In this document: positions 1 through 60,071 of the stretch, in pieces
How the letters are laid out: every line of letters begins with the position of its first letter
How positions within the stretch are numbered: the stretch's first letter is position 1
From: an uncultured Candidatus Peribacteria bacterium
GTDB lineage: Bacteria; Patescibacteriota; Gracilibacteria; Peribacterales; Peribacteraceae
DNA length: 60,071 nt
NCBI GenBank assembly: GCA_964515645.1
Contig: CAZEVM010000001.1
Span: 1-60,071 of the forward strand
Reading direction: 5' to 3'
The notes under the pieces: model-generated
What the model saw: the letters and a program-made list of their open reading frames with translations, nothing else
Database searches by the model: none
Told to the model about the DNA's origin: nothing
Program-made: the position numbers and the translations under genes

Positions 1-809
1 TCGTAGATGGCTTTGCGCTGGTCGTCGGTGGGTGTGAACTTGAGCGATTTGAAGAAGAGCTTGATGAGATCCACGTCCATCGCCAGGCGCAGGCGGTCTT
101 GGCGGTAGCCCTGCCACTCGATCTTTCGCGAGACGGCTTCCTGCTGGAGCTTGAACGCCTCCTCGAACATCAGCCTCTCGGTGGCGCGCGCCACGTCCTC
201 GGGGGTCTTGGGAAAGTGCAGCAGCTCCACCATCTCGGCTCGGCTCGGCAGCTTCTCTTCCGCCACGATGTTCTCGGGCAGCGTCTCGGGCAGGCCTGGG
301 ATGGCGTCGCGCACGAGCACCATCTTCTCGCGGAGCCACTTGGTGTTGATGACAGAGTGCTGCGGGTAGACCGGCACCAGGCGCCCGGCGTGCACCAGCT
401 CGCCGCCGCTGCGGTCCACAGTTGGATTCTGCATCTTCAGTCCGCCGCCCGCCTCGGCCAGTTTGCCGGTGATGAAGAGCTCTTCGCCCTGCTTGAGCGA
501 GCGCTGCAGGTGGTGCTGGTTGAACCACTCGAGGGTGATGGTGGTGCCGTCGGTGTCGGTGAACGGCGCCTTGAGGATGGTCAGCCGTGAGCGCGTGCGG
601 ATGATGGAGATCTTGCCGATGGTGCCGCGCAACATCACCTTCTCGCCCAGCGGCGCGCCGGCGGCGGTCTGCATCTGCGTCAGGTCCTCGTGCGTCTTCG
701 GAAAATAGAGCAGCAGGTCCCCGGCGGTCTCGATGCCCATGCTCTTGAGCGCCTCCAGGTGTGAGCCTGTAGTCTTGAGGACGGCCGAGAGGCGGGTTTC
801 CGGCTTCAC
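1..809 (-). CDS. recG: ATP-dependent DNA helicase RecG, N-terminal part (continues past window start)
   Basis: Open at the window edge, so absent from the ORF track. Own translation of the minus strand from GTG 809: VKPETRLSAVLKTTGSHLEALKSMGIETAGDLLLYFPK...GKLAEAGGGLKMQNPTV...LKFTPTDDQRKAIYD (HhH plus wedge/OB N-terminus and F-T-P-T-x-x-Q motif typical of RecG). Plus-strand ORFs 99..590, 151..369 and 463..708 are antisense shadows. Confidence 0.75.
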   Translation of the reverse strand, partial: MKPETRLSAVLKTTGSHLEALKSMGIETAGDLLLYFPKTHEDLTQMQTAAGAPLGEKVMLRGTIGKISIIRTRSRLTILKAPFTDTDGTTITLEWFNQHHLQRSLKQGEELFITGKLAEAGGGLKMQNPTVDRSGGELVHAGRLVPVYPQHSVINTKWLREKMVLVRDAIPGLPETLPENIVAEEKLPSRAEMVELLHFPKTPEDVARATERLMFEEAFKLQQEAVSRKIEWQGYRQDRLRLAMDVDLIKLFFKSLKFTPTDDQRKAIY

Positions 810-845
810 GGGGACAGTATACGCGTTTATGGTAGAATGCGTCCC

Positions 846-1250
846 ATGAGCGAGCTCATCCGTGCCATCAAGCAGCACCAAGACCTCTCCATCGAGGCTC
901 AGATCCAGGCGGGCAAGCCGCTCGGCGATGGCATGCCGAAGGAATACATCTCCTATGTGAAAGAACTTGCCGAACTTGTCGACCGCGATGGCCTCGTTCC
1001 GCATGAACCCCAGACCATCGTCGCCCAGGGCGCGTATGCCGCTGCCGATGAGCCTGAGCAGGGCAAGATAGACCTGGTGCTGCCCACCATCGCCGACACG
1101 GTACGCCACATCATCGATTTCTATCGTGATCCAGCGACACCCAATGCTTGTCCGCAGCTGAAGACGATGATCGAGCATCTCTGGGAGATGCTCCGCCGAC
1201 TCGGCCCCTCCTCCGCCCTCCTCAAACTTCCCTTCCCGCCCGCCGCATGA
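846..1250 (+). CDS. hypothetical protein (ORF track start 837; ATG 846 preferred)
   Basis: ORF 837..1250. The extended -10 TGgTAGAAT (830-838) overlaps ATG 837 and ends 7 nt before ATG 846, suggesting a leaderless start. GC-rich third positions; no recognisable motif. Confidence 0.55.
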   Translation: MSELIRAIKQHQDLSIEAQIQAGKPLGDGMPKEYISYVKELAELVDRDGLVPHEPQTIVAQGAYAAADEPEQGKIDLVLPTIADTVRHIIDFYRDPATPNACPQLKTMIEHLWEMLRRLGPSSALLKLPFPPAA

Positions 1251-1498
1251 TCCAGACGCCCGAAGTGATGAAGTCCGCCGTGACGGACGCCGCCAATGAG
1301 CAGCTCCTCGCTGCCGCCGAAACGAAGCAGCGCCTGACGTCCCTGGCCAACTCCCTGCCGAAGATGGCCGCCCCGGCCGATACCGCCGAACTGCGCAACC
1401 AGCCGCTCGTCTCCGCCACCACGACGCTGCGCCAAAACGGCCGCACGCCGGAGGAGATCGCCGCCTTCACGTTGGAGCGCGGTTACCCGCGGGCGTAA
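1247..1498 (+). CDS. hypothetical protein (83 aa), translationally coupled to upstream gene
   Basis: In-frame distal part of ORF 1148..1498. ATG 1247 overlaps the upstream stop TGA 1248-1250 (ATGA). Its 3' end overlaps the miaA 3' end by 16 nt. Confidence 0.45.
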   Translation: MIQTPEVMKSAVTDAANEQLLAAAETKQRLTSLANSLPKMAAPADTAELRNQPLVSATTTLRQNGRTPEEIAAFTLERGYPRA

Positions 1499-2466
1499 GG
1501 CGCGAGCTTGATCACCCGCTCGTCACGGCGCCACCACGTGCGCTGTCGTTTGGCGTACTGACGTGTGACGGTGTTAATCTGGGCGATGACGGACGGGTCG
1601 GTCTTCACCTCGGCGACGTTCTTCCCTTTCTTCAGGCGGAAGAGGATCTCACGGTAGCCATGGCTGACGAAGCCGGGATCTTTCACGTCGTAGCCGTTCT
1701 TCCAGAGCGACTCCACCTCCTCGGCCCAGCCTGAATCCAAGAGGACGCGTGTTCGCGCTTCGATGCGGGCATCAAGCACGTCCGTCGGCACGTCCATAAA
1801 AAACAGTGCCAGGGTGTAGGGGCTCGGGGCTTTCGAGCGCACCTGTGACGCGGGTTTTCCGGTAAGTCGACAGATCTCCACGGCGCGAATGAGATAGACG
1901 GCGTTGCGGCGTTCAATGGACGCGCCAGATTCCGGGTCGAGATGCATCAGCTCCTTCTGCAGGGTGACGCCTTCGTCGAGGTCGTAGATCTTCTGGAGTT
2001 TCGCGCGAAGAGCGGGGTCGGACGGCAACGGCTGCAGTCCATCGATGACGCTCGAGAGGTAGAGCATCGAGCCGCCGACGAGCATCGGCAGCACGCCGCG
2101 GGCGTGGCAGTCGGTGATGGCAGCTGTAGCAACCTCTTGGTACCAAGCGATCGTGGCGTTCTCTTTTGGGTCCAACACCGACAGCAGGTGATGCGGCACG
2201 CCCCTCATTTCCTCGGTCGTGATCTTGGCTGTACCGATATCGAGATGCTTGTAACACTGCCGCGAATCGGCGTTGATGATTTCGGCGGCAATCCCCTTTT
2301 CCCTTAGGGCCAGTGCGAGCTCAATCGAGAGGCCGGTCTTGCCACTGCCAGTCGGCCCCGTCACCACCACCAAGGGCTTGGGCGACTTGGCGATCTCCAG
2401 GGTCTTCTGGAGCGCGATGGAAAGCATGGTAGACACGATGCCCATTCTAGAGGCTTTTTTCGGCAT
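1483..2466 (-). CDS. miaA: tRNA dimethylallyltransferase
   Basis: ORF 1483..2466. P-loop VTGPTGSGKT, HLDIGTAKITTEE and GVPHHLL motifs. The start may be an internal Met (2445 or 2427). Confidence 0.9.
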   Translation of the reverse strand: MPKKASRMGIVSTMLSIALQKTLEIAKSPKPLVVVTGPTGSGKTGLSIELALALREKGIAAEIINADSRQCYKHLDIGTAKITTEEMRGVPHHLLSVLDPKENATIAWYQEVATAAITDCHARGVLPMLVGGSMLYLSSVIDGLQPLPSDPALRAKLQKIYDLDEGVTLQKELMHLDPESGASIERRNAVYLIRAVEICRLTGKPASQVRSKAPSPYTLALFFMDVPTDVLDARIEARTRVLLDSGWAEEVESLWKNGYDVKDPGFVSHGYREILFRLKKGKNVAEVKTDPSVIAQINTVTRQYAKRQRTWWRRDERVIKLAPYARG

Positions 2467-2551
2467 CTAGAACATATTTCCTGGGCTCGTGCACTGAACG
2501 GAACCCGTAAACGAGTGTAGAATAGAAGAAAGACTTCATTTCCCCCTCCGC

Positions 2552-3205
2552 ATGATTCATTCTTTCTATTCTGGCTATAACGCTGCTTCCAGCAAGTTGC
2601 CGCAGAACTTCCTTATTCCGACGGTCATCGAGAAGACCCAGTTCGGTGAGCGCGTGTACGACATCTACTCTCGCCTCCTTGAGGAGCGCATCGTCTTCCT
2701 TGGCACGCCGATCAACGACGATGTTGCCAACTCGATCATCGCCCAGCTTCTCTTCCTCGAGAAGCAGGATCCGAAGAAGGACATCACCTTCTACGTGAAC
2801 TCCCCCGGCGGACAGGTAAGCTCGACGCTCGCAATGTACGACACAATGCAGCACGTGAAGCCCGATGTCTCGACCGTCTGTCTCGGCATGGCTGCTTCCG
2901 GTGGTGCTGTCATCCTGATGGGTGGTGCCAAGGGCAAGCGCTTCGCTCTCGAGCACAGCGAGATCATGATCCACCAGCCGCTCGGTGGCACGGAGGGTCA
3001 GGCCACGGATATCGCCATCCACGCTGAGCACATCCTGCGCATGAAGACCCTCTTGAACTCACTCATTGCCAAGCACTCGGGCAAGAAGGTGACCGAGGTG
3101 GCCAACGACACGGAGCGCGACAAGTTTATGACGTCCGCCCAGGCTCTCGAATACGGTCTCATCGACAAAATCATCAAGTCGGACCACGCCGGTCTCACCA
3201 AGTGA
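2552..3205 (+). CDS. clpP: ATP-dependent Clp protease proteolytic subunit
   Basis: ORF 2552..3205. [16 protein letters not shown], catalytic Ser context GMAASGG and His context MIHQPLGG. Confidence 0.95.
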
Positions 3206-3224
3206 GCCGCGATCATCGACAAAT

Positions 3225-3251
3225 AAAGAGCCCCGGTGACGGGGCTCTTTT
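3225..3251. terminator. bidirectional intrinsic terminator between clpP and the convergent membrane-protein gene
   Basis: AAAGAGCCCC-GGTGAC-GGGGCTCTTT perfect 10-bp stem, flanked by an A-run and a T-run. Confidence 0.7.
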
Positions 3252-3271
3252 AGTGCCAAGTGGGATGTGGC

Positions 3272-3769
3272 TCACTTCTTGGTTGTCTTAGTCGGGGCTT
3301 TAGCCGGTAGTGCAGCCGGCTTCTTGGCCGGGGCCTCGCTGCTCACAGCCATCTTCTGCATGGTTGGCGAGTGTGTGAGGACGACGATGAGGAGGAAGAC
3401 GCCGAGCCAGATGAACGAGTTGTTCGCAGCGGCCATCATGTCCGTCATGTCGATGGAGGTGAGGACGGACTTCAGGAGCATGCCCGGGGCGATGGAGCCG
3501 AGGCCGATGCCAATGAGCCAGATGGCGACGTTGGTGCCGAGGTTTAAGGCGAAGAGTCCGCCGCCAATGATGTAGAGGGCGGGCAGGATGAAGGCCCAGA
3601 TCATGCCGAGCATGTCGAGGGCACCGAGTCCGTCGCGCACGACGAGCGAGAACGAGCGGAACTGCATGTAGTGGATGAGTCCGACGCAGACCAGCGCGAG
3701 GCCAAAACTGACGCGCGCGATGGCGGCGGCAGTGGCGCGGTTAGCGGCGGCATTCTGAGATGTGTCCAT
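3272..3769 (-). CDS. integral membrane protein (about 4 TM) with Lys/Ala/Pro-rich C-terminal tail
   Basis: ORF 3272..3769. Hydrophobic segments FGLALVCVGLI, MIWAFILPALYIIGGGLFAL, AIWLIGIGLGSIAPGMLL and FIWLGVFLLIVVL; tail APAKKPAALPAKAPTKTTKK. Confidence 0.7.
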   Translation of the reverse strand: MDTSQNAAANRATAAAIARVSFGLALVCVGLIHYMQFRSFSLVVRDGLGALDMLGMIWAFILPALYIIGGGLFALNLGTNVAIWLIGIGLGSIAPGMLLKSVLTSIDMTDMMAAANNSFIWLGVFLLIVVLTHSPTMQKMAVSSEAPAKKPAALPAKAPTKTTKK

Positions 3770-3869
3770 GGAGGGAGGGGGAACCTCCTTATCCTGCGCA
3801 TCTGTAAGCCGCTTTTCAAGCTACTACTCCACTGGAGCAGCAGAGCGGCAACACGAAAGCAGCATTCCG

Positions 3870-4988
3870 ATGGTGCGACGACTCGCGTATCCTGCCTGGG
3901 TGTTCACCCTCCAGAGCAGCGGCCCACTCGGTCGGCGCGGCGTCATTCAGACTCCGCACGGCGAGCTTATCACTCCCCTCTTCTTCCCCGTGGGAACGAG
4001 CGGCGCGATGCGCGGACTGACGCACGAGCAACTGCTCGCGCTCGGCGCCGAGTGCCTGCTCGCCAATACGTACCACCTGCACGTGCAACCCGGCGAAGAC
4101 ATCGTGGCGCAGGCGGGCGGACTGCATTCGTTCATCAACTGGCAGAAGCCCATGCTCACCGACTCGGGCGGTTTCCAAGTGTTCTCGCTCAAGTCGATCC
4201 GCAAGATTACTGAAGAAGGCGTGGCGTTCCGTTCGCACCGCAGCGGCGCGCCGGTATTCCTCGGCCCGGTCGAGTCCACCACCATCCAGCACAAGCTCGG
4301 TGCTGACATCATTATGGTCTTCGATGAGTGTCCGCCCTCCACTGCACCGCGCAAGGCGCAGGTGGCCGCCGTGGACCGCACGCTCCGCTGGGCGAAGGTG
4401 TGTCGCGACACCCACCTGAAGCTCTGTGAGGAGAAGGGGCTTACGCCGGAGAAGCGACCCCTGCAGTTTGGCATCGTGCAGGGCGGTCTCGAGCGCGATT
4501 TGCGCGAAAAGTGCGCCGAGGAACTCCGCGCCATCGGTTTCGACGGGTACGCGGTGGGTGGGCTCGCTGTGGGCGAGACGGAGAATGAGATGTACGACGT
4601 GATCGATGTCGTCTGCCCGAAGTTGCCGGAAGACCAACCCCGCTACCTGATGGGAGTGGGACGTGTCAGCCAGCACCGCGAGTGCATTGCGCGCGGTATC
4701 GATTTCTTCGACTGCGTGCTGCCCATGCGCGAGGCGCGCCACGGCAACATCCACCTTTCAGATGGTTCCGTGCTCCGCATCCGCCGTACTGAGTACCAGA
4801 CGGACTTCTCTCCCATTGATCCCAACTCCCCTTCTCCGGTCGGTCGCGAGTATTCGCGCGCCTACTTGGCACATCTCTTCCGCGCTGGCGAGCGCCTGGC
4901 CGAGACCATCGCCTGCACGCAGAATATGGCTGTCACTCTGGAGGCGATGCGGAAACTCCGGGCGGAGATGGATGCGCAACAAAAGTAA
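3870..4988 (+). CDS. tgt: queuine tRNA-ribosyltransferase (Zn-site ligands absent)
   Basis: ORF 3762..4988. ATG 3870 (MVRRLAY...) is preferred because 3762 overlaps the divergent gene. Motifs LANTYHL, TDSGGFQV, GGLAVGE, YLMGVG, IDFFDCVLP. Confidence 0.9.
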   Translation: MVRRLAYPAWVFTLQSSGPLGRRGVIQTPHGELITPLFFPVGTSGAMRGLTHEQLLALGAECLLANTYHLHVQPGEDIVAQAGGLHSFINWQKPMLTDSGGFQVFSLKSIRKITEEGVAFRSHRSGAPVFLGPVESTTIQHKLGADIIMVFDECPPSTAPRKAQVAAVDRTLRWAKVCRDTHLKLCEEKGLTPEKRPLQFGIVQGGLERDLREKCAEELRAIGFDGYAVGGLAVGETENEMYDVIDVVCPKLPEDQPRYLMGVGRVSQHRECIARGIDFFDCVLPMREARHGNIHLSDGSVLRIRRTEYQTDFSPIDPNSPSPVGREYSRAYLAHLFRAGERLAETIACTQNMAVTLEAMRKLRAEMDAQQK

Positions 4989-5008
4989 GCCAGGCGCGAG
5001 CCTGGCTT
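4987..5008. terminator. hairpin between convergent tgt and lipoprotein gene
   Basis: AAGCCAGGC-GCGA-GCCTGGCTT followed by GGGTTTG. Confidence 0.5.
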
Positions 5009-5027
5009 GGGTTTGAGGAAGAGATCG

Positions 5028-5270
5028 TCAGTTCACCGACGGTTGCGGTAGCCGCGTCTTGCGGCGGGGTTTTGGGGCGAAGATGGCCTCGTAACCCGCC
5101 GCGAACTTGGGATCGGTAGCGAGGTGGCCGCCGCTCTTCTTCTTTGGCTGGGCGCAGGTCGGCACCGGGGACGTCTGCTGGTGGCAGGGGCATTGGCAGC
5201 CGCTCACCAGGATTGTCGTTGCGGATACGAGCACGTGGATGTTCTGCGGCTTCTTGGCAAACGTCTTCAT
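5028..5270 (-). CDS. small Cys-rich lipoprotein (80 aa)
   Basis: ORF 5028..5270. Signal peptide plus lipobox LVSGC, then CQCPCH...TC. AAGGAAG SD upstream; strongly GC-rich third positions. Confidence 0.6.
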   Translation of the reverse strand: MKTFAKKPQNIHVLVSATTILVSGCQCPCHQQTSPVPTCAQPKKKSGGHLATDPKFAAGYEAIFAPKPRRKTRLPQPSVN

Positions 5271-5376
5271 CAGGTCTTCCTTTGTTGAAAAGTACGCTGT
5301 GTCACGCTACGCCAGCGTGATGGCGGTATTTTCATGAAAAAGCACCTTCAGTCAATCGTTCTGATCGCGTTTTGCT

Positions 5377-5400
5377 ACAAAAAACGCCCTTTCGGGCGTT
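5377..5400 (-). terminator. intrinsic terminator of rplU
   Basis: The minus strand reads AACGCCC-GAAA-GGGCGTT followed by TTTTTG. Confidence 0.65.
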
Positions 5401-5422
5401 TAAGAGTCGAGTGGTGGGTGGC

Positions 5423-5734
5423 TTACTTACCGACCTTCGTGATCTTGATCTCCGTGAAGTCCTGGCGGTGGCCCTTGGTGCGCTGGTAGCGCTTGCGGCG
5501 CTTGAACTTGAAGACGCGGATCTTGTCGGCGCGGCCGTGGCTGACGACCTCGGCCTCAACCGTGGCGCCGGACACCGTGGGGGCGCCGAAGGTCACGTTC
5601 TCGCCGTCGGCGAGGAGCAAAACCTGGTCGAAGGTGACGGTCTTACCAGCTTCAGCATCGAGCAGCGGCACCTTGATGGTGTCACCCTTGGAGACCTTCT
5701 CCTGGAAGCCGGCGATGGAAACGATAGCGAACAT
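5423..5734 (-). CDS. rplU: 50S ribosomal protein L21
   Basis: ORF 5423..5785. Homology-like start MFAIVSIAGFQEKVSKGD at 5734; C-terminus KFKRRKRYQRTKGHRQ. No rpmA follows. Confidence 0.9.
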   Translation of the reverse strand: MFAIVSIAGFQEKVSKGDTIKVPLLDAEAGKTVTFDQVLLLADGENVTFGAPTVSGATVEAEVVSHGRADKIRVFKFKRRKRYQRTKGHRQDFTEIKITKVGK

Positions 5735-5753
5735 GGGTTGAATTGGCCGCAGC

Positions 5754-5782
5754 AGTGTAGTGAATCGCGGTGGGACACGCAA
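5754..5782 (-). promoter_or_regulatory. putative rplU promoter
   Basis: Minus strand TTGCGT-17 nt-TACACT, about 20 nt upstream of ATG 5734. Confidence 0.4.
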
Positions 5783-5789
5783 CATAATA

Positions 5790-6047
5790 TTGACGAGGTC
5801 GAAAGGTGGGTCGTGATCAGCCCTTTCTTAATCCCTTCTTAAGGCTCCATTCCTATGATTGTCGCGGTTCCAGAGCGAACCAATCCGTTCTTTCCTCCGA
5901 ATCGACGCAGTCTACAGGACCACGCGCGATTCCCAACACCGATACCGACGTGCATGTGAAGGGGTGGCTCTGGGAGGCGTCACCCCTTCGGTACAGACCT
6001 ACAGAATGCGCCAGCCGATCTTCGGATCCGGGCTGGCGTATTTATAC
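5790..6047. other. unassigned structured intergenic region (candidate small RNA)
   Basis: No credible ORF. 9-bp hairpin GAAGGGGTG(5958-5966)/CACCCCTTC(5981-5989). 12-bp hairpin with UUCG loop at 6009-6038, followed by TATTTAT on the plus strand. Confidence 0.3.
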
Positions 6048-6058
6048 TGGAGGGAATA

Positions 6059-6087
6059 TTGACATTATTACATAATTATCTTAAATA
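6059..6087 (+). promoter_or_regulatory. putative sigma70-type promoter
   Basis: TTGACA-17 nt-TAAATA inside an AT-rich patch upstream of the phosphoesterase gene. Confidence 0.4.
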
Positions 6088-6150
6088 TACTTTAGTTTTG
6101 AAATCATCCGCAAAGACTGCGGGATGTTCCTTCAACCCAACGAGGTATTC

Positions 6151-6699
6151 ATGTTCACTGAAATTCCCTTAGTTTACCTGCCGTATGGCAAGGTCGGCAT
6201 TCTCTCCGATGTCCACGATCATCTGACAAACCTGCGCAAAGTTCTTCAAATCGCGACGGAAAGCGGGATCGATACTCTCCTGTTCGCCGGCGACTTCTGC
6301 TCGCCAATCCCGGTCGCGGAGATGTTGAAGTTCCCCGGCTGCATTCATGCCGTGTGGGGCAACGGCGACGGCGATCGTGTGAAGATCCAGCAACTCGCCG
6401 ACGCCAGGCCCGGCATACTCTTTTTACACGGTGAGTTCGCTCACTTCCAGATGGGCGGCGCAAAAGGGCCGACGATCGCCATGACGCACTACTGGTTCTA
6501 CGCGCAAGCGTTGGCTAGAACCGGCGACTACGATCTGGTCGTTTCTGGCCATACACACGAGAGTCGGCTGATGATGTTCTGTGGGAAGATCTGCCTCAAC
6601 CCAGGCGAGGTCTATGACCTGAAGGGGGAGCCATCTTTTGCCATCTACGATCCATTGAAGCCCCTTGAGAGGCAGATCGAGTTCGTGAGACTGACCTGA
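6151..6699 (+). CDS. YfcE/MJ0936-type metallophosphoesterase
   Basis: ORF 6124..6699. ATG 6151 has a GAGG 6 nt upstream. Motifs SDVHD, AGDF, GNGDGD, GHTH. Confidence 0.8.
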   Translation: MFTEIPLVYLPYGKVGILSDVHDHLTNLRKVLQIATESGIDTLLFAGDFCSPIPVAEMLKFPGCIHAVWGNGDGDRVKIQQLADARPGILFLHGEFAHFQMGGAKGPTIAMTHYWFYAQALARTGDYDLVVSGHTHESRLMMFCGKICLNPGEVYDLKGEPSFAIYDPLKPLERQIEFVRLT

Positions 6700-6755
6700 T
6701 GTGACATCAGGGAATGATTGTATTCGTTTTCCTACCTCTTTATTTAGAGGCGGGA

Positions 6756-6781
6756 GGCCCCCCAATGGGGGGCTTTTTTTG
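6756..6781 (+). terminator. intrinsic terminator
   Basis: GGCCCCCC-AAT-GGGGGGC followed by T8. Confidence 0.75.
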
Positions 6782-6837
6782 AGTTTATTCAAAAATGGCT
6801 TTTTCGACGGTTCAGTCGATTCTAAAAAGTGCCACCC

Positions 6838-6866
6838 TTGACATGAAGTGGGTATTTCACTATCTA
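6838..6866 (+). promoter_or_regulatory. putative promoter of the GK-like gene pair
   Basis: TTGACA-17 nt-TATCTA. Confidence 0.4.
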
Positions 6867-6902
6867 CTCGCCTGATATTTCCAATTCCCCCTCCCCTTTC
6901 GT

Positions 6903-7757
6903 ATGAACCCTACACAAGAACCCCTGGTCCTGGGCTTCATGGGCCCTCCCGGCACCGGCAAGACCGTGGCCATGGAGATCGTCGAGTTTGAAGCCAACCG
7001 CCAGAAGACCGGCGAGACGCTCGGTCTCGGTCGTGCCCTCAACGTGGGTGTCGCCCGCAAGTCCACCTCGCGCCCCAGCCGCGGCGCCGACGACCGCCTC
7101 AAGGAGTCGGGTGTCGATGAGGCGGAGTTCGACAAACCAGAGATGATCGGCGTGTACACGCTGTCCAACAATGGCGCCAAGTACGCCTACCGCGAGTCGG
7201 CCCTCAAGGCCGAGGGCGTGGACGTGCTCATCGCCGAGCCCAGCTTGCACCACATCGAGGCCGTGAAGCTCCACCTCGGCGGCCGCCTCTTCACCATCTT
7301 CCTCGCCGCTTCCCGCGAGTACCGCCTGGCCCGCCTGAGCGGCCGCGGCACGGAGGATCCGGTGGAGGTCCGCAAGCGCGTGCTTGAGGGCGACGCCCAG
7401 ATCATCATCGCCTCCATGCTCGGCGCCGAGATCGCCCAGGGTGCCGACACCCTCACCGATCCGCTGATGGTTGAGATCTTCACGAAGATCCAGGACTCCG
7501 ACGACGATCTGGCTGTGGGGCAGCTGGCCCAGTACCTCGCCAACTACGCCGGCGGCGACGCCGAGGCGGCCAAGAAGTACGGCGAGTCGACGGCCAAGCT
7601 CTTCGCCCACGACATCCGCCACGTGCACGGCGGCCAGAAGGCCATCGAGCACGTTATTTCGCTCGATGATTCCTACCTCTCCAAGGACCCCAAGAACGAG
7701 GGCAAGTACCGCGAGGAGATCCTCGCTCAGCTTGTCCGCGGTTTGAAGGGCGCCTGA
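6903..7757 (+). CDS. guanylate-kinase-like P-loop protein with C-terminal extension (paralog A)
   Basis: ORF 6903..7757. GPPGTGKT, ARKSTSRPSRGADD (compare Gmk TTRxPRxGE), RLSGRGTEDPVEVRKRVLEGDAQ (compare Gmk RLxxRGtE...R), plus about 95 extra C-terminal residues. Confidence 0.75.
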   Translation: MNPTQEPLVLGFMGPPGTGKTVAMEIVEFEANRQKTGETLGLGRALNVGVARKSTSRPSRGADDRLKESGVDEAEFDKPEMIGVYTLSNNGAKYAYRESALKAEGVDVLIAEPSLHHIEAVKLHLGGRLFTIFLAASREYRLARLSGRGTEDPVEVRKRVLEGDAQIIIASMLGAEIAQGADTLTDPLMVEIFTKIQDSDDDLAVGQLAQYLANYAGGDAEAAKKYGESTAKLFAHDIRHVHGGQKAIEHVISLDDSYLSKDPKNEGKYREEILAQLVRGLKGA

Positions 7758-7791
7758 TTCTCATTCGCTAACCACTCTTCACCTCTTCTTT

Positions 7792-8685
7792 ATGTCTCAC
7801 TTGGAACGCTCCGATGACGATATCGTCATCAACACGCCGATTGTCGGCTTCATGGGCCCGCCCGGCAACGGCAAGTCCGTGGCCATCAACACTGTCGAGT
7901 ACGCGGACAACCGCGTCGAGATGGGTGAGCGCCTCAACCTCGGCCGCCCGCTGAATGTGGGCGTGGCCCGCAAGTCCACCTCGCGCGGCGGACGCGGCGC
8001 TGATGACCGCTTTAAGATCTCCGGCCTGCCGGAGTCAGCCTTCGACGATCCGAACATGATCGGTGTCTATCGCTTGTCCAATAACAACGCGCTCTACGGT
8101 TACCACGCCAACGATCTGCGCGCCTCGGAAGGCACAGACCTGCTCATCGCCGAGCCGAGCCTGCACCACATCACCGAGTTGAAGGACCGCATCCGCGGTC
8201 GCTTCCACGTGGTGTTCTTCGCTTCCGACCGCGCCTATCGCGACGCCCGCTTGAACGGCCGCGGCACCGAGGACCCGGTGGAGGTGAAGAAGCGCATCCT
8301 CGAGGGTGACGCTCAGATGATCATGGCCAACATGCTGGGTGCCCACATGGCCCGCGGCGTGGAGGAGCTGACCGATCCCGACATGGTGGCGCTCTTCGCC
8401 GCCGTTCGCTCGGCCAAGGATGATGCCGCCCGCGCCCAGGCTGAGGCAGAACTGAAGACGTACCTCGCTGCCTACGTCGGCGGCGATGCAGCCACGACCG
8501 AGAAGTATGCTACCTCGACCGCCAAGCTCTACGCCGGCGACGTTGCCCACCTCGAGGTCGGTGCCGACAAGTCGATCGACCACGTCATCACCTTCGATCC
8601 CTCCTACATCACGAAAAACCCGATGCAGGAAGGTAAGTTCCGCAAGGAGATCCTCGAGCAAGTCGAGGGCGTCCTCAGAAGCTGA
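7792..8685 (+). CDS. guanylate-kinase-like P-loop protein with C-terminal extension (paralog B)
   Basis: ORF 7792..8685. Colinear with 6903..7757 (GPPGNGKS, ARKSTSRGGRGADD, RLNGRGTEDPVEVKKRILEGDAQ), about half the residues identical by eye. Confidence 0.75.
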   Translation: MSHLERSDDDIVINTPIVGFMGPPGNGKSVAINTVEYADNRVEMGERLNLGRPLNVGVARKSTSRGGRGADDRFKISGLPESAFDDPNMIGVYRLSNNNALYGYHANDLRASEGTDLLIAEPSLHHITELKDRIRGRFHVVFFASDRAYRDARLNGRGTEDPVEVKKRILEGDAQMIMANMLGAHMARGVEELTDPDMVALFAAVRSAKDDAARAQAEAELKTYLAAYVGGDAATTEKYATSTAKLYAGDVAHLEVGADKSIDHVITFDPSYITKNPMQEGKFRKEILEQVEGVLRS

Positions 8686-8709
8686 GAGCGTTCCCCGTTG
8701 ACCGAAAAA

Positions 8710-8734
8710 AGCCGCCCGACCGGGGCGGCTTTTT
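8710..8734 (+). terminator. intrinsic terminator
   Basis: AGCCGCCC-GACCG-GGGCGGCT followed by TTTT. Confidence 0.75.
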
Positions 8735-8830
8735 CGTGGCGAGGGGTTTTTTGGCCAGAAAGCCACGTTGCTCTTGTATTTTCCTTATATTCAACGAATA
8801 ATGCCCGCGCACAATTTTCCTCTTTTCCTC

Positions 8831-11474
<2,644 letters not shown>

Positions 11475-11497
11475 TTCTTACGAATCAACCGCAAAAA

Positions 11498-11524
11498 AAC
11501 CGGGGCACCGCCTCGGTTTTTTTG
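11498..11524 (+). terminator. intrinsic terminator of eno
   Basis: AACCGGGG-CACCG-CCTCGGTT (one G-U pair) followed by a T-run. Confidence 0.65.
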
Positions 11525-11547
11525 TGTCCGGGCCTATACTAGCGGCG

Positions 11548-12429
11548 ATGACTCCCCTGCCCCACCGCTTCGGCTACCAATCCATGGGCACCACGTGGGA
11601 GGTGACCGTCTGGGACGACGTGCCGGTCGCCCGCATCGAGACGATGAAAGAGAAGATCATGGCCGATTCGACGGCTTTCGACGCTGCCTTCTCGCGCTTC
11701 AAGCAGGATTCCGTTGTCTGGCGCCTCACGCGCGAGACTGGCGTCCAGGAGGTACCATCCGATTTGGTGGCCATGCTCCGCCTCTACGAGAAGCTGGAAC
11801 GGCTCTCGAAGGGGAGAGTGAACCCGCTCATTGGCTTCACCATCAGCGACATGGGCTATGACGAGACGTATTCGCTCCAGGCGAAGGACGTCATCCGCCC
11901 CGTCCCTCCCCTCCCCCAGACGTTGCGCCTCATCGACGATACGCACATCGAACTCTCTCAACCGGCGCTCATCGATGTTGGCGCGGTGGGCAAAGGGTAC
12001 TTCGTCGACAAGATCTCGGAGTACCTGGAAGCCGAAGGCCTGCAGCACTTCCTCGTGAACGGCAGCGGTGACGTGCGCTATCGCACCGACGGCGAAACAC
12101 TGCGGGCCGGCCTGGAACACCCCGGCGATCCCACCAAGGTGATCGGCGTCGTGAGCATCGGCAATGGCGCCATGTGCGGCTCGGCCGGCAATCGTCGGCG
12201 CTGGGACAAATATCACCACACCATTAATCCCCTGACGCTTACGTCTCCCGACGAGGTGATCGCCACCTGGGTGCGGGCCTCGAGCGCGGCCGTAGCCGAT
12301 GGCTTGGCCACGGCGATGTTCCTCTGTGAGCCGGCGGACTTTGCCGGCGACTTCGATTTTGAGTGCTGCCTCCTCAACAAGGAGTTCCGTGTGCGCCAGT
12401 CGTCGGGGTTCGGCGCCAAGCTGTTCTAA
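11548..12429 (+). CDS. apbE: FAD:protein FMN transferase
   Basis: Distal part of ORF 11305..12429. ATG 11548 lies 7 nt after TATACT (leaderless). Motifs MGTTWEV, AVGKGYFVDKI, ADGLATAMF. Confidence 0.85.
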   Translation: MTPLPHRFGYQSMGTTWEVTVWDDVPVARIETMKEKIMADSTAFDAAFSRFKQDSVVWRLTRETGVQEVPSDLVAMLRLYEKLERLSKGRVNPLIGFTISDMGYDETYSLQAKDVIRPVPPLPQTLRLIDDTHIELSQPALIDVGAVGKGYFVDKISEYLEAEGLQHFLVNGSGDVRYRTDGETLRAGLEHPGDPTKVIGVVSIGNGAMCGSAGNRRRWDKYHHTINPLTLTSPDEVIATWVRASSAAVADGLATAMFLCEPADFAGDFDFECCLLNKEFRVRQSSGFGAKLF

Positions 12430-12430
12430 C

Positions 12431-12455
12431 AAAAAGCCCCGCCGTGAGGCAGGGC
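12431..12455 (-). terminator. terminator of the FMN-binding lipoprotein gene (shared with apbE)
   Basis: The minus strand reads GCCCTGCC-TCAC-GGCGGGGC followed by TTTTTGTT. Confidence 0.6.
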
Positions 12456-12482
12456 CCTTGTTCGGAGTCGGAAGATGCGAGA

Positions 12483-12992
12483 TTAGGCGGAAGCCTCAGC
12501 CTTGATCTTGGCGACGGCGTCCATGAAGCCCTTGGGCGTCAGGGAGGAGCCGTTGATCACGCCGAGTGACAGGCTGTCGATCGACTTGCCAACCACGGCT
12601 GCTTCGTAGCCAGAACCAAACTTGGCCTGGAAATCCTTGCTCTTGCCCATCTTGGCCATGCCCTCGTAGGTAGCGGCGGTGATGATGCCGTCCTTGAGCG
12701 TGAGCGAGATCTGAATCTCATCGTTGCCGGCGGGCGACTTGTACTCGCCGGTGGCGGAGTAGGTGCCGTCCTTGTAGGACTTGGCAGCCATCGGCTCGGA
12801 GCTGCTGCTCATGGCCGAGGGGGCCGGGACGCGCGTGCGGGTGCGGGACGACGACGAGGAGGGCATGGCGCCATTGGCGTCGTCACTGTCGCCCACGGCA
12901 GAACAACCGACCAACAGGACGGTGAGCGCGGCCAGGGCCAGGGCGGGCGTCAAGGCGCGGGAGAATTCAGAGCGGCGGGCGGAGAGGGACAT
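12483..12992 (-). CDS. lipoprotein with FMN-binding (FMN_bind-like) domain
   Basis: ORF 12483..12992. Lipobox LLVGC, Ser-rich linker, then YKDGTYSATGEYKSPAGNDEIQISLTLKDGII...INGSSLTPKGFMDAVAKI, resembling FMN_bind domains. Convergent with apbE. Confidence 0.65.
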   Translation of the reverse strand: MSLSARRSEFSRALTPALALAALTVLLVGCSAVGDSDDANGAMPSSSSSRTRTRVPAPSAMSSSSEPMAAKSYKDGTYSATGEYKSPAGNDEIQISLTLKDGIITAATYEGMAKMGKSKDFQAKFGSGYEAAVVGKSIDSLSLGVINGSSLTPKGFMDAVAKIKAEASA

Positions 12993-13163
12993 GGAAAAAC
13001 GGGAATCGAAATAAGCGCGAGGAGAATACCTGAGAATGATTAAGAGATCCTTAAGAAATGGTATGGCGAGGCCATTTTCTGAGCGGAAGCGCTAGATGCA
13101 AAATGTGCCGGGACCGTTGCGAAATCGTTGGGTGTCCGATCGTCCTCGCGTATCATCGGGTCG

Positions 13164-14843
13164 ATGGCGGACAATATTGCATCGGCCACTCTGACGTCCT
13201 GCCAGGAGAAGGCACTCGACATGCTCGAGCGCGAGGGAAACATTTTCCTCACCGGCGCGGCCGGCACCGGCAAAAGTTTCCTCTTGAATCGCTATTTGGC
13301 CGATAAGCCCACGGAGCTCTTTCCCATCGTCGCCAGCACGGGCGCGGCGGCGGTGCTGGTGGGTGGCCGCACATTCCACAGTTTTTTCGGGCTGGGCATT
13401 ATGGAGGGCGGTATCGACGCGACGGTGGCCCGCGCCACGCGCAGTCCCAAATTGGTGCGGCGCTTGCTCACCGCGGCCTGTGTCATCATCGATGAAGTCT
13501 CGATGCTCTCGGGTACCACGCTGCTCGCCGCCGAACGGGTCGCCCGTACGGTGCGCGGCAAGAACGAGCCATGGGGCGGGCTCCGCATCATCGCGGTCGG
13601 CGACTTTGCGCAGCTGCCGCCGGTGACGCCCGGTGCGCAGGTGAAGGATTGGGCCTTCCTGCATCCGGTTTGGCGCGAGAGCAATTTCCAGCCGGCGCTG
13701 CTCTCTACCGTCATGCGCACGCGCGACGGCGAGTTCCTCGACGTGCTCAACCTGGTGCGGGCCGGCGCGGCCAACGAACAGGTGCGCGCTTTCCTTGAGG
13801 AACGTCTCGTAGACGATACGGAGTTCATCGAAGGGACGCGTCTCTACGCGCACCGCCATTCGGCCGAGAGCTACAACTTGCACCGTCTTGCTTCGCTCGG
13901 CGGCGAGGAGCGGAGTTTCCCGACGCTCTATGAAGGCGACGAGCGGTCGGTGGAGACGGCCAAAAAGTCGATGCCCGTGCCCGACATCCTCCAGTTGAAG
14001 AAGGGCGCGCTCGTGATGATGCGCAAGAATGATGTCTCCGAGGAGCGGCTCTTCGTGAACGGCAGTCTCGGCCATGTGACTGGCATTGCGGAGGAGGTGC
14101 TGACGATTCGCCTGCTCACCGGCCCGGAGATTGAGGTGGAGAAGCAGAAATTCTCTGCGCTCGACGGCGACGGGCGCGAACTCGCCGCCGCGTGGAACTT
14201 CCCCGTGACGCTGGCCTGGGCCACCACCATCCACAAGGCTCAGGGGACGTCGCTCGATTCGCTCATTGTCGATCTCTCGGCCCTCTGGGAGCCCGGCCAG
14301 GCCTACGTGGCCATGAGTCGCGTGCGTTCCGGCGCCGGCCTTCACGTGGAGCGTTGGCAGGCCTCATCCATCCGCGCCGAGCCGCTCGTCACGCAGTTTT
14401 ACGATTCGCTGGCAGTGGAGATGGAGCGCTACGTGCCGCGCGCGTTCTTCGCGCCCGTCGACCTGCGCCAGCGCGAGGCGGAGCCGGATGAAGAGCAGGA
14501 AGTTCGAAGGATGGCCAAACGCAGCGCTGCCAAGGCAAAGAAGCGCGCCACCGACTTGCTCAGTCTTGTGCGCGAACGCGCCTCCCTTCAGGAGATGGTC
14601 GACGCCACCGGCTATAAGGCTGATCGCCTGCCGCTGCATTTGGAGAAGCTGCTGCGCCAGGGGGAGATGTTCTCGCTTCAGCACCTCATCGAAGACGTGC
14701 CGTCGCTGGGTGCTATCCGCGAGGCCTTCGAGACCTGTGGCCTCGCTAAATTGAAACCGGCGTACGAGCACCTCCGTGAGGAAGTGGATTACGACACACT
14801 GCGCCTGGTGCGCTGCGCGATGCTGGCGGAACAGGCGGCCTGA
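13164..14843 (+). CDS. PIF1/RecD-like SF1 DNA helicase with C-terminal helical extension
   Basis: ORF 13128..14843. ATG 13164 lies 7 nt after TATCAT. Motifs GAAGTGKS, IIDEVSM, VGDFAQLPPV, TIHKAQGTSLD, AYVAMSRV. Confidence 0.85.
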   Translation: MADNIASATLTSCQEKALDMLEREGNIFLTGAAGTGKSFLLNRYLADKPTELFPIVASTGAAAVLVGGRTFHSFFGLGIMEGGIDATVARATRSPKLVRRLLTAACVIIDEVSMLSGTTLLAAERVARTVRGKNEPWGGLRIIAVGDFAQLPPVTPGAQVKDWAFLHPVWRESNFQPALLSTVMRTRDGEFLDVLNLVRAGAANEQVRAFLEERLVDDTEFIEGTRLYAHRHSAESYNLHRLASLGGEERSFPTLYEGDERSVETAKKSMPVPDILQLKKGALVMMRKNDVSEERLFVNGSLGHVTGIAEEVLTIRLLTGPEIEVEKQKFSALDGDGRELAAAWNFPVTLAWATTIHKAQGTSLDSLIVDLSALWEPGQAYVAMSRVRSGAGLHVERWQASSIRAEPLVTQFYDSLAVEMERYVPRAFFAPVDLRQREAEPDEEQEVRRMAKRSAAKAKKRATDLLSLVRERASLQEMVDATGYKADRLPLHLEKLLRQGEMFSLQHLIEDVPSLGAIREAFETCGLAKLKPAYEHLREEVDYDTLRLVRCAMLAEQAA

Positions 14844-14844
14844 C

Positions 14845-15207
14845 TCAAGCGCGCTTCCAAGTCTGAGCGGTCAGCCCGGCCGTGAAGAGGAAGAGCGATA
14901 CGTCGCGGACAAAGACGTCCGAGAACCCTTCGCCCTCAAAGACGATGAGGCAGAGTTCGAGCAGCGTGAGGGCGGCGATGAGCGTCCAGAAGCGCGGCCA
15001 GATGCCCGAGAGCACGCCGAGCGCGGTGACGATCAGGACGACTGCGTGCAGCTGCACGAGCAAGGCGAGCGGCGCGATGGCCGACATGTAGCCGGGTACG
15101 TAGGTGCTCCACATTTCGGGCTCCTGGAGTTCCCAGACGCCGAAGGCGATGAAGCAGAAGGCGACGCCGAGGCGAGCCAAGAAGATGGACAAGGTGGGGA
15201 GCTGCAT
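14845..15207 (-). CDS. small integral membrane protein (DoxX-like?)
   Basis: Distal 120 aa of ORF 14845..15570, starting MQLPTLSIFLARLGVAFCFIAFGVWE. Four hydrophobic helices. The upstream part of the ORF looks non-coding. Confidence 0.6.
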   Translation of the reverse strand: MQLPTLSIFLARLGVAFCFIAFGVWELQEPEMWSTYVPGYMSAIAPLALLVQLHAVVLIVTALGVLSGIWPRFWTLIAALTLLELCLIVFEGEGFSDVFVRDVSLFLFTAGLTAQTWKRA

Positions 15208-15285
15208 GCGGCCCACTCTATGCCTCGCCTTGGCCCCATCAAGCAAAAACGCTAGCATCGAGGCCTGATCTCCTCCCCTTTCATC

Positions 15286-15774
15286 ATGCGCCGCACCCTG
15301 TCTATTCTTTCGCTTGCTGCCGTTCTTTTGACCGCTTGCGGTTCTGGAGACCGCGCCGCCGTCGAGGCCTACCTCTCCCAGACCGAGCCGGTCGCGATCG
15401 AGCTCTCGGAGACGGGTTCGCGCTTCGAGACGCTGATGAATGTGCAGGCAGACGCCTTGAGCTGGACCGAGGCCGAGAAGACCGAGCTGAAGGACATCCT
15501 CGCCGACATGCAGACCTTGAAGGCTCGCACCGAGGCCCTGACCGTGCCGAGCGAACTCACGACCATCCATGCCCTGATGCCCCAGGCCGTCGGCAAGATG
15601 ATCGACGCCATTAAGATCGTGGAAGCCATGGCCGATGATCCGTCTAAGGCCAGCGAAGAACAGCTCAACATCGCCGTCGCCAAGACTGAAGAAGGCGGCA
15701 CCTTGGCCGAGCAGTATGTGACGCGTTTGGGTGAGTATCTGAAGAACACGTATCCCGACCTGCTCGAGGCCTGA
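15286..15774 (+). CDS. lipoprotein, unknown function
   Basis: ORF 15286..15774. Signal peptide plus lipobox LLTAC; helical Glu/Ala/Leu-rich body. Confidence 0.65.
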
Positions 15775-15790
15775 GCGCTATACTCGGTCC

Positions 15791-16156
15791 ATGGATCGAG
15801 CCGAGTTTGAGCGTATCGCCCGCGAGACCATCGATGCCCTGCCGGAAGCCATCCGCGCCCGCGTGCAAGACGTGGCCATCGTCATCGATGACCGCGAACC
15901 GCCCAAGCGCGGTAAGCTCCTGCTCGGCCTCTACGAAGGCGTGCCCATCACCGAGTGGGGCCGCGATCAACTCGTGACCTTACCCGACAAGATTACTCTG
16001 TTCTCGCAGGCCATCATCGAATCCACCGAGAATGATGACGAGATCCCACAAGCCATCCGCGAGACGCTCTGGCATGAAATCGCACATTTCTTCGGCTTTG
16101 AGCACGACAAGATTGATGAGATGGAAGCGCGTTGGCAGCGCAGGTATAACGCTTAG
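15791..16156 (+). CDS. zincin-like metallopeptidase-family protein (HExxH)
   Basis: ORF 15791..16156. [11 protein letters not shown] motif near the C-terminus. TATACT ends 6 nt before the ATG. Confidence 0.7.
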
Positions 16157-16671
16157 GCGGCTTTCTTGAGCACATCTATCGCTTTCGCCGCGCCAGCGAA
16201 CTCTTTGACCTTTACCCACTTACCTTTCTCGAGCTCCTTGTAGTGTGTGAAGAAGTGGCGAATCTTCTCGCGCGTCGGTGTATCGAGATCGGTCACGTCG
16301 TGAATGTCGTCGTACCAGCGGTCCACGTCGTGCGCGGGCACGGCCAAGATTTTCTCGTCGCCGCCGGCTTCATCTTCCATTTCGAGCAGTCCCACCGGAC
16401 GCGCCTTCACGACGCATCCCGGCATCACCGGCTGGGCCGAAATGAGCACCACATCGACGGGGTCGCCGTCGGCGGCCTTGGTATCTGGCACGAAGCCGTA
16501 GTTGAACGGGTACACCATCGAGGTGTGCAAGAAGCGGTCGACGAAGAGCACGCCCGAGGTTTTATCGAGCTCGTACTTAATGGAAGAACCCTGCGGGATC
16601 TCGATGAGCACGGGCATCTCGGCCGGGAATGACTCGGAGCGGAGGTGGAGTAGGCTCGGGGCGGACTTCAT
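16153..16671 (-). CDS. ppa: inorganic pyrophosphatase (family I)
   Basis: ORF 16153..16671. [35 protein letters not shown]. Confidence 0.95.
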
Positions 16672-16788
16672 GCGTGGGTGGAAGAAATTGGGACAATAAC
16701 CATACGCATAAACCCTTCGGCAATCCAGGGTTTACCCGAGAATTTCCGCTTCTTTGCGCACGCAACGAGGCAGGCGGAGAATTCGGGC

Positions 16789-17373
16789 GTGACCAAGCTC
16801 CTGCGTTCCACCTCCATCCACACGACCCTCGTCGTCTGCGGCATTGTGATCGGCACGGGCGCGCTGCTCACCCTGATGGGGCGCATCCCCTGGTGCACCT
16901 GCGGCGTCGGCCTTTGGACGTCGTCCGCTTGGTCGAGCGAGACGTCGCAGATGCTCGCCGATCCCTACAGCTTCTCGCACGTGCTGCACGGCATCCTGTT
17001 CTTCTGGCTGCTCCGTTGGATCTGGCCGCGCTTCTCGTTGCGTCGGCTACTGGTTATCGCGCTGCTCATCGAGGTGGGCTGGGAGCTCTTCGAGAACTCG
17101 CCGTTCATCATCGAGCGCTACCGCGCCAACACCGCCTCGCTCGACTACTTCGGTGACAGCGTACTCAATTCCCTCGGCGACCTGTTCTCGGAAATGATCG
17201 GCTTCTGGCTGGCCTGGAAACTCCGCTGGCGCTGGGCGCTACTGCTCTTCATCGCCGTCGAGCTTCTCATGCTGGCGCTCTACCGCGACAATCTCACGTT
17301 GAACGTGCTGATGATTGTCTGGCCGCTGGGGGCCATCAAGGAGTGGCAGATCGCCGGGCACGCGCTCAGTTGA
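16789..17373 (+). CDS. DUF2585/UPF0314-like membrane protein
   Basis: ORF 16678..17373. GTG 16789 preceded by GGCGGAGA. ADPYSFSHVLHGILFFWLL and the multi-TM profile resemble DUF2585. The start is uncertain. Confidence 0.65.
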   Translation: MTKLLRSTSIHTTLVVCGIVIGTGALLTLMGRIPWCTCGVGLWTSSAWSSETSQMLADPYSFSHVLHGILFFWLLRWIWPRFSLRRLLVIALLIEVGWELFENSPFIIERYRANTASLDYFGDSVLNSLGDLFSEMIGFWLAWKLRWRWALLLFIAVELLMLALYRDNLTLNVLMIVWPLGAIKEWQIAGHALS

Positions 17374-17376
17374 GTC

Positions 17377-18411
17377 TCACTGCCGGGGCGTTGCTGGGGT
17401 TGTCAGGCTCGTCCGGAAAAACTCGGCCGTCTTCCGCATGAAGTCATTCCATTGCGGGCCGAATTCGTGGGCTTCGCCGGGATACTCGACGTACGTCACC
17501 TCGCGGCCAGCGGCGGTGAGGTTCTTGGCAAGATCGTCGGACCACGCCTTGGGCACGTCCTTGTCGGCGCTGCCCTGGAAGAGCGTGATTGGCGCTTGAA
17601 TGCGGCTTAAGTACGTCTTCGGTGAGAAGAGGTCCCAGCGCTCAGGGTTCGTCTCGCGCGTGCCGAACTCGGCCACGGTGCGGTCGCCTTCGTCGCGCTC
17701 GGAACGCCAGCGCGAGAAGTTCTCCCACACGTCGGCGTTCACTGGGGCGTAGAGCACGGCGGCCGAGACGAGGTCGGGCCGGCCGGTGAGCACCGCGAGC
17801 GTGACGCCGCCGCCGAGCGAGTGGCCTATCATGCCGACACGTGAGGCATCGACACCAGGGAGGTTTGCGGCGCGCAGGGCATTCACCGCATTAGCGCTGT
17901 CCATCGCGTACTCCAGATTGGCGTCGTACACGTTCTCGGTCATCGGGCTTTCATCGGAGCCGGCGTGGCCGCGGTAATCGGTGTGCAACACCACGAAGCC
18001 CTGGCGCGCGAGATAGTCCTGCTCACGCTTCAGTCCCCTCCCCTGCGTGTAGACCGATGGCGCAATGTAGCCATGGTTCAGGATGAGCGCCGGGAATGGA
18101 CCGTCACCCTTGGGAATATTCAAGATGCCCGTGATCTTCAGGCCATTGCTGAGATAGTGGATGTTGTAGCGCGTGTAGGCCTCGTTCTCGACGACGACGG
18201 CATCGAGCGTCAGCCCGGTGCCGACGAGGCGCATCGTCGAGAAGTGGTCGATAGTGAGTGACGATGGCAGTTGCTCGAGCGGTGCTTCGGAAGATGACGA
18301 GTACGTGGATGCAGCACTGGCGCTCGACGAAGATCCGACTGACACTGGGTCGGTCGAAGGGGGTATGGTGCAGGCGGTGAGGAGGGCGGTGACTAGGATG
18401 AGGTGTTTCAC
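17377..18411 (-). CDS. secreted alpha/beta hydrolase (S9 / dienelactone-hydrolase-like lipoprotein)
   Basis: ORF 17377..18411, GTG start 6 nt after TACTCT. Lipobox LLTAC, nucleophile elbow GHSLGGG, late His in GEAHEF. Confidence 0.8.
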   Translation of the reverse strand: MKHLILVTALLTACTIPPSTDPVSVGSSSSASAASTYSSSSEAPLEQLPSSLTIDHFSTMRLVGTGLTLDAVVVENEAYTRYNIHYLSNGLKITGILNIPKGDGPFPALILNHGYIAPSVYTQGRGLKREQDYLARQGFVVLHTDYRGHAGSDESPMTENVYDANLEYAMDSANAVNALRAANLPGVDASRVGMIGHSLGGGVTLAVLTGRPDLVSAAVLYAPVNADVWENFSRWRSERDEGDRTVAEFGTRETNPERWDLFSPKTYLSRIQAPITLFQGSADKDVPKAWSDDLAKNLTAAGREVTYVEYPGEAHEFGPQWNDFMRKTAEFFRTSLTTPATPRQ

Positions 18412-18548
18412 ATCGTCAGAGTAGCAGTCCCCTCTTTTTAAACGGGGGTGTGTTCGAATGATGGCTGACTAGATTGCCACCATCGCGTTTCATTCACTGC
18501 AATTTGATTTCATCTTGTGGAAGTCATAAATCTGCACTTGGCTAAATG

Positions 18549-18577
18549 TTGACTAATCTGCGTAATATTACTATATA
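18549..18577 (+). promoter_or_regulatory. sigma70-type promoter of family gene 1
   Basis: TTGACT-17 nt-TATATA in an AT-rich patch. Confidence 0.5.
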
Positions 18578-18600
18578 TAAAGATGTTCTTTGAGAACATT

Positions 18601-18716
18601 GGCAAGGTTTAGAAGAGACAAGCACTCTACGCATCGCCAGTGCTTAGGGCGCTTGTCTCACTTCCGAGACAGCGCGGTAACTGATCATTCGGTATTCACC
18701 TGAAAGGAGTGCGACC
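18601..18716 (+). promoter_or_regulatory. conserved structured 5' leader, copy 1
   Basis: GGCAAGGTT, then stem GAGACAAGCAC(18615-18625)/GCGCTTGTCTC(18649-18659), then CATTCGGTATTCAC and an AAGGAG SD. Homologous to 20469-20625(c) and 50393-50515. Confidence 0.5.
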
Positions 18717-19280
18717 ATGAGTCGTACGCAACAACTGAAGTCCGAAGACGCGTCCTTGGGTCTGGCTCACGAGCACGTTTGCACTGATGCTGCGATGCAA
18801 GCCTTGATGGCAGCCGTCAAAAAAGGCGTCCAATGCGAGAACGGAGTCTACCGGTTCTTCGACCCTGGCATTCCGCTCGTCGTGCTGCGAGACCTGTTGG
18901 CTCGGCAAGAGAAACTTTTCTATGCCCAGGACTGGTACGACCAGTACGACTGGGCGAAGCGCGAGGATGCTCCGCAGGAGCGGACTCTCCGGATTCCGGT
19001 CGAAGGTTCCTTCAACAAGGCCTTCGCCGATCAGAAAAAGCTTCTGACTGCCGACGAAGAAGTGGCCTCAACGCGCACCGTCGCCATGTTCCTCGTCATC
19101 ACAGTGCTGTCGACTGGCAAGCGTCTCTTGCCGGATCGTTACGTGTGTTGCATCGACAAGGACTCGGACAGTAGTCGCGTCATCGTGGGCTTCTTCGATG
19201 CCGACGACCTGCACGTGTACTACAACGCGGATAAATTCTGCCATCCGCATATCGGGGTAGCAGCCGCTCGGAAGTCCTGA
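18717..19280 (+). CDS. hypothetical protein, paralog family member 1 (187 aa)
   Basis: ORF 18717..19280 with strong SD. Shares colinear blocks with 19767..20468(c) and 50516..51055. Confidence 0.7.
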   Translation: MSRTQQLKSEDASLGLAHEHVCTDAAMQALMAAVKKGVQCENGVYRFFDPGIPLVVLRDLLARQEKLFYAQDWYDQYDWAKREDAPQERTLRIPVEGSFNKAFADQKKLLTADEEVASTRTVAMFLVITVLSTGKRLLPDRYVCCIDKDSDSSRVIVGFFDADDLHVYYNADKFCHPHIGVAAARKS

Positions 19281-19356
19281 ACATTGACCTCTTGAAGGCT
19301 TGCCTTCTTGCCTGCCCGCCGAAGCTCGATTTGGAGTGAAGGTGGGAATTCTTACA

Positions 19357-19386
19357 CCTCCGCGACATTTTCGCGGAGGGTTTTTA
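19357..19386 (+). terminator. intrinsic terminator
   Basis: CCTCCGCGA-CATTT-TCGCGGAGG followed by GTTTTT. Confidence 0.75.
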
Positions 19387-19435
19387 AAAAGCACTCCATA
19401 CGTGCCTTACTCTTGCAAGCGGAGTGGCGGTTCCG

Positions 19436-19678
19436 TCTCGCGGCGATGAGGGAAGTTTGGTCGAACGCCGGCACATCGGCTGTGCCCTGCAGTAACGGCT
19501 CGCCTTGGTGCACGATGACGCCGGCATCCATGACGTAGATGCTTTGGGCAGAAGGTAGCGCCCACACGTTGCGATGCACCCCCACCTTGCGGAGGCACTC
19601 GGCGAGCAACGGAAGGCCCCCCTGTTTTCGGTCGATTGGCCATGGCGAAGCGTATGGCTGCCTGCAGTGTTTCTTGAG
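19436..19678 (-). pseudogene. C-terminal remnant of an ABC-transporter ATPase
   Basis: Own minus-strand translation: ...PIDRKQGGLPLLAECLRKVGVHRNVWALPSAQSIYVMDAGVIVHQGEPLLQG. It resembles the D-loop/H-loop/C-terminal region of ABC ATPases. Walker A and the signature motif are absent. Confidence 0.4.
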
Positions 19679-19705
19679 CTGTTATAGTCTCAGAATAGCA
19701 AGGTT

Positions 19706-19737
19706 CTGAAAAATACCCTCGCGACGGATCGCGAGGG
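19706..19737 (-). terminator. intrinsic terminator of family gene 2
   Basis: The minus strand reads CCCTCGCGA-TCCG-TCGCGAGGG followed by TATTTTTC. Confidence 0.7.
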
Positions 19738-19766
19738 TACAAATGTTTGTTGCTTGCACGTCAGAT

Positions 19767-20468
19767 TCAGATTTTCTGCGCGGCGGACAACCAGACACGG
19801 TCATTGCGGTAGCCATCTGCGTCGAAGTTGACGCACGCGCGACCATCGTGGACCGTAAATACGGTGCGGTAGTCGTAGTCGTCAGGCAGTATTTCCGCGC
19901 AACGGCACCAGTTGTTGTTCAAGAGATCGTTGTCGGTCGCCACCAGGTGGACGAGCAGTGCCGTCGTAGCAACAGTAACAGGCGCAGGCTGGAGTGTTTT
20001 GTCGAACGTCTTGAGGTGGCTCACCTGTTCATTCCAACTCTTCCCGTTCGAGTTGGGGACGTAGAGCAGGACTCTGTAGTAGCCGGGTTTCGCCGTCTCG
20101 ATCATCTTGTTGTCGTACCATTTATTGTCCTGCTGCATTCGCAAGCAGCTGCGGAGCGTGGTCAGATCCCATCCGCCGTAGTAGATGACGATTTCGCCGT
20201 CACGCGCTTTTGGCACGGGATCGCTGTTATTGCAGTGCAGACCGAGGAGGCGGCTGGTCATGGCAGCGCTGTAGACGATGCCGGTACCCATCGAAATGGG
20301 CTTCGCTGCGCCGGGAAACGCGGTCACGATGTGTTGCAGTTCACTGAGCTCTAAGTTGAGCATCTTTAGCCAGTTGTCGGGCGTGAGTCCGGCTTCTTGT
20401 AATCTCTTGAGTCCCGTCGTTATCTTTTTCTGCGGGAGACTCGTGAGGCTCGTACTTTTCGTCTGCAT
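19767..20468 (-). CDS. hypothetical protein, paralog family member 2 (233 aa)
   Basis: ORF 19767..20555. ATG 20468 (MQTKSTSL) is preferred because it has an AGGA SD and the upstream TTG start lies inside the leader hairpin. Confidence 0.7.
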   Translation of the reverse strand: MQTKSTSLTSLPQKKITTGLKRLQEAGLTPDNWLKMLNLELSELQHIVTAFPGAAKPISMGTGIVYSAAMTSRLLGLHCNNSDPVPKARDGEIVIYYGGWDLTTLRSCLRMQQDNKWYDNKMIETAKPGYYRVLLYVPNSNGKSWNEQVSHLKTFDKTLQPAPVTVATTALLVHLVATDNDLLNNNWCRCAEILPDDYDYRTVFTVHDGRACVNFDADGYRNDRVWLSAAQKI

Positions 20469-20625
20469 GATGAATTCCTGTACCCGTTGTACGGGCAAGT
20501 GTGGAATACCGATGGCCGTCGGCTCGGTCCGTCTCTCGGTTGGCACCAGAGACAAGCGCCCTAGGTATGGGCATACGCAGAGCGCTTGTCTCTTCTGAAT
20601 CTTGACGTTGCTGTGAAAGAAACAT
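20469..20625 (-). promoter_or_regulatory. conserved structured 5' leader, copy 2
   Basis: Minus strand: AGATGTTTCTTT...CAAGATTCAGAAGAGACAAGCGC...GCGCTTGTCTC (perfect 11-bp stem, 20549-20592), then CATCGGTATTCCAC. Confidence 0.5.
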
Positions 20626-20633
20626 CTATATCT

Positions 20634-20662
20634 AAAATATAATATTATTATTAATTAGTCAA
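20634..20662 (-). promoter_or_regulatory. sigma70-type promoter of family gene 2
   Basis: Minus strand TTGACT-17 nt-TATTTT in an AT-rich patch. Confidence 0.45.
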
Positions 20663-20725
20663 TATGCAACATTTCTGCACTTTTCGACTATCAGCAAAAG
20701 ACTCTGCTTTCTCGCAGAATGATCA

Positions 20726-20800
<75 letters not shown>

Positions 20801-21054
20801 AGGCGTACTCCTAGTATACCAGCGTTTTGGCTTAGCGCTGAGCAAAGACATTATATAAAAAACGATCTGACGCCATATCTACGCTAAATCCCCTCTTTTC
20901 TGTGGTTTTGCGCTTGATCCCCTGAGATGTCGCCTTTTCTTGGCGAAGCCTCTTTTTGCTGTCAAAATGCCCAGAGAATTCGATGTTTAAGATACTTGAC
21001 AATTTATCAGAAAACATGCACGATGCTTTGCCAATGGTTTCCCCCGTCTCCTTT

Positions 21055-22980
21055 ATGTCCCCCTCCCGCTTTCTCCGTTCGGGTCTCGTCACGGCCGCCC
21101 TCGTCCTGGGTTCCGTCACGACCGCTTCTGCCGCCGATGTCGCCATCTCGGTGAGCGGTCCGAGCTCCGTCGACCGGGGCCAGACCTACGGCTACACCGT
21201 CACGGTGCGTAACAACGAGAACAGCACGTTCAGTGATTTCTCGGTCGTCTACAATATCAACGGTGCGGGCGGCATCCTCGCCAACACTACCTACCAAAGC
21301 ACCAGCCGCGGCTGCACCGTCAGTAACGGCAGCACCGTCACCTGCTCTGGCTTCGTCTTGGGTGCCTACCAGGAGCAAACCTTCACGGTCACGGTCCGTG
21401 CCAACGACAATACCACCTGCGGCAGCACGATCGATTACATGGCTAGCATCGTCTACAGCGGCATCAACCAGGCTTCCCGCTGGAGCAACAACGCCCGCGC
21501 CACGGTGAACTGCGGCAGCGGCAGCTCGAGCAGCTATAGCTCGTCGAGCTCCTCCACCAACTACGGCTACGTCGATATGTCTGTCACGCAGACGGGCCCG
21601 ACGTCGGTGAACCGCGGCAACTCCCCTCGCTACACGCTGACCGGCTACAACACCGGTTCGTCGACGGCCTACGACGTCGTCTTGAGCGCCACAGTGCCTG
21701 CCGGCCTCACCTTCCAGCCCTCGCTCAGCAGCTCCGGCTGTTACGTGAGCGGCAGCACGGTCTACTGCCCCGTCGGCACGGTCAACGCCGGTGCCACGCG
21801 CAGTGCCGATGTCACCTATAGCATGCCCGACACCTCGTACCGCTGCGGCGACAGCTATGTGCACCGCGGCTACGTGACCACTTCGAGCGGCGACAACAAC
21901 AGCGGCAACAACTCCACTTCCCTCACGACCTACGTAGATTGCAACGGCGGCAGTGGTTCCAGCGACCGCGGTTGCGTCGACATTGAGTCGACCGTCTACG
22001 ACCTCTCCGGCCGCGAGATCGCCAACCCCGGCTTCACCGTCAGCTTGAGCAACGGTGCCCGCGTCACCACCGACCGCAGCGGCAACGCTCACTTCTACGA
22101 TGTGCCGGTCGGCACCTACACGGTGTCGATGGCTCTCTACTCGCCGTTCTATCTCGACTCAATGAGCCCTTATAACGGCAGCATCTACGTCGACGATTCC
22201 GGCTGCGAGCGCGTGTACTTCCGCATCGTCAGCCGCACGAACAACCCGTACTCCAACAAGGCCCAGTGCGAAGACGGCATCGATAACGACGGCGATCGCC
22301 GCTACGACTACCCCGGTGACCCCGGCTGCTCGAGTTACAACGACAACAACGAGTACGACTCGAACAACGGCGGCACGACGTACTACTACAACAACTACTC
22401 GAGCCGCACCCGCACGACCACGTACTACAACACCGACCCGTACGTGGCCCAGGTGCAGAACTACGCCAATAACAACCGTCGCGGCGGCGTGACACTCGAC
22501 AAGCGCGTCGACCGTCTCGAGGTGCTGCCGGGCGGCGTGGTCTCGTACACCATCGTCATCCGCAACAACGGCAATGCCAACGTGCGCGACGTGCAGATTG
22601 AGGATCGCTTCGACAACCGCATGCGCGTGGTCTCGCTGACCTCGGGCGGCGCGGTGGGCGGCGGCCGCATCATCTGGAACCTCGGCACGGTGGCCGCAGG
22701 CGGCAGCAAGACGGTCCGCGTGACCATGCGCCTCGACGGCTCGCTCCGCCACGGCGACTACCTGACGAACAACGCCCGGGCGACGGGCAGCTTCGGCACC
22801 CTGAACGACAGCGCCTCGGTGCGCGTCGTCTCGCAGATGCCCGCGACCGGCTTTGACCTGAGCTCCCTCTTCGGCGGACCGTCCTCGGGCTCCGGCCTTC
22901 CGATCGCCCTCCTGAGCCTACTGGGCTTGGCTGGCGCCGGCATCGGTGCCGGTGGCGCCTTCGGTCGCCGCTTCATCTAA
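21055..22980 (+). CDS. large cell-surface protein with DUF11-like repeats and sortase-type MPATG sorting signal
   Basis: ORF 20956..22980. Signal peptide from ATG 21055 (MSPSRFLRSGLVTAALVLGSVTTASA). DUF11-like blocks (VTVRNNENS..., YTIVIRNNGNANVRDV). CarboxypepD_reg-like block. CEDGIDNDGD motif. C-terminus MPATG plus hydrophobic helix plus GRRFI. Confidence 0.8.
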   Translation: MSPSRFLRSGLVTAALVLGSVTTASAADVAISVSGPSSVDRGQTYGYTVTVRNNENSTFSDFSVVYNINGAGGILANTTYQSTSRGCTVSNGSTVTCSGFVLGAYQEQTFTVTVRANDNTTCGSTIDYMASIVYSGINQASRWSNNARATVNCGSGSSSSYSSSSSSTNYGYVDMSVTQTGPTSVNRGNSPRYTLTGYNTGSSTAYDVVLSATVPAGLTFQPSLSSSGCYVSGSTVYCPVGTVNAGATRSADVTYSMPDTSYRCGDSYVHRGYVTTSSGDNNSGNNSTSLTTYVDCNGGSGSSDRGCVDIESTVYDLSGREIANPGFTVSLSNGARVTTDRSGNAHFYDVPVGTYTVSMALYSPFYLDSMSPYNGSIYVDDSGCERVYFRIVSRTNNPYSNKAQCEDGIDNDGDRRYDYPGDPGCSSYNDNNEYDSNNGGTTYYYNNYSSRTRTTTYYNTDPYVAQVQNYANNNRRGGVTLDKRVDRLEVLPGGVVSYTIVIRNNGNANVRDVQIEDRFDNRMRVVSLTSGGAVGGGRIIWNLGTVAAGGSKTVRVTMRLDGSLRHGDYLTNNARATGSFGTLNDSASVRVVSQMPATGFDLSSLFGGPSSGSGLPIALLSLLGLAGAGIGAGGAFGRRFI

Positions 22981-23007
22981 GCCGTTCCTTCAACCTTTTA
23001 AGAAATT

Positions 23008-23030
23008 GGCCCGCAAGGGCCTTTTTCTTT
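23008..23030 (+). terminator. intrinsic terminator
   Basis: GGCCC-GCAA-GGGCC followed by TTTTTCTTT. Confidence 0.7.
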
Positions 23031-23043
23031 GGTTTACTATAAA

Positions 23044-23072
23044 TTGACAAATATAATAAATAGTGTTTAATT
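23044..23072 (+). promoter_or_regulatory. putative promoter
   Basis: TTGACA-17 nt-TTAATT in an AT-rich patch. Confidence 0.4.
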
Positions 23073-23122
23073 TAATTAGTCTGGAATCTAAACCGACTGA
23101 CCTTTCACTCCAGAGGAACGTG

Positions 23123-23674
23123 ATGGCCACTGCAACGTACGTCTACGCTTTGATTCTGTTCGGTAAGGATCATCTGTTGGTTTTGCAGCAAACCGTCCAG
23201 GGGTGGTCCCTGCCCTGCACCCGGGTGTTCCCCGGCGAAGACGAACGACAGGCACTTACCCGCTGTTTGAAAGAGTTCGGGTACGACGAGGTGGAGGTGA
23301 TCCGGTCGATCGGACCACGTCACTACTTCAAGAGCGGCGTCGATGCTTCTGCCTTTGAGGTTGAGGTCTTCAATGCGGTAAGCCTGCCTGATGAGTTTCG
23401 GTTGATGGGCAAGGAGCAGGCGGCAAGCGTACAGCTCATCGATGAGCCGGCGATTCAGCGGATGATCTGGGATGGCTTCTCCATTTTGCAACCTTGGACG
23501 AACGTTCCGAGCCCGGTGCCCTTCGAGTTTTTGCCCATCGAGGATGGGATCTACTGCGACCCTGGCATGACGCACCTCTTGGTTGAGGACTATCCAGAAG
23601 GCGGCATAGCGAAACGCCGCCAGTGGCCCCGCCTCGACCCCACCTCCCCGACGGGGAAGATGGAATCCATGTAA
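23123..23674 (+). CDS. Nudix-fold-like protein with degenerate Nudix box
   Basis: ORF 23063..23674. ATG 23123 preceded by AGAGGAA. GWSLPCTRVFPGEDERQALTRCLKEFGY resembles Gx5Ex7REUxEExGU, but RE is replaced by RC and EE by KE. Confidence 0.6.
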   Translation: MATATYVYALILFGKDHLLVLQQTVQGWSLPCTRVFPGEDERQALTRCLKEFGYDEVEVIRSIGPRHYFKSGVDASAFEVEVFNAVSLPDEFRLMGKEQAASVQLIDEPAIQRMIWDGFSILQPWTNVPSPVPFEFLPIEDGIYCDPGMTHLLVEDYPEGGIAKRRQWPRLDPTSPTGKMESM

Positions 23675-23706
23675 CCGGAACGAGACGTCGTTCCCCTACA
23701 CTAAGA

Positions 23707-23732
23707 CCCCGCGACTCGTTCGCGGGGTTTTT
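23707..23732 (+). terminator. intrinsic terminator
   Basis: CCCCGCGA-CTCGT-TCGCGGGG followed by TTTTT. Confidence 0.8.
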
Positions 23733-23750
23733 GTTATACTGTAAAAAGAC

Positions 23751-23841
23751 GGGCGGTTCGCTCAGTTGGGCCCGGTCTTGCGAAGCGAGCCGGCAAATAA
23801 AAAGCATCGCGATGCTACGGCGTGTATTCTTTCACTCAAAC
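23751..23841 (+). repeat. duplicated tRNA-Val 5' half plus conserved GC hairpin (91 nt, directly upstream of tRNA-Val)
   Basis: 23751-23769 GGGCGGTTCGCTCAGTTGG matches 18/19 of tRNA-Val positions 1-19. It is followed by GCCCGGTCTTGCGAAGCGAGCCGGC-AAATAAAAAGC, near-identical to 28071-28106 at the tRNA-Ile locus. Confidence 0.6.
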
Positions 23842-23918
23842 GGGCGGTTAGCTCAGTTGGTCAGAGCATCGAGCTTACACCTCGAGGGTCACAGGTTCGA
23901 ACCCTGTACCGCCCACCA
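23842..23918 (+). tRNA. tRNA-Val (anticodon UAC)
   Basis: Manual cloverleaf: acceptor GGGCGGU/ACCGCCC, anticodon stem UCGAG/CUCGA, loop CUUACAC, T-arm ACAGG-UUCGAAC-CCUGU, CCA encoded. Confidence 0.93.
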
Positions 23919-24121
23919 CACTTCGCTCCCTGCGGGGAGCTTCGCGTGGCTAGCCATCAGTCATTCTTGGTGTACATGCGAAGTGTGCCCCGCGGAGCCG
24001 AAGGCGGAGTGGGGCTGTTCGAGCAGTCGATGGAACGTACAAAAGCCCAGAGGTATGTTGAGATATGCCTGTCGAATTGTTCCCTTACGTATTTTGGAAC
24101 AATTGAGACCAAGATTGTTCC

Positions 24122-24358
24122 ATGTTCTATGTCTATCTTCTGGCATTAGAAAATGGCCAATATTATGCAGGATATACTAAGAATCTCGAGTCTCGCCTGC
24201 AGAGACACGCGAACGGTTTTGTGAGAACAACGAGTCGTATCCATCCGAAGGAGCTTATCTTTTATGCAGCTTTTGTCAGTGAAGCGAAGGCTTTGGACTT
24301 TGAGAAATATCTTAAAAGCTCCTCCGGGTTCGCATTTCGCAATAAGCGGCTGCTTTGA
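24122..24358 (+). CDS. GIY-YIG domain protein (UPF0213-like, 78 aa)
   Basis: ORF 24122..24358. FYVYLLALENGQYYAGYTKNLESRLQRHANG matches the GIY-YIG core. Visibly lower GC than neighbours. Confidence 0.8.
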   Translation: MFYVYLLALENGQYYAGYTKNLESRLQRHANGFVRTTSRIHPKELIFYAAFVSEAKALDFEKYLKSSSGFAFRNKRLL

Positions 24359-24434
24359 GCGTCCTCCCTGTTTCACTGCCTTTTCTGGGTATCTACACGT
24401 TGCTCAAAGAATGTTTTTGGCCTAAAATCCGCCC

Positions 24435-24653
24435 ATGAATATGATTCTCATGTCCATCGAGGTCGTGGTGGCGCTCCTGCTCTGCCTGTCGATCCTCATC
24501 CAGCAGCGCGCTTCCGGTCTGTCCCAGAGCATGGGCGGCTCCGGCGTCACGTACGCCCAGCGCCGCGGCGCCGAAAAGGTGCTCTTCCAGGCCTCTGTCG
24601 TCCTGGGTGCCATTTTCTTCGTCATCCCGGTCCTGCAGTGGTTCATCGCCTAA
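24435..24653 (+). CDS. secG: preprotein translocase subunit SecG
   Basis: ORF 24435..24653. Two TM helices flanking the Gly-rich loop LIQQRASGLSQSMGGSG. TAAAAT ends 6 nt before the ATG. Confidence 0.85.
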   Translation: MNMILMSIEVVVALLLCLSILIQQRASGLSQSMGGSGVTYAQRRGAEKVLFQASVVLGAIFFVIPVLQWFIA

Positions 24654-26936
24654 ATGCGACGTACCTTACTTTCGCTGTTTTCCGCGTCCAGACGTTTCCA
24701 GGGCTGGATCATCGCCATCTGTATCCTGGCCTTCCTTGGAAGCCTCGCCGGACTTCTCTACCGGTTCTGGCTGGATAGCACTGTCCAGGTGCCTGCGCGC
24801 GGCGGCACCTACATCGAGGGATCCGTGGGCGAGGTAATGCCCTGGAACCCGTGGTTTACGATGCAGAATGATGTGAATCGTGACATCGTCTCGCTCGTTT
24901 TCTCTGGTCTGCAGCAATACGACCCGGAGACTCGTGAGGTGAAGGATGATCTCGGCACGCTTTCCGCTTCGGCTGATGGCAAGGTCTATACCGTTACGCT
25001 CCACGATCATCTTTTTTGGCACGACACTACCGCGGAGAATCCGCATCCCGTCACCGCGGACGACATTCTCTTCACCTTCCAAACCATTCAGGATCCAGCC
25101 TTCCCCAATCCCCCACTGCGCGAGAATTTCGCGGGTGTGAAGATTGAGAAGGTGAACAACAAGACCGTCACGTTCACGTTGGATGAGCCGTACGCGTACT
25201 TCCGCACCAACCTCACGTTTGGCCTCCTGCCTAAGCGTTCTTTTGATGGCATCCCGGTGGCGCGCTTGGAGCAGACGGGTGTCGAGTTCGGCCTGAAGCC
25301 CGTGGGCGCCGGGCCGTACCGCTTAAAGAGCTTTGCTCAGACTGATCTTTCAAGTGAAGTCATTCTCGAGAAGTTCCAGCGACCACTCTCTGAGCAGTAC
25401 CGCTTAGAACGCGTGATTTTTAAAGTGTTCCCCGATTACCTGTCGCTCCTCTCGGACCTGGGCAACCTCGACGCGATCCGCGTGGTGCCGCAGAGCGATG
25501 ATGGCCACCCGGTGATTCCCAACAACTTCCAGGCCCGCACCTACACGCTGCCGCAGTACGTAGCCCTCTTCTTTAACCTCGATAACCCCATTGTTGCCGA
25601 CCAGAAGCTTCGCCTCGGCCTCCAACTTGGTACTGACAAGCAGGCCATCGTCGACGCTGTCGACAACGGCGTGATCGTCGACACTCCCCTGCTCGAGATC
25701 GACACCTCCGATTGGCGGTACCAGTTCGATCCCGATGCGGCCCAAGGTTCGCTCTATGAGTCGCAGTGGTATTTCCCGGAAAAGATCCGCCTGCAAGATC
25801 TACTTGAGAAGCGCGAGACCAATCGCGTCGGCTCGCTCAAGGTGGAGCCTGTCGTCCTGCTGGCCACCGGCAGCACGCTGACGCTCACCGGCAACTTCGA
25901 TAACGTGCCGAAGCCTCGCGTCAACGGCGTGCGTGTCCAGACCGGCGCAAGTTCGGGCCAATGGATCGTCACCCTGCCTACGGATACGAGCGGCACGGGA
26001 GCGCTGGTTCCTGGCGAGAATATCATCCGCCTGACCAACGAAGAGGGTCGCATCCTCGATTCTGCCTCGCTTCTGCGCGTTACCGATGAAGCGACGCTCG
26101 CCAGGGCTCAGGCCGAGCAGCAGCTGGTGGAGCGCTTCGTCGCCTCGCGTGACGATGATCTTCCCGCCGATCAACGCCTCACGGCTGCCGATCTGAAGCT
26201 CGATGGTGGCTTTCTCCGCCTACGCACGCCGGATGATACCATCGGCATCCGCCAGAATGATGCCGGCCGCACCCTCAAGCTCGTCCTTTTGACGAGTAGT
26301 TCGCCTCCTGCCTACAAGATTGTCGCCGACAAGATTGCCGAGCAGTGGCGTCAGCTGGGCGTGGACGTCTCGGTGGAGGTGCCCAGCACGCGCGCTGACT
26401 TTGAGTCTCGCCTCCTGCGCCGCCAATACGACGTCCTCCTCTATGGACAGTCGCTGCTTAATAACTTGGACGCGTACCCCTATTGGCACAGCAGCGACGT
26501 GCAGAAGCAGACCGACGACGAGAACGAGCTGCGTCTGGATGCGTACAATCTCTCGCAGTACGCCTCGACCGAGGCCGACGTGCTTCTGGAGAAGATCCGC
26601 GGCACCAACAACGAGGATGAGCGACTGGGCGCCATTGCCAGCTTGCGCGAGGTGCTGAAGCGCGACACGCCGGCCATCGTGCTCTATACCCCCGTCTATA
26701 CCTACGCTCACCGCGATGATATCCGCGGTGTCGACCTGGGACACCTCTCAATGCATGCCGACCGCATGCACAGCCTCTCCAAGTGGTATGTCCGGCAAGA
26801 AAGAGTATTTAAACCCGGTCTGGGCTGGACGTCATTCTTCTCTTGGCTGGGTGGACAATTAGACGGTTCGAGCGTTTCGTCTGGGGCGTCATCTGGGGCA
26901 CTATCGTCAGCCTCCGCTGGCAGCACGGACCTTTAA
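24654..26936 (+). CDS. membrane-anchored family-5 (SBP_bac_5-like) solute-binding protein
   Basis: ORF 24654..26936. N-terminal TM anchor. GGTYIEGSVGEV...NRDIVSLVFSGLQQYDP...KVYTVTLHDHLFWHD is typical of peptide/nickel SBPs. Ser-rich tail. Confidence 0.8.
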   Translation: MRRTLLSLFSASRRFQGWIIAICILAFLGSLAGLLYRFWLDSTVQVPARGGTYIEGSVGEVMPWNPWFTMQNDVNRDIVSLVFSGLQQYDPETREVKDDLGTLSASADGKVYTVTLHDHLFWHDTTAENPHPVTADDILFTFQTIQDPAFPNPPLRENFAGVKIEKVNNKTVTFTLDEPYAYFRTNLTFGLLPKRSFDGIPVARLEQTGVEFGLKPVGAGPYRLKSFAQTDLSSEVILEKFQRPLSEQYRLERVIFKVFPDYLSLLSDLGNLDAIRVVPQSDDGHPVIPNNFQARTYTLPQYVALFFNLDNPIVADQKLRLGLQLGTDKQAIVDAVDNGVIVDTPLLEIDTSDWRYQFDPDAAQGSLYESQWYFPEKIRLQDLLEKRETNRVGSLKVEPVVLLATGSTLTLTGNFDNVPKPRVNGVRVQTGASSGQWIVTLPTDTSGTGALVPGENIIRLTNEEGRILDSASLLRVTDEATLARAQAEQQLVERFVASRDDDLPADQRLTAADLKLDGGFLRLRTPDDTIGIRQNDAGRTLKLVLLTSSSPPAYKIVADKIAEQWRQLGVDVSVEVPSTRADFESRLLRRQYDVLLYGQSLLNNLDAYPYWHSSDVQKQTDDENELRLDAYNLSQYASTEADVLLEKIRGTNNEDERLGAIASLREVLKRDTPAIVLYTPVYTYAHRDDIRGVDLGHLSMHADRMHSLSKWYVRQERVFKPGLGWTSFFSWLGGQLDGSSVSSGASSGALSSASAGSTDL

Positions 26937-27021
26937 CCGACGAGAAACCGCCATGCGGACAAGGAAAAGAGGATTGACCCGCCTTGCCGCACTCAGTAAA
27001 ATGGTCGGGCCTTAATAAGAC

Positions 27022-27474
27022 ATGGAAGTTCTCCTCCTCCAAAACGTGGCCAAGCTCGGAAAGAAAGATGACCTCCTGGTCGTCGGGGATGGCTTTGCCC
27101 TCAACTACCTGCTCCCCACCCGGCAGGCCATCGTCGCGACCCCGCTCGTGCGCCGCCGCTACGCTGACCGCATCCGCGAGCGCGCTGAAGAGCGCGAGAA
27201 GGAGAAGTCCAACCAGGAAGGCACCGCCAAGGCCCTCTCTGGCAAGGTGATCACCTTCAAGAAGAAGGCCACCAAGACGGGCAAGCTCTACGCCGCCATC
27301 TCCGAGAAGGTCCTCTCCGAGGCCCTCCGCGATCAGCACGGCATGGACATCCTGGCTGCGGACATCGAGATCGGCCAGCCGATCAAGTCTGTCGGCAAGA
27401 GTGAGGTCTCCGTGCGCATGGGTGGCCAGAAGCTGCCGATCAGCGTCGTCGTCGAGGCCGAGGCTGGCGAGTAA
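27022..27474 (+). CDS. rplI: 50S ribosomal protein L9
   Basis: ORF 27022..27474. MEVLLLQNVAKLGKKDDLLVVGDGFALNYLLP. Confidence 0.93.
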   Translation: MEVLLLQNVAKLGKKDDLLVVGDGFALNYLLPTRQAIVATPLVRRRYADRIRERAEEREKEKSNQEGTAKALSGKVITFKKKATKTGKLYAAISEKVLSEALRDQHGMDILAADIEIGQPIKSVGKSEVSVRMGGQKLPISVVVEAEAGE

Positions 27475-27516
27475 ATCATCATACGCGAGTGCGAATTTCT
27501 GCTAGTTTCACTGTGC

Positions 27517-27930
27517 ATGGCTGAAGTCCCTCGCGTTGGCGTTGGCATCCTTATCCTGAAGAATCGGCAGATTCTTCTCGGTCTACGGAAAGGTTCGCAT
27601 GCTGCCGGTACGTGGGCAGCGCCCGGCGGACATTTGGAGTTCGGTGAGACATTTGAAGGCTGTGCTCTGCGTGAGATTGATGAAGAGATCGGTGATGTGT
27701 GTGTTCAGAATATCCGTTTCGCAACGGCGAGTGGCGATCTGTATCCCGATGTCGGTCGCCATTACATCACCATCCTCATGGTTGCTGATTACGTTTCTGG
27801 TGAGCCAGAAAACAAGGAGCCGGAGAAATGCGAGGAGTGGCGGTGGTTCAGCCCCGCAGAGTTGCCGGAGAACCTGTTCCCCGCCCTACAGAGCATCTTT
27901 GGCCGCGGCTTTGATCCGTTCGCGACTTGA
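27517..27930 (+). CDS. NUDIX hydrolase (MutT-like)
   Basis: ORF 27517..27930. Intact Nudix box GGHLEFGETFEGCALREIDEEIG. Confidence 0.85.
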   Translation: MAEVPRVGVGILILKNRQILLGLRKGSHAAGTWAAPGGHLEFGETFEGCALREIDEEIGDVCVQNIRFATASGDLYPDVGRHYITILMVADYVSGEPENKEPEKCEEWRWFSPAELPENLFPALQSIFGRGFDPFAT

Positions 27931-27940
27931 TGGCTCTTGT

Positions 27941-28162
27941 GGGCCACTCGTTCAGTTGGGCCGACGGCGCGCGAGTGCTGGCGCTATTAAACGAGCGTGC
28001 TCGAACCAACTGATTCACTTCCCTCACGGGGTTCCTTTATGATGCGTACGTGGGCCAGTAGCTCAGTTGGGCCCGGTCTCGCGAAGCGAACCGGCTTATA
28101 AAAAAGCGTGCTCGAACCAACTGATTCACTTCCCTCACGGGGTTCCTTTATGATGCGTACGT
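27941..28162 (+). repeat. two tandem 111-nt units, each starting with a copy of the tRNA-Ile 5' half and ending with the tRNA promoter
   Basis: Unit 1 is 27941-28051 and unit 2 is 28052-28162. The 3' 57 nt are identical (GCGTGCTCGAACCAACTGATTCACTTCCCTCACGGGGTTCCTTTATGATGCGTACGT). Unit 2 starts with 19 nt identical to tRNA-Ile positions 1-19. Confidence 0.8.
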
Positions 28163-28239
28163 GGGCCAGTAGCTCAGTTGGTTAGAGCTCCGGACTTATA
28201 CACCGGCGGTCGATGGTTCAACTCCATCCTGGCCCACCA
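28163..28239 (+). tRNA. tRNA-Ile (anticodon UAU)
   Basis: Manual cloverleaf: acceptor GGGCCAG/CUGGCCC, D-arm GCUC/GAGC, anticodon stem CCGG(A)/(A)CCGG with A31-A39 mismatch, loop CUUAUAC, T-arm GAUGG-UUCAACU-CCAUC, CCA encoded. Confidence 0.8.
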
Positions 28240-28247
28240 TCGCTTTC

Positions 28248-28583
28248 ATGCCCTGGACACCATATTTCGTTGGCGGCAAGGCGCATCCCGGAGTGGAGGT
28301 GGATGCCGATATTCTGTCGGGCGTTCCCGTCTTTTCTGCTCGAATCGCTCCTGGTGGCGGCACGCTGCCGCATCGTCATAGCGGCACCGAAACCATCAGC
28401 ATCCTTCAAGGAGAGGGGCGACTGACCGTCGGAGCCGTGGTTCGAGCGGTGGGACCGGGCGAGACCGTGGTCGTGCCAGCGCTGTCACTCCATCGCCTTG
28501 AGAATGTGGGTACCGACTTTTTAGTGGTATCGGCGCAGTTTGATCCTCCTTTCGCTCAGCAACGCACAACGTTCGATGTTTGA
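28248..28583 (+). CDS. cupin-domain protein
   Basis: ORF 28248..28583. GGGTLPHRHSGTETISILQGEG...GETVVVPALSLHRLEN is a cupin two-motif pattern. It starts 9 nt after tRNA-Ile. Confidence 0.7.
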   Translation: MPWTPYFVGGKAHPGVEVDADILSGVPVFSARIAPGGGTLPHRHSGTETISILQGEGRLTVGAVVRAVGPGETVVVPALSLHRLENVGTDFLVVSAQFDPPFAQQRTTFDV

Positions 28584-28607
28584 TTGTACGCGGAGTATCC
28601 TGACCAC

Positions 28608-28988
28608 ATGACCGACAAGCCTGATCTCAGTCATCTTACCAAGGAGCAGTACGACGTGACGCAGTGCTCGGCCACCGAGCCGGCCTTCACCGGCGAGTAT
28701 TGGAATGAGCACGCCGCCGGCACCTACAAGTGCGTGGTGTGCGGATACGATCTCTTCAAGAGTGACAATAAGTTCGACTCTGGCACCGGTTGGCCCAGCT
28801 TCGACCGCCCGGCTGAAGACGGCGCAGTGAAAGAGAAGGAGGACAACTCGCACGGTATGCGCCGCATCGAGACCATCTGTGGCAATTGCGGCGCTCATCT
28901 GGGGCATGTCTTCCCCGACGGTCCGCGCGAGACCACCGGCCAGCGCTTCTGCATCAACTCGGCGGCGCTGAAGCTGCAGAAATCCTGA
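28608..28988 (+). CDS. msrB: peptide-methionine (R)-S-oxide reductase
   Basis: ORF 28584..28988 (TTG). ATG 28608 preferred. CVVCGYDLF, GTGWPSF, CGNCGAHLGHVF, RFCINS. Confidence 0.92.
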   Translation: MTDKPDLSHLTKEQYDVTQCSATEPAFTGEYWNEHAAGTYKCVVCGYDLFKSDNKFDSGTGWPSFDRPAEDGAVKEKEDNSHGMRRIETICGNCGAHLGHVFPDGPRETTGQRFCINSAALKLQKS

Positions 28989-28992
28989 CATG

Positions 28993-29016
28993 CAAAAGAC
29001 CCGCCGGAGCGGGTCT
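28993..29016. terminator. bidirectional terminator (msrB / copA)
   Basis: AGACCCGC-CGGA-GCGGGTCT. The minus strand continues with TTTTG. Confidence 0.65.
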
Positions 29017-29030
29017 CTGCGTTGGCACAT

Positions 29031-32000
29031 TTAGTTTTTCTTCCAATCGAACGCTACGGTTATCACTGTTCCATTCAGTTGGAACTGTGTGAAAATGCGG
29101 TAGAAATCGTTTTCGGGCAAATGGGTGCGGAAGACGGGGTCGCCGGGCTCGTCGGACGGATGAGTGTGGATGAAGTCTCCTTGAGGCGAAACTAGCACGC
29201 TGTGTCCCGTGGCGCCCAGGTATTCCTCGGGCTTGACCATGTTTCCCTGCGTGTCGGTGAGGTGGTACGTGAAGGTGACTTCTTCCTCATCGACATGAGC
29301 ATTGAGCGTGATGCGATAGCCGTCGACGACTTTTTCGACGGCGCTGTCCTCCATTGGTGCAGGTGTCGGCGCCGTGCCGTACTGGCGATCGAAGCGGATG
29401 GTGTAGGTGCCGCCATCACGGTCGACGAAGTCGGCGTACATCCAGTACGTGCCATCTGTGGGAGGTGTGTACGCCACACGCCAAACACCGTCGCTGCCGC
29501 GCTCGGGGTGCAAGTGCTGGAAGAACCGCAAGTCCGAGCGGACCACGATGGCATGCATCTGCTTCGTATGGGAGATGCCGATCTCGGCAAAGTCTTTTTC
29601 CCCTTCTCGTAGCGCAAAGGCAATGGTGCCCGATCCGCTCAAGTCGCGGAGATAGAGGTTGTGCGTGCCACGAGCGGTCATGGCGATGGCGGCGTGTTCA
29701 TCTTCCTCTTCTCCTTCGTCGTCGTGCGGCACGGCATTCGGATCGAGGCAACGCACGGTGGGATCGGCGATGCAGTTTTCAGTCGGCGGCAGGCCGCGGC
29801 TCGGGCAGGTGCGGGAATAGAGGCAGGCCTCATCGGTCACCTGGATCCAATCTCCTTCCGGCAATGAATTAGCCGGGCCGTAACTGAGGAGGATCTTGTC
29901 CAAGTCTTGGAAGACGTACGACAGGTCAAAGTCGCGCTCGCCACCGTTCACGACCATGCGCCAGGCCTTCCCGTTGCCGTCGCAGACTGGGACGCCGTCC
30001 AGGGTGAGGCAGCGTCGATTCGGCGTGATGCCGATCGAGCCGAGGAAGTCGGCGAGCCCAATGCCGGGCTTGTGGCGGTGGATGACGTCGCCGTTCCCGT
30101 CGTGCAGGTGGAAGGCCGGGTGGAGGATCTTCTCCTCGGTCGACATGTAACGGGGATCCGAAAGATTAATCTTTTTACCGTCGACGACGATGGCGAAATC
30201 GGCGTGGGTGTGGCTCGGATCGGGGTTGACGGCGGTTTGCGCCGCTTCAGTGCTCAGACGGGTAAAGAAGATGAAGAGCAACGTGAAGCCGATCGCCATA
30301 ATTGCCGGGGCCATGTCCGAGAGCCAGTCGCGGCGACGCGGGTCGAAGCGCTTGAGGAGGAGTGAGTTCGTCACCACCGACACCGAGCTGAAGGCCATGG
30401 CTAGGCCAGCGAGCTCGGGGCGCAGAACAATGCCCCAAGCGGCGAAGAGTCGGGCCGCCACGGGAATGCCGATGACGTTGAAGAAGAGCGCGAAGAACAT
30501 GTTTTGCTTGATCTTCCTCACCGCCGCCCGACTGAGGGCGATCGCCGAGACGACGTCGCGCAGATCGTTCTTCACCAGCACGATGCCGCCGGTTTCCATG
30601 GCGATGTCGGTGCCGTTCCCCATGGTGATGCCCAGATCGGCCTGGGCCAAGGCGGGACTGTCGTTGATCCCATCCCCGACCATTGCCACGCGGGCCCCCT
30701 GCTCCTGGAGCTTCTTGATCTCCGCTGCCTTTTGCTCGGGCAGCACGTCCGCAAGTACATGCGCAATGCCGGCCTGCCTGGCGATCGCTTCGGCCGTGCG
30801 GCGATTATCACCGGTGAGCATGTAGGCCTCGAGTCCCTGTGCGCGCAGCGTGAAAATGGCTTCCTTCGTCGATGGCTTGATGGTGTCGGCAGCAGCGATG
30901 AGACCGAGGACGGTCGTGTTCGCGGCGAGGACCATGACGGTCTTGCCTTGCTCCTCGAGAGCGGTCATTTGGCCCTCAATCGGCGCGCTATCAATATGTC
31001 GGGCGGCCAGGATCTTGCGGTTGCCGAGCGCGTAGGTCGTGCTGTCGATAACGGCCTCGATGCCGTGGCCCGGGATGGCGCGGAAGGCGGTGGCTTTGAG
31101 TTCGGGCAATCCCTTGGCGCGCGCGAGGATGCTTTCGGCCAGCGGATGCTCCGAGCCACGCTCGAGAGCGGCGGCGATGCGGAGGAGCTCGTCCGCTGAT
31201 CCCGAGAGTGCCACGATGTCCGTCACCACAGGCTTGCCATGAGTCAGCGTGCCGGTCTTATCGAAGACGATGGCGTTGAGGGCGTTGGCGGCTTCCAGTG
31301 GCTCTCCGCCGCGGATGAGAATGCCGTGCTCGGCGCCTTTGCCTGTCGCCACCATGATGCTGGTCGGCGTCGCTAAGCCCATCGCGCACGGGCAGGCGAT
31401 GACAATGACGGACACAAAGGCGAGCAAGGCGTACGTGAGCCCTGCCCCGGCCAGCCACCAGCCGACGAAGGTAGCGGTGGCCACCACCAGGACGGCCGGC
31501 ACGAACCAGCCGGAGATGCGGTCGGCCAAAGCTTGGATCGGCGCCTTGGATCCTTGGGCGTCTTCCACGAAGCGGATGATGCGCGAGAGAGCGCTATCGG
31601 CCCCTAGTTTTTCCGCGCGCACCTCCAGGCTGCCGTTCACGTTCATCGTGGCGCCGAAGACGCGGCTTTTCTCGTTTTTTTCGACGGGCATGCTTTCGCC
31701 TGTCAGCATCGACTCATCGACCGACGAGTGTCCGGCGACGACGATGCCGTCGACGGGAATCTTTTCTCCCGGGCGAACAAGAACGATGTTGCCCACGCGC
31801 ACTTGCTCGATCGGCAGGTCGACGTCGGCGCCGTCGCGGCGGACGCGGGCCGTTCTGGCCTGCAGGCCCATGAGCTTTTGGATGGATTCGCTCGTGCGTC
31901 CTTTCGCGCTGGCCTCCAACCACTTTCCCAAGAGAACGAATGTGATGAGGAGTGCAGCCACTTCAAAATAGAGATGCTCGATCATCCCGATGATTGAGCT

Positions 32001-32558
32001 GTGCTCAATAACGTGTGCGGCGAGGTTCCAGAGACTGTAGAAGTACGCCGTGCTCGTGCCGATGGCGATGAGGCTATCCATGCCGAATGTGCCCAGGCGC
32101 AGGCTGCTCCAGAAGCCCTTGTAGAAGCCACGACCCAGCCAGAACTGCACAGGCGTGGCTAACATGAGCGACGTGATGCCCATCCAGGGCATGAGTGCCT
32201 CTGTGGCGGTTGCGTTCGGGAAAAACGACAAAACCATGAAGGCCAGGAGCGGTAGACTCAGGCTGAGCGCGACGAAGAAGGAGCGTCGATAGGTGCGGAT
32301 TTCTTCCTCGCGGCGCTTCTTCTCCTGTTCACGATCGCTCTCGTTCGCGACGGTGGCCGCGTAGCCAGCCGACTCTACGGCGGCGATGAGGCCCCGTTCG
32401 TCGACGAGCGTGTGGTCGTAGTTGATCCGCGCTTTGTTGGCGCCGTAGTTGACGTTGGCGTCGGCCACGCCAGGCGTCTTCTTTAGTTTCCTGGTGATGA
32501 GCGCGGCGCAGCTGGCGCAGTGCATGCCGGTGATGGAGAGGGTGGTTTGCGAGCTCAT
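29031..32558 (-). CDS. copA: copper-translocating P1B-type ATPase fused to a ~430-aa extra C-terminal region
   Basis: ORF 29031..32558. [37 protein letters not shown]. After the canonical end (LLLKRF) there is an extra TM helix and a His/Cys-rich region. Confidence 0.93.
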
Positions 32559-32770
32559 GCGACGGGGTGAACGACGTACTGCGGATTGACCGCTGCGAGT
32601 TCTTGGGACCAGTGGGCCAGGTCCAGGTTGTTGTCATGCTCGATCGTGACGCGTTTGGTCTCAATGTCGACATCAACAGAAGTGATCGCGGGAAAGTCGC
32701 TGCTCACGTCTTTGATGAGCGCGGCGCAGCTCGGGCAATGGATGCCGGGGATGGAAACGATGGTCTGCAT
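32555..32770 (-). CDS. copZ: heavy-metal-associated (CopZ-like) metallochaperone
   Basis: ORF 32555..32770. GIHCPSC motif. ATGA overlap with the copA start. Confidence 0.85.
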
Positions 32771-32776
32771 GGCGGC

Positions 32777-33211
32777 TTAGAGAACGTGGAAGGTGCCGCG
32801 GACCATGCCCATGGAGCACATGAAGGCGAGCGAGCCTTTTTTTGGCGCCGTAAATTCGATGACGTTCTCACCGGCCTTGAGTGGTTGTGAAATGTTCAGG
32901 CTCGGGATTGTCATTATGCTCGTGCAGCCGCTGGCGTCGGTGCCATCAACTTTCCAGCGCACCGGAACACCGGCCTTGATGGTCAGATCGGACGGAATAT
33001 AGCCATTTCCCGTGACAGTCATTGCCACTTCTTGCACGCCGTTTTTCGTGGTGGCGCTGACGGAGTCGCTATTCGAGAAAAAGCTTGAAAGGTCAGTGCC
33101 GGTAAAAAAGAAGCCGAGTGTGACAACGACTAAGACACCGAAGACACCCTGCCAAAGACGGTTTTGGCTGGATTGACGCGGAGTTTGATCGTTCCATTGG
33201 AGGGTATTCAT
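32777..33211 (-). CDS. membrane-anchored cupredoxin-like protein
   Basis: Distal 144 aa of ORF 32777..33391, from MNTLQWND. TM anchor. GYIPSDLTIKAGVPVRWKV...GCTS...FMCSMGMVRGTFHV is a cupredoxin_1-like pattern common in cop operons. Confidence 0.7.
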   Translation of the reverse strand: MNTLQWNDQTPRQSSQNRLWQGVFGVLVVVTLGFFFTGTDLSSFFSNSDSVSATTKNGVQEVAMTVTGNGYIPSDLTIKAGVPVRWKVDGTDASGCTSIMTIPSLNISQPLKAGENVIEFTAPKKGSLAFMCSMGMVRGTFHVL

Positions 33212-33227
33212 AGATGGAGAGAAGGAA

Positions 33228-34253
33228 TTAGAAGCCGGCCAAGGCGAGGCCGTTTCGCAGATTGTAGAGAGCAAGGACGAACACGAGCGTGCCCGAAAAG
33301 CGCAGGAAAAGACGGCCGAAGGTGCCTGTGGCCGCCGACGAGACGGCGCTGAGTCCAAGAAGCGACGGGAGTGTGCCGAGCGAGAAGACACCCATCATCA
33401 AGGCGCCGGTGACGACGCTTCCCGAGGCAAGAGCGGCAAATTGCAGCGACTGCGTAAAGCCGCAGGGCAGGAAGAACGTAAGGGCGCCCAAGGTGAAAGG
33501 TGCGCCCGGATGTGAGCTTTCGGACAGGCCTGCAATCCAGCGTGAGAGCGCCTTAGGCGGCCGAATGGGGAAACTGCCGGGGCGGATGAAGCCCAGGATT
33601 GAGAGGGCGAGATAGAGCATCACCAGGGAGATGATGATGTTCATGAACCCACTCATACGCGCCGAGAGCGTGATGGTTTGGCCGAGCGCGCCGACGAGGC
33701 CGCCCAGGACGAAGTATGAAACGATGCGGCCCACGTTGAAATGCAGGAGCGGTTGGAACTTGTGCCAACGATTTGTCGCCGGGTGGAGCTCGTGATGCTT
33801 GGCAGCCAATGCCACCAGTAGGCCACCTGTGACAGCGAGACAGCTCGAGGTACCGGCGACGAGACCGATGAGGAAGACTCCGCCGAGTGAAAGCGTGTCG
33901 GAGGTGGAAGGGGCTAATGAGACGAGATCGAGCGCTCCGAGCACGCGCGACAACACCAGGATGACCGCCAGGCACAGCCCAATCTCCAGCCATTTGCGCG
34001 CGTCTTGGCTTGTCGGGTTCTTCGGGCCCGAGCCATTGACGATCTCATACCCCGCGTCCTTCACGGCGGCTGAAATGCTGTCGTAGCTGGGCGGAGCTTC
34101 GGACGACGACACGATCGTGGCCACGCCGGTGCGGTGATCGACATCCACACGGTCCACGCCCGCCACGTGCTTAAGCTTTCGCTCCAGGAGGAGTTCGCAG
34201 CTGGCGCAGGTCATTCCGCCGATGCAGACGGTCGCGGTGCGTTCGTGAGACAT
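33228..34253 (-). CDS. HMA domain fused to DsbD_2/TauE-like membrane protein
   Basis: ORF 33228..34253. GGMTCASC HMA domain at the N-terminus, then about 6 TM with GTSSCLAVTGG and FFLPCGFTQ motifs. Confidence 0.75.
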   Translation of the reverse strand: MSHERTATVCIGGMTCASCELLLERKLKHVAGVDRVDVDHRTGVATIVSSSEAPPSYDSISAAVKDAGYEIVNGSGPKNPTSQDARKWLEIGLCLAVILVLSRVLGALDLVSLAPSTSDTLSLGGVFLIGLVAGTSSCLAVTGGLLVALAAKHHELHPATNRWHKFQPLLHFNVGRIVSYFVLGGLVGALGQTITLSARMSGFMNIIISLVMLYLALSILGFIRPGSFPIRPPKALSRWIAGLSESSHPGAPFTLGALTFFLPCGFTQSLQFAALASGSVVTGALMMGVFSLGTLPSLLGLSAVSSAATGTFGRLFLRFSGTLVFVLALYNLRNGLALAGF

Positions 34254-34312
34254 AGAAAAGCAGGATAAAAAGATAATAAACGATCCGCCCCCTTGTCGGA
34301 GGATCTTTCTCT

Positions 34313-34747
34313 TTATTCTCGACGAACCTGCAGGGCTACTAGTGATTGGTCAACCTGCGGCGGAGTGACTGCAACGCATGGTTGTATTTGGGCATTGCTC
34401 GGCGCCAACGGGATTCCTGCACTCCAGGCGACTTGTTCTCCGTCCTGCAGTTTTGGTGCCAGGTTGGTCGCGAGGGAGTATCCTGCACTGAGACAGTGAC
34501 CTTCATGGCAGGGCGTTGCCGACTCGATACCGACAGACTCATGCTTCGGTTGAATGACGATGCAGCCGTCGCACTCCGTCAACGATATCGGCTGGAGTGG
34601 AGTCATCACTTGTTCCATCGATTCTTCGTGGTGGGCGTGCTGGTCGTGCGCTGTCCCCTCCTCCGCATAGGCAGGCAGCGTCATACAAAAATGGCCCAGA
34701 ATCACTTGGGCGGCCACCATGAGCGCCGGTAGAGTCTTGGTTCGCAT
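34313..34747 (-). CDS. secreted His/Cys-rich protein, unknown function
   Basis: ORF 34313..34747. Signal peptide ending PAYA. AHDQHAHHEE, CDGC and CHEGHC motifs. First gene of the copper cluster. Confidence 0.5.
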   Translation of the reverse strand: MRTKTLPALMVAAQVILGHFCMTLPAYAEEGTAHDQHAHHEESMEQVMTPLQPISLTECDGCIVIQPKHESVGIESATPCHEGHCLSAGYSLATNLAPKLQDGEQVAWSAGIPLAPSNAQIQPCVAVTPPQVDQSLVALQVRRE

Positions 34748-34806
34748 CGCGGCCGTTAGTATATGTGTACATCGGCGTTTTCTCCAGTTTTGTCGGTGTT
34801 GTTATC

Positions 34807-34836
34807 TATTGCAAATATTTTGCAATACGATACACT
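34807..34836 (+). promoter_or_regulatory. putative Zur/Fur-type operator overlapping the zur promoter
   Basis: Perfect 9-3-9 palindrome TATTGCAAA-TAT-TTTGCAATA (34807-34827) overlaps -35 TTGCAA. The -10 TACACT (34831-34836) ends 7 nt before ATG 34844. Confidence 0.6.
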
Positions 34837-34843
34837 GACGCAG

Positions 34844-35266
34844 ATGATGACATCTGTTGCACTTTCGGCCATGAGGGCTGCCGGCTTGAAGGAAACGCTC
34901 CCTCGCCGGGCGGTTGTGGAAGCATTGGCAACGCTCAGTAAGCCGGCTACCCCCGCTCAGATCGCTGCCACCACTGCGAAGCGCAAGACACCGGTGAACT
35001 TGGTCACGGTGTATCGAATTGTAGAAGCACTGGAGCCTTTGGGCATTGTGCACCGTCATCCGTGCAGCGGTGCTTTTTCTCTGTGCCAGCTCGATTCCGT
35101 CGCCGGCCATCATGGTTTTTTGCACTGCCACGATTGCGGTAAGACGGAGGAGTTTCAGAGCGAGGAATTATGTTCTCTGGAGAAGTCGATTGCCGGCCGC
35201 GCCGGTTTTTTATCGCAGTCGCACGTCGCCGAGATTGTCGGTGTTTGCCGCCACTGCCGTTCCTAA
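34844..35266 (+). CDS. zur: Fur-family metalloregulator (probable Zur)
   Basis: Distal part of ORF 34763..35266 from MMTSV. Winged-helix N-terminus, HHGFLHCHDCGKTEEF and CRHC metal sites. First gene of the znu operon. Confidence 0.85.
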   Translation: MMTSVALSAMRAAGLKETLPRRAVVEALATLSKPATPAQIAATTAKRKTPVNLVTVYRIVEALEPLGIVHRHPCSGAFSLCQLDSVAGHHGFLHCHDCGKTEEFQSEELCSLEKSIAGRAGFLSQSHVAEIVGVCRHCRS

Positions 35267-35271
35267 ATGCT

Positions 35272-36189
35272 ATGAAGTATTTCTCTGCTTTCTTTCTGTC
35301 TGCGCTGCTTGCGGCGTGCGCTGCCAATCCGACGGCCAGCGATGAGCCGACCGTGGTCGCCAGCATTTATCCGTTGGGCTATGCGGCTGAGCAGGTGCTC
35401 GGAGCGGACGCGTCCGTCGCCGTGGTCACCCCAGCCGGCGCTGAGCCACATGAGTTTGAGCCTTCGCCTGGCCAGATCGCAGCCGCTTTGGAGGCCGATC
35501 TCTTCGTCTACAACGGTGGCGGCATCGATGCCTGGGGCGACGATATTGCCGCTGAGCGTACGCGTGACGGCAAGCAATCCATTCAGGCGCTCGGTCTGTA
35601 CGGCAAGCTCTTGCCTGCCGATAGTCATCGTTCAGAGTTCGTCTCGAGCGATGAGGCCATTGCCTTCGATCCCCATATCTGGCTGGATCCGGATCGCCTC
35701 TCCACTGCCGGCGCGCTCATTGCCTCGAAGATGAGCGATATCGATCCTGAGCATGAGAACGAGTATCTTGATCGCTTTGAACAATTTTCAAGTGAGATGA
35801 CGGCACTCGGTCAGAGTTATGCGGAGGGGCTTCGCGATTGCGAGCTTCATGACATCATTGTGTCACACGGTGCCTACCGTTATTTGGCTGCACGCTTTGG
35901 CTTTAACGTATTGATGTTGGGTGGTTTGTCGCCTGAAGATGAGGGGTCTCTCTCCAACATCGTTGCTATTGAGCAGCTCGCGAAGCAACGTGGCATCAGA
36001 GATGTGTTTGCTGAATCAGAGGTAGGCGTTGCCGATCTTGAAGGCATCGCTCGGGACCTCGGCGGCACGGTGCGGATTTTGAATCCGATCGAAAGCGCCA
36101 CTCCTGAGCAGCTTGCCGGTGGCGAAGACTATCGAGTGATGATGGAATCCAATCTTGCATCCCTTCGCGCCGCTCTTCAATGCCGCTGA
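35272..36189 (+). CDS. znuA: zinc/manganese ABC transporter substrate-binding lipoprotein (TroA/ZnuA family)
   Basis: Distal part of ORF 35170..36189 from MKYFSAFFLSALLAAC (lipobox). SIYPLGY, EPHEFEPSP, DPHIWLDP. Confidence 0.85.
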   Translation: MKYFSAFFLSALLAACAANPTASDEPTVVASIYPLGYAAEQVLGADASVAVVTPAGAEPHEFEPSPGQIAAALEADLFVYNGGGIDAWGDDIAAERTRDGKQSIQALGLYGKLLPADSHRSEFVSSDEAIAFDPHIWLDPDRLSTAGALIASKMSDIDPEHENEYLDRFEQFSSEMTALGQSYAEGLRDCELHDIIVSHGAYRYLAARFGFNVLMLGGLSPEDEGSLSNIVAIEQLAKQRGIRDVFAESEVGVADLEGIARDLGGTVRILNPIESATPEQLAGGEDYRVMMESNLASLRAALQCR

Positions 36190-36971
36190 CGAAGCCTGTC
36201 ATTGCGGCTGAGAATTTGTCCTTTGGTTATAAAGGTAAAGATGACGTGCTCCAGGATGTGACGTTCAGCATCGAGTCTGGTGCGTATGTCGGTCTCATTG
36301 GTCCAAACGGCGGCGGCAAGACAACGCTCTTGAGGGTACTGCTTGGACAGCTCACACCGTCGAGTGGATCCATTTCCATCTTCGGGTTATCTCCGCGCCA
36401 TGCCGCGCAGCACCGCTACATCGGTTACGTGCAGCAACGCGTGATGAGCCAGGATGTCATCTTGCCCCTGACCGTCCGCGAGCTCGTGTTGAATGCTGCG
36501 CTCTTGCCTGGACTGGCAATCTTTTCCGGTGCAAGTCGCAAGCGTACGGCAGTGAACCGTGTTTTTGAGCAACTTGGTATTACCCACCTGGCTGATCGTC
36601 TTCTTTCCTCTCTTTCTGGTGGCGAACGTCAACGAGCCTTCATTGCCCGCGCACTCGTGAACCAGCCGCGCTTGCTCATTCTCGATGAGCCCACCACGGG
36701 CGTCGACCCCAAGACACGTGAAGAGTTCCACGAGCTCCTTGCGAGTATTCATCGTTCGGGCGTGACCCTGCTCTATGTCTCGCACGATACTGATGTGATC
36801 GCGAAATATGCGACACACCTGCTCTGCCTCAATAAGACGCTCGACAAGAGCTGCAGCCCACAAGAGTTGGCGAAGAATCCAAACCTGAACAAGCTCTACG
36901 GCGAAACGATGACGCACGTGCATCATCACCACCATCATCACCACCACGGCCATGCACACGATGCTCTGTAA
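36180..36971 (+). CDS. znuC: zinc ABC transporter ATP-binding protein with poly-His tail
   Basis: ORF 36180..36971. GPNGGGKTT, LSGGERQR, LILDEPT. C-terminus HVHHHHHHHHHGHAHDAL. Confidence 0.9.
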   Translation: MPLTKPVIAAENLSFGYKGKDDVLQDVTFSIESGAYVGLIGPNGGGKTTLLRVLLGQLTPSSGSISIFGLSPRHAAQHRYIGYVQQRVMSQDVILPLTVRELVLNAALLPGLAIFSGASRKRTAVNRVFEQLGITHLADRLLSSLSGGERQRAFIARALVNQPRLLILDEPTTGVDPKTREEFHELLASIHRSGVTLLYVSHDTDVIAKYATHLLCLNKTLDKSCSPQELAKNPNLNKLYGETMTHVHHHHHHHHHGHAHDAL

Positions 36972-38085
36972 GATTTTTTTTCTATTGGCCGTATTGTTTC
37001 CTGTCGCTTCTGCGGCGCAGCCGGTGGATGATACGTATGTGACGGGAACCGTTGTTCAGATTGTCCGTCAGTACGAAGATCAACCTCTCGGCTTTTCGCG
37101 GACGGTGCAGGATGTCATGATCGAGTTGTCCGAAGGAAAAACTATTTCTCTTGAGCACGCGGTCGTTGCCGGGCAGGCAGGGTTGGGTTTGGTCGAGGAG
37201 GGGCAGCGCATCGTCTTAGAGCGCTTGCAAAAGGCTGACGGCTCTGTGGAATATTTTATCCGTGATGCCTATCGATTGCCTGCACTGCTGTGGCTGGCAG
37301 CCGGCTTTTTGATTCTTTCCGTATTATTTGGACGTGTGATCGGCGCCACGTCAGTACTCGGATTGGCCGTGAGCATCGTCATTCTTGTGGCGGTTGTCAT
37401 GCCGCTCATCGTCCGCGGCCATGATCCGCTACTCGTCAGCTTCGGCGGCGCTGTCGGCATCGCCTGCTCGTCGCTTCTTCTCGCTCATGGCTTTCGGCGC
37501 CGCACCTACATTGCGCTCGCCAGCACGCTGCTCTCGTTGGGGCTGTCGACGGTGCTCGCACTTTTTGCCGTGTGGCTGAGCCATTTGAGCGGGCTCGGCA
37601 GCGAGGAGACCGTCTTCCTTCAGGCAGGTAAACTGGCCGGCGTCAATCTGCAGGGTCTTTTGCTTGGCGGTATCATCATTGGTTGTCTCGGCGTTCTCGA
37701 TGACATCACCACTGCTCAGACTGCCGCCGTTGACGAGATTTGTCGCGCCAATCCGTCGCTCACCAAGTCCGCAGTGCTGCGTGCCGGCATGTCGGTAGGC
37801 CGCGAGCACATCGCCTCGCTTACCAATACCATCGCCTTAGCGTACGTCGGCGCCTCGTTCCCGCTGCTTCTGCTGCTTCAGGCCGAGAGTCAATTTCCAC
37901 TCTGGTCTACGCTGAATTTGGAGTTTTTTGCCGAGGAGATTGTCCGCACGCTCGTGGGCAGCACCACGCTTGTACTCGCCGTCCCGCTCTCTACCTGGTT
38001 GGCCGTCCGCTTCCTCCATGGCCGACACCGCGCCGGTGACGACGAGGCCTTCCACCACCATCACCACCATGGGCACGCTCTTTGA
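36952..38085 (+). CDS. YibE/F-family membrane protein with poly-His tail
   Basis: ORF 36952..38085. Signal/anchor, soluble N-domain, then multi-TM region typical of YibE/F. C-terminus HHHHHHGHAL. Overlaps both neighbours. Confidence 0.75.
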   Translation: MHTMLCKIFFLLAVLFPVASAAQPVDDTYVTGTVVQIVRQYEDQPLGFSRTVQDVMIELSEGKTISLEHAVVAGQAGLGLVEEGQRIVLERLQKADGSVEYFIRDAYRLPALLWLAAGFLILSVLFGRVIGATSVLGLAVSIVILVAVVMPLIVRGHDPLLVSFGGAVGIACSSLLLAHGFRRRTYIALASTLLSLGLSTVLALFAVWLSHLSGLGSEETVFLQAGKLAGVNLQGLLLGGIIIGCLGVLDDITTAQTAAVDEICRANPSLTKSAVLRAGMSVGREHIASLTNTIALAYVGASFPLLLLLQAESQFPLWSTLNLEFFAEEIVRTLVGSTTLVLAVPLSTWLAVRFLHGRHRAGDDEAFHHHHHHGHAL

Positions 38086-38878
38086 ACACGATTTCCTCAT
38101 CCGCGGTCTTGTCGCGGGCATGATCACAGCCGTCATCGCCCCCAGCGTCGGGCTGTTCCTCCTGACACGCCGTCTGACGTTCCTCGCCGACACACTCTCA
38201 CACGTGGCCCTGGCTGGACTGGCGGCTGCCAGCTTGGTCGGCACGTCTCCCCTCTTTGCCGCGACCGCCGCCAGCGTGGCCACGGCCGTGACGGTGGATG
38301 CATTGCGCGCCCGTGGGCGATTCTCAGGCGATGCGGGCTTATCACTCTTTCTTTCCGGTGGATTGGCCGTAGCGGCCATCCTGCTCAGCAAGGGCGGCGG
38401 ACAAGGGTTGCAACTGGGCAGCATGCTCTTCGGCAGTTTGGCGACCGTGTCGTGGCAAGAAGTGTGGCTGATTGGCGTGCTCGCCGTCATGAGCGGCATG
38501 GGTCTCGTGTTACTGCGTCACCAGCTCGTCGCCGTGAGTATCGATCCTGAAACGGCTGCAGCCAGCGGCATCTCGGTGCGTTTCGTTGATACGGCCTTGG
38601 CGGTGATAGCAGCCCTGACAGTCAGCGTTTCGCTCCGCGCCGTTGGTGTGCTGCTTGTTTCCGCCCTCATGGTGATCCCCTGCTTGGCCGCGCTCGAATT
38701 GAAGCAAGGCCTGCGCCGCACGTTCTTCGTGAGCATTCTTTTCGCCGAGCTGGCCGTACTCGTTGGCGTGCAGGCCGCGCTGACGTTCGACGTCTCCGCC
38801 GGTGGGGCCATCGTGGTGGTGGCTCTCCTCGAGTATTTCGCCTGCAGCCTGGCTCGCACGCTGCTGCGATTACGCTGA
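38069..38878 (+). CDS. znuB: zinc ABC transporter permease (ABC-3 family)
   Basis: Distal part of ORF 37928..38878 from MGTLFEHDFLIRGLVAG. ADTLSHVALAG motif. Confidence 0.88.
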   Translation: MGTLFEHDFLIRGLVAGMITAVIAPSVGLFLLTRRLTFLADTLSHVALAGLAAASLVGTSPLFAATAASVATAVTVDALRARGRFSGDAGLSLFLSGGLAVAAILLSKGGGQGLQLGSMLFGSLATVSWQEVWLIGVLAVMSGMGLVLLRHQLVAVSIDPETAAASGISVRFVDTALAVIAALTVSVSLRAVGVLLVSALMVIPCLAALELKQGLRRTFFVSILFAELAVLVGVQAALTFDVSAGGAIVVVALLEYFACSLARTLLRLR

Positions 38879-40234
38879 CATCTTCGCCTTCAAGAAGGCG
38901 ATGGCTTCTTTCTTCGTCGTGACGACTTTGTTCGTCTGGGCCTGCACCAGTTCGCGACTGAGCCGGCCGATCTCCTCGCCGGGGCGCAGTCCGAGCAATT
39001 CCATGATTTCTCCACCGTCGAGCAGTGGCTTCTCTGGGCGCGGGTGCGCGTCCAGGAAGGCATCACGGTCGTGCCGGATTCGTTCGAGCAGCGTGTAATC
39101 AGCCGGTGTGGTACCGGCGATGTCCAGGCGGAATAACTGCAGCAGCTCTGTAAACCAGGGATGGAAGTACCAGTGGGCCTTGCGCTCGTCGGAGAGTTCC
39201 AAGAACGTCATGTGCATGTGGTGGCGGATGAGCCACACGATCTTCTCGCGGCGCTTGGCGGGACACTGCAATCGTCCGAGGATCTTCTCGGTTTCGTCGG
39301 CGGAGACGGACGCATGGCCATCGAAGCGGATGCGCTCCTGCAGGCTGAATGTTTCGGATTTGCCGATATCATGGAAGAGCGCGGCCAGGCGCACATCGCT
39401 GCCATCCTCGGCTTCGAACGAGGCGACGCACTGCATGAGGTGCTCGAAGACATCTCCTTCTTTGTGGTAGTCGCGCGGTTGCGGCACGCCATGGCAGGCA
39501 TCTACCTCGGGCAGCAACGCCAGCATGGCGCCGGTGTCACGCCAGTCGCGCAGCGCACGATCGGGATGCGGGCCGTTCAACAGTTTCTCCAATTCCTGGA
39601 AGACGCGCCCTAGTGAAAGGTTCTTCAGGATGCCAGCTTCTGACTGCAGCGCATCGAAGGTCCTCGGCTCGTATTGGCCGTCGATCGCCGCCCGCAGGCG
39701 CATGGCGCGAAGGGCGCGCAATGCATCGTGGCGGAGGCGTACCACCGGATCGCCAATGAAGCGCACCAAGCGTTCGGTGAGGTCTTTCTCGCCGTTGTAC
39801 GGATCGAAGAGCTCGCGCGAGATTGGCTGCCAGTAGAGGCAGTTCACGGTGAAGTCGCGACGAGCGGCATCTTGCTCGCGGGTGCCGAACGCGACCGTTT
39901 CCGGACGGCGACCGTCGGATGCCTCTCCTTCCACGCGGAACGTGGTGAGCTCGAAAACATGCCCGCCCAGCGCGACGCGGCTCGTGCCGAGCGCGGCGTC
40001 GGAGATGTCGGCATCGGGGAAAATGTCACGCACCCGTTCGGGCGGGCACGAGACGGCGATGTCGATGTCGAGGGGCACGATGCCCAGGAGCATGTCACGC
40101 ACGGCGCCTCCCACCCACCAGGCTTCTGCCCCAGCGTCGAGCAGGGCCTCGACGATCTTGTAGGCCCGCTCGCCTTGGGGCGAAGCGAGCGTCTTGTCGG
40201 CGATATCCTTGGGGATGGCCATCGGCTCCATCAT
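38870..40234 (-). CDS. cca: CCA-adding enzyme / poly(A) polymerase-family nucleotidyltransferase with HD domain
   Basis: ORF 38870..40234. GGAVRDMLLG, DIDIAV, RDFTVN, HD motif LFHDIGK. Confidence 0.85.
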   Translation of the reverse strand: MMEPMAIPKDIADKTLASPQGERAYKIVEALLDAGAEAWWVGGAVRDMLLGIVPLDIDIAVSCPPERVRDIFPDADISDAALGTSRVALGGHVFELTTFRVEGEASDGRRPETVAFGTREQDAARRDFTVNCLYWQPISRELFDPYNGEKDLTERLVRFIGDPVVRLRHDALRALRAMRLRAAIDGQYEPRTFDALQSEAGILKNLSLGRVFQELEKLLNGPHPDRALRDWRDTGAMLALLPEVDACHGVPQPRDYHKEGDVFEHLMQCVASFEAEDGSDVRLAALFHDIGKSETFSLQERIRFDGHASVSADETEKILGRLQCPAKRREKIVWLIRHHMHMTFLELSDERKAHWYFHPWFTELLQLFRLDIAGTTPADYTLLERIRHDRDAFLDAHPRPEKPLLDGGEIMELLGLRPGEEIGRLSRELVQAQTNKVVTTKKEAIAFLKAKMSA

Positions 40235-40263
40235 GCCAGAGACAAGTGCGCTATGCTGGAGTC

Positions 40264-41091
40264 ATGCTTCGCATCGCGGTCGCCGGCACTCCCCTCTCCA
40301 CTCCCGGTTCGGGTGGCACCGTGAAAGGCATCGCCTACGCGGCGTCGCTCGGCATCAAGGCGATGGAGATCGAGTGGGTGCAGTCGGTGCCCAAGGAGCC
40401 GCGCCGCATGGCGGAGATCCTGGCCGCTGCGGAAGTCAACGACGTCTCGCTCACGGTCCATGCGCCGTACTACGTGAACCTCAACTCACCTGAGCCGGCC
40501 AAGCTGGCCGCCAGCATCACGCGCGTGACGGACGCCCTCACCATGGCGCAGCTCTGTGGGGCGTGGTCGGTCTGCGTGCACGCGGCGTTCTACTTGAAGG
40601 ATCCGCCGGAGAAGGCGCTCGATCGCGTGCGGAAAGCCGTGGAGAAAATCCTCAAGCGCAAGGCCGCGCAGTTCCCCGACGTGAACCTGGCCCTCGAGAC
40701 CATGGGCAAGCACAGCCAGTTCGGCACGGTCGACGAGGTTCTCATCATCAGTAAGGAGTTCGATCTGTTCCCCTGCGTCGACCCGGCCCATCTGCACGCG
40801 CGCGCCAACGGCGGCGTGAATACCATCAAGGAGTGGGACGCGCTCTTCGATCAATACGCCAAGGTGCTCGGCAAGAAGTCGTTGAAGAAGATGCACATGC
40901 ACTACTCGGGCATCGAGTACACCGCGGCCGGCGAGCGCTACCATCTTCCTTTTAAGGAGAGCGACGCGCGTTGGGAGGATTTTTTGAAGGTGCTCAAGAA
41001 GCGCGAGATCGGCGGCCAGCTCGTCTGCGAGTCGCCGGCTATGGAAAAGGATACGATTCTGCTCATGAAGGCGTACGAGAAGCTGCGGTGA
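40264..41091 (+). CDS. AP-endonuclease-2 / xylose-isomerase-like TIM-barrel protein (endonuclease IV-like)
   Basis: ORF 40246..41091. ATG 40264 lies 6 nt after TATGCT. LTVHAPYYVNL, VCVHAAFY, NLALETMG, DPAHLHA. Confidence 0.7.
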   Translation: MLRIAVAGTPLSTPGSGGTVKGIAYAASLGIKAMEIEWVQSVPKEPRRMAEILAAAEVNDVSLTVHAPYYVNLNSPEPAKLAASITRVTDALTMAQLCGAWSVCVHAAFYLKDPPEKALDRVRKAVEKILKRKAAQFPDVNLALETMGKHSQFGTVDEVLIISKEFDLFPCVDPAHLHARANGGVNTIKEWDALFDQYAKVLGKKSLKKMHMHYSGIEYTAAGERYHLPFKESDARWEDFLKVLKKREIGGQLVCESPAMEKDTILLMKAYEKLR

Positions 41092-41105
41092 AAAGACAAG
41101 GAAAA

Positions 41106-41133
41106 TTGACAAAATGGCAGAAATTAGTATTGT
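41106..41133 (+). promoter_or_regulatory. sigma70-type promoter giving a leaderless mRNA
   Basis: TTGACA-16 nt-TATTGT ends 6 nt before ATG 41140. The spacer core GCAGAAATTAGTAT is shared with the promoter at 57365. Confidence 0.55.
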
Positions 41134-41139
41134 AAGCGT

Positions 41140-42099
41140 ATGAAGTCACAGGAACAGATCGACTCCGCCGAACGTGGCATTCTTGGTGGCGAAGAGGAAT
41201 ATTTGAAAGATTGGGTGAAAGACACGAAACGCTGGGAGGCTCTTGGTTTGTATCTGAAGGTTGCCGAATTTGCCGCTCCTCAGAACGGTCGTTTCACGGT
41301 CGACATCGGCACCGGCCTTGGGATGCAGTTGGTCTTTTTAGCCGCTGCAAACGAAAGAGGTCTCTACGTTGGCACGGAGCGTACGCCCCGCAACGTCGAA
41401 CTCGCCAAGCGGTATTTGAACGAACTCGGTCTCGATGCCGTCACGATGTTGCTGACGCAGGGATTGGCGGTCGATGCGGAGGACCGGTTGTTCTGGGAGC
41501 AGCGCCATCTGCCGCATCTCAAGTCCATCCGTCCCCAGATTCGTGCCGCGTTGGAGCAACAGGTCTTGTTGATGGATGACGACATTCGCCGGCCGCAGTC
41601 GTTGCCGGTAGTACTCGATGGTGAAAAGGTGGATACGGCCATTCTCTCGTTGCCCGGTGGCTCGGCCTCACGCGCGTACGAGTGGCCGTTTGTGGCTGAG
41701 CAGATTGATCAACATGAGGTACGACGCCGCACTGTTCAGGTCAGTAACGATACTCGAGCCGGTTTCTACCATTTCGCTTCTCAGACCGTCCGCGACGGTG
41801 GTAAGGCGATCGTGGCTGAACGCCTGACGTCGGACGACACGGATGGCGCCGGATCGGCCCTCGCTCTCATCTCACAGCAGATGGGGCCGTACGCGAAGTA
41901 CTGGCGCGCGGGCCGCGTCGCCATGATGAAGTCGAACGAGCTGCCGCAGCAGGTCACGTTGTTGGCGACGCACGAAGGCCGGCAACTGGGAAAAGCTGAT
42001 CTGCAGAAGTACGGCCTCCAAATGCGGTTGGCCATCATCGAACTCTTCCGGAACAAGAAGGCCTTCGATGAGGCGCCGCTGCCCGAGCCGCGGAAGTGA
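41140..42099 (+). CDS. putative class-I SAM-dependent methyltransferase-like protein
   Basis: ORF 41140..42099. VDIGTGLG motif-I-like segment. Otherwise no recognisable motif. Confidence 0.6.
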   Translation: MKSQEQIDSAERGILGGEEEYLKDWVKDTKRWEALGLYLKVAEFAAPQNGRFTVDIGTGLGMQLVFLAAANERGLYVGTERTPRNVELAKRYLNELGLDAVTMLLTQGLAVDAEDRLFWEQRHLPHLKSIRPQIRAALEQQVLLMDDDIRRPQSLPVVLDGEKVDTAILSLPGGSASRAYEWPFVAEQIDQHEVRRRTVQVSNDTRAGFYHFASQTVRDGGKAIVAERLTSDDTDGAGSALALISQQMGPYAKYWRAGRVAMMKSNELPQQVTLLATHEGRQLGKADLQKYGLQMRLAIIELFRNKKAFDEAPLPEPRK

Positions 42100-42213
42100 G
42101 CGGATCATCAGGCATGTTCGCTTCTCTGCTTTCTGCAGGGCTTTTTTCGTACTGAGTGAAGTCAGGCAAATGGCTTTGACCGTGGCCGCTGCAAGAGAGT
42201 AGAACGCTAGGAA

Positions 42214-43335
42214 ATGCTGCGCTCCTCCCCCACTCCCGCGTCTGGCCCGCAGTTGTCGCGCCGGACCTTCCTCACGCTCGGCTCCACGCTGGCGGCCGTC
42301 GCGGCCATTGGCGGCCAAACAAAGGCGGCTGCCGGGCGCGCATTGAAGCCGATCATCTTGGTGTGGGAAGACGGCGGCGCGAGCTCGATCGAGACGTTCG
42401 ACGCCAAGCCGGATTCGCCGGCGGAGGTCCGAGGTACCTGGGGCGCCATCCCCGCCAAGACAGGCGCGATGTTCTGCGATCACTTTCCGCTGACGGCAAG
42501 CCACGCCGATGAACTTTCGGTCATCCGGGCCATCCAATCGAAAGAAAGCAGCCATGGCGGAGGTATTCGGGAGTACATGGGCGATCCGACGCTCGCATTG
42601 CAATACAAGCGCGGCGGCGTGAAGTACACCACCATCCACGTGCCGGGTGGATTCGGCTTCATCGATTCCGCCCACCAAGCCAACAAGGCCGACTTTAAGA
42701 TCGAATGGAGCAGCGAAAGAAATGCGTACGTCCCGCCGAGCTTAGAGCCGGTTGTCGGTCGTGAGCGCTTGCAGCAGCGACGCGAACTTTTGCGCTCGTT
42801 CAGCGATGAGCCCCTGAGCCGTGATCAAGAACTCGGTCTGGATCTGCTCTTGGGTGGAGGTCAGCTGCGTGAGGCATTTGCGCTGCCAGATGAGGATCGC
42901 GAAGCGTACGGAAAAAGCCCGACAGGTGATGCCATGCTGCTCGCGGAGCGGCTGGCCGACGCAGGCGCTTCGTTTGTGACGGTCAATGTTGGGAACTTCG
43001 ACGTGCATGACAGGATGTACGACCGCCTGAATGCGATCGTTCCGTCCCTCGATCGGGCCTTGGCGACACTGCTGTTGCGTAATCACGACAAAGTCATCGC
43101 GGTCTGCGGCGAGTTCAACCGCACGCCCGTCATCAACAACAGCGGCGGCCGCGACCATTGGACCGATGCGAACACGGCCCTTCTGAACGGCAAACCCGGC
43201 GTCTATGGCTCCACCGACCGCTTCGGCCGCGCCAGGGATGGAGTCGTCACGACGAAGCAGTATCGAAATACGATCTTGGCGCTGGCCGGCGTCGAAGGCC
43301 TGCCCGGAAATGAGATGATAACCCAGGTGCTCTGA
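42214..43335 (+). CDS. DUF1501-family (sulfatase-fold) protein with twin-arginine signal
   Basis: ORF 42214..43335. SRRTFLTLGSTLAAVAA Tat-like signal. C-terminal GGRDHW motif typical of DUF1501. Confidence 0.75.
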   Translation: MLRSSPTPASGPQLSRRTFLTLGSTLAAVAAIGGQTKAAAGRALKPIILVWEDGGASSIETFDAKPDSPAEVRGTWGAIPAKTGAMFCDHFPLTASHADELSVIRAIQSKESSHGGGIREYMGDPTLALQYKRGGVKYTTIHVPGGFGFIDSAHQANKADFKIEWSSERNAYVPPSLEPVVGRERLQQRRELLRSFSDEPLSRDQELGLDLLLGGGQLREAFALPDEDREAYGKSPTGDAMLLAERLADAGASFVTVNVGNFDVHDRMYDRLNAIVPSLDRALATLLLRNHDKVIAVCGEFNRTPVINNSGGRDHWTDANTALLNGKPGVYGSTDRFGRARDGVVTTKQYRNTILALAGVEGLPGNEMITQVL

Positions 43336-43395
43336 GGGTCGCGAGAAAACGCTGTTCCTGGTATAATGACGGCGTACTTCTCACCCCTCCGAGAC

Positions 43396-44403
<1,008 letters not shown>

Positions 44404-44404
44404 C

Positions 44405-45418
44405 TTAGTCTCGATCGACGAAGATACCGCCATAGTCGGCGGCTTCTTCGTCGTCCCAGGCGTCGTCGCGCTCAATCACGCCAGTGGCGTCGTCCTCATC
44501 TTCGCCGTCGTGCTCGGGTTCGTCGGGATCGGGGCGGCTTGCGGCTGACGGTCGGGAGATGGTGCGCTCGGTCTTGGGCCGGCGGTCGTTGATGGCTTTG
44601 AGCAGCTTGAGGCGCTCGGCCATGAGGAAGTTTTTGGCCGTGACGAGGCCCAGTTCGGCGGCTTCCTTCTTCTGGAGCTGCTGCGCCTTCGTCACCCAGG
44701 CCGCGGCAATGCCGACCGCTTCGATGGCGTCGGCGCCAAGGTCCTTCAAGAGCGCCGATACCTGCTCCCACGATTGCAGCTCGCCAGCCCGCATTGAACG
44801 GATGAAGGCTTGGAAGCCGCGAATACTCATCTCTTGAAACGACGCCGGACGCTCCTTACGCCAGTTTTGCAGCGTCGCTTCGGGGCGGCGTGCCAGCAGC
44901 AGGTCAATCTCGAGGCCCAGCGGATCCTTCTGCCCCTCTGCGGCCAAAACGTCCTTCGCATTCTTGCGCCACACCAGATGCTGGTCGAGCTCGTGCATGT
45001 TCATGGCGTTGGCGATCTTCTGCCAGGTCTGCCACTTCACGTCGTGCACGTCGCTGCCTTCGCGGCGGCGGGGGTCGCCGTGAAGGATGTACGTCAGGGC
45101 GCTCACGCTCACGCCGGCCTTTTTGGCAAATGTCTCTTGCGTGTGCCGGCGGATGCCGGCGATCACCACCGATTCAATCGTGTCTTTGGCCTGGCCCTCG
45201 TAACGGGATTCGATGTCCGCTTTTGTTCCGGCATCAAAGGGCAGAGCCGCCAAGAGGCGGTCCAATTTTTCGCGGGTGACTCTTTCTTGGCCAAGAACAT
45301 TTTTTTGGAGCGAAATTCCATACTCCACCCGCACTCCTTCCACCGTCATGCCAAGGCTGCCAATGGCCTCTCGCAAGAATTGGCCGAAATCATCGGGTTG
45401 GTGAATCGGTGTACTCAT
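44405..45418 (-). CDS. HTH-domain protein with acidic C-terminal tail, unknown function
   Basis: ORF 44405..45418. XRE-like segment QETFAKKAGVSVSALTYILHG. C-terminus DEPEHDGEDEDD...DDEEAADY. Sits immediately downstream of dnaK. Confidence 0.6.
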   Translation of the reverse strand: MSTPIHQPDDFGQFLREAIGSLGMTVEGVRVEYGISLQKNVLGQERVTREKLDRLLAALPFDAGTKADIESRYEGQAKDTIESVVIAGIRRHTQETFAKKAGVSVSALTYILHGDPRRREGSDVHDVKWQTWQKIANAMNMHELDQHLVWRKNAKDVLAAEGQKDPLGLEIDLLLARRPEATLQNWRKERPASFQEMSIRGFQAFIRSMRAGELQSWEQVSALLKDLGADAIEAVGIAAAWVTKAQQLQKKEAAELGLVTAKNFLMAERLKLLKAINDRRPKTERTISRPSAASRPDPDEPEHDGEDEDDATGVIERDDAWDDEEAADYGGIFVDRD

Positions 45419-45517
45419 ACCCTATCTATGACACTATTTATGAATATAGGCAACAGTCGTGTTTTGCTTCTCAATAACAAAAAAGGCCCGCTTTGGCGGG
45501 CCCTTTGGCTAAAATGC

Positions 45518-47404
<1,887 letters not shown>

Positions 47405-47463
47405 AGTGGGGAGTGGAACGGGCTAATTATCACTCGGTAGTTTAGAGTGATAACTGTCGCCGG

Positions 47464-48171
47464 TCAAGAGGCACGATTGGGTTCCGCGGTGACGTTGAGT
47501 TGGCTGCGTGATTCTCCAAAAAGACTGCGCTCGTTGCTGAGAATGGCGGCCGACACGAGAGCAACCGGATGAATGGGAAAGCTGCCGCTTTTGTAGGTCA
47601 TGCTGATCCACCTTGCCGCTCGGCCGGGGCCGAATGCTTCCATGTCTGCCTGGACGCGGCTTGCGTACTCTTCGATGGAGGCGCATGGCGGCAACGTAGC
47701 ATCGACCGCTGCGCGGCTGACGCGCACCAGCCCGTTCACGAACCGCCACGGCACAATGACACGGCCTTCCCGTTCGATGGTGCCATCGTTCATCTCGACG
47801 TCCACAATCGGAATCACCTCGCCAAGGAGCCGCCGGGCCAGCGGCACAATTCTAAAGATCGGCAATGTGGCGTGTGCTCCCTGCTCCGCGCGTTGTTTCA
47901 CCATGGCGCTGGCGAAAACTGGCGCGTCTTCTGAGGCTAATGCCGCGGACGCGCGATCAAAGGCCTCTTCGTGGCTCACGTCCTCCGGAGACCGCAGTGC
48001 GCCAAAGAGCGCCGTGCGGCAGAGCTGCGTCGCGACCGAAAGTCCGATGTGCTGCCTCACTTGAAAGATTGGCTCTGTTCCCTGCATGTCCAAGCCGATC
48101 GCAAGGTGCATTTCCGACTTGATGCGGAGACAGTCGTCGAGGGCCTGGAGCGGTTGCTTGTCGGGCGTCAT
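47464..48171 (-). CDS. hypothetical protein (dnaK-upstream paralog 2)
   Basis: ORF 47464..48171. ATGA overlap with the upstream gene. Distant colinear similarity to 48168..48917. Confidence 0.6.
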   Translation of the reverse strand: MTPDKQPLQALDDCLRIKSEMHLAIGLDMQGTEPIFQVRQHIGLSVATQLCRTALFGALRSPEDVSHEEAFDRASAALASEDAPVFASAMVKQRAEQGAHATLPIFRIVPLARRLLGEVIPIVDVEMNDGTIEREGRVIVPWRFVNGLVRVSRAAVDATLPPCASIEEYASRVQADMEAFGPGRAARWISMTYKSGSFPIHPVALVSAAILSNERSLFGESRSQLNVTAEPNRAS

Positions 48172-48917
48172 GCCTCAAGGGTAGGAAGAGCGGAACGCAG
48201 CTGACGCTCGCACTCACGCATTGTCTGGGGCTTGTCCGATGATGGGATGCTACGACTGATCTCCAGGGCCGCCGCGCCAGCCAAGGCATGAGATGAAAAT
48301 AGGCAACGTTCGTCCTGGGGAAACCAGGCCGTGATGATGTCGGAAGCGTAGTCGGCGCCGTGCTCGCCGATAGCGTTCATCAAGTTTCTGCGCAGACTCT
48401 GGAGTGGCATCTCGGGCTGCCAAACTTTGTTGAACACGTTTTGAACAATGTGTCGCACGATTCCATACGGAATATTCGTGCGTTCCGGCAGCTCGTCATT
48501 GGGGTCATAAGTGAGCCAATCCTTCGGGGGTAGCGCTTCTTCGAGTAGCGCCTTGGTGACGCTCATAATCCGCTTGGGCTTCAGAGATTGACTGGTTGAT
48601 GTGACGCTTTTTAGAAGAGACCTCATCGTCGGTATGTCCGTGGCGTGGCGCAGTTGATGTTGAATGGAGTAGTGCACCAAGGCCGGCGTAGGATGTGTGA
48701 TTTTCTGCATGCACTGTTGCAGTGCCGCTCGAAACAACTGCGAACCTGCGTCGACATAGGACAACATCTGTCGCTGCTTGGGACTGACTGACGGTTCGCT
48801 CGCAAGAACATCGCGAAGTAATTTTTCGTCAAACACGAGGCAATCCTCCAATACCTGCCATTGCGTATCATTGCGATTCATCAGCAATATCTTGTCAATT
48901 TCGCTGCTTTTCCGCAA
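48168..48917 (-). CDS. hypothetical protein (dnaK-upstream paralog 1)
   Basis: ORF 48168..48917 (TTG start; ATG 48881 is an alternative). No recognisable motif. Confidence 0.6.
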   Translation of the reverse strand: MRKSSEIDKILLMNRNDTQWQVLEDCLVFDEKLLRDVLASEPSVSPKQRQMLSYVDAGSQLFRAALQQCMQKITHPTPALVHYSIQHQLRHATDIPTMRSLLKSVTSTSQSLKPKRIMSVTKALLEEALPPKDWLTYDPNDELPERTNIPYGIVRHIVQNVFNKVWQPEMPLQSLRRNLMNAIGEHGADYASDIITAWFPQDERCLFSSHALAGAAALEISRSIPSSDKPQTMRECERQLRSALPTLEA

Positions 48918-48937
48918 GAAATCGCTATACTCGGGTC

Positions 48938-50299
48938 ATGTTCTTGGACGAAGCCATCATCGAGGTGAGCGCCGGAGACGGCGGACGGGGGTGTGTCGGC
49001 TGGCGTCGCGAGAAGTTCGAGCCCATGGGTGGCCCGGACGGCGGCGACGGTGGACGGGGTGGAAACGTGTTTTTCATCGCCAATCGCAACGCCGACACGC
49101 TGTCCGATTACGCGTCGCGGAAGAATTTTGAGGCGGCTCGCGGCGACTTCGGCTCCGGCCAGAACCGCGGCGGACGCGACGGCGAGGATCTGTTCCTCCC
49201 GGTCCCGCCCGGCACCATCATCCGCAAGCTCAACGACGACGGCACCAACGAGATCATCGCCGATCTGGAGCGTGACGGCGACCAGGTGTTGGCCGTTCGC
49301 GGCGGCCGCGGCGGCTACGGCAACGCTCACTTCCGCAGTTCCACCCGCCAAGCCCCCGACTTCGCCGAGCTCGGCGAGAAGGGCGAGAGCACCCGCATTC
49401 AACTCGAACTCCGCCTCGTCGCCGACGTGGGCATCATCGGCTTCCCGAACGTGGGCAAGTCGACGCTCATCTCGGTGGTGAGCAACGCCAAGCCGAAGAT
49501 CGCCAACTACCCCTTCACGACCCTGGTCCCCAACCTCGGCGTGGTGAAGGTGGGTGACCGCGCCTTCGTGCTCTGCGACATCCCAGGTCTCATCGAGGGC
49601 GCCAGCGAAGGACGAGGCTTGGGCCATGAGTTCCTCCGCCATGTGGAGCGCTGCGGCTTGTTGCTGCATGTCATCGATGTCAGCCGCGCTCTGCCGCCCG
49701 AGGGTGGCGAGGCCGATCCAGCCCTGCTCGTGGCTGATTACCGCACCATTCGCCAGGAATTGGAGAAGAGTTCGGCCACGCTCGCGGCCAAGAAAGAGCT
49801 CGTGGTGTTGAACAAGATCGACCTCATCCCCGACCAGCTCGACGCCATCCGCAGTGCCTTCAAGAAGGCGAAGATCGCCATCGACGCCGAGATCTCGGCG
49901 GCCACCACGATGGGTACCAAGGACCTCATGGACCGCCTGATGCCGGTGGTGCTCGCCGAGCGCCAGCGCATGCAAGACGAACAGGCGGCCGCGGCCGCTC
50001 CAGTGGTGCCGCGCGGTCCGGTGGTGCTCCGTCCGCACCTCGACGACACGCGCATGGGCGCCTATCGCATCGATGTCCGCGACGGCAACGTGCACGTCAC
50101 CGGCAAGCGCGTGGAGCAGTTCACGCAGATGACCGACTTCCAGAACCGCGGCGCCGTCGATCGCTTCCGCGACGTTATCGACCGCACGGGTCTGCGCCGC
50201 GCCATCAAGCGCGCCCGCCCCACGCCCGACTGCCAGGTGTTCATCGGCCAAATCGCCGTGGAGAAGTACCTGGCCGAGGGCGAGCTGATCTGGGAGTAA
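48938..50299 (+). CDS. obg: GTPase Obg/CgtA
   Basis: ORF 48938..50299. Gly-rich Obg fold GGRGG..., G1 GFPNVGKST, G3 DIPGLIEGA, G4 NKID, C-terminal OCT-like domain. TATACT ends 6 nt before the ATG. Confidence 0.95.
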   Translation: MFLDEAIIEVSAGDGGRGCVGWRREKFEPMGGPDGGDGGRGGNVFFIANRNADTLSDYASRKNFEAARGDFGSGQNRGGRDGEDLFLPVPPGTIIRKLNDDGTNEIIADLERDGDQVLAVRGGRGGYGNAHFRSSTRQAPDFAELGEKGESTRIQLELRLVADVGIIGFPNVGKSTLISVVSNAKPKIANYPFTTLVPNLGVVKVGDRAFVLCDIPGLIEGASEGRGLGHEFLRHVERCGLLLHVIDVSRALPPEGGEADPALLVADYRTIRQELEKSSATLAAKKELVVLNKIDLIPDQLDAIRSAFKKAKIAIDAEISAATTMGTKDLMDRLMPVVLAERQRMQDEQAAAAAPVVPRGPVVLRPHLDDTRMGAYRIDVRDGNVHVTGKRVEQFTQMTDFQNRGAVDRFRDVIDRTGLRRAIKRARPTPDCQVFIGQIAVEKYLAEGELIWE

Positions 50300-50302
50300 G
50301 CG

Positions 50303-50356
50303 CTCTGTAGAGCCAAAATCATTTTGTACGCAAAATGAATGGCTTTCTCTACAGAG
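50303..50356. other. long imperfect inverted repeat just after obg
   Basis: CTCTGTAGAGCCA..TCATTTTG-TACG-CAAAATGA..TGGC..CTCTACAGAG. No T-run follows. Confidence 0.5.
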
Positions 50357-50392
50357 ATCATTAAAATACGCCAAACGTCCTTTTTCAGCATA

Positions 50393-50515
50393 GGCAAGGT
50401 TCTTGAGACAGGCGCGGTGCGCATGGATCCGCTGGTGCGTAGCGCGCTTGTCTCAGAGTGTTTCTGAGCGGCCACGGTAGAACCGTGAACCATTATTCTC
50501 ATATGGAGAACCCCC
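50393..50515 (+). promoter_or_regulatory. conserved structured 5' leader, copy 3
   Basis: GGCAAGGTT, then stem GAGACAGGCGC(50405-50415)/GCGCTTGTCTC(50444-50454) with one G-U pair, an extended GC-rich distal helix, and a GGAG SD before ATG 50516. Confidence 0.45.
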
Positions 50516-51055
50516 ATGCACGACTCCCTCGTTTTCGACCTCTTTGAGACCCTCGGCATCGAACAGACTGCCGCAAAGAAGGGCCGGCGTTGCTCTCAGC
50601 GCACCCCCCTCGTCCTCCCCAAACCCACTGATGGATACATCACGATGGTGGTGCAGCGGCCGGTGACGTTCGAAGATATCCGCGCCTCCAACGTCGGCCG
50701 CGATCACATGAAGTCGCAGGACTGGTACGTCGGTAAGGACTGGTACAAACAGTCTATTCCCTCCGGCAACTGGCTCTTCCGCCTCATGCCCGACTCTCGG
50801 GGAAAGAACACGACGCTCATGCGTCCCCTCCTCCGCGATGGCGAACGCTTCCCCGGTCCGGCGATGAGCCTGGCTGTGACTCTGTTTTTCCGTGCTTCCG
50901 GTCTCGACCCGCTGCGAAACACCTTCCTCACGGTCGACCGCGCCGACGGCAACGGCTACGTGGTCCAAATCGCCGACAAGGCTCGCCTGGAAATCATCAC
51001 CCACCGCGACCTCGACGATCAGCTCTCCATTTCGGCCGCCGCTTTACGCGTCTAA
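50516..51055 (+). CDS. hypothetical protein, paralog family member 3 (179 aa)
   Basis: ORF 50516..51055. Colinear blocks shared with 18717..19280 and 19767..20468(c). Confidence 0.7.
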   Translation: MHDSLVFDLFETLGIEQTAAKKGRRCSQRTPLVLPKPTDGYITMVVQRPVTFEDIRASNVGRDHMKSQDWYVGKDWYKQSIPSGNWLFRLMPDSRGKNTTLMRPLLRDGERFPGPAMSLAVTLFFRASGLDPLRNTFLTVDRADGNGYVVQIADKARLEIITHRDLDDQLSISAAALRV

Positions 51056-51080
51056 CACTCCCCTTGCCTTCACACACCCT

Positions 51081-51113
51081 GAACCTCGCCATTCGTGGCG
51101 GGGTTCTTTTTTT
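51081..51113 (+). terminator. intrinsic terminator
   Basis: GAACCTCGCC-ATTCGT-GGCGGGGTTC followed by T7. Confidence 0.8.
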
Positions 51114-51129
51114 ACGTTTGGAGATGTTG

Positions 51130-51163
51130 TGGTGGCCCCTGACAGGCTCAAATCGAACCAAAT
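51130..51163 (-). repeat. degenerate copy of the tRNA-Phe 3' end (remnant C, distal island junction)
   Basis: tggtggcccctgacaggctcaaatcgaaccaaat versus tRNA-Phe tggtggcccagatcgggatcgaaccgatg (56993-57021) and remnant A (54346-54378). Confidence 0.55.
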
Positions 51164-51239
51164 TATTGCAGAATGTATAAAGATGTATGAGGCCCTGAAG
51201 GCTCTCCAAGAGATCGAGAGTGTATTCCCACGACGATGA
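51132..51239 (+). CDS. small junction ORF (35 aa) starting inside tRNA remnant C
   Basis: GTG 51132. VAPDRLKSNQIIAECIKMYEALKALQEIESVFPRR aligns with the N-terminus of ORF 54348..54539, with mostly third-position and conservative differences. Confidence 0.35.
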   Translation: MAPDRLKSNQIIAECIKMYEALKALQEIESVFPRR

Positions 51240-51243
51240 AGTA

Positions 51244-51290
51244 TTGACTAAATTTGTAATAATGCTTATATATTAATGAGCACTGTGCTC
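51244..51290 (+). promoter_or_regulatory. sigma70-type promoter plus 13-bp palindrome
   Basis: TTGACT-17 nt-TATATA (51244-51272), followed by GAGCAC-T-GTGCTC (51278-51290). Confidence 0.5.
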
Positions 51291-51333
51291 TCTCACAACA
51301 ACTCGCGACGTCCTCAATAAGAAGGAGTATCTC

Positions 51334-51651
51334 ATGGAGCAATCTCCCGTCAGCCTACCGTCAGTTATTACTGATACACAGAAGCTCGCTACGCTAGAAG
51401 AACAGCCTCCATGCTTCAGTGTCGGACCTACTCCTACAGGCCGTGGAGAAACCGTCCTGACGTGCGTCTGGGCAACGGACAAAGTCGATTACGCGGGCAG
51501 GAAGGTTTATGCAGTCGCGAGCTATTCCATTCACACGAACGAGGAGGGACAGACGACAAAATCACACGTCTTCAAATTGCCTCAGCTGCCCATTGTTATG
51601 TACGGACTCCAAAAAGCCTTCGATCACCTGATGCAGCTTCGAGGAGAATGA
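51334..51651 (+). CDS. hypothetical protein (105 aa)
   Basis: ORF 51334..51651. AAGGAG SD, own promoter and terminator. No recognisable motif. Confidence 0.65.
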   Translation: MEQSPVSLPSVITDTQKLATLEEQPPCFSVGPTPTGRGETVLTCVWATDKVDYAGRKVYAVASYSIHTNEEGQTTKSHVFKLPQLPIVMYGLQKAFDHLMQLRGE

Positions 51652-51684
51652 CCAAGAGATTCCCTGCTCTGCTTCTGCAGACGA

Positions 51685-51713
51685 AAACCCCATCCTAGCC
51701 GATGGGGTTTTTC
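51685..51713 (+). terminator. intrinsic terminator
   Basis: AAACCCCATC-CTAGCC-GATGGGGTTT followed by TT. Confidence 0.8.
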
Positions 51714-51807
51714 ATTTTCAGAATGAGAAGCGCGCAGCGCTACGGAAGGCTATAAAACGCGAGGCGGTCTCCTTCCCCCAAGGCCGAGAGCGCGAGATAA
51801 CACCGGC

Positions 51808-51987
51808 ATGATCGATCTGCAGAAGTTCAGGGAGATACTGAAGAGGCCGGACCTCAGTGATGAGGAGGCGACCCGGATCCGTGATCTCTACTACAAGCTG
51901 GCGGACCTAGGGATAGAGGGTCACCGGTACGCGAAGTGGCTGAAGGCGGGAGGGAAAGGGTCGAAGCCGGATTTGAAGTGGTTTTAG
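51808..51987 (+). CDS. possible small ORF (59 aa, below ORF-track cutoff)
   Basis: Own translation: MIDLQKFREILKRPDLSDEEATRIRDLYYKLADLGIEGHRYAKWLKAGGKGSKPDLKWF. No SD seen. Confidence 0.3.
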   Translation: MIDLQKFREILKRPDLSDEEATRIRDLYYKLADLGIEGHRYAKWLKAGGKGSKPDLKWF

Positions 51988-52022
51988 TATTAATCAGGAA
52001 GCAATCTGTTTAAATTGATAGT

Positions 52023-52595
52023 ATGCCTAGACCACCAGGTGTAAGAGTAAAGGGTTATCTTAGAGAATTAAATATGTGCAGAAGGTTGTGGCAATCCTGG
52101 AATGATTATTTACCAAATGAAATTGACCCTAAACCGAGTAATCCAGCCATTAAATATAAAGTATTATTAGAAGAGATTAGATTTTCATTACTTTTTCGGA
52201 TTGTTGTGCGTTTATATGCCTTAATGGAGCCAGACGAGAATAAATTCACCTTTGGTTATTGGCTTAATACTCTAAATCAAACTCCAAAAGTTAAGGAGAC
52301 TCTAAAAAAATATAAGTTACTTTTAAAATCGGAAGATTTTAAAAAGGTACTTAAAAATCGGCACAACTCCTATGCTCATAACTCAATCAAGGACAAGCAT
52401 TTCGGTCAAACATATAAATCAATGTTTAAGCTAAATGAAGTAATTGAAGAGTTGTACGATCAAATCGTATCGGATGGGCAGGCTGAGGCCATTCCCTGGA
52501 GTGGTGCTGCAGACACACACGTTTGGCATCCCTCAAATTGCCCTGGGGGATTTGAAGAAAATGTGCGTGAGTTCTTTATAAAATTTAACAGCTAA
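52023..52595 (+). CDS. HEPN/Abi-like protein (tentative)
   Basis: ORF 52023..52595. Markedly AT-rich. Helical, with an R-x5-H motif NRHNSYAH reminiscent of Abi-type HEPN (R-x-x-x-x-A-H). Confidence 0.6.
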   Translation: MPRPPGVRVKGYLRELNMCRRLWQSWNDYLPNEIDPKPSNPAIKYKVLLEEIRFSLLFRIVVRLYALMEPDENKFTFGYWLNTLNQTPKVKETLKKYKLLLKSEDFKKVLKNRHNSYAHNSIKDKHFGQTYKSMFKLNEVIEELYDQIVSDGQAEAIPWSGAADTHVWHPSNCPGGFEENVREFFIKFNS

Positions 52596-52628
52596 GATTA
52601 GAGAAGACGCTTCACACCAGCAGCTTAA

Positions 52629-54218
52629 TTAAACAGGCCGCTTCCATCCCCATACAGAATCCCATGTATACCCACTACCCAGTCTTTCAAATTTGGCAGA
52701 CCAATTCAGCCATTCGTTAGCCTTCTTTGTAAATTCCTCAAAATCAGTCATCTCGAAAACTGTTAGCAATAGCTTTCTGTAATCATCATACCATTCCGCA
52801 TTTTGCATTAATGGGATAACTCGTTCTTCATAAAATCGCCCATAATTCGGATATACCCAATGAGGGGCTCCGGGTTTGCCTTCGTCTAATTCCTGCTTCA
52901 TTTTCATGCAAAACAGCATGTTTACCTGGCAGCTTAAGTTTAAGAATTCTTCGTCGTTCAAATTACCCATTATTTCTTTCACAAGAAGATCTTTCTCGTA
53001 ACTCTTCCGCAATCTGTTAAACATGGAATCTGCGCCATGCAAAACATCCGGTGCAAAGAATGCGGCTGTTGACCAAATTCGTGTGGGCCTACGCTGATTG
53101 CCGTCACGCAGTTCTGTTCTGTAATTAATCAAGAAAGACAGTATGTCTCCTTTTTTTTCCTTAAGGGCGAAGATGCAAAAATAGTAGTAGGGGTTGTGCA
53201 GTATTGCTCTCGGAATAGATTTCCACGGAACCATTCGCGATGACGGCGCATGCATCCATAGCGCAGCAACATCTGCGAACTTATCAAGAACCATTTTTAA
53301 GCCATCCTTCCTGTCATATCTCACTGCATACAAACCAATCATAGTCAGGTTCAACATCTCACGCTGCATTTGCTCCACAGCTTCTCCTGCGTTGCTAGCC
53401 TCAGGGCTTTCAGCGGCTATCTTGGTTTCCCAGGTTTGTTTTAGATGAGAGATCTCTCGTTCAACCATGTCTTCCAAATTAAAACGATCGGTATCCGAGA
53501 AACTTCGGAGTTTTGAGACGATCTCTTCCCGAGTTACTGGCGGACGAACCACTCCAGTATGCTTTAGCACTTCAACTGAGCGCGCAGTGTCTTGAGACAG
53601 CTGCTCGGCCGCAGCATCAACATCTTTGCCGTGGCTCTTTTCCTTCACAAGCTCCCAGAACGTTTCCGTGGCGCCGAGCATTTGGGACATTCCCAGCATG
53701 AGGGTTTGTGAGTCGCCCTCAGGCTTCTTTTTGTAATTGTATTTGTGGGACTGTACTGACCAGAGGTGTTCCGTCACGGTACGAATCTGAATCTCACACA
53801 TGTATTCGGCCCCTACGTCTGTGCTGCTCACGACGATGTGGTGCCCCGTGTAGCCGTCCATCGTATCCTCGGGTGTGCTCTCCACGATGCGATAGCTGCC
53901 CTCCAAAAATGGAAGGAGGAGCTCGATCGCGCGTTGGCGGTCAGATCTGCAGTGACAGATCACACGGACCCCGGCAATGTCTTTGATGTCCCTAATGTCG
54001 GAAGTGGCAACGTTCGCAACCTTGGCGTAAACGGACGGGAAGTCCTTAATTTGCGGACGCATCGCGACCAAATCCATACGGGCACTCACCCCGTCGATGT
54101 CGACGGAAAGACGATGCTCCTCTAGATGGGAGCGAATATCGGCCTCGACCTTGCTCTGCAGGGCCCGATAGGACTCTGCGTATTGATCGTATTGCCGTCG
54201 CGCGTCGGCCTCTGTCAT
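52629..54218 (-). CDS. RelA/SpoT-like nucleotidyltransferase (small-alarmone-synthetase/toxSAS-like) fused to ~340-aa unknown C-terminal domain
   Basis: ORF 52629..54218. RPQIKDFPSVYAKV, DIAGVRVICH, DGYTGHHIVV and EIQIRTVTEHLW are the RelA_SpoT synthetase core motifs within the first ~190 aa. Confidence 0.8.
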   Translation of the reverse strand: MTEADARRQYDQYAESYRALQSKVEADIRSHLEEHRLSVDIDGVSARMDLVAMRPQIKDFPSVYAKVANVATSDIRDIKDIAGVRVICHCRSDRQRAIELLLPFLEGSYRIVESTPEDTMDGYTGHHIVVSSTDVGAEYMCEIQIRTVTEHLWSVQSHKYNYKKKPEGDSQTLMLGMSQMLGATETFWELVKEKSHGKDVDAAAEQLSQDTARSVEVLKHTGVVRPPVTREEIVSKLRSFSDTDRFNLEDMVEREISHLKQTWETKIAAESPEASNAGEAVEQMQREMLNLTMIGLYAVRYDRKDGLKMVLDKFADVAALWMHAPSSRMVPWKSIPRAILHNPYYYFCIFALKEKKGDILSFLINYRTELRDGNQRRPTRIWSTAAFFAPDVLHGADSMFNRLRKSYEKDLLVKEIMGNLNDEEFLNLSCQVNMLFCMKMKQELDEGKPGAPHWVYPNYGRFYEERVIPLMQNAEWYDDYRKLLLTVFEMTDFEEFTKKANEWLNWSAKFERLGSGYTWDSVWGWKRPV

Positions 54219-54270
54219 CTGAAGAAGAAGCTACACCACTAATAAGGATGCTGTCACCCCTCCAACGGGA

Positions 54271-54378
54271 AGGTCTCTTCCTAGATCCCCTCTTGCGTCC
54301 GCAGTAGGGTGAAAACGTACCATGTGGGATTCGTTTGTTTTTAGCTGGTGGCCCCAGTCGGGACCAATACGAACCAAT
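54271..54378 (-). repeat. copy of the 75-nt tRNA-Phe-proximal arm plus degenerate tRNA-Phe 3' end (remnant A)
   Basis: 54271-54345 aligns with 56917-56992 (about four fifths identical by eye). 54346-54378 tggtggccccagtcgggaccaatacgaaccaat aligns with the tRNA-Phe 3' end. Confidence 0.65.
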
Positions 54379-54539
54379 TATTATCTGCCTTTGTCAAAAT
54401 GCACAACGACCTTCGTGCGATTGAAGAGATCGTCGGCGTCTGGATCGGTCCAGACGGTCGGCTCATGATTACGGAAATCCACACCTACGGAGGTGACGGG
54501 CCCGAGGGTCGCCGAGATGCCGATAATGGCAAGGCGTGA
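54348..54539 (+). CDS. small junction ORF (63 aa) starting inside tRNA remnant A
   Basis: ORF 54348..54539 (GTG). N-terminus VAPVGTNTNQLLSAFVKMHNDLRAIEEIVGV is homologous to the 51132 ORF. It competes with antisense ORF 54381..54569. Confidence 0.4.
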   Translation: MAPVGTNTNQLLSAFVKMHNDLRAIEEIVGVWIGPDGRLMITEIHTYGGDGPEGRRDADNGKA

Positions 54540-54611
54540 CGCATAGCCCGACTCTACGGGCAAATGCAAGCGTGTCGTGGCATGAGCGTGCCAGGTGGAA
54601 AGTGTTGACGT

Positions 54612-56828
54612 TTATTTACTAGTCATTCCAGCCTGAACCTTTGAAAAAATAGATTGGCAGCGTGCTTGCCATTCAGTATTCCATTTTGTTCTGACTGGAT
54701 TTATAAGTTCTCTAAGATGATTCTTCTGTTTATCGTCAATTTTGCTAAATACCTCTGGACACTCGTCAAAGATTTCATCTAATGACTGAAGTACTTTTTC
54801 TCCTTGCTCAGAGTTTTTCACCCTGTCCATCTCTTGGAGCAATTTCACATAAACGTTGTAGATAAGATTTTGAAATTTACGGTCGTATAAATATTCTTTT
54901 AGCAGCAATAAAGCTGGTACAAATTCTTTGTGATTATCAACAGAAATGTGCCCAATAAATCTACTCAGTGCATCATCGTTTAGGAAAGTAGCTTGCTTTT
55001 CTTTATCTGAAAGAAGAGATATTATTTTTGGTTTGCAAACGAAGTGTTGCTGAATTGCCTTAGCAATTTCTGTTTTTTGATTAGCTGAAAATAGTTGAGG
55101 ATGAGACACAATGTTACTAAAAACACTCACAGCATGGACTTCGTTTCCCACTGTCTCTTGCCCAATTGTCGCCAAGGTATAGCGCTCTGCGAGTTTCTGC
55201 CTTAGGTGAGTATCTAATAGTCGATTATTTAAGACTCTGAAAATTAGCGTTTGGTCCAGAAGCTTGTAATTATCCCAAAGATACTCATCTAATGCATAAG
55301 CAATTGAGTTGTAAAAGTCCTTCTTGCTCGGCTCGAATTCCAATCTATTGAATGAGCCTAATAAAGTTTGAATTAGAGTCGTACAATTCTTCCTTTGAGT
55401 TTTATAAGCCTCAATCAAAGCTGTTGCATATTCAACAACAGCTTCTTTTTTCTTTTCTTTTTTCACTAATTCAATGGATGTCTCTAATTCACCTGTAATT
55501 AATGCAGTACGTAGTTCGTTTTCATGTTTTAAGCCCTTAGCCAGAATAGGCTTTTTAAAGTAAAGATATGTTTCGGCATCTGCCGTTGTAATACGACTTG
55601 TAAGTAACATGAACCTTTTAAAATCTTTTGAGCTTTTTATGGTCTCGATACTTTCGGGGGCGAACCAGTTTTCTTTTAACTCAGCATACTCTTTAGGGAA
55701 TTTATCTCTGAGTACCAGGATCTTTGCCAAGTAGGCGGGATTGTCCTTTATTATTGCAGCAACCTCGGTGTTCAGAGCTATAACAAGCGATGCAATAAAA
55801 TTATTAATGAATTGTTTTATCTCTCTTGGGTTATCAACAAAAGAGCTTTTGATAACTAAAATGACATCTTCATTATTAATTAACTTGTTAATTTCCCCAG
55901 TTTTTTCCAAAAGACTTTCAATGTATTTGTCCAAGTCGGTGTTGATAAATTCAGGTGACCAAATAGCTAGATTAAAAATCTTCCTCAAATACTCGGACGG
56001 GTTCATTGTGTCTATCAGGGTTTGCCTAAGCATTTCGTAGTGGCAAGGAACGAGGAAAATTATTTTTTTGTCTTCCATTCCATCTGTGTTGATTTCTAGA
56101 AAAGTTTTTAAAGTCGAAAGCATCTCGATCGCTACTTCACGCTCAACTCGGTCTAGGTTATCGACCACAATTATTACCTTACTCTCTCCCGAGTCGTTAA
56201 TTATTTTTGAAAAACATTCTTCGAAGAGTTCTGGTGAATCAATTTTATTCTTTGTGCCGTTAATCGCTGTGATAGATATAAAGTTTTTTGCATCGTCAGG
56301 GAGCAGTAGCTCCCTCGCAACGAAGCCAATTGCTGCTAAGAGAAATAATATTATTGATGCCGTGGTCCATTCGGGCATAAAAGTCCGAACAGCCATCCAT
56401 AACAACAATGTAATTGGGAGAAACAATTGTAACTTTAAAACACTCCACCGAATTTGAGGGCGCTCACCAATTTGTTCTGTGGTGTCGTAGTAAAATTGCT
56501 GTATTAGTTTATTAAGATAGCCCTTTCCAAGGTTTAAGTCTTTCGCTATCTGCATTAGAAGTTGCCTCTGTAATGAATCTTTCTGATACTTCCAGCAATC
56601 AAATTCAACCATCTTTGCGTTTGATATTCCCTCGTCCTTTAGCGCCTTTATGATTGTACTTTTCCCCGTTCCCCATGCGCCAAATAGGCCAATGGTATGA
56701 ACGCAACTTTCATTCTCCAAAATTGATTTAATCGAAGGAGCAATATGTTTGTGATAGAAGTCAAAATACCCATCGTCTGTGGAACGAATAGGAGCGTCTC
56801 TTAGAAATTTAAAGTCGGGCGGCGACAT
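54612..56828 (-). CDS. KAP-family P-loop NTPase with two inserted TM helices
   Basis: ORF 54612..56828. Walker A GAWGTGKST, TM pair LQLFLPITLLLWMAV / IILFLLAAIGFVA, Walker B IIVVDNLDR. AT-rich. Confidence 0.85.
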   Translation of the reverse strand: MSPPDFKFLRDAPIRSTDDGYFDFYHKHIAPSIKSILENESCVHTIGLFGAWGTGKSTIIKALKDEGISNAKMVEFDCWKYQKDSLQRQLLMQIAKDLNLGKGYLNKLIQQFYYDTTEQIGERPQIRWSVLKLQLFLPITLLLWMAVRTFMPEWTTASIILFLLAAIGFVARELLLPDDAKNFISITAINGTKNKIDSPELFEECFSKIINDSGESKVIIVVDNLDRVEREVAIEMLSTLKTFLEINTDGMEDKKIIFLVPCHYEMLRQTLIDTMNPSEYLRKIFNLAIWSPEFINTDLDKYIESLLEKTGEINKLINNEDVILVIKSSFVDNPREIKQFINNFIASLVIALNTEVAAIIKDNPAYLAKILVLRDKFPKEYAELKENWFAPESIETIKSSKDFKRFMLLTSRITTADAETYLYFKKPILAKGLKHENELRTALITGELETSIELVKKEKKKEAVVEYATALIEAYKTQRKNCTTLIQTLLGSFNRLEFEPSKKDFYNSIAYALDEYLWDNYKLLDQTLIFRVLNNRLLDTHLRQKLAERYTLATIGQETVGNEVHAVSVFSNIVSHPQLFSANQKTEIAKAIQQHFVCKPKIISLLSDKEKQATFLNDDALSRFIGHISVDNHKEFVPALLLLKEYLYDRKFQNLIYNVYVKLLQEMDRVKNSEQGEKVLQSLDEIFDECPEVFSKIDDKQKNHLRELINPVRTKWNTEWQARCQSIFSKVQAGMTSK

Positions 56829-56916
56829 GACAAGAAAAGTTTATACCTCTTCTCTGAAATTCAAAAAACTGCCGCCAATTAGAAGTCCTTCGATAAACTA
56901 ACCCTGCCCACTGGCC

Positions 56917-56992
56917 GGTCTCTTCCTTGTTCCCTCTTGCGCTCGTAGTAGGGTAAAAACGTACAATGTGGGATACGTTTGCGATTTTTAGC
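56917..56992 (-). repeat. 75-nt arm immediately 3' of tRNA-Phe (includes tRNA terminator hairpin)
   Basis: The minus strand reads ...GCAAACGTA-TCCCACATTG-TACGTTTTTAC.... Duplicated at 54271-54345. Confidence 0.65.
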
Positions 56993-57068
56993 TGGTGGCC
57001 CAGATCGGGATCGAACCGATGACACCTCCCTCTTCAGGGGAGTGCTCTACCAGCTGAGCTACCGGGCC
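56993..57068 (-). tRNA. tRNA-Phe (anticodon GAA)
   Basis: Manual cloverleaf of GGCCCGGUAGCUCAGCUGGUAGAGCACUCCCCUGAAGAGGGAGGUGUCAUCGGUUCGAUCCCGAUCUGGGCCACCA. Loop CUGAAGA, CCA encoded. Confidence 0.95.
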
Positions 57069-57190
57069 ACTGGTACCGTTGCTATGCCCAAGTATACGGT
57101 GGGCCCGAGGACTATACCAAGATCGTCCTTTGTCGAGAAGGGTGGATTTTGGCGGATGGGACAGTAGAATGCGGTCGCTTTGGGCACTAC

Positions 57191-57206
57191 GGGTGTCGCT
57201 CAGCTG
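57191..57206 (+). repeat. degenerate copy of the tRNA-Ala 5' half, 90 nt upstream of tRNA-Ala
   Basis: GGGTGTCGCTCAGCTG versus tRNA-Ala GGGGCTGTAGCTCAGCTG (15 of 16 positions after a 2-nt gap). Confidence 0.35.
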
Positions 57207-57280
57207 CCGCCGAGCCCTTCCGGGCGAGGAGCGAATCAGAAAGGCGCCTGCGGTAGATCTCCGAGGTACACTGACATCAT

Positions 57281-57356
57281 GGGGCTGTAGCTCAGCTGAT
57301 AGAGCGCCGCATTCGCATTGCGGAGGTCGAGGGTTTAAATCCCTTCAGCTCCACCA
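57281..57356 (+). tRNA. tRNA-Ala (anticodon CGC)
   Basis: Manual cloverleaf: acceptor GGGGCUG/CAGCUCC with G3-U70, anticodon loop UUCGCAU, T-loop UUUAAAU, CCA encoded. TACACT 8 nt upstream. Confidence 0.93.
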
Positions 57357-57364
57357 CCTAAATC

Positions 57365-57392
57365 TAGACAGCAATGCAGAAATTAGTATAGT
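57365..57392 (+). promoter_or_regulatory. sigma70-type promoter
   Basis: TAGACA-16 nt-TATAGT. The spacer core GCAGAAATTAGTAT is identical to 41117-41130. Confidence 0.5.
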
Positions 57393-57444
57393 AAACATTA
57401 CACGTCGTTCGCACCATTCCTCTTTTATACAGTTGGAGGTCTCC

Positions 57445-57678
57445 GTGACGTCTACCATTTCCGATGAGCTGCGCGGGCTTATTGAAGCGTACCGCTCACA
57501 ACATCAAGGATCCGTTGCCGCCTGGAGTGACACGAGCGGTTCCATCACCGACAACGCCGCGCGAGTCGAGACATCCGACCGGCTGCACGCTCAAGCAGAA
57601 GGCACCATGCGACGTATCCGTGAATACTGCGACGAGCACTCGATCGGTCCGGAAATCATCGAAGAACTTCTGCGCTGA
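57445..57678 (+). CDS. hypothetical small protein (77 aa)
   Basis: GTG 57445 preceded by GGAGG, in frame with the tail of ORF 57079..57678 (which spans tRNA-Ala and cannot be real upstream). Own terminator. Confidence 0.6.
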   Translation: MTSTISDELRGLIEAYRSQHQGSVAAWSDTSGSITDNAARVETSDRLHAQAEGTMRRIREYCDEHSIGPEIIEELLR

Positions 57679-57697
57679 GAGCGCGGAGCCCACCACT

Positions 57698-57726
57698 AGG
57701 CGGAGAGCGATCTCCGCCTGTTTTTG
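57698..57726 (+). terminator. intrinsic terminator
   Basis: AGGCGGAGA-GCGA-TCTCCGCCT followed by GTTTTT. Confidence 0.8.
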
Positions 57727-57799
57727 AATATATAAAAGAAAGCGAGACGTGTTGTCCCGCTTTTCTCGCTGGTGAGTATTCACCTGTACCATTTTTCAT

Positions 57800-57829
57800 A
57801 AAAAGAGCCCCGGCTGTTGCCGAGGCTCT
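57800..57829 (-). terminator. intrinsic terminator of 57851..58480
   Basis: The minus strand reads AGAGCCTCGGC-AACA-GCCGGGGCTCT followed by TTTTT. Confidence 0.7.
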
Positions 57830-57850
57830 AGGAACGTATTGATCTGACTG

Positions 57851-58480
57851 TCATCCTCCGCGAACTCGTTTTTGCTCCTTGCGAATTGCTTTCAGTTTTT
57901 GACGCCATTGTTCGTTTTCAGACATTTTCTTCATGGCATCGCTCTTAAGACTAGGCACATGCTCGATGATGCATCGACAATCCACGTCACTCGGCTCTTG
58001 TGCGAATAAAACCGCTGCAGCCTGCAGTCTCATCTTCTTGTTTTGGGCTACAATGGTTCGAAGTACAGCATTAGGAAGCGATCCTTGAAGCAGTCGCTCG
58101 GCGGCCGTGTCGGCGATCTCTTCTTCGAAGTAACGAAACTCTTTCATTAAAAACACGAGATCATCGTACGTCGGCTGCTGCTCAAGTATTCGCAAGCCCG
58201 TTTTCTTCCGCCAGGCGGCATATGGTTGCTTTAATATTAAACGCAACTCATGGTTTCGAGGATTCCGAGCAAGGAGCATTTCAGCGGCTTTTTCGATGTG
58301 TGGCCCGCCATAATATTGCCGCAGTAACCAACACAAATCTTGGTTCGTTGGGTTACGCTGCAAGTACGCTTCAACCGCTTCGTGATGAAGGTAGTCGACG
58401 TAACGAATCACGTAGCGGATCGCGGATTGAGAAGGATTCTTAGATAAAATATCCGCCCACATGTTTTCGAGTTTCGACAT
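57851..58480 (-). CDS. helical-repeat (HEAT/ARM-like) protein, unknown function
   Basis: ORF 57851..58480. Repeated units LQRNPTNQDL..., LARNPRNHEL..., LEQQPTYDDL.... Lower GC than the flanks. AT-rich promoter patch at 58500-58569. Confidence 0.65.
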   Translation of the reverse strand: MSKLENMWADILSKNPSQSAIRYVIRYVDYLHHEAVEAYLQRNPTNQDLCWLLRQYYGGPHIEKAAEMLLARNPRNHELRLILKQPYAAWRKKTGLRILEQQPTYDDLVFLMKEFRYFEEEIADTAAERLLQGSLPNAVLRTIVAQNKKMRLQAAAVLFAQEPSDVDCRCIIEHVPSLKSDAMKKMSENEQWRQKLKAIRKEQKRVRGG

Positions 58481-58569
58481 TTCGACCTCATTTTTAGGGA
58501 AGTTGGAGTGAACGAACGCTATATTGACATTATAGTAAATTATTTAATAGTCAATATATTTTATGTGCG

Positions 58570-59739
58570 TTACAAACTGGCCCGGATCGCCTCCTCCAGC
58601 TTTCGGTTCTTCCAACCCACAAAGTGCAGCACAGCGTGCAGCGGATCGGTGAGTGCGAGGAACACCTTCAAGTCGGCAGCCAAGCGCATGGCGTATCCCA
58701 GCAAGCCGAAGACATTCAACGGACCGAAGACGACAGCCGCCCAGCGCTCGCCGATGGGCAGAGCGAATTTTGGCTTGGGTGCAGCGTAGGTGCGCGGCCG
58801 GCCGGAGAGGATCTTGGCCAAGAGATCGGCATCGTAGATGGCCGTCTGGGCCATGCCCGCATAGGGCGTCTTGGCACAGTCACCGAGGACGTACACGTTC
58901 TGCAGGCCCTGAGCGCGCAAATCGTTGTCCACTAAGGCGCGTCCCTTGGGGTCGAGCGACAAGCCGGTGACACGAGAAAGGAGCGAGTGGGCCTTCACGC
59001 CCGCGGTCCAGACGATGGTGCCGGCTTCAATTTGCGTATCGGCCAGAAGGAGCTTGCCCGGCTCACAGCCGGTGACCTTCTTGCCCACCATCACCTGCAC
59101 GCCGATCTTCTCGAGTCGCTCGTGCGAACGCTTGGAGACGATCTCCGGCATCGACGGGAGGATACGATCAGCCGCCTCAATGAGCAGAACGTGCGGCGGG
59201 CGCTTACGCAGGTCTTCCAAGTGCACCACCAGCTCGGCCGCCGTCTCCACGCCCGTCGGTCCGCCGCCGATCACGAGCACGCGCTCTGAGGTCTCCTTTT
59301 CGTGCTGCGGCAAGACGTGGTGGTTCGTCAGCAAGGCATCGAAGTGACGGCGCAGATGCACGGCCTCCACCACGTGGCTCATGGTGAGCGCGTTCTCCTT
59401 CATGCCCGGAATGCCGAAGTACGCCGGCTCCGCTCCGGGAGCGAGCACCACGATGTCGTAGGGGTAGGCACCCAGGCGGCCTTGGGCGACGTTCTTCGCC
59501 GTATCGACCGATTCGATGGTATCGATCATGGTCGTGACCGACCGCGGCAACATCTCCTCTAAGGTCAGGCAGACGCGCGAGAAGGCATCTGAGCGGATGA
59601 TGCGGTAGAGCGAGCCGTAGTACTCCAGCCACGGCCTGGGGCTGACCAACGTGACGGCAAAGTGGGCATTCTTCGCCAGGCGCTGGGCCAGGCGAACGCC
59701 CGCGAATCCCCCGCCGACGACAAGCACTTTTTGCGCCAT
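58570..59739 (-). CDS. ndh: type II NADH dehydrogenase (NDH-2)
   Basis: ORF 58570..59739. Two Rossmann motifs VVGGGFAG and VIGGGPTGVE. GDCA motif. Confidence 0.9.
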   Translation of the reverse strand: MAQKVLVVGGGFAGVRLAQRLAKNAHFAVTLVSPRPWLEYYGSLYRIIRSDAFSRVCLTLEEMLPRSVTTMIDTIESVDTAKNVAQGRLGAYPYDIVVLAPGAEPAYFGIPGMKENALTMSHVVEAVHLRRHFDALLTNHHVLPQHEKETSERVLVIGGGPTGVETAAELVVHLEDLRKRPPHVLLIEAADRILPSMPEIVSKRSHERLEKIGVQVMVGKKVTGCEPGKLLLADTQIEAGTIVWTAGVKAHSLLSRVTGLSLDPKGRALVDNDLRAQGLQNVYVLGDCAKTPYAGMAQTAIYDADLLAKILSGRPRTYAAPKPKFALPIGERWAAVVFGPLNVFGLLGYAMRLAADLKVFLALTDPLHAVLHFVGWKNRKLEEAIRASL

Positions 59740-59853
59740 AGGCTGAAAGAAGCGTACGCAGCCCGCGTCTCAGGGGCAATGACGCTTGCTGCACTTCCTT
59801 CACCGTTGCCCTGGTCCGTCAACCGGGACTGGGCTGTTGACGCCTGGACAAAG

Positions 59854-59886
59854 ATATTTGCAAATATTCAAAATATGTATTATAAT
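59854..59886 (+). promoter_or_regulatory. promoter with Zur-box-like palindrome
   Basis: Palindrome ATATTTGCAAATAT (59854-59867) overlaps -35 TTGCAA. -10 TATAAT at 59881-59886. The 10-mer TTGCAAATAT is shared with the zur operator at 34809-34818. Confidence 0.45.
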
Positions 59887-59895
59887 ATCTATCAA

Positions 59896-60071
59896 ATGAC
59901 CATCAAAAACACACCCAAGACACGTTTCTTTAGCGCCGCTTTCCTCGTCGTGTCCGGCGCGATCTTCGCCGTGACGATCTCGAGCGCGACGAAGGCCCGC
60001 GTCGTCGACCAGGCGACCTTCCCCCCGGCCCCCAAGCAGCAGACGGTCCACGCTGCCGCTCCCGCCGCGCC
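59896..60071 (+). CDS. signal-anchored protein, N-terminal part (continues past window end)
   Basis: Open at the edge, so not in the ORF track. Own translation: MTIKNTPKTRFFSAAFLVVSGAIFAVTISSATKARVVDQATFPPAPKQQTVHAAAPAA. Confidence 0.5.
   Translation, partial: MTIKNTPKTRFFSAAFLVVSGAIFAVTISSATKARVVDQATFPPAPKQQTVHAAAPAA

Follow-up and report, generated by a model that had tools for sequence, protein, structure and literature searches.

Three copies of a structured leader precede paralogous genes

The window, that is, the whole stretch of 60 kb (60,071 nucleotides) analysed here, belongs to an uncultured Candidatus Peribacteria bacterium and carries three genes, called here c1, c2 and c3, each with a copy of the same structured leader at its 5' side, pointing toward the gene (Table 1). 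c1 and c2 are convergent, and the segment that they form lies between a peptidase gene and a tRNA-Gln gene. The initial annotation had described the leader as preceding three unrelated-locus genes; c1, c2 and c3 proved to be divergent paralogues of one Pfam-less family, and the repeated leader is thus a 5' UTR specific to this family and was duplicated along with its gene.

The pattern GAGACARGCRC-N(15-45)-GCGCTTGTCTC matched the window at the three P2 positions given in Table 1 and had no match in 100 dinucleotide-preserving shuffles of the window (chance expectation 0 versus 3 observed). A covariance model of the leader, built from 57 homologues, recovered on the sense strand of the 60 kb the same three copies only, at 18575-18712 (+), 20633-20482 (-) and 50367-50511 (+), with scores of 110.7, 92.1 and 64.1 bits, the next-best sense match reaching 8 bits. 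This model located 67 further copies in Peribacteria loci (70 in all). Since the leader was also present on loci that were reached via protein homologues alone (L026, L029, L030, L033, L036, L037 and L038), the leader set is not merely a product of the search pattern.

Much of what the initial annotation had read in the three copies was borne out: their number and boundaries (the copy-2 gene starts at ATG 20468), the shared linker GGCAAGGTT or TCAAGATT, the elements CATTCGGTATTCAC and CATCGGTATTCCAC in copies 1 and 2, and a stem base with an A.C mismatch in copy 1, perfect in copy 2 and with a G.U in copy 3. Its pairing of AAGCACT with AGTGCTT in copy 1 differs from the conserved fold, and the distal stem, which had been taken as wholly different among the copies, is in fact a common irregular helix, UCUGCGYAU...GUGCAUAGR, which contains covarying pairs and leaves two fixed positions unpaired.

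Table 1. Leaders, genes and flanking features, with their positions in the window
Feature	Position	Strand	Basis
9-nt direct repeat TCTGCACTT, left copy, flanking the c1-c2 pair	18531..18539	+	
Copy 1 promoter: -35 TTGACT (18549-18554), 17-nt spacer, -10 TATATA (18572-18577)	18549..18577	+	read from sequence
Copy 1 hairpin P1 (GATGTTC-tttga-GAACATT), at predicted transcription start	18582..18600	+	RNAfold minimum-free-energy structure
Copy 1 conserved linker J1/2 (GGCAAGGTTTAGAA)	18601..18614	+	conserved as CGKCAAGRTTYAGG in alignments A5, A6
Copy 1 hairpin P2	18615..18659	+	pattern search, folding, covariation
Copy 1 leader 3' part	18660..18716	+	sequence, folding, alternative-pairing test
Copy 1 partial repeat of P2 5' arm (GAGACAGCGC)	18667-18676	+	
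Copy 1 P3 (ACTGA-tcat-TCGGT)	18680-18693	+	
Copy 1 hairpin CACCT-gaaa-GGaGTG, overlapping Shine-Dalgarno AGGAG (18705-18709)	18697-18711	+	
Gene c1, 187 aa, DGR-type variable-protein family	18717..19280	+	family homology
c1 3' UTR	19294..19379	+	
c1 3' UTR hairpin GAAGGC-tt-GCCTTC	19294-19307	+	
c1 terminator-like hairpin CCTCCGCGA..TCGCGGAGG and T-run	19357-19379	+	
Gene c2, 233 aa, family member, predicted C-type-lectin-like C-terminal domain	19767..20468	-	
Copy 2 promoter and leader	20469..20662	-	sequence, pattern, folding, covariance model
Copy 2 Shine-Dalgarno GGA	20478-20476	-	
Copy 2 P4 (CCCG-tacaa-CGGG)	20495-20483	-	
Copy 2 P3 (GCCGA-cggcca-TCGGT)	20523-20508	-	
Copy 2 hairpin P2	20592-20549	-	
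Copy 2 hairpin P1	about 20626-20604	-	
Copy 2 promoter: -35 TTGACT (20662-20657), -10 TATTTT (20639-20634)		-	
9-nt direct repeat TCTGCACTT, right copy	20674..20682	+	
tRNA-Gln(UUG), bordering the c1-c2 segment	20726..20800	-	
Copy 3 promoter, weak: ATGGCT-17-TAAAAT		+	
Copy 3 leader; P2 at 50405-50454 with G.U at stem position 7	50367..50515	+	
Copy 3 P3 (CACGG-tagaa-CCGTG)	50473-50487	+	
Gene c3, 179 aa, divergent family member	50516..51055	+	

Architecture of the leader

The 70 Peribacteria copies follow one layout, in which a sigma70-like promoter is followed by the hairpin P1 at the transcription start, a conserved linker, the long irregular hairpin P2 with two fixed mismatch sites, the hairpin P3 with a loop starting CGG and, often, a hairpin at the ribosome-binding site. 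The leader is about 130-135 nt long and the start codon lies 46-84 nt behind the end of P2. From base to tip, P2 of copy 1 consists of a 9-bp conserved base, a fixed mismatch (stem position 10, here A.C), a 5-bp segment, the second fixed mismatch and an apical helix. A sigma70 match at 8 or more of 12 positions was found in 45 of 65 leaders, at a fixed distance from P1; in 36 of those 45, 6-8 nt separate the end of the -10 box from P1. These regularities show that the element is a cis-acting structured 5' untranslated leader with its own predicted sigma70-type promoter, fixed between promoter and start codon; the transcription start, the existence of the leader RNA and any processing of it are what we infer from the sequence.

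An intrinsic terminator or attenuator was rejected, as a GC-rich P2 hairpin with a U-run is found in none of the three leaders. The initial annotation had argued likewise that no T-run follows the stem, and terminator scans of the three leaders agree with it: the whole P2 stem formed no terminator-like site in any of them, and the sole site inside a leader (copy 2, 20573-20557, minus strand) is a 5-pair fragment of P2 without a true T-run. The terminators of the leader-bearing genes of the window lie at the gene 3' ends.

Covariation of the leader fold

In the initial annotation, the pairing was considered a selected structure rather than plain repetition, and a covariation check on more copies was proposed. 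In the 70 copies (67 distinct), 93.2% of 1668 cells were paired and 17 of the 25 pairs displayed compensatory changes on both sides, which strongly supports that view. None of 500 shuffled controls reached any of the five measures observed, slid controls gave only 33-52% pairing, and a MAFFT-based pair count revealed the same trend as the main count. In P1, all seven pairs showed compensatory changes, with 84.7% of the cells paired (67 distinct copies). At P2 stem position 4, A-U was found 33 times, G-C 22 times and G.U 12 times, A.C never; position 7 is A-U, G-C or G.U (including the locus L037). P3 occurs in 23 stem variants, all of which keep the pairing, and its loop starts with CGG in 31 of 43 cases. 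The consensus of the P2 stem base is GAGRCAAGC/GCTTGYCTC; several of its invariant nucleotides were fixed by the search patterns, so that their invariance is partly one of ascertainment, and the protein-anchored loci show the same bases.

Cells with G.U or U.G outnumbered those with A.C or C.A by about 8 to 1 (225 versus 28), an excess that favours a structure formed as RNA on the sense strand. As G.T is tolerated in single-stranded DNA hairpins, this excess excludes a duplex-DNA palindrome or an antisense RNA, not strictly a sense-strand DNA hairpin. Taken together, the comparisons of aligned copies show a predicted fold, made of P1, the linker, the irregular P2 and P3 with its CGG loop, that is conserved at the RNA level, and they point to a sense-strand RNA structure.

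Organisation of the c1-c2 segment

Copies 1 and 2 had been interpreted as the inverted ends of a 2.1-kb module with an ABC-ATPase remnant inside. The segment instead consists of two convergent paralogues, each with its own leader, and the two leaders face each other because their genes are convergent; Pfam and PDB sequence searches did not confirm the ABC-ATPase remnant. The 9-nt direct repeat TCTGCACTT that flanks the pair has only two occurrences in the window, and about 1% of control flank pairs match as well (p about 0.01), so that it is only suggestive as a trace of acquisition of the block. In the close relative L222, about 860 nt separate the same tRNA gene from the peptidase gene, and other genes occupy this interval. 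Given this difference and the 9-nt repeat, it is possible that the c1-c2 pair was acquired as a block.

The same repeat beside a tRNA gene, together with the differing gene content of this locus in a close relative, would also suit an element acting as DNA, be it a palindromic operator at or after +1, an attC-like single-stranded recombination hairpin or the inverted ends of a 2.1-kb mobile module. The P1 palindrome over the start site, the three copies of the word GAGACAAG just downstream of it, the leader-ORF-leader-ORF arrays in L029, L030 and L038, and the fixed unpaired positions and variable central part of the hairpin, which recall attC sites, fit such a function. We nevertheless consider it very improbable. 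The spacing of the P2 arms varies from 15 to 45 nt with the interior still pairing, which is ill-suited to a dimeric operator; the ratio of G.U to A.C is unlike that of a duplex site; and orientation is fixed in all copies, each of which comes with a promoter of its own and has the start codon at a defined distance. Moreover, neither a transposase nor an integrase was found inside the 2.1-kb segment or in the loci, the called genes of the leader loci include no integrase, and the c1 and c2 orthologues are unlinked, on different contigs, in the related MAG CAZYNU01. An integron attC site was rejected, the leaders having their own promoters, a 5' position even on single or convergent genes, and no R-box (GTTRRRY). 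A REP-like repeat with no preference for 5' UTRs, which the initial annotation had named as one finding that would overturn its view, was rejected as well, since the window copies all lie 5' of family genes, as do most leaders elsewhere (see below).

The leader accompanies a DGR-type variable-protein family

The c1 protein is 59-61% identical to its orthologues in L005 and L016. c1 and c2 proteins share only 23% identity (E 0.59) and their leaders have a 54-nt arm in common at 76%, showing that the leader is far better conserved than the coding sequences. An AlphaFold2 model of c2 (pLDDT 87.5) had its best Foldseek matches among C-type-lectin-like domains and the EgtB C-terminal fold, with modest E-values of 0.003-0.1. 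Homologues from other metagenomes are accompanied by pairs of template and variable repeats with adenine-specific mismatches and by reverse transcriptase (RT) and Avd genes. Such repeat pairs with RT (RVT_1) and Avd (bAvd) were found in L017, L020, L025, L033-35, L037, L055 and L061; in L033, 15 of the 17 differences between template and variable repeat fall at an A of the template, and the same pattern was observed in L017, L020, L025, L037, L055 and L061. These results show that the leader-bearing gene family encodes a C-type-lectin-like variable protein that is mutated by diversity-generating retroelements (DGRs). No template repeat was found in the window, so c1, c2 and c3 are not themselves identified as DGR targets; tblastn detected no RT and no significant Avd in the window, about 19 kb of the source contig lying outside it. 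The 3' end of c1 (..GCCGCTCGGAAGTCCTGA) resembles the ends of variable repeats and is similar to that of L033. By eye, both hairpins of the c1 3' UTR are similar to the 3' UTR of the L033 DGR target.

Of 74 leaders, 55 are followed by an ORF that the family HMM recognises, and most of the other leaders are at contig ends or before distant members or a second small family. Conversely, the leader was found upstream of 55 of the 60 family ORF segments; of the five leaderless segments, one is a translated template repeat, three are possibly also such repeats and the last is truncated at a contig end. The leader is thereby shown to be tied, across many genomes, to the DGR-type variable-protein family and to one further small family. 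Because it fronts genes of a lectin-like family hypermutated by a retroelement, it is probably a dedicated control element for hypervariable lectin-like proteins.

The association with DGRs could also mean that the leader is a component of the DGR itself, acting as RNA or coupled to transcription, namely a handle or tag on target transcripts or transcribed target DNA for RT-Avd or a partner protein; it would then couple target expression to hypermutation or mutagenic homing, or define the paralogues that are open to rewriting. Every gene with a variable repeat in the DGR loci has the leader, including both targets of one template repeat (L025, L033), the RT gene of L033 starts back to back with the leader promoter, and the leader also precedes the second, different small protein family. 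This role is improbable in our judgement, as the leader lies 600-700 nt upstream of the variable repeat, whereas known target recognition uses the 3' end of the repeat, as RT, avd and template repeat are without the leader motif, and as neither a template repeat nor RT or Avd is near many of the leader-bearing paralogues, all three of the window among them. P2-like hairpins stand before unrelated small ORFs in two other Patescibacteria contigs (L002, L097), which argues in the same direction and implies that the P2 hairpin may serve a wider function than control of the variable-protein family. We know of no 5' element such as this leader for any DGR.

A proposed post-transcriptional control by the leader

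In 29 of 52 leaders (about half), most of the Shine-Dalgarno sequence is paired. Complementarity between the P2 3' arm and the linker that follows was weakly enriched (-10.5 versus -9.06 kcal/mol in shuffled controls, 0 of 200), and copy 1 has the strongest such pairing of all copies, with 18667-18676 (-16.6 kcal/mol). The part of the leader downstream of P2 differs between clades, and no single common expression platform is therefore evident.

Occlusion of the Shine-Dalgarno sequence in about half of the copies and possibly mutually exclusive pairing are properties that a riboswitch would have, in which a bound small molecule would switch translation of the variable-protein genes by means of alternative P2 3' arm pairing and of the hairpin close to the Shine-Dalgarno sequence. 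That the 5' UTR is made of several conserved, covarying hairpins, and that nucleotides in its linkers and at the fixed internal mismatches are invariant, is in line with this, and such a riboswitch, matching nothing in Rfam, would be of an orphan class. It appears unlikely because the fold is a row of separate hairpins in which no multi-helix junction or pseudoknot is supported, the P1 loop, tested against the Shine-Dalgarno region, showed no signal specific to the cognate, and the expression platform varies between clades. In addition, conservation is highest in the sequence of a regular helix, as one would rather expect of a site bound by a protein, and the controlled genes encode binding proteins, not transporters or enzymes that would suggest a ligand.

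It is likewise improbable that the hairpins are intrinsic signals of stability or processing only, with no regulator, P1 being a 5'-terminal stabiliser and P2 a site for a double-strand-specific, RNase III-type enzyme that sets a constitutive level of expression. P1 does begin at the predicted +1, P2, an irregular helix with a length of about 18-20 bp or more, has fixed internal mismatches that give it a shape typical of such substrates, and no common switch element was found among the leaders; structure alone, however, needs no near-invariant P2 base, linker CAAGRTT or P1 loop TCTTTCAGA across distant genomes.

The element as a whole is best explained, with moderate confidence, as a structured 5' leader of DGR-type variable-protein genes that would exert post-transcriptional control through a P2-binding factor. 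The leader would act on the variable-protein mRNA post-transcriptionally. A trans-acting factor, probably a protein, would most likely dock on the lower stem of P2, which is invariant in sequence and has fixed mismatches. Bound to P2, this factor would change one of two things. One is the accessibility of the ribosome-binding site, by way of the hairpin that frequently covers the Shine-Dalgarno sequence or by re-pairing of the P2 3' arm with the downstream repeat of the 5' arm. The other is the stability of the mRNA, which could depend on P1 at the 5' terminus or on cleavage inside the long helix of P2. Paralogues with the leader would then all belong to one regulon.

DGRs are very common in small-genome Patescibacteria, and to our knowledge no other natural system for the targeted hypermutation of proteins has been described in bacteria; we know of hardly any account of how cells control the proteins that DGRs diversify. 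The leader is a probable regulon signal for paralogous DGR-type variable proteins, with P2 as a candidate binding site for a putative RNA-binding regulator in an uncultivated phylum. It also provides a marker for finding variable-protein genes that have diverged past sequence recognition and a clean new RNA family, for which about 70 sequences are enough for a curated model.

Comparison with known systems

The Rfam scan that the initial annotation had suggested yielded no family matching the leader. With Rfam 15, only tRNAs scored above gathering thresholds in the whole window, and no relevant match was obtained for 18400-20800 at E up to 10; with a limit of E 1, the same was true of L033, the DGR locus, and of six further leader loci. 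The leader RNA is previously uncatalogued.

The RT-10 motif, or DGR spacer RNA, has the template repeat on one side and the RT gene on the other and is a presumed primer of cDNA synthesis (Weinberg et al. 2017, PMC5737381). Like RT-10, the leader is a conserved structured RNA obtained from comparative analysis and tied to DGRs; unlike RT-10, it forms the untranslated 5' region of the target gene, which encodes the variable protein, and is also found on paralogues without a nearby RT. In the same study, the DUF1874 motif, whose repeats precede consecutive ORFs, was interpreted as attC-like (PMC5737381). The leader shares with this motif and with orphan riboswitch candidates its restriction to a lineage, its position in the 5' UTRs of one gene family, its arrays before consecutive ORFs and its covariation, but its sequence and fold are different, and in contrast to the DUF1874 motif it comes with a promoter of its own and keeps to the 5' side even where genes are single or convergent. 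As REP sequences do, it contains an imperfect palindrome and occurs in several copies per genome; by contrast with them, its three copies in 60 kb are all 5' of one family, in fixed orientation and inside a larger multi-hairpin unit.

In the DGR of Bordetella phage BPP-1, target recognition involves the IMH and a GC-rich hairpin/cruciform at the 3' end of the variable repeat. The leader resembles these target elements in being a hairpin associated with DGR target genes, and the 3' end and 3' hairpins of c1 resemble those of a confirmed Peribacteria target, the one in L033. The BPP-1 elements, however, are DNA at the 3' end of the gene, whereas the leader lies at the 5' end behind a promoter and has pairing statistics that fit RNA.

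Protein-binding autoregulatory mRNA leaders, such as those of ribosomal-protein genes, are structured 5' UTRs. The leader described here differs from them in preceding genes for hypervariable lectin-like proteins rather than for components of an RNA-protein machine, in having a binder that is only putative and in matching no leader in Rfam. It has in common with them sequence-conserved helices, irregular internal mismatches, a hairpin near the ribosome-binding site and specificity for a set of genes.

A promoter-leader unit recurs three times in the window

The initial annotation had described the same promoter and leader architecture at three places in the window, and this was confirmed. The pattern GAGACARGCRC-N(15-45)-GCGCTTGTCTC matched three times in the window and not once in dinucleotide-preserving shuffles of it, and alignment of the three leader regions revealed a common linker, stem base and downstream CATYCGGTATTC block, together with an AT-rich promoter common to copies 1 and 2. 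A long hairpin was predicted in each copy. Compared with shuffled sequences, the fold was more stable in copy 2 (z -3.4) and copy 3 (z -4.1), and not clearly so in copy 1 (z -1.65). In agreement with the statement that the stem is not a terminator, terminator scans detected no T-run after it in any of the window copies. A covariance model run on the 60 kb returned as sense-strand matches just these three copies (110.7, 92.1 and 64.1 bits), the next-best sense match reaching about 8 bits. The leader is therefore not a ubiquitous, REP-like repeat, a possibility that the annotation had raised against its own proposal. A 10-nt inverted repeat, CTCTGTAGAG...CTCTACAGAG, stands in the interval from the obg stop codon to the weak copy-3 promoter. 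Window features and the anatomy of the leader, with its hairpins P1 to P4, are collected in the table.

Features of the window and elements of the leader (c1, c2 and c3 are the genes directly behind leader copies 1, 2 and 3)
Feature	Position	Strand	Description
Leader copy 1, pattern match	18615-18659	+	
Leader copy 2, pattern match	20592-20549	-	
Leader copy 3, pattern match	50405-50454	+	
c1 ORF	18717-19280	+	187 aa
c2 ORF	20468-19767	-	233 aa
c3 ORF	50516-51055	+	179 aa
c1 3' UTR	19281-19380		
Direct repeat TCTGCACTT	18531-18539; 20674-20682		9 nt
Proposed ABC-ATPase remnant	19352-19609		not confirmed in Pfam or PDB sequence searches
Inverted repeat near copy 3	50303-50354		10 nt
tRNA-Phe	56993-57068	-	
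Segment with tRNA-Phe 3' end, and its repeat	56932-57019; 54288-54372		85 nt, 2.6 kb apart, 80-88% identity
Low-GC stretch	~51.3-57 kb		
ORF beside tRNA-Phe repeat	52629-54218		RelA/SpoT-like motif, by eye
tRNA-Ile tandem duplication	27983-28070; 28094-28181		88 nt, 95% identity
Segment upstream of tRNA-Val, and its relative	23751-23803; 28052-28104		53 nt
Promoter			sigma70-like, usually TTGACA-17-TAnnnT, upstream of P1 (leader set)
P1			5-8 bp hairpin, conserved loop TCTTTCAGA
Linker between P1 and P2			CGKCAAGRTTYAGG
P2 base			9 bp, GAGRCAAGC/GCTTGYCTC
P2 above base			first site almost never Watson-Crick (A.C, U.C, C.C etc.), then C-G pair
P2 middle			4 more pairs including conserved G.U, then second fixed mismatch (mostly C.A)
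P2 top			4 further pairs, then variable tip of 4 to >30 nt
Post-P2 linker			often repeats 5' arm (GAGaCAAGyCC)
P3			4-6 bp stem, loop begins CGG
P4			usually present; final hairpin beside or over Shine-Dalgarno sequence

The distance from the end of the -10 box to the first paired base was 6-8 nt in 36 leaders. One clade, carrying a G-C pair at position 4 of the P2 base, is differently built downstream of P2. RNAalifold applied to a first MAFFT alignment missed P1 through misalignment, and this hairpin was recovered by inspection and with the covariance model. Two further contacts were considered and rejected: pairing of the linker GGCAAGG with a downstream CCGAGCC was dropped, as the variants show no consistent compensation, and kissing of the P1 loop (CUUUCAG) with the Shine-Dalgarno region (CUGAAAG) was not supported, cognate pairs being no better than non-cognate ones.

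Covariation and selection at the RNA level

In a model-based alignment of 67 distinct copies, which was fitted to the covariance model and in which several invariant bases were fixed by the search patterns, standard pairs occupied 93.2% of the cells and 17 of the 25 pairs had changed on both sides. No measure reached its observed value in any of 500 column shuffles, and sliding the partners by 1-3 columns lowered pairing to 33-52%. An independent MAFFT alignment agreed, with 93.5% of cells paired and double changes in 11 pairs. Stem position 4 was occupied by A-U in 33 copies, G-C in 22 and G.U in 12 and never by A.C, though the search let any base stand there, and P3 kept its pairing through 23 distinct stem sequences. 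The central idea of the initial annotation, a selected structure within a promoter-leader unit, for which it had suggested a covariation check with more copies, is thus supported and considerably strengthened.

Over all pairs, G.U/U.G cells numbered 225 and A.C/C.A cells 28. Such an imbalance is consistent with a sense-strand hairpin and argues against a duplex-DNA palindrome or an antisense transcript. Elements acting at the DNA level are accordingly considered very improbable.

Leader relatives in other genomes

A scan of one genome per species retrieved 25 loci with the motif. About 14 of these are in MAGs of Candidatus Peribacteria or Patescibacteria and share one architecture around the motif; the rest were unrelated palindromes. 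The leader was also present, often in tandem copies, at loci found via protein homologues alone (L026, L029, L030, L033, L036, L037 and L038), which are therefore free of DNA-pattern bias. A metagenome scan leaving stem positions 4, 7 and 10 unconstrained added about 30 further loci, and in total the covariance model found 70 sense copies, including stem bases that depart from the search patterns, as in L037 (GAGACAGGCC/GGCCTGTCTC) and in a lower-scoring copy of L010 (AGATCAGCGC/GCGCTGGTCT). Three or four leader-gene cassettes stand in tandem in L029 (2110-4100), L030 (1450-5000) and L038 (1950-8537); the L029 array begins directly after a tRNA gene, and its upstream regions are near-identical.

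A hairpin that shares the base and internal features of P2, with neither P1 nor the linker, stands between a promoter and an unrelated small ORF in a Saccharibacteria MAG (L002 5242-5289, ORF of 97 aa) and in L097 (2277-2325, 76-92 aa), and P2 may thus be a more general signal in Patescibacteria. A viral scan with the specific pattern returned one contig, IMG/VR UViG_3300032737_000190 (L221 13340-13600), which carries a typical leader with a family gene and probably represents a Peribacteria fragment or a prophage-like region classed as viral. A phage origin of the leader was rejected, since a loose viral scan gave chance matches only and the sole specific match resembles a Peribacteria fragment.

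The downstream genes form one protein family

The products of c1, c2 and c3 and their alignment matched nothing in Pfam, NCBIfam, PHROGs or PDB sequences, so that function could be judged only from genomic context and predicted fold. An exact-sequence look-up of c1 found an identical product in no recorded gene of the searched collection. The three genes had been described as lying at unrelated loci; that they are unrelated to one another is not supported. Pairwise they are barely alignable; all-against-all BLASTP and a family HMM nevertheless place them in a single family once they are linked via homologues from other genomes. A database search with the c2 protein retrieved 66 hypothetical proteins, the named sources being Peregrinibacteria/Patescibacteria or unclassified bacteria. 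Identity between the window paralogues is 23-25% at the protein level and that between leaders 1 and 2 is 76% over 54 nt; the leader is much better conserved than the proteins.

An ORF recognised by the family HMM was found behind 55 of 74 leaders. Most other leaders run into a contig end or stand before distant members (L003, the divergent L010 copy), and others precede a second small family (L051, L065, L074 and L078) of about 170-220 aa, mostly with an N-terminal membrane helix and with a similar C-terminal end (...LWL...RKSDS; in full, ...LWL..W..PDD.W....VFR.RKSD). Second-family contigs carry three leaders each in L074 and L078 and two in L065; these contigs are short, and neither an RT (reverse transcriptase) nor a template repeat was seen on them. 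Behind two weak leader matches (L040, L097), the ORF was unrelated or unclear. Viewed from the genes, a leader lies upstream of 55 of 60 family ORF segments; the five exceptions are a translated template repeat in L033, one segment cut by a contig end, and two segments in L020 and one in L055, these last three being possibly template repeats.

Association with diversity-generating retroelements

On scaffold ERZ23491336_246 (L033-35), a family gene adjoins the RT and Avd genes of a diversity-generating retroelement (DGR). The last 118 nt of this gene recur 375 nt downstream with 86% identity, and at 15 of the 17 sites that differ the downstream copy has adenine, which is the template/variable repeat signature of a DGR. 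The same signature, with RT and/or Avd on the examined contig stretch, was found in L017 (Pfam RVT_1 and bAvd confirmed), L020, L025, L037, L055 and L061; L026-28 retains an Avd remnant only. An AlphaFold2 model of c2 (pLDDT 87.5) gave, for its C-terminal domain, C-type-lectin-like folds as best matches, with modest scores. DGR variable proteins usually have a C-type-lectin-like scaffold.

For c1-c3, no RT, Avd or template repeat was detected in the window, which covers all but about 19 kb of the source contig. By eye, the c1 3' UTR resembles that of the confirmed target in L033 (6452-6530), both having the ending ..GCCGCTCGGAAGTYCTGA, a short hairpin and a hairpin CCTCCGCGA..TCGCGGRGG, which suggests that c1 is or was a DGR target.

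Four Peribacteria DGRs (L017 3995-5850, L037 4719-6767, L055 1040-3125 and L033 5833-7336) are unusually arranged. Measured from start to start, 450-490 nt separate the variable repeat from a template repeat that follows it on the same strand, beyond the target's terminator-like hairpin. The avd gene is inverted; in L017, L037 and L055 it has the template repeat on one side and the RT gene on the other, and in L033 the RT genes are upstream of the targets. With this gene order and an inverted avd, the template repeat is therefore not within an avd-TR-RT operon. In L025, one template serves two targets and the leader stands on both, as might be expected of an RNA handle coupled to the DGR; the leader motif is absent from RT, avd and template repeats, and we regard such a handle as quite unlikely.

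The c1-c2 segment and other features near tRNA genes

The 2.1-kb segment containing c1 and c2 had been proposed to be a module with inverted ends, a reading that is not supported as stated. Its inverted repeat consists of the promoter-leader units of two convergent genes, each with its own terminator, and the c1 and c2 orthologues of the related MAG CAZYNU01 lie on separate contigs; the pair is therefore not a conserved unit. The segment has a peptidase gene on one side and tRNA-Gln on the other. The close relative L222 (1-960), whose peptidase gene shows 83% nucleotide identity with synteny beyond, has about 860 nt with unrelated small genes between the peptidase gene and the same tRNA. The locus is thus variable; a clean empty site was sought, and this closest relative showed a replacement instead. 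The only two occurrences of TCTGCACTT in the window flank c1-c2, each outside a -35 box, at distances of 9 and 11 nt, and about 1% of control flank pairs match this closely. No recombinase was found for the segment. Acquisition of the c1-c2 pair as a block is possible.

Other tRNA genes of the window also adjoin repeats. Those at tRNA-Phe bracket DNA with a G+C content of 36-47%, against about 61% for the genome, and the low-GC stretch resembles an island, with att-like repeats, that inserted at tRNA-Phe. The tandem duplication at tRNA-Ile covers sequence upstream of and into the gene and leaves a partial extra tRNA 5' end; a related segment is found upstream of tRNA-Val.

Proposed function and comparison with known systems

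Taken together, these sequence comparisons point to a conserved RNA fold at the extreme 5' end of the family mRNAs, and we consider it reasonably probable that the leader is a cis-acting post-transcriptional leader for this protein family. The near-invariant P2 helix with its fixed mismatches, the linker and the P1 loop would be recognised by a factor acting in trans, in the simplest case a protein common to all paralogues, and the output would be translation or stability; any single output mechanism is much less likely than the overall statement. In predicted folds of 52 leaders, 29 have most of the Shine-Dalgarno sequence in pairs, and alternative pairing of the P2 3' arm with the downstream repeat of the 5' arm exceeds that in shuffles, most strongly in copy 1. 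A small-molecule riboswitch, in which pairings of this kind would respond to a ligand, is an unlikely explanation; the literature searched held no riboswitch work on Peribacteria. P1 starts at the predicted +1, a likeness to stabilising 5' hairpins; that the leader is a stability or processing signal by structure alone is nonetheless rather improbable, given the near-invariant P2 sequence.

A scan against Rfam 15, also suggested by the initial annotation, found no model matching the leader, and the literature searched described no leader on DGR target genes. The cis-acting leader proposed here is a new family within a known kind, the structured cis-regulatory 5' leader, and its link to DGR variable-protein genes is new as far as the literature searched shows. 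The only DGR-linked RNA motif found there was RT-10 (Weinberg et al. 2017, PMC5737381), the spacer that separates RT from the template repeat; the leader differs from it both as an element and in its place.

Follow-up and report, generated by a model that had tools for sequence, protein, structure and literature searches.

The window, the whole 60,071-nt stretch of DNA analysed here, contains an intact tRNA-Ile(UAU) gene with an encoded CCA on the + strand (28163..28239; 68.5 bits against RF00005), preceded by an array of two units of 111 nt each (27941-28051 and 28052-28162). In agreement with the preliminary description, which had reported equal units with a common 3' part, the 57-nt 3' block was present in two exact copies (27995-28051 and 28106-28162; 0 mismatches, chance expectation 0). 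A repeat search of the window revealed an 88-nt repeat at 111-nt spacing, with copies 95% identical, and a three-copy 24-nt family spanning the tRNA-Ile 19-mers; the duplicated length in the array amounts to 76-88 nt. TRF did not report the tandem array before tRNA-Ile. The 19-mer GGGCCAGTAGCTCAGTTGG matched without mismatch at 28052 and 28163 and with three mismatches at 27941, and shuffles yielded 0 matches, which bears out the earlier statement that the copy in unit 2 is exact (19/19) and that in unit 1 diverged (16/19).

Unit 1 begins 10 nt past the Nudix stop codon with a decayed copy of tRNA-Ile nt 1-19 (27941..27959, + strand, 16/19), which lacks a promoter and a -10 of its own and whose ortholog in the related locus L002 is GAGCCACTCGCTCAGTTGG. 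A type A hairpin, GCCGACGGCGCGCGAGTGCTGGCGC (27960..27984, + strand), follows; it is an old version, orthologous to the hairpins of L002 and L012, and its differences from L002 make Watson-Crick pairs G.U, on the + strand only. An A/T-rich tract, TATTAAACGA (27985..27994, + strand), leads into the 57-nt block (27995..28051, + strand), which holds an inverted D-arm copy (27999-28013), a -35-like TTCACT (28014-28019) and a -10-like TATGAT (28038-28043), the latter 8 nt before the next G. Unit 2 has the same layout, with an exact copy of tRNA-Ile nt 1-19 (28052..28070, + strand), a type B hairpin, GCCCGGTCTCGCGAAGCGAACCGGC (28071..28095, + strand), an A tract, TTATAAAAAA (28096..28105, + strand), that is closer to AAATAAAAA of the tRNA-Val unit than to the unit 1 tract, and a 57-nt block identical to 27995-28051 (28106..28162, + strand; inverted D-arm copy 28110-28124). 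There, TTCACT (28125-28130) and TATGAT (28149-28154) form, by consensus match, the proximal tRNA-Ile promoter. Both motifs had been named in the preliminary description, but the spacer between them is 18 nt rather than 17; TTCACT-18-TATGAT agrees with the consensus at 9/12 positions and is a consensus match only. The pairing that had been proposed between a unit segment and CCAACTGA was recovered as well, in that CCAACTGA lies within the 15-nt inverted D-arm copy, which is 14/15 complementary to tRNA positions 12-26.

ARAGORN and Rfam (RF00005) called a tRNA at the last copy only (28163-28239) and none at the upstream copies, as had been expected, and the whole units of the window folded no better than shuffles. 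As stated, the idea of a short transcript fired from each unit did not hold: the unit 1 fragment is promoterless, and the hairpins are followed by an A tract instead of a U tract. A Rho-independent terminator was rejected for want of a U tract behind the hairpin, and a terminator scan found none at the units. Since the unit 1 fragment has no promoter and the hairpins no U tract, transcription begun at an upstream promoter is expected to continue into the tRNA. That the units give rise to functional tRNA-half-like sRNAs is pure conjecture. Co-transcription of tRNA-Ile and the cupin gene is plausible, because no terminator lies between them; the cupin start is uncertain, the ATG at 28303 having a better Shine-Dalgarno sequence than the ATG at 28248, and a word search found no homologue of the cupin.

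Units at other tRNA genes

Three of the five tRNA genes in the window carry a unit, namely tRNA-Ile, tRNA-Val and tRNA-Ala; the tRNA-Val and tRNA-Ala(CGC) units had been overlooked in the preliminary description. The tRNA-Val unit (91 nt, 23751..23841, + strand) is preceded by a canonical terminator. It starts with a fragment of nt 1-19 (23751-23769, 18/19), continues with hairpin B' (23770-23794, + strand), an A tract, the palindrome AGCATCGCGATGCT (23803-23816; tRNA 24-30 and then its own complement) and a -10 TATTCT (23825-23830, + strand), and ends at the intact tRNA-Val(UAC) gene (23842..23918, + strand), which was called by ARAGORN and Rfam. A further -10, TATACT (23735..23740, + strand), lies before the fragment; it is the ancestral promoter, being orthologous to the sole promoter of the cassette-free tRNA-Val gene in L012. 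The hairpin module of unit 2 thus recurs, as previously noted, at tRNA-Val; the two copies lie 4.3 kb apart and are 23/25 identical, and both mismatches retain pairing as G.U. The tRNA-Ala(CGC) unit (92 nt, ~57189..57280, + strand) comprises the fragment GGGTGTCGCTCAGCTG (57191-57206), a tandem-G.A hairpin (57207-57232; covariance model 43.4 bits, E = 5e-8), an A-rich tract and a -10 TACACT (57267-57272, + strand) before the intact gene (57281..57356, + strand; ARAGORN).

For the architecture as a whole, we scanned 185,579 species genomes with the pattern GCTCAGTTGGGCC-N70-100-GCTCAGTTGG. The scan returned 20 loci, 15 of which belonged to Peribacteria/Peregrinibacteria MAGs, so that the architecture recurs almost only in this clade; the other five were one Levyibacteria locus, two Nitrospira loci with another layout and two chance matches in coding sequence. 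Single units were found in more than 15 assemblies, and the stacked layout in the independent MAGs L018, L019 and L028. The exact unit 2 hairpin had no match in the genome or viral collections, and a metagenome scan with the hairpin-only pattern GCCGCCGAGC-N5-8-GCGAGGCGC gave 120 chance matches in high-GC coding DNA. Among viral contigs, the architecture pattern gave 0 matches, and the D-loop plus hairpin pattern gave 45, all of them chance matches in coding sequence. Rfam 15 had no match at E <= 1 on the units (window plus six related loci), and literature on Peribacteria tRNA, CPR tRNA motifs, partial duplications and tyrT repeats did not describe the element, in keeping with the earlier impression that no element of this architecture is on record.

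Units occur in front of ten tRNA species, in every case with nt 1-19 of the cognate tRNA, and these fragments lie 91-113 nt upstream of the intact genes. In a sample of ~25 units, most of them found by a pattern demanding intact GCTCAGTTGG+GCC, the junction always fell after G19, with the hairpin next. From 5' to 3', the order is old promoter, tRNA 1-19, hairpin, A tract (in nearly all units), palindrome, new promoter and intact tRNA. The palindrome joins sense tRNA 24-31 to antisense 31-12; its antisense segment complements positions 12-31 of the unit's own tRNA and varies with that tRNA, and both segments follow lineage-specific substitutions of the cognate tRNA. Across 11 units, the hairpin was 96% paired and five of its seven pairs varied at both partners, a result that none of 500 shuffles equalled. 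The hairpin usually contains tandem G.A, and G.A/A.G is nearly invariant (one unit has AA at the 3' pair); the type A and B hairpins of the window have lost the motif. The structure is strand-specific, with G.U and G.A pairs on the + strand only, and in 232 kb of related DNA its covariance model matched no sites other than those linked to tRNA genes.

Several other identities of these parts were considered and rejected. A minus-strand terminator or promoter was dropped, the small palindrome with its T run and the TTGGTT...TATAA spacing being inconsistent between units, and an UP element was discarded on account of the variable distance from A tract to -10. The hairpin has no 3-nt bulge and no boxes, which excluded a K-turn, box C/D or hammerhead. 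An invertible promoter between inverted D-arm copies was dropped, the orientation being the same at every locus. Neither a hidden tRNA part formed by fragment and hairpin, on either strand, nor a larger element around Val or Ile marked by 3' tRNA fragments was found.

Empty, occupied, stacked and decayed sites

Comparison with related loci revealed each of these states. The Val unit is present in the window and L001 and absent in L002, L012 and L202. The copy number of the Ile unit, which had been proposed for comparison, does vary among relatives: there are two units in the window and L018 and one in L002, the unit is decayed in L012, L202 and L204, and it has been lost in L001. The window Val fragment retains TATACT-gtaaaaagac, orthologous to the TATACT-tcaaaaaac that is the sole promoter of unit-free tRNA-Val genes in relatives; the intact tRNA-Val of the window has a different promoter, TATTCT. 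In the stacked arrays of the window and L018, the 3' blocks are identical or near-identical over 50-57 nt and the hairpins differ. Age can be judged in two arrays, those of the window and L018, and in each of them it is the distal unit that has decayed. Judged by sequence comparison, unit 1 of the window is old, common to relatives and degenerating in fragment and hairpin, and unit 2 is recent.

Two loci carry interrupted genes. In L034 (Levyibacteria), a hairpin-led insert after G19 brings a promoter and a whole different tRNA-Val, and the module recurs once further downstream within that interrupted gene; in L024, a second tRNA-His is interrupted. Deleting the inserts of L024 and L034 in silico restored ARAGORN tRNA calls. 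The tRNA-Pro units have orthologs in genomes with flanks that no longer align as DNA; the hairpins show compensatory substitutions and the fragments remain 18-19/19.

Origin and role of the units

We propose that the units arose by serial, D-loop-directed insertion of a cassette that lacks genes and restores the tRNA 5' end, a reading to which we give about an even chance; the cassette is apparently undescribed and almost confined to Peribacteria. This reading is drawn from relatives whose sites are empty, the ancestral promoter that the fragment retains, the decay of distal units and the hairpin-led inserts after G19 of complete tRNA genes. It was one of three options raised in the preliminary description and is the one that the comparative data favour, whereas simple replication slippage does not account for stacked units that have a common 3' block yet different hairpins.

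A cassette of ~90-110 nt without genes would enter the tRNA gene directly after D-loop G19. Its cargo would comprise a strand-specific GC hairpin, which together with G18-G19 would close a mini D-arm, an A tract, a short palindrome of tRNA 24-31 and the complement of ~31-12, a sigma-70-type promoter and a fresh copy of tRNA nt 1-19. The insertion would rebuild the gene downstream, and the old promoter and old 19 nt would stay upstream as a dead 'fragment'. Stacking could arise when the event is repeated, or when the 19-mers or the 76-88-nt repeats undergo unequal exchange. We infer that the insertion takes place by active recombination, that a complete replacement tRNA gene can arrive with the initial insert and be collapsed later, again by recombination, onto the resident 3' part, and that the conserved hairpin is either a recombination structure or an insulator against read-through from the displaced promoter.

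Against the insertion reading, no recombinase, transposase or full-size parent was found beside any unit or in viral contigs (IMG/VR), and none of the loci has a recombinase between fragment and gene, the larger insert of L034 included. An autonomous partner element was likewise not found in 232 kb of related loci or in IMG/VR. A 478-aa phage-family protein in an island at L032 was rejected as the common recombinase, having no homologue at the other loci. The cassettes (91-111 nt) contain no ORF, so self-mobility is only putative. The persistence of the tRNA-Pro units is more suggestive of a function under host-level purifying selection than of a scar, and since the 3' block of a new unit copies the resident one (window, L018), local duplication with gene conversion could look the same. 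The insertion account does not extend to the origin of the tRNA-derived palindrome.

As a broader and tentative proposal, Peribacteria and at least some other CPR may host miniature mobile cassettes of a new class, devoid of genes, that, through a putative dedicated D-loop-specific recombination activity, replace the promoter and 5' end of a tRNA or the whole gene, and whose tandem-G.A hairpin and nt 1-19 might have been co-opted as a leader RNA controlling or proof-reading tRNA expression.

A functional origin altogether, with the unit acting as a cis-acting leader or small RNA built from a tRNA 5' mimic, a tandem-G.A hairpin, an A tract and an anti-D-arm, seems doubtful to us. Such an RNA would regulate, insulate or quality-control the downstream tRNA via alternative D-arm/3' acceptor pairing or a common protein. 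It gains from the covariation of the hairpin and its nearly invariant G.A/A.G, although the type A and B hairpins of the window do without that motif, and from G.U pairs confined to the + (RNA-sense) strand. Fragments kept at 18-19/19 while the rest of the unit diverges and the flanks are beyond alignment speak in the same direction, as do the conserved -10 upstream of the tRNA-Pro fragments, TTGTATCATGC, and the sense and antisense segments that track lineage-specific substitutions of their own tRNA; some fragments, however, are not tRNA-like in pairing (GGGGACAGA vs GGGGCTGTA in L019 and L025). Predicted read-through transcripts outfolded shuffles (z = -3.2 for the window, -6.1 for L035), distal nt 1-7 being paired to the 3' strand of the tRNA and the antisense segment to the proximal D-arm, but a duplicated copy yields such folds by construction, and isolated units fold no better than shuffles. 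Close relatives also possess orthologous genes in which the unit is missing or decayed with no visible replacement, two of the five window tRNAs have no unit, and no Rfam family matches.

Neutral local rearrangement is distinctly unlikely. Slippage or unequal crossing-over would duplicate a promoter and 19 nt, the hairpin would simply terminate the upstream gene or stabilise its 3' end, and the copies would stay alike through concerted evolution. The 88-nt direct repeats, 95% identical at an exact 111-nt period, fit such a process, and at the orthologous site of L025 and L032 four differing fragment positions suggest gene conversion; stacked units nevertheless combine identical 3' blocks with different hairpins, and the promoter of the Val cassette was not copied from the resident one. 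Unit 1 and its L002 and L012 counterparts do lie directly behind the Nudix stop, and the hairpin there outlasts the decayed fragment. As a terminator, however, the hairpin lacks a U tract, its model has no match behind ordinary genes in 232 kb, and the window Val unit already lies behind a canonical terminator. Chance rearrangement also leaves aside the same breakpoint after G19 in ten tRNA species, always joined to a related hairpin, and an enrichment of the architecture in one clade far above background.

CPR rRNA genes carry insertions, and the hairpin module might by analogy be an intervening sequence of the tRNA gene, excised from the RNA whether or not the ends are re-ligated, so that the fragment and the downstream parts would still be used as tRNA. 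The interrupted genes of L024 and L034 resemble this most closely: in complete tRNA genes, breaks fall after G19 and close to the T arm, the exons equal the intact copy (33/33 and 16/16 in L024, 26/26 in L034), and their acceptor and T stems are intact. We nonetheless regard the idea as very unlikely. An intact copy is always adjacent, several fragments are mutated such that the acceptor stem could not form, and the window 'intron' would have to hold a promoter together with a second copy of exon 1. For group I introns the inserts are too short, Rfam matches none, and no splicing signal was identified, bulge-helix-bulge lying outside what was searched.

An assembly artefact, with repeat expansion or a chimera behind the tandem 111-nt units, could be imagined for a metagenome-type contig with 88-nt repeats, but is extremely improbable given that the two units have unique, unrelated hairpins and differently diverged fragments, that independent MAGs (L018, L019, L028) show the same stacking and that single units occur in more than 15 assemblies.

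If the insertion reading is true, tRNA genes of a whole bacterial class are routinely remodelled at the 5' end by tiny promoter-carrying cassettes, a mode of tRNA-gene turnover and promoter replacement undescribed for bacteria and the mirror of textbook prophage 3' integration. The signature of tRNA 1-19, tandem-G.A hairpin and A tract is searchable, the conserved structured element is missing from Rfam, and the genes broken in D and T loops are concrete CPR cases. Fragments and interrupted copies can mislead tRNA annotation, and the repeats can break MAG assemblies. Which enzyme recognises the D-loop DNA or the hairpin becomes a testable question.

Comparison with known systems

Split, permuted and multi-intron tRNA genes are known from archaea and red algae (PMC3978253, PMC3728597). 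The genes of L024 and L034 are likewise broken at non-canonical positions, including the D-loop and T-loop. Those disrupted tRNAs, however, use bulge-helix-bulge motifs, a splicing endonuclease and a ligase, whereas here an intact copy is adjacent and the search, which did not extend to bulge-helix-bulge, identified no splicing signal.

rRNA and tRNA operons have tandem P1-P2 promoters and boxB/boxA leader elements. The units share with them two promoters ~100 nt apart before a stable-RNA gene and a segment behind the hairpin, TGCTCTAACCAAC, that resembles boxA (TGCTCTTTAACAA); unlike boxA, the segment complements the D-arm of the cognate tRNA exactly, over up to 18/18 positions in L018. Its variation from tRNA to tRNA marks it as tRNA-derived rather than as a conserved Nus site. 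A boxA/Nus antitermination leader was rejected, the segment being a tRNA-specific antisense that depends on the downstream gene. In E. coli, tyrT is accompanied by 178-bp tandem repeats, each with the last 19 nt of tRNA-Tyr. Here too, tandem repeats beside a tRNA gene each hold a short terminal tRNA piece, but those of tyrT are 3' pieces downstream of the gene at a single locus, and the tyrT repeats are not known to have a conserved hairpin or a promoter or to occur clade-wide.

REP/RAYT and IS200/IS605 elements are not known to duplicate their target or to be linked to tRNA genes. Their ends resemble the units in the short, strand-specific, imperfect GC hairpin whose structure and mismatches are conserved while its sequence drifts, in a fixed GTTGG at the hairpin foot and in many copies per genome; they differ in that the units duplicate at least 19 nt of tRNA (76-88 nt in the window) and that the 'foot' is the tRNA D-loop. 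Among integron features, the junction GTTGGGC fits the attC consensus GTTRRRY but is the D-loop itself, and a cassette array was rejected with no ORFs, no IntI seen and the wrong hairpin-flank polarity.

Prophages and islands, as Williams reportedly set out in 2002, integrate into tRNA 3' parts at anticodon-loop, T-loop and 3'-end sublocations, and CIMEs are non-autonomous, att-flanked remnants that undergo tandem accretion. In these systems, as in the units, incoming DNA rebuilds the gene, a partial tRNA copy marks the far end, repeated integration gives tandem arrays, and remnants may lack recombination genes. The polarity of the units is mirrored, 5' and not 3', so a promoter must be carried, the size is ~100 nt, and, unlike for CIMEs, an autonomous partner was not found (232 kb of related loci, IMG/VR). 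Of the usual marks of a tRNA-targeting element, the units show a direct repeat of a tRNA part, a gene rebuilt at one end and empty sites (Val in L002, L012 and L202; Ile in L001), and lack an integrase of their own by the att site.

A precedent for the proposed insertion comes from Klebsiella arg2 islands, of integrase clade I.d, which use the D-loop sublocation and integrate upstream of tRNA-Arg, with a repeat made of the 5' acceptor half, D stem and D loop (preprint 10.1101/2020.11.02.365908). Like these islands, the cassettes lie upstream of an intact gene, have a repeat of ~nt 1-19 and would supply the promoter and 5' part from the incoming DNA. The Klebsiella islands are kb-sized and encode a tyrosine integrase, whereas the cassettes span 91-111 nt without a gene, carry a conserved strand-specific hairpin and a tRNA palindrome, and occur at many tRNA species, clade-wide and in tandem stacks.

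The tRNA-Ile array and other tRNA genes of the window

The preliminary description placed two tandem 111-nt units (unit 1, 27941-28051; unit 2, 28052-28162) in front of tRNA-Ile(UAU), and this observation was confirmed as a whole and extended beyond tRNA-Ile. A repeat search of the window returned an 88-nt repeat with an exact 111-nt period and grouped the 19-mers of the array into a three-copy repeat family. The 3' part of 57 nt attributed to both units was identical at 27995-28051 and 28106-28162 (0 mismatches; chance expectation, none). The reported copies of tRNA-Ile nucleotides 1-19, hereafter fragments, were also recovered: the 19-mer is the same at 28052 and 28163 (0 mismatches) and diverged at 27941 (3 mismatches), and none occurred in shuffles. 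As anticipated, the last copy alone was called as a tRNA (28163-28239, Ile/UAU). Unit 1 starts 10 nt past the stop codon of the Nudix gene and has no -10 element of its own.

Other details were confirmed or revised. The unit-2 hairpin, described as the same as that at tRNA-Val, does recur at 23770-23794, but with two substitutions, both of which preserve pairing as G.U on the + strand. Together with its A tract it constitutes the tRNA-Val module, with about 47 nt in common, GCTCAGTTGG included. CCAACTGA forms the terminal part of a 15-nt stretch that copies the tRNA D-arm in inverted orientation. The promoter spacer measured 18 nt instead of 17, and the promoters in the units are consensus matches only. 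A short transcript had been predicted from every unit; none of the hairpins has a U tract after it, so short terminated RNAs are not expected by the canonical route. Units taken in isolation folded no better than shuffles. The antisense D-arm segment at 28110-28124, TGCTCTAACCAAC, and its equivalents in L018, L002 and L035 (L numbers denote loci fetched from related or scanned genomes) resemble the rRNA-leader boxA consensus TGCTCTTTAACAA, probably by coincidence because the segment varies with the tRNA.

Ahead of tRNA-Val, a fragment copying nucleotides 1-19 (23751-23769, 18/19) is followed in order by the hairpin, an A tract, a palindrome and a -10 element. tRNA-Ala(CGC) is preceded by a shortened 5'-end copy and then a hairpin, and nothing comparable was found upstream of the window's tRNA-Gln and tRNA-Phe. 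The canonical G.A hairpin occurs in the Ala unit; those of Ile and Val are derived and lack G.A. The ~150 nt directly 3' of tRNA-Val (23919-24065) showed some 95% identity to L001, the neighbouring spacers being far more diverged. This block is GC-rich with obvious helices (cacttcgc...gcgaagtg; ccccgcggagccgaaggcggagtgggg), had no Rfam match and is confined to the two genomes with the Val cassette; a 78-aa GIY-YIG-only ORF (24122-24358) lies 3' of it, and a motif like GCGAAGGCGGA also occurs in the T-loop insert of L024. Adjoining the 3' end of tRNA-Phe (minus strand), GC falls to 0.42-0.47 at 52000-57070. This region encodes a HEPN AbiU2-like protein (52023-52595), a 529-aa RelA/SpoT-domain protein (PADLOC PDC-S33) and a 738-aa QatA/PifA-like KAP NTPase, and probably represents a defence island that entered the chromosome at tRNA-Phe.

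Immediately 3' of tRNA-Ile lies the cupin ORF (28240-28583). It is real (Cupin_2, E = 3e-14); a word search detected no homologue. Its start may be the ATG at 28303 rather than 28248, and, judged from sequence, co-transcription with tRNA-Ile is plausible. The gene is lineage-specific; relatives carry a cold-shock gene or other ORFs at that position, so the DNA 3' of tRNA-Ile is also a variable spot. Ahead of msrB, gtatcctgaccaca bears a faint likeness to the tRNA 3' end.

Clade-wide distribution and common anatomy

We scanned one genome per species (185,579 species) with the pattern GCTCAGTTGGGCC-N70-100-GCTCAGTTGG and obtained 20 loci. Fifteen, with complete architecture, came from Peribacteria/Peregrinibacteria MAGs; the others were one Levyibacteria MAG, two Nitrospira loci of different layout and two coding-sequence coincidences. 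With the window included, units were found at ten tRNA species (Ile-UAU, Ile-GAU, Val-UAC, Val-GAC, Ala-CGC, Ala-UGC, Ala-GGC, Pro-GGG, Pro-CGG and His-GUG), in a sample of ~25 units mostly found by a pattern demanding an intact D-loop decamer. The first 19 nt of each unit are those of its own tRNA. No Rfam family matched the units, and neither Rfam nor the searchable literature yielded a description of the architecture.

On the + strand, the order is a -10-like hexamer, tRNA 1-19, hairpin, A-rich tract, sense/antisense segment, a second -10-like hexamer (8-27 nt upstream of the gene) and the intact tRNA. In the sense/antisense segment, a sense copy of tRNA about 24-31 is joined directly to the complement of about 31-12, which matches up to 18/18 in L018 and 17/17 in L035. 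The hairpin (~25 nt) invariably begins with GCC (or GTC) immediately past G19, which allows GCUC(10-13) and G18-G19-G-C to pair into a mini D-arm. It usually comprises an outer 4-bp stem, tandem G.A/A.G, an inner 3-4-bp stem and a 4-nt loop. Among 11 aligned units, 96% of cells pair and both sides have changed in 5/7 pairs, with nothing close from shuffles or slid registers. The G.A dinucleotides are nearly invariant (sole exception, AA at the 3' pair in L030). The G.U pairs and G.A mismatches fit folding of the + strand only, be it as RNA or equally as the non-template DNA strand. When 232 kb of related DNA was searched with a covariance model built on the hairpin plus flanking sequence, only tRNA-linked sites matched.

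Independent fragments (window 23759 and 27949; L002, L021, L030, L035, L019 and L025) bear recurrent substitutions: A9 to C, giving TCGCTCAG, and U8 to G, giving the perfect palindrome GAGCTC; in L019 and L025, CTGT is replaced by its own reverse complement ACAG. These changes look like quasi-palindrome template-switch mutation.

Origin of the units

The window, which is 5% of its genome, has chromosomal gene content (L9, SecG, MsrB, copper ATPase), and its Nudix protein has its closest named relative in a Candidatus Peribacteraceae MAG. Syntenic loci were obtained via Nudix homologues (identities 83, 74, 65, 63 and 62%). At tRNA-Ile(UAU), two units are present in the window and L018, one in L002 (hairpin orthologous to that of unit 1), decayed remnants in L012, L202 and L204, and essentially nothing in L001, the closest relative. 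The tRNA-Val site carries a unit in the window and L001 and is empty in L002, L012 and L202. A single MAG may combine intact units at some tRNAs with a decayed one at tRNA-Ile (JAGOUB, L017 versus L013; CAZYNU, L025 and L030 versus L202).

The best-supported reading, which we judge about evenly poised between right and wrong, is that a small cassette was inserted serially in a D-loop-directed manner, each time rebuilding the promoter and nucleotides 1-19. The observations that follow speak for insertion over simple duplication. The window's Val fragment is preceded, directly behind the canonical terminator of the upstream gene, by TATACT-gtaaaaagac, which is orthologous to TATACT-tcaaaaaac, the sole promoter of the unit-free L012 tRNA-Val; the intact tRNA-Val of the window has a different -10, TATTCT. 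The fragment thus keeps the ancestral promoter and marks where the gene originally began; the newcomer is the DNA from G19 to the rebuilt gene. Stacked units in the window and L018 share a 3' block of 50-57 nt, identical or with 1 mismatch, their hairpins being unrelated and the distal fragment decayed; on serial insertion, unit 1 would be old and unit 2 recent.

Two otherwise complete tRNA genes carry a hairpin-led insert after G19. In L034 (Levyibacteria JAYRIM010000008.1, 5139-5478), an insert interrupts an outer tRNA-Val(GAC) after G19; it begins with a G.A-type hairpin, carries a TATTCT -10 and contains a complete, different tRNA-Val(GAC), which is nested in the outer D-loop between the arms of a 12-nt inverted repeat, TATTCTGAAAAT. 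Past the insert the outer gene resumes, is split again by another hairpin-module copy (43/63 identical), and its terminal acceptor strand still pairs with its 5' end. In L024 (Peribacteraceae DASZVA010000017.1, 3687-3878), a second tRNA-His, 18 nt past the intact one, has a 47-nt hairpin plus A tract after G19 and 77 nt in the T loop; its exons match the intact gene at 100% identity. With the inserts deleted in silico, ARAGORN again recognized both genes. Judging from L034, the primary insert may bring in an entire replacement gene; if that gene recombined with the resident 3' part, the locus would shrink to the compact unit seen in the window. L032 (Peribacteria CAZXIV010000018.1, 266-5775) holds an island of ORFans, 5.5 kb long, that starts at a tRNA-Ala 3' end, has a 21-nt direct repeat of that end at its boundaries and includes a gene for a 478-aa protein belonging to phage family phrog_30194 (function unassigned). 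At the island's far end is a chimeric site of tRNA-Ala 9-19, the local cassette hairpin and tRNA-Ala 57-76.

The main rival, a selected leader or sRNA function, appears unlikely to us and is not mutually exclusive with insertion. tRNA-Pro units are orthologous in L017, L021, L036 and L030 although their flanks no longer align by blastn; the fragments match at 17-19/19 (18-19/19 in the three Pro-GGG units), the hairpins have changed by compensatory substitutions, and sense/antisense segments track lineage-specific substitutions of their own tRNA. Predicted read-through RNAs from the distal promoter folded much better than shuffles (z = -3.2 and -6.1), pairing distal 1-7 with the tRNA 3' acceptor strand and the antisense segment with the proximal D-arm. 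Such folding and conservation may reflect a leader or insulator role, or may be a by-product of duplication and concerted evolution via unequal exchange. What speaks against an essential function is that orthologous genes in close relatives have decayed units or none, and that some fragments could not pair as the tRNA does.

Comparison with known systems

Integration into tRNA genes, as reportedly set out by Williams in 2002 (a work cited in PMC9897764), normally leaves the 3' part restored. Neither an integrase nor a parent element turned up for the units in 232 kb of related loci or in IMG/VR; they therefore work like the Klebsiella system described below without being members of it. In a Klebsiella survey, islands were integrated upstream of tRNA-Arg with a repeat comprising the 5' acceptor half, D stem and D loop. 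The authors call this D-loop site a novel sublocation and assign its use to a distinct integrase clade (10.1101/2020.11.02.365908). The Peribacteria units have the same geometry but, unlike those islands, are ~100 nt long, gene-less, hairpin-bearing, clade-wide and stackable.

Follow-up and report, generated by a model that had tools for sequence, protein, structure and literature searches.

Two integrase-less islets arranged in tandem at the tRNA-Phe gene of a Candidatus Peribacteria bacterium are probably non-autonomous integrative elements of one family

A 5.9-kb stretch beside the tRNA-Phe gene of an uncultured Candidatus Peribacteria bacterium, a member of the candidate phyla radiation (CPR), probably consists of two small, non-autonomous integrative elements that lie in tandem and belong to one family. 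The locus lies in a window of 60,071 nt, which is the whole stretch of DNA that was analyzed. The genomes of CPR bacteria are tiny, and their means of acquiring genes and of resisting phages are poorly known. The locus appears to be a conserved tRNA-Phe hotspot in Peribacteria at which single defence modules are swapped between lineages, a familiar architecture in a little-studied lineage; the modules seen there are a KAP NTPase, RelA/SpoT plus HEPN, SIR2, Pycsar, ParE, and an AAA ATPase.

Read from the tRNA gene, the array consists of the tRNA, an arm, cargo A, a remnant, a second arm, cargo B, a second remnant, and a host terminator (Table 1). Exact copies of the 9-nt core begin at positions 54346 and 51130. 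The direct repeats that bound the islets contain the 3' end of the tRNA, and the three co-oriented cores carry degenerate tRNA-derived extensions. The internal remnant is the attR of islet A, joined to the islet B arm, and the terminal remnant is the attR of islet B. Outward from the tRNA, the elements share one layout: a conserved 92-nt arm, 2 to 2.3 kb of AT-rich cargo, a distal module, and the core. The distal module comprises the 63-aa open reading frame (ORF) and a tail of about 65 nt, to which the islet B type adds a 59-aa ORF. GC content is 0.29 to 0.45 over most of the two interiors but about 0.62 in the flanks, in line with the AT richness first remarked on in a preliminary description of the locus, and GC3 is 0.32 to 0.54 for cargo genes and about 0.8 for host genes. 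The two interiors are unrelated to each other. The locus shows insertion at a tRNA 3' end with the tRNA left intact, direct repeats, atypical composition, and variable presence, as expected of a tRNA-associated island; an integrase of its own is absent from the islets.

Table 1. Features of the tRNA-Phe locus, in window coordinates
Feature	Position	Strand	Remarks
tRNA-Phe(GAA)	56993-57068	-	Intact; ARAGORN; Rfam tRNA, 65 bits
Proposed crossover core, attL side	56993-57001		Last 9 nt of tRNA-Phe, GGGCCACCA (TGGTGGCCC on plus strand)
Islet A	54346-56992		2.65 kb; first base directly after tRNA CCA
Arm of islet A (element-derived P' arm)	56901-56992		Directly after tRNA 3' end
Cargo A, KAP-family P-loop NTPase, 738 aa	54612-56828	-	Pfam KAP_NTPase, 5.5e-26
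Conserved non-coding tail, distal end module of islet A	54540-54604		Ends at GTGCCAGGTGGA
Conserved 63-aa ORF, islet A	54348-54539	+	GTG start inside tRNA-derived core; alternative ATG at 54399
Internal remnant	54346-54378		Core 54346-54354 plus tRNA-derived sequence, now N-terminus of 63-aa ORF
Islet B	51130-54345		3.2 kb
Arm of islet B (P' arm)	54256-54345		88% identical to tRNA-proximal arm of L088
Cargo B, 529-aa protein with N-terminal RelA/SpoT domain	52629-54218	-	Pfam RelA_SpoT, 6.4e-14
Cargo B, HEPN (AbiU2-like) protein, 190 aa	52023-52595	+	Pfam HEPN_AbiU2
Backbone of islet B	51727-51987	+	Conserved leader plus 59-aa ORF (51808-51987)
105-aa ORF, islet B	51334-51651	+	Where L001 and L088 have the module tail
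Terminal remnant	51129-51239	+	Core 51130-51138 plus truncated 36-codon small ORF
Terminator of host 179-aa gene	51081-51106	+	Outer chromosomal boundary (B')

The coordinates and sequences quoted in the preliminary description were all correct, and the repeats it reported exceed shuffled controls. Alignment of 56901-57019 with 54256-54372 gave a score of 119 (shuffles: mean, 15.5; maximum, 26; z = 49), and the two remnants aligned with each other over 38 nt with a score of 34 (shuffle maximum, 26; z = 9.8). The arm repeat, originally given as 75 nt, is in fact longer: it covers the 92 nt that follow the tRNA, to which the islet B arm is 84% identical, and a search of the window for the arm pattern found it at these two places only. 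As for the tRNA 3' end said to recur in the remnants, the exact 9-mer was confirmed, but the tRNA-derived similarity taken alone did not rise above the shuffle maximum: one remnant matches the tRNA through TGGTGGCCC and a short flank only (score, 23; shuffle maximum, 24), and the tRNA-derived part of the other reaches 24 (shuffle maximum in 8 kb, 25). The significance of the repeats therefore comes from their contiguity with the arm and from the 9-mer count, not from the tRNA-derived part alone. The 9-mer occurs four times in the window against 0.45 expected, with three of the four copies co-oriented within 6 kb, and a 32-nt remnant pattern is present twice (expected, 0). Pieces of both arm and remnant are conserved in other genomes. 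What had been termed degenerate tRNA remnants are not simply decaying copies of the tRNA; beyond the 9-nt core lies the 5' coding end of the conserved 63-aa gene, and the two remnants agree there because GAACCAA(A)TTATT encodes N-Q-L/I-L/I of this element gene. The hairpin AAACGTA-N10-TACGTTT is present in the tRNA-proximal arm only, being imperfect in the internal one, and no covariation supporting it, nor any conserved arm structure, was found in the relatives.

Only the 9-nt core is common to all junctions, and identity begins exactly at the CCA end of the tRNA. The arm always follows the core on the tRNA side, and the terminal core always abuts host DNA, never an arm; unrelated host terminators lie to the left of every terminal core copy, with equivalents of the window's terminator preceding the terminal remnant in L088, L081, and L084. 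Such placement of the terminal remnants, next to host terminators rather than arms, agrees with attR = P-O-B' and speaks against a junction block having simply been duplicated. At the inner edge, an alignment of the islet A module with its counterparts in L004, L081, L082, and L001 showed that homology between elements with different cargo ends at GTGCCAGGTGGA, immediately after which L081 and L082 diverge.

Four other, independent Peribacteria assemblies (L001, L004, L088, and L081-83) show the same design at tRNA-Phe with different cargo in each; there are one or two islets per assembly, and their ends are the same. L001 has one islet, with SIR2_2 and a trypsin-like protease; L004 has two, with unknown ORFs and ParE/Phd, respectively; L088 has one, with PycTM and cyclases (Pycsar); and in L081 and L082 different cargo, an AAA_15/21 ATPase among it, comes after the terminal module. 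The arm of islet A is 81 to 89% identical to the tRNA-Phe-adjoining arms of L001, L004, and L088, in genomes whose Obg DNA is 75 to 80% identical with four-fold sites near saturation. The closest relative, L088 (Obg, 89% amino acid identity), has tRNA, arm, cargo, 59-aa ORF, and remnant only. Since its single element is of the inner, islet B type and lies directly at the tRNA, the KAP islet (A) is the later insertion. The earlier proposal that two related elements integrated successively is supported by the shared ends with different cargo and by the absence of islet A from L088. No truly empty tRNA-Phe site was found among the close relatives compared, and L003 has a different gene order; neither a circular junction nor a helper element came to light. 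About six loci of the element family are known, and no match to it was found in the JGI metagenome collection or IMG/VR.

The small ORF of the distal module is judged to be a coding sequence under selection from its pattern of substitution. Mismatches by codon position (7/5/24 and 10/5/25) indicate that it is coding; leucine codons switch, the stop codon keeps the same position in three lineages, and the ORF is annotated as a gene in two NCBI records (P0001 and P0002). No match was found in Pfam, NCBIfam, or PHROG, and a role as a recombination accessory or directionality factor is a guess. Between the window and L004, its synonymous identity is 72% versus 69% for Obg, with no excess conservation. 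A short form adjoins a TIGR02996-like gene in 70%-GC contigs, where it shows 9 synonymous versus 5 non-synonymous codon changes. Half of the copies are truncated, and truncation is found at most terminal positions. The backbone of islet B is 92.7% identical in nucleotides to L088 and 86.8% to L001, with an identity of about 95% to L088 in the 81-nt leader. In the 59-aa ORF, 17 of 19 four-fold sites (89.5%) are identical between the window and L088, compared with 52.5% of 221 sites in Obg and 42.6% in the adjacent host gene; with only 19 sites, the difference of about 89% versus about 52% in Obg suggests recent exchange of the backbone. Its similarity also tracks host relatedness, L088 being closer than L001, which fits vertical descent with gene conversion as well. 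An AF2 model of the 59-aa product has three helices (pLDDT, 71), and no fold match was found for it.

As the preliminary description had stated, no recombinase is present: no such domain was found in any ORF of either islet (51130-57068) or among 30 further window ORFs of 187 to 760 aa, and the islets of L001, L004, and L088 likewise have no integrase, so that every complete islet examined is without one. Neither an intI-like gene among the long ORFs of the window nor attC-like hairpins or inverted repeats at the islet ends were found. Searches of 5.8 billion proteins, a representative library of 1.84 billion proteins, the JGI metagenome collection, and IMG/VR gave no autonomous relative with the arm, the remnant, or the small ORFs. 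We propose that the elements enter as circles by site-specific recombination between an attP (arm-core-ORF) and the tRNA-Phe 3' end, with crossover within GGGCCACCA and most likely by a tyrosine recombinase. Integration would regenerate tRNA-Phe, and each newcomer would insert beside the tRNA and push older elements outward. Because no islet encodes a recombinase, we infer that the enzyme comes from elsewhere, either the chromosome or a helper element, and acts in trans.

The alternative that the islets are immobile relics is possible, although we think it rather unlikely. Autonomous elements would have integrated long ago and lost their integrases, and their cargo would now be replaced only by homologous recombination, for instance once DNA has been taken up; the homology arms would be the tRNA and the conserved ends. 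The lack of any integrase in the islets and the long ORFs of the window agrees with this, as do the truncation of the small ORF at most terminal positions, the exact exchange of cargo between conserved blocks, the backbone similarity that follows host relatedness, and a 23-nt deletion in the truncated small ORF that L001 and L088 have in common, hinting at inheritance in place. However, six of six complete islets lack an integrase yet keep well-conserved ends, unlike the outcome of independent decay; the arms are more similar than Obg DNA, whose four-fold sites are near saturation; islet A stands in tandem beside the tRNA in the window and is missing from L088, a difference that calls for an integration-like event; and the short ORF form is present in a 70%-GC organism. 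Between decayed elements and elements mobilized in trans, the balance leans towards non-autonomous elements that are still exchanged.

It is very unlikely that the junction block (small ORF, remnant, and arm) is a host-encoded, integron-like or hotspot platform in which only the cargo moves and the link to the tRNA is incidental. Every known copy does lie at one locus in one clade, and cargo boundaries match the inner edges of the conserved blocks. Against this, the outermost units are each exactly half a module, cut at the CCA end of the tRNA: the unit beside the tRNA has just the arm, and the distal one just the ORF and the core. In addition, intI-like genes and attC-like hairpins are lacking, and a module is present in an unrelated high-GC contig. 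Hardly credible is an origin of the repeats by chance, or by local segmental duplication or unequal crossing-over involving the 3' end of the tRNA and the trailer. The tRNA-derived part taken alone would allow it, but the arm repeat (z = 49), the 9-mer and 32-nt pattern counts far above expectation, the compositionally foreign and mutually unrelated interiors, and the conservation of the same ends across five other assemblies speak against it; the alignments against shuffles and the conservation in other genomes effectively refute it. A bolder version of mobilization in trans, which we consider doubtful, is a dedicated system of tRNA-Phe cassette capture in Peribacteria and perhaps other lineages. 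The recombinase that would insert and excise integrase-less defence cassettes of 2 to 4 kb at the tRNA CCA end would have its gene at another place in the genome, or else on a phage or plasmid acting as helper, and the system would work like an integron with the tRNA as docking site. The 63-aa ORF, whose coding sequence begins inside the crossover core and would lie behind an arm only in the circular or tandem form, would then be the accessory or directionality factor.

The reading as non-autonomous integrative elements places the islets among several known systems. In Streptococcus thermophilus, CIMEs and ICESt1-related elements lie side by side at a tRNA 3' end with att repeats between them; CIMEs are devoid of integration and transfer genes and keep attL and attR, and the newer element adjoins the target gene (PMC5704250). 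The islets share all of these traits: attL and attR are kept, integration and transfer genes are absent, and the newer islet lies beside the target gene. Unlike CIMEs, the array contains no functional ICE or IME that could provide an integrase in cis, both islets and all arrays of the relatives being without one. No related autonomous parent was found in the protein libraries, JGI, or IMG/VR. The islets also differ in measuring only 2 to 4 kb, in lacking an integrase in every known member, in a conserved small ORF that starts inside the att core, and in their CPR host, a group in which, to our knowledge, conjugative elements are not documented. Tycheposons of Prochlorococcus are cargo elements at tRNA genes in streamlined genomes; neighbors separated only by a partial tRNA copy were read as successive integrations pushing older elements inward, the islands hold scattered degenerate remnants, and the hallmark is a tyrosine or large serine recombinase of their own plus a replication module (bioRxiv 10.1101/2020.12.28.424599). 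The islets resemble them in carrying cargo at a tRNA gene and in the partial tRNA copy between neighbors but differ in having neither recombinase nor replication module, in defence-type rather than nutrient acquisition cargo, and in showing no sequence relationship. Integrative mobile elements exploiting Xer (IMEX; CTX, VGJ, and TLC at dif) are integrase-less, use a recombinase encoded elsewhere, and accumulate in tandem with degenerate target-site copies between them. The integrase-less islets, with the same tandem arrangement and a presumed outside recombinase, resemble these elements; unlike them, they target the tRNA-Phe 3' end rather than a dif-like site and show no evident Xer-type palindrome, and their use of a host recombinase is only inferred. 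Like mobile integron cassettes, the islets are short, recombinase-less, mostly limited to one or two genes, and stacked at one site with the newest proximal, but no intI, attI, or Pc adjoins the array, the ends are direct repeats (arm and core) rather than attC hairpins, and the islets carry conserved small genes of their own. Tandem accretion of the CIME kind is thus already known; the mobile-islet family itself, whose members never carry their own integrase, is previously undescribed. If mobilized in trans, the islets would offer a simple system in which to find the responsible recombinase and to study horizontal transfer in CPR bacteria; if only relics, they would still be a clean example of tandem accretion and a marker for new defence genes in Peribacteria genomes. 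The 9-nt core, the 92-nt arm, and the 63-aa ORF are readily tested.

Both cassettes likely carry anti-phage genes, judging from family membership only, and the KAP NTPase and the RelA/SpoT-domain protein with HEPN may act in defence or as toxin-type modules. Cargo A belongs to the KAP family (PF07693, 91.9 bits; cut-off, 20), has a GC3 of 0.36, matches phrog_8614, and gave weak N-terminal matches to QatA and PifA. Its assignment as QatA of the Qat defence system was rejected at 68 bits against an NCBIfam cut-off of 600, and the partner genes QatB, QatC, and QatD are absent from islet A. In cargo B, the HEPN protein exceeds its family cut-off marginally (PF18734, 28.1 bits; cut-off, 26.8) and has a GC3 of 0.32. 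The 529-aa protein is a putative small alarmone synthetase, toxSAS-like: its RelA_SpoT domain scores 52.6 bits (Pfam cut-off, 27), the closest PDB structures are the small alarmone synthetases RelQ/YjbM and RelP/YwaC, and PADLOC matched it to PDC-S33 (2.9e-11), with an uncharacterized C-terminal part of about 360 aa.

The plus-strand form of the tRNA-Phe 3' end, TGGTGGCCC, recurs in the same orientation as an internal copy (remnant 2) and a terminal copy (remnant 1), and the window contains four copies of this 9-mer core where 0.45 would be expected. The tRNA 3' end and the internal core are each adjoined by a copy of an arm repeat, and the joint alignment of arm and tRNA end reached a score of 119, whereas shuffles peaked at 26 (z = 49), confirming the recurrence of the tRNA-Phe 3' end with its arm that had been noticed in the preliminary description. 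That description also expected the segments to align better than shuffled controls. This held for arm plus tRNA end and for the two remnants, whose mutual alignment covers 38 nt (score 34, shuffle maximum 26, z = 9.8), but not for the tRNA-derived part alone, since remnant 1 against the tRNA scored 23 (shuffle maximum 24) and the tRNA-derived part of remnant 2 scored 24 (maximum 25 in 8 kb), neither being significant. The case therefore rests on arm contiguity, on the counts of the 9-mer and of a 32-nt pattern, and on conservation in other genomes.

Features of the tRNA-Phe locus and its two islets (A, adjoining the tRNA; B, distal)
Feature	Position	Strand	Remark
tRNA-Phe(GAA)	56993-57068	minus	intact, Rfam 65 bits
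Arm after tRNA-Phe	56901-56992		92 nt, from alignment
Internal arm copy	54256-54345		from alignment
Internal core (remnant 2)	54346		
Terminal core (remnant 1)	51130		
Small ORF, 63 aa	54348-54539	plus	remnant past the 9-nt core is the ORF 5' end
Islet A: KAP-family NTPase	within 54346-56992		Pfam 5.5e-26
Islet B: 529-aa protein with RelA/SpoT domain	within 51130-54345		
Islet B: HEPN/AbiU2 protein	within 51130-54345		marginally over the Pfam cut-off
Islet B: ORFs of 105 aa and 59 aa	within 51130-54345		

The remnants had been described as degenerate tRNA copies that agree beyond the tRNA part. The agreement is real, but past the core it belongs to the coding end of the small ORF, where mismatches fall mostly at third positions; the remnants are alike there because GAACCAA(A)TTATT encodes N-Q-L/I-L/I. 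Among the three full-length copies, mismatches by codon position are 7/5/24 and 10/5/25, Leu codons switch family (TTA, CTT, CTA), and the stop codon position is common to all three. This pattern marks the 63-aa ORF as coding. An antisense 62-aa ORF (54381-54569) was rejected, its codon differences being 3-6 synonymous and 25-28 non-synonymous. Shortened versions, 36-41 codons long, occupy most terminal positions (remnant 1 of the window and the related loci L001 and L088), and an identical 23-nt deletion is common to L001 and L088. The small ORF has no match in Pfam, NCBIfam or PHROG, and an exhaustive profile search returned its own family only, apart from repeat proteins regarded as spurious, whose common feature is a 'PDG-L' beta-hairpin motif. 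AlphaFold models of the 63-aa and 59-aa proteins reached pLDDT 64 and 71, a low to moderate confidence, and the 59-aa model had no PDB match at E < 3.

At every junction, shared sequence starts exactly at the tRNA CCA end. An unrelated host terminator always lies to the left of the terminal cores (window 51081-51106, L088, L081 and L084), whereas the tRNA core and the internal cores always have the arm on their left. This pattern fits attL as B-O-P' and attR as P-O-B', with crossover inside GGGCCACCA; the arm then belongs to the element, and the second attP arm is the ORF side. Duplication of a junction block predicts an arm at the distal end as well, which is not seen. The arms retain 81-89% primary-sequence identity between genomes. 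No Rfam family matches in the module, and the arm was rejected as an RNA structure, there being no supporting covariation and the hairpin proposed earlier not being kept in relatives. A scan for sigma-70 promoters and terminators gave nothing above background; a TACAAT/TATAAT box in the arm faces the core, but it was not relied on because the best -35 candidate sits at 19-nt spacing.

The Obg gene adjoining the locus places the host in Candidatus Peribacteria, within the candidate phyla radiation (CPR), and the same design was found at the same tRNA-Phe in other assemblies of the Peribacteria clade. Single islets are present in L001, with a SIR2_2 protein and a trypsin-like protease, and in L088, with a Pycsar system (PycTM and cyclase-like proteins), while L004 has two islets, carrying unknown ORFs and a ParE/Phd pair, with an internal arm-remnant-ORF module between them. 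The short contigs L081 and L082/83 hold the terminal module only, one of them with an AAA_15/21 ATPase; their divergence begins directly after GTGCCAG(G/A)TGG, and the terminal modules of L081 and L082 are 97.7% identical. Where its close relative L081 has the terminal remnant and small ORF, L004 has ~2.3 kb (1636-4056) with genes for a repeat protein and a Nudix protein and an ORF of 243 aa. Its module tail is reduced to the final 65 nt (3992-4056), so that the older islet of L004 has been rearranged at its outer end. L003, a low-GC Peribacteria MAG, was rejected as an empty-site control, its tRNA-Phe being in opposite orientation and its neighbourhood different. After tRNA-Phe and tRNA-Ala it has a second tRNA-Phe-like gene (1754-1859), not called by ARAGORN, with ~40 nt interrupting it between D-arm and anticodon stem; it may be a pseudogene or contain an intron-like insertion. 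In three ENA contigs of 70% GC (L084:839-960, also L085 and L086), a short small-ORF version of 40 aa, with a tRNA-like core, follows a host terminator and adjoins a TIGR02996-like gene, the contigs being too short to show a tRNA. Measured against the small ORF of L081, its codon changes comprise 9 synonymous and 5 non-synonymous ones, and these contigs suggest that the element family is not confined to Peribacteria.

The nearest relative is L088 (Obg 89% identical in amino acids), whose single islet adjoins the tRNA directly. The L088 arm shares 88% identity with the internal arm of the window, and its 59-aa-ORF backbone is 92.7% identical to that of islet B, with unrelated cargo. L088 thus has one B-like islet at the tRNA, and the KAP islet is therefore the later insertion, matching an accretion model. 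Together with the arm and core geometry and the recurrence of the design in relatives, this supports the earlier proposal that two related elements integrated successively at the tRNA 3' end. At four-fold sites, the 59-aa ORF is identical between window and L088 at 17 of 19 (89.5%), against 52.5% of 221 sites in Obg and 42.6% in the adjacent 179-aa host gene; our binomial estimate for the excess is p about 8e-4, on a small sample of 19 sites. The 81-nt leader is about 95% identical. Barring unusual constraint on silent sites, these identities support, but do not prove, exchange of the B backbone between lineages much later than host divergence. The 63-aa ORF has no excess four-fold identity between window and L004.

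Both islet interiors are AT-rich, as first described (GC 0.29-0.45 against about 0.62), and GC3 of the cargo genes lies at 0.32-0.54, compared with about 0.8 for host genes. The KAP NTPase resembles QatA and PifA weakly and in its N-terminal part only. Among solved structures, the RelA/SpoT protein is nearest to RelQ and RelP, both small alarmone synthetases. At 51240-51726 the window has the 105-aa ORF and a terminator-like hairpin where L001 and L088 have the module tail, an indel within the islet B backbone. No recombinase is present in islets A and B, as the preliminary description had stated, and none of the complete islets examined in relatives has an integrase. Nor is a recombinase found among 30 further window ORFs of 187-760 aa, which either match no family or are housekeeping genes, among them MiaA, ClpP, Tgt, pyruvate kinase, enolase, DnaK and GAPDH.

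Circular, non-autonomous elements would, in the reading that we somewhat favor, integrate site-specifically at the tRNA-Phe 3' end using a recombinase supplied in trans. Both the recombinase and the circular intermediates are what we infer, as is whatever part the 63-aa and 59-aa proteins play. The main alternative, rather unlikely in our view but far from negligible, is that the islets are relics that no longer move, their cargo being exchanged through homologous recombination at the conserved ends. The locus defines a new family of an already known type of system. Like the islets, integrative elements and CIMEs are known to accrete in tandem at tRNA genes (PMC5704250), and tycheposons form tandem and degenerate arrays (bioRxiv 10.1101/2020.12.28.424599). 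Unlike tycheposons, however, the islets have neither recombinase nor replication module; they lack the intI and attC of integrons and the cis partner of classical CIMEs, and have no known parent element.

No paper on such elements in Peribacteria or Patescibacteria was found. Remnant and arm patterns and small-ORF profiles had no match in the JGI metagenome collection or IMG/VR; the first remnant pattern was too strict and would miss L081. Exact-protein matches are not on record for four window proteins or for the window's own small ORF, and the 179-aa flank protein has no relatives in the genome contig collection. The sole viral match to the 59-aa ORF (L087) was rejected as coincidental, lying within a tape-measure-like protein.

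For the other tRNAs of the window (tRNA-Gln, -Val, -Ile and -Ala), no repeat of the 3' end was found downstream. Downstream of tRNA-Ala, 57357-58570 has lower GC (0.44-0.49) and no repeat of the tRNA-Ala 3' end; its 209-aa repeat protein is 29% identical to L004 1697-2383. Different genes occupy this position in L001 and L004, making it a second variable spot. Directly after tRNA-Val, 23919-24650 shows a GC dip with short low-GC3 ORFs, and here too the 3' end of the tRNA has no detected repeat. A tRNA-Ile with a TAT (UAU) anticodon, uncommon in bacteria, is encoded at 28163-28239 and also in a relative (L002:686-762).

Follow-up and report, generated by a model that had tools for sequence, protein, structure and literature searches.

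A small alarmone synthetase fused to a recurrent C-terminal module on a tRNA-Phe-linked islet of Candidatus Peribacteraceae

What controls a toxSAS-type small alarmone synthetase whose C-terminus is extended by a large domain unlike any known regulator? To our knowledge, the immunity conferred by fused toxSAS proteins has so far been understood from one family, CapRel, with GRel (PANGU), which is activated by a NAP, as a very recent second case. The question is raised by a gene in a stretch of 60,071 nucleotides (hereafter called the “window”) from an uncultured Candidatus Peribacteria bacterium (contig CAZEVM010000001.1 of assembly GCA_964515645.1). The Candidatus Peribacteraceae belong to the CPR and have tiny genomes with few recognised defences, which adds to the interest of the host. 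The locus appears to represent a third way to control a toxSAS enzyme, by a large, confidently folded domain without a structural relative.

The synthetase domain and its acceptor

The gene is complete and exists as the initial annotation described it, with all four of the synthetase motifs quoted there (Table 1). The N-terminus of the protein, MTEADARRQY, is kept in P0002, a homologue with 58% identity to the window protein. Between the two genes, synonymous sites are saturated, and dN alone is usable for the comparison.

Table 1. Features of the toxSAS-module locus and its surroundings, in window coordinates
Feature	Position	Strand	Basis or remark
Distal, most degenerate tRNA-Phe 3′-end copy	51131..51160		Outer boundary of islet A; three-way alignment
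HEPN_AbiU2-like gene (neighbour only)	52023..52595	(+)	PF18734, 28.1 bits vs cutoff 26.8
toxSAS-module fusion gene, complete	52629..54218	(-)	529 aa + stop; ORF list
C-terminal regulatory module, PDC-S65 C-terminal type	52632..53483	(-)	aa 246-529, ~285 aa
Y-P-N-Y-G-R-F motif	52833..52853	(-)	aa 456-462; best-conserved motif of the module
Acidic helical linker, poorly conserved	53484..53633	(-)	aa 196-245
toxSYNTH / small alarmone synthetase domain	53634..54218	(-)	aa 1-195
Y123 codon, G-loop tyrosine	53850..53852	(-)	Invariant in three alignments
Middle att-like remnant	54256..54372		tRNA-Phe 3′-end copy 54338-54372 + ~80 bp flank
KAP-family P-loop NTPase gene (neighbour only)	54612..56828	(-)	PF07693, 91.9 bits
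tRNA-Phe (GAA), intact, integration target	56993..57068	(-)	ARAGORN + repeats; 3′ end faces the islets

The Pfam profile PF04607 (RelA_SpoT) matches residues 57-165 with 52.6 bits, against a gathering cutoff of 27. No HD, TGS or ACT domain was found, nor any second Pfam or NCBIfam family at E<=0.1, so the assignment of the protein to the SAS-type synthetases holds. The toxSYNTH domain consists of an N-terminal helix, a beta-core and a long C-terminal helix ending in the conserved W188-E-L-V-K motif, and its pLDDT in the full-length structure model is mostly 84-96.

The catalytic residues survive proper alignment. For the residue set R...K-x3-S-x3-K, D-x-x-G-x-R, G-Y-x3-H, E-x-Q-x-R-T and H-x3-Y-K, all of the positions are intact, namely R47, K58, S62, K66, D80, R85, G122-Y123, H127, E142, Q144, R146, T147, H158, Y162 and K163. 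The equivalents of Y123 are essential for catalysis in CapRel (Y155; PMC9712102) and in Pag1B (Y129; bioRxiv 10.64898/2026.04.06.716658). A caveat is that, in the window protein and P0002, nine extra residues separate R47 from K58 within the ATP-binding motif; the other relatives do not have them.

Which acceptor does this domain use? The best sequence and structure matches of residues 1-195 are RelQ and RelP (PDB 5DEC, 5DED, 6EWZ and 6FGK), which share the N-terminal helix and all of the catalytic motifs with the window protein. The profile search of the PDB gave E values of 1e-24 for RelP/RelQ, 5e-7 for CapRel and 9e-5 for FaRel2, and the Foldseek comparison with RelQ/RelP gave a TM score of 0.78 (range 0.73-0.79), normalised to target length. 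With the full-length model as the query, all of the Foldseek matches were confined to the N-terminal domain. RelQ and RelP are stand-alone, chromosomally conserved proteins of ~210 residues, while the window protein is extended by 334 residues, has the nine extra residues within its R-x-K ATP motif and is encoded on a horizontally acquired islet. The toxSYNTH domain has a net charge of -7 and a pI of 5.5, as compared to +10 and 9.2 for residues 1-272 of CapRel, whose basic toxSYNTH domain modifies tRNA; net charge serves here as a proxy only for the tRNA-binding surface. Because the synthetase is RelQ/RelP-like and acidic, alarmone or nucleotide chemistry is likelier than pyrophosphorylation of the tRNA CCA end, with a purine nucleotide as the more probable acceptor. 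A positive tRNA pocket is missing from the PANGU toxSAS as well; the PANGU preprint drew a similar conclusion from its absence and verified by experiment that pppGpp is made (bioRxiv 10.64898/2026.04.06.716658).

The C-terminal module and its relatives

The C-terminal ~334 residues have no match of their own in Pfam, NCBIfam, PHROG or PADLOC. They are rich in Trp, Tyr and Phe, as had been noticed at the outset (12% overall and 14.9% in residues 281-529), and their pI is 8.3 for residues 281-529 and 6.1 for residues 196-529. This part of the protein comprises two segments. The linker has a mean pairwise identity of 15%, as compared to 35-38% in both flanking domains, and its pLDDT is 56-64; the split, two-gene versions described below are broken at this segment. 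The module, when modelled alone with AF2, is predicted with a pLDDT of 90.9 and a pTM of 0.92 to be mostly alpha-helical with one beta-hairpin. The pTM of the full-length model is 0.62, and the predicted inter-domain geometry is uncertain. The Foldseek search of the module against the PDB and BFVD matched no known domain (nothing below E=0.2, with TM scores <0.3), and the sequence search against the PDB retrieved designed coiled-coil artefacts only.

The module is about as conserved as the enzyme, with mean identities of 35% and 38%, respectively, and does not display arms-race variability. The polar residues R461, R466, Q431 and N433 are near-invariant. The pattern Y-P-N-[FY]-[GA]-R-[FY] occurs in every toxSAS-linked module, and across all of the effector classes conservation reaches 96% at R461 and 100% for an aromatic residue at position 459. 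In the model, the motif forms a loop and a four-residue helix flanked by two long helices, and it is a candidate autoinhibitory plug or ligand site. Since conservation of the module equals that of the enzyme and includes near-invariant polar residues, its cue is more likely to be a ligand or a partner protein that is itself conserved than a rapidly changing epitope on a phage protein. The CapRel-like sensing of phage proteins suggested in the initial annotation is therefore somewhat disfavoured.

The domain has a counterpart in a catalogued system. PDC-S65 is a PADLOC single-gene phage-defence candidate with a SIR2 domain followed by a C-terminal domain, and its C-terminal ~285-residue module is the same domain as that of the window protein; the effector differs, being SIR2 in PDC-S65 and RelA_SpoT in the window protein. 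The SIR2-module protein P0019 matches PDC-S65 end to end (2e-96), and the module profile derived from the window retrieves SIR2-fused PDC-S65 proteins, with P0019 at 4e-15. Conversely, the PDC-S65 profile matches 24 of the 40 family members, including P0002 (residues 198-468, 7e-8), and its C-terminal half (positions ~290-590) matches RelA-, caspase- and TIR-like-fused modules as well as stand-alone modules. The window protein itself falls below the HMMER reporting filters against the PDC-S65 HMM, and the link runs via P0002 and the exhaustive search. The C-terminal domain, initially taken as unrecognised, is thus a homologue of the PDC-S65 C-terminal half. A literature search found nothing on PDC-S33 or PDC-S65, and no experiment on PDC-S65; in one study, four of the eight PDC/HEC candidates tested protected E. 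coli (PMC12881386).

How widespread is the module? The window protein and P0002 supplied the profile, and the exhaustive search with it found 39 representatives of module relatives in 1.84 billion proteins. This search is our census; the word-indexed search with the same profile gave four proteins only, and the related-locus search was run on the RelA-fused sub-alignment. The family is very sparse and patchy, with nearly all of its members in singleton clusters, and is found in the CPR, Gammaproteobacteria and Archaea. The N-terminal partners are RelA_SpoT (n=9), Pkinase (n=6), SIR2_2 (n=4), Peptidase_C14 (n=2) and a TIR-like domain (n=1), and the module lies at the extreme C-terminus in every fusion. 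Of the six toxSAS-module genes that were placed in a genome, three (those of the window, L005 and L007) belong to the Peribacteraceae lineage. The nearest toxSAS relatives, P0003 and P0005, have C-termini unrelated to the module. The tblastn search of phages and plasmids gave weak toxSYNTH matches and no module, and in the IMG/VR scan with the pattern YPN[FY][GA]R[FY] the module was absent from all 28 of the toxSYNTH relatives retrieved. In a separate metagenome scan, the generic pattern EIQ[VLI]R[TS] dominates the matches listed, which makes them uninformative on the module.

The module also occurs as a separate gene. At one locus (L002), a gene for a 207-residue toxSAS is followed by one for a 298-residue module with a 32-nt overlap, and the break falls exactly in the linker. 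A 260-residue kinase and a 303-residue module form a pair on 10 contigs, and this kinase is orthologous to the fused kinases (E 1e-90). A second kinase and module pair was also found, and on three contigs the gene for an unknown 435-residue protein precedes a module gene with a 4-nt overlap. This fission and fusion of one effector-module pair matches the pattern of toxin-antitoxin systems and CapRel. The split toxSAS pair can be likened to the bicistronic toxSAS toxin-antitoxin modules (FaRel2/ATfaRel2, PhRel2 and others), in that a toxSAS of ~200 residues is accompanied by an overlapping module gene. The joining of one regulatory domain to many unrelated toxic domains recalls the “hyperpromiscuous antitoxin domain” Panacea. 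The module itself resembles neither the known toxSAS antitoxins nor Panacea/DUF4065, as judged from the lack of a Pfam match.

Across the loci of the relatives examined, no neighbouring gene is conserved, which fits a single-gene system. The neighbours include an RM-like methylase gene with PD-(D/E)XK and NYN genes, a phage gp3 gene, a Cro gene with a serine recombinase gene, and TIR, AbiEii and ArdC genes. The surroundings of the kinase-fused P0025 and the archaeal P0038 are mostly housekeeping genes.

The tRNA-Phe-linked islets

The fusion gene lies in a low-GC island at ~51.0-57.0 kb, with 35-55% GC as compared to 62-67% in the background. The context given in the initial annotation, comprising the tRNA-Phe gene, the convergent HEPN gene, the KAP NTPase gene and the lack of an integrase among the island ORFs tested, was confirmed. 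As a refinement, the island consists of two islets in tandem, and a degenerate tRNA-Phe 3′-end copy marks the boundary of each. The middle att-like remnant divides islet A from islet B, and its direct repeats D1-D3 are 76-88% identical to positions 56901-57019. Islet A carries the toxSAS gene, the HEPN gene and two small ORFs, and islet B carries the KAP NTPase gene alone. Just upstream of the distal tRNA-Phe copy, at 51081-51106, lies the strong terminator of the last host gene; apart from this terminator, the sites found in the promoter and terminator scan are no commoner than chance.

The HEPN_AbiU2-like protein carries an Rx5H motif (R113-H119), and the N-terminus of the KAP NTPase resembles QatA and PifA, in partial PADLOC and NCBIfam matches. 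The HEPN and toxSAS genes are convergent, and therefore the two are not co-transcribed. Att-like repeats of its own flank the KAP gene on both sides, which indicates that it arrived separately.

Mechanism and alternative explanations

The best reading of the gene, in line with the original suggestion, is a new fused toxin-regulator variant. On balance, we favour a self-contained single-polypeptide effector-regulator of the abortive-infection or fused toxin-antitoxin kind, for which we infer toxicity, autoinhibition, a role in defence and the substrate. The N-terminal toxSYNTH domain would be the toxic effector, a pyrophosphokinase that moves the β,γ-pyrophosphate of ATP to the 3′-OH of the acceptor. 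The products would be (pp)pGpp or (pp)pApp, with a concomitant drain of ATP. The portable C-terminal module would keep its effector (toxSAS, SIR2, Ser/Thr kinase, caspase or TIR-like) switched off by direct contact between the two proteins or domains, acting in cis in the fusions and in trans where a downstream gene encodes it, and the effector would be released once the module meets its cue. For the defence reading we counted the five N-terminal types, which are typical effectors of cell-suicide immunity, and the mobile or defence-like contexts (the tRNA-Phe islet, HEPN_AbiU2 and KAP here; RM, NYN, TIR and AbiEii elsewhere). The module would then be a controller that is also deployed, both fused and split, with effectors of the SIR2, TIR-like, kinase and caspase types. 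The gating of chemically unrelated effectors by one module and the cue that it senses, once understood, would add a regulatory principle to prokaryotic immunity and make a defined family of the anonymous PADLOC candidate PDC-S65.

How does this arrangement compare with the known fused toxSAS proteins? [quoted passage not shown] Their catalytic residues align (R47/R79, R85/R116 and Y123/Y155, window protein first). However, the catalytic domain is the sole homologous part: the window protein matches positions 35-175 of the 349 in PDC-S33, while CapRel matches positions 4-342, and without a full-length match we do not assign it to the CapRel family. The regulator of CapRel is a pseudo-zinc-finger of ~100 residues, as compared to the helical module of ~285 residues here, consistent with the early remark that this C-terminal part is much longer. 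Moreover, the sensor is the most variable part of CapRel, in contrast to the conserved module.

In the toxSAS of PANGU type I (Pag1A NAP and Pag1B GRel), a helical linker likewise connects the N-terminal toxSYNTH domain to a C-terminal regulator, and the output of the system is (pp)pGpp synthesis that aborts infection (bioRxiv 10.64898/2026.04.06.716658). PANGU requires an adjacent YejK-like nucleoid-associated protein as the activator, and no such gene was found among the neighbours of the window gene with Pfam, NCBIfam and PADLOC. The C-terminal domain of Pag1B is an acidic DNA mimic, whereas the module is near-neutral and aromatic-rich, and the effector sets of the two families differ. The absence of the neighbouring gene and the non-acidic module rule out membership of PANGU.

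Could the conserved motif be an autoinhibitory plug? Close to their C-termini, CapRel and the window protein both have a Y-P-N-Y...G-R-F sequence with a helix on either side. In CapRel (A-Y352-P-N-Y355...FGRF), the YXXY of Y352-Y355 is a validated autoinhibitory (neutralisation) plug (PMC9712102). The identical YPNY (residues 456-459), followed by GRF, occurs in the window protein within a domain that is not homologous to that of CapRel (hhalign probability 0.2%). The likeness was noticed post hoc, and the strict motif appeared in none of 200,000 shuffles of CapRel. By analogy with CapRel, in which Y352-P-N-Y355 sits between R79 and R116, Y456-P-N-Y459-G-R461-F might insert between the adenine-stacking arginines R47 and R85 and thereby block ATP binding. 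The same signature loop is conserved in the caspase-fused modules, where no adenine site exists, which counts against the plug.

A far-reaching extension of this idea, which we regard as unlikely, makes the module a hitherto unrecognised, universal “safety-catch” domain with a new fold. Across Bacteria, CPR and Archaea, it would silence five or more unrelated suicide enzymes (toxSAS, SIR2, TIR-like, Ser/Thr kinase and caspase), whether joined to them or made as a subunit of its own. It would plug the active or nucleotide site with an aromatic-x-[N/D]-aromatic-G-R-aromatic loop, a trick that the YXXY of CapRel would have evolved independently, and would be released by a conserved cue instead of a variable phage protein, in the manner of Panacea but for immune effectors.

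Among the alternatives to the effector-regulator reading, the one that survives best, though it too is improbable, is a physiological (p)ppGpp synthetase of the RelQ/RelP kind, with the module as an unexceptional regulatory domain that binds a ligand or partner and tunes stress signalling; in the kinases, SIR2 proteins and the others, its role would be non-immune as well. The nearest matches by both sequence and structure are indeed housekeeping enzymes, the synthetase domain is acidic, the conservation and polar residues of the module would suit a defined ligand, and some relatives sit among housekeeping genes. Nevertheless, the gene is carried on the low-GC islet outside the core genome, and the family is too sparse and patchy for this explanation to fit well. 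Furthermore, SIR2, TIR-like, caspase and PD-T4-6-like kinase domains are the classic set of suicide effectors, and the SIR2 form is itself a PADLOC defence candidate.

In CBASS, type III CRISPR and Thoeris, the SAVED, CARF and SLOG domains gate TIR, SIR2 and caspase effectors. The module might similarly be the receptor for a small signal made by a sensor enzyme encoded elsewhere, which we consider distinctly unlikely. The overlap with the repertoire of signal-gated effectors favours it, R461, R466, Q431 and N433 could build a phosphate- or nucleotide-binding site, and a small-molecule ligand would be expected to leave the module without hypervariability. On the other hand, no cyclase, TIR-type signal generator or conserved partner lies beside the loci examined, the mainly alpha-helical fold matches no known sensor domain in the PDB, and the split operons join the module to an effector and never to a signal generator.

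Very unlikely, in our estimate, is a fused toxin-antitoxin addiction element, selected for stabilising the islet rather than for phage defence. The islet has decayed in place without an integrase, the fused and split forms resemble toxin-antitoxin architecture, and the split toxSAS pair of L002 adjoins an HTH-PIN (VapC-like) pair. Yet post-segregational killing by differential stability is impossible for a single polypeptide unless the module is selectively degraded, and HEPN_AbiU2 and KAP here, together with RM, NYN, TIR and AbiE elsewhere, point to defence islands. Mechanistically, this alternative overlaps with the effector-regulator explanation.

Finally, a two-gene system of toxSAS with the HEPN_AbiU2-like gene, as first proposed, or with the KAP NTPase is largely refuted: the genes are adjacent (33 bp between the HEPN and toxSAS stop codons; KAP co-directional, 393 bp upstream), but tblastn found HEPN or KAP homologues at none of the seven other loci encoding relatives, the neighbours of the relatives are unrelated, and the convergent orientation of HEPN and the att-repeat anatomy around KAP speak against both as partners.

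A shared C-terminal module

The toxSAS gene encodes a 529-aa protein composed of a synthetase domain (toxSYNTH, residues 1-195), a linker (residues 196-245) and a C-terminal module of ~285 residues (residues 246-529). RelA_SpoT (PF04607), at residues 57-165, is its sole Pfam domain (52.6 bits, where the cutoff is 27), and the Pfam scan detected no HD, TGS or ACT domain. This confirms the initial annotation, which had read a complete synthetase without these regions and whose quoted motifs are all found in the ORF. As also described there, the C-terminal ~334 residues are rich in aromatic residues and contain no recognised motif; no entry of Pfam, NCBIfam, PHROGs or PADLOC matches this region in its own right.

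A word-indexed search of 5.8 billion clusters returned a single full-length homologue (P0002, 58% identity), and an HMM search with the C-terminal region, run exhaustively over 1.84 billion representatives, retrieved 39 proteins. In Pfam scans, the module always forms the extreme C-terminus, following RelA_SpoT (nine proteins), a protein kinase (six, plus fragments) or SIR2_2 (four). The other N-termini are caspase/Peptidase_C14 (two proteins) and the TIR-like region of P0038, a Methanobacterium homologue that matches the PADLOC TIR effector model (1e-9). With this member, the range of the module extends to Archaea, and it spans Archaea, CPR and Proteobacteria. The SIR2-module form is the PADLOC candidate PDC-S65, which the homologue P0019 matches end to end (2e-96). 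The C-terminal half of the PDC-S65 profile matches the module in the RelA-fused P0008 and P0002, as well as in caspase-fused, TIR-like and stand-alone proteins, and the profile matches 24 of the 40 module-family members. Four of eight other PDC/HEC candidates gave protection in E. coli in one study (PMC12881386).

When modelled alone (pLDDT 90.9, pTM 0.92), the module is predicted to be mostly helical, with one beta-hairpin. Foldseek against the PDB and BFVD gave no match to this fold (lowest E 0.24 and 0.37, respectively), and the sequence profile retrieved nothing real from the PDB. The domain called “unknown” there is indeed without a structural match, but it is portable: the module is common to toxSAS and four other suicide-effector types, both fused and split, and its SIR2 version is already a PADLOC candidate. 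Searches of sequenced phages, PLSDB plasmids and IMG/VR contigs did not find it.

Within the RelA-fused group, the mean pairwise identity is 35% for the module and 38% for the enzyme, while the linker (15%) is the variable part. The dN values relative to P0002 are 0.32 and 0.30 for the module and the enzyme, respectively. The module is therefore as conserved as the enzyme, whereas the sensor of CapRel-SJ46 (7ZTB), a fused toxSAS, is the least conserved region of that protein (PMC9712102). The best-conserved positions among all effector classes are W263, P336, L363, Q431, N433, R466, F488, F496, G514, W519 and S521, together with the loop [YWF]-[PA]-[ND]-[FY]-G-R-[FYW] (residues 456-462). This loop reads Y-P-N-[FY]-[GA]-R-[FY] in every toxSAS-linked module and Y456-P-N-Y459-G-R-F in the present protein, and it is also conserved in the caspase-fused modules.

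The validated neutralisation element of CapRel-SJ46 consists of A351-Y352-P-N-Y355 followed by FGSTNQFGRF; this element serves as the hinge joining two C-terminal helices, turns into a 3-10 helix and intercalates between R79 and R116, and either Y352A or Y355A alone confers constitutive toxicity (PMC9712102). In our model, the YPNY loop forms a four-residue helix between two long helices, a predicted placement like that of the CapRel hinge. The strict motif occurred in none of 200,000 CapRel shuffles and the relaxed form in 66; hhalign saw no homology between the module and the CapRel domain. As the match was spotted post hoc and the caspase-fused modules share the loop, we take the likeness as a lead, not as evidence of membership.

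The synthetase domain and a proposed mode of action

How does this protein relate to the known toxSAS systems? CapRel-SJ46, taken from its phage genome, matches the PADLOC candidate PDC-S33 end to end (7e-87), and PDC-S33 therefore represents the CapRel family. The present protein matches PDC-S33 in its toxSYNTH part only (positions 35-175 of 349) and is therefore not a CapRel. The assignment to PANGU, a system of NAP and the GRel toxSAS Pag1B, was also rejected. We found no mention of PDC-S65 or PDC-S33 by name in the papers searched.

The only NCBIfam similarity, below threshold, is to the YjbM-type GTP diphosphokinase. The family profile matches the RelP/RelQ structures at E ~1e-24, CapRel (7ZTB) at 5e-7 and FaRel2 at 9e-5. 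For the AF2 model (mean pLDDT 87), the best superpositions are with RelQ/RelP (TM 0.73-0.79 after normalisation to the target), and CapRel, FaRel2 and Tas1 rank far below. Both this protein and P0002, its nearest homologue, have nine inserted residues between R47 and I57-K58, at the place where seven other relatives keep the canonical R-[VI]-K. The toxSYNTH domain is acidic (pI 5.5, net charge -7), in contrast to the basic toxSYNTH of CapRel (pI 9.2, net +10), and its net charge ranges from -6 to +3 in the module-fused relatives. In the PANGU preprint, the lack of a positive pocket predicts alarmone synthesis over tRNA modification, and alarmone synthesis by Pag1B was verified biochemically (bioRxiv 10.64898/2026.04.06.716658). 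Because of the acidic toxSYNTH, the RelP/RelQ likeness and this charge criterion, we lean towards a nucleotide as the acceptor, with charge and similarity serving as proxies. Along the gene, the GC content falls from ~54-56% in the synthetase part to ~40-45% in the module part; the two parts may have been fused or recombined fairly recently, or the difference may follow from amino-acid composition only.

Fused toxSAS effector-regulators are already known as a kind. What is new here is the regulator, which has no structural match and is unusually promiscuous in its effectors. We favour, as somewhat probable, autoinhibition in cis: the module would hold a nucleotide-pyrophosphorylating toxin inactive, a conserved cue would relieve this inhibition, and the released toxin would arrest growth. 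That the protein is instead a regulated alarmone synthetase with a physiological role, akin to the RelP/RelQ enzymes that it resembles, seems unlikely to us beside a module that follows suicide effectors of other types. An effector gated by a second messenger is a rather doubtful reading.

Fused and split forms and their genomic neighbours

The stand-alone modules of ~300 residues are not fragments. The P0012 module gene follows a separate 207-aa toxSAS gene with a 32-nt overlap, and the break in this pair falls exactly in the variable linker. The P0033 module lies 36 nt downstream of a 260-aa kinase gene, an arrangement found on 10 contigs, and this kinase and its counterpart domain in the fused proteins are orthologues (1e-90); another kinase gene precedes the P0028 module. 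The P0029 module overlaps by 4 nt the gene of a 435-aa protein on three contigs (L008 6697-8924, L009 and L010). Pfam and PADLOC give no match for the 435-aa protein, which carries a transmembrane helix at its N-terminus and may be a sixth effector type. The existence of split module genes suggests that module and effector cooperate by a protein-protein contact that would tolerate gene fission. Fused CapRel and the bicistronic toxSAS TA pairs differ by the same fused/split pattern. An addiction element, to which such pairing might correspond, is nevertheless an improbable reading of the fused gene.

The toxSAS domains nearest to ours outside the module family belong to two metagenomic proteins of 477-478 residues (P0003 and P0005). 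Their C-terminal domain of ~270 residues has no Pfam match and is unrelated to the module (hhalign probability 0.2%); it is a further uncharacterised regulator within this lineage of enzymes. Exchange has thus occurred on both sides, effector and regulator.

The loci encoding the relatives vary in their neighbours, which are often of a mobile or defence-like type. L004 has an N6/N4 methylase fused to LexA, together with a PD-(D/E)XK gene upstream and an NYN gene downstream; a phage gp3 packaging gene is near at L003; Cro-like and serine recombinase genes are near at L007, and YaaC-like and C13-peptidase-like genes at L005. TIR, AbiEii-like, ArdC and paired MutS_V genes lie beside the P0029 operon at L008. 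The genes for the kinase-fused P0025 and the archaeal P0038 stand alone, with mostly housekeeping genes around them. By tblastn, the HEPN, KAP and small-ORF proteins have no homologue at seven other relative-encoding loci. The lack of shared partners and the differing neighbours point to a single-gene system, with HEPN and KAP as bystanders. The two-gene system with the adjacent HEPN-like gene, raised in the initial annotation, is accordingly very improbable, as is one with any other neighbouring gene. L005 and L007, two among the five relatives that derive from genomes, also belong to Peregrinibacteria or Peribacteria, suggesting that the toxSAS-module lineage circulates in CPR genomes.

In Archaea, the Methanobacterium sp. 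member WP_292755652.1 (L012/L013) has a TIR-like (nucleoside-deoxyribosyltransferase-like) N-terminus, and a small DUF2188 gene precedes the module gene in both genomes.

Tandem islets at tRNA-Phe

The flanking Obg GTPase shares 78% identity with its counterpart in Candidatus Peribacteraceae, and the host is therefore assigned to this CPR lineage (Peregrinibacteria); its GC content is high (~64%). The assignment concerns 48938-50299 and the window as a whole. A low-GC segment (35-55%) extends from ~51.0 to 57.0 kb, with tRNA-Phe at its end. The tRNA-Phe 3′ end is present three times, in nested and progressively decayed copies, and the two proximal ones include flank. The “island” is therefore two islets, and the copies show that these accreted in tandem at one tRNA-Phe. 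No integrase was detected by Pfam among the island ORFs tested, in line with the integrase-less, tRNA-Phe-linked islet of the initial annotation, whose core reading (a synthetase of the toxSAS type with a large regulatory domain fused to it, in a defence islet) was right.

Features of the low-GC segment and its boundaries
Feature	Position	Strand	Remarks
Strong terminator	51081-51106		closes the last host gene
tRNA-Phe 3′-end copy, distal	51131-51160		more decayed; repeat analysis
Islet A	~51161-54337		two small ORFs, HEPN_AbiU2-like gene, toxSAS-module gene
HEPN_AbiU2-like gene	52023-52595	plus	190 aa; 28.1 bits, just above cutoff; Rx5H R113-H119
toxSAS-module gene	52629-54218	minus	ORF, 529 aa
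Duplicated tRNA-Phe flank	54256-54337		~80 bp, beside the middle copy; 76-88% identity (counterpart in 56901-57019)
tRNA-Phe 3′-end copy, middle	54338-54372		repeat analysis
Islet B	~54373-56984		KAP NTPase only
KAP-family P-loop NTPase	54612-56828	minus	738 aa; sole cargo of att-bounded islet B
tRNA-Phe, intact	56993-57068	minus	

The HEPN_AbiU2-like gene looks like an independent Abi-type gene; its GC content (~34-39%) is the lowest in islet A. In the KAP NTPase, the likeness to QatA/PifA is confined to the N-terminal ATPase region, and the C-terminal ~400 residues are without assignment. Beyond tRNA-Phe and tRNA-Ala lies a second lower-GC stretch (57400-58750, ~48-52%), possibly another islet, this one at tRNA-Ala. 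The minus-strand ORF at 57851-58480 encodes 209 residues with internal repeats, such as RNPTNQDLCWLLRQ and RNPRNHELRLILKQ, and has no solid family match. Unconnected with the toxSAS finding, the plus strand carries at 28163-28239 a tRNA-Ile with the anticodon TAT (UAU), an uncommon bacterial means of AUA decoding.
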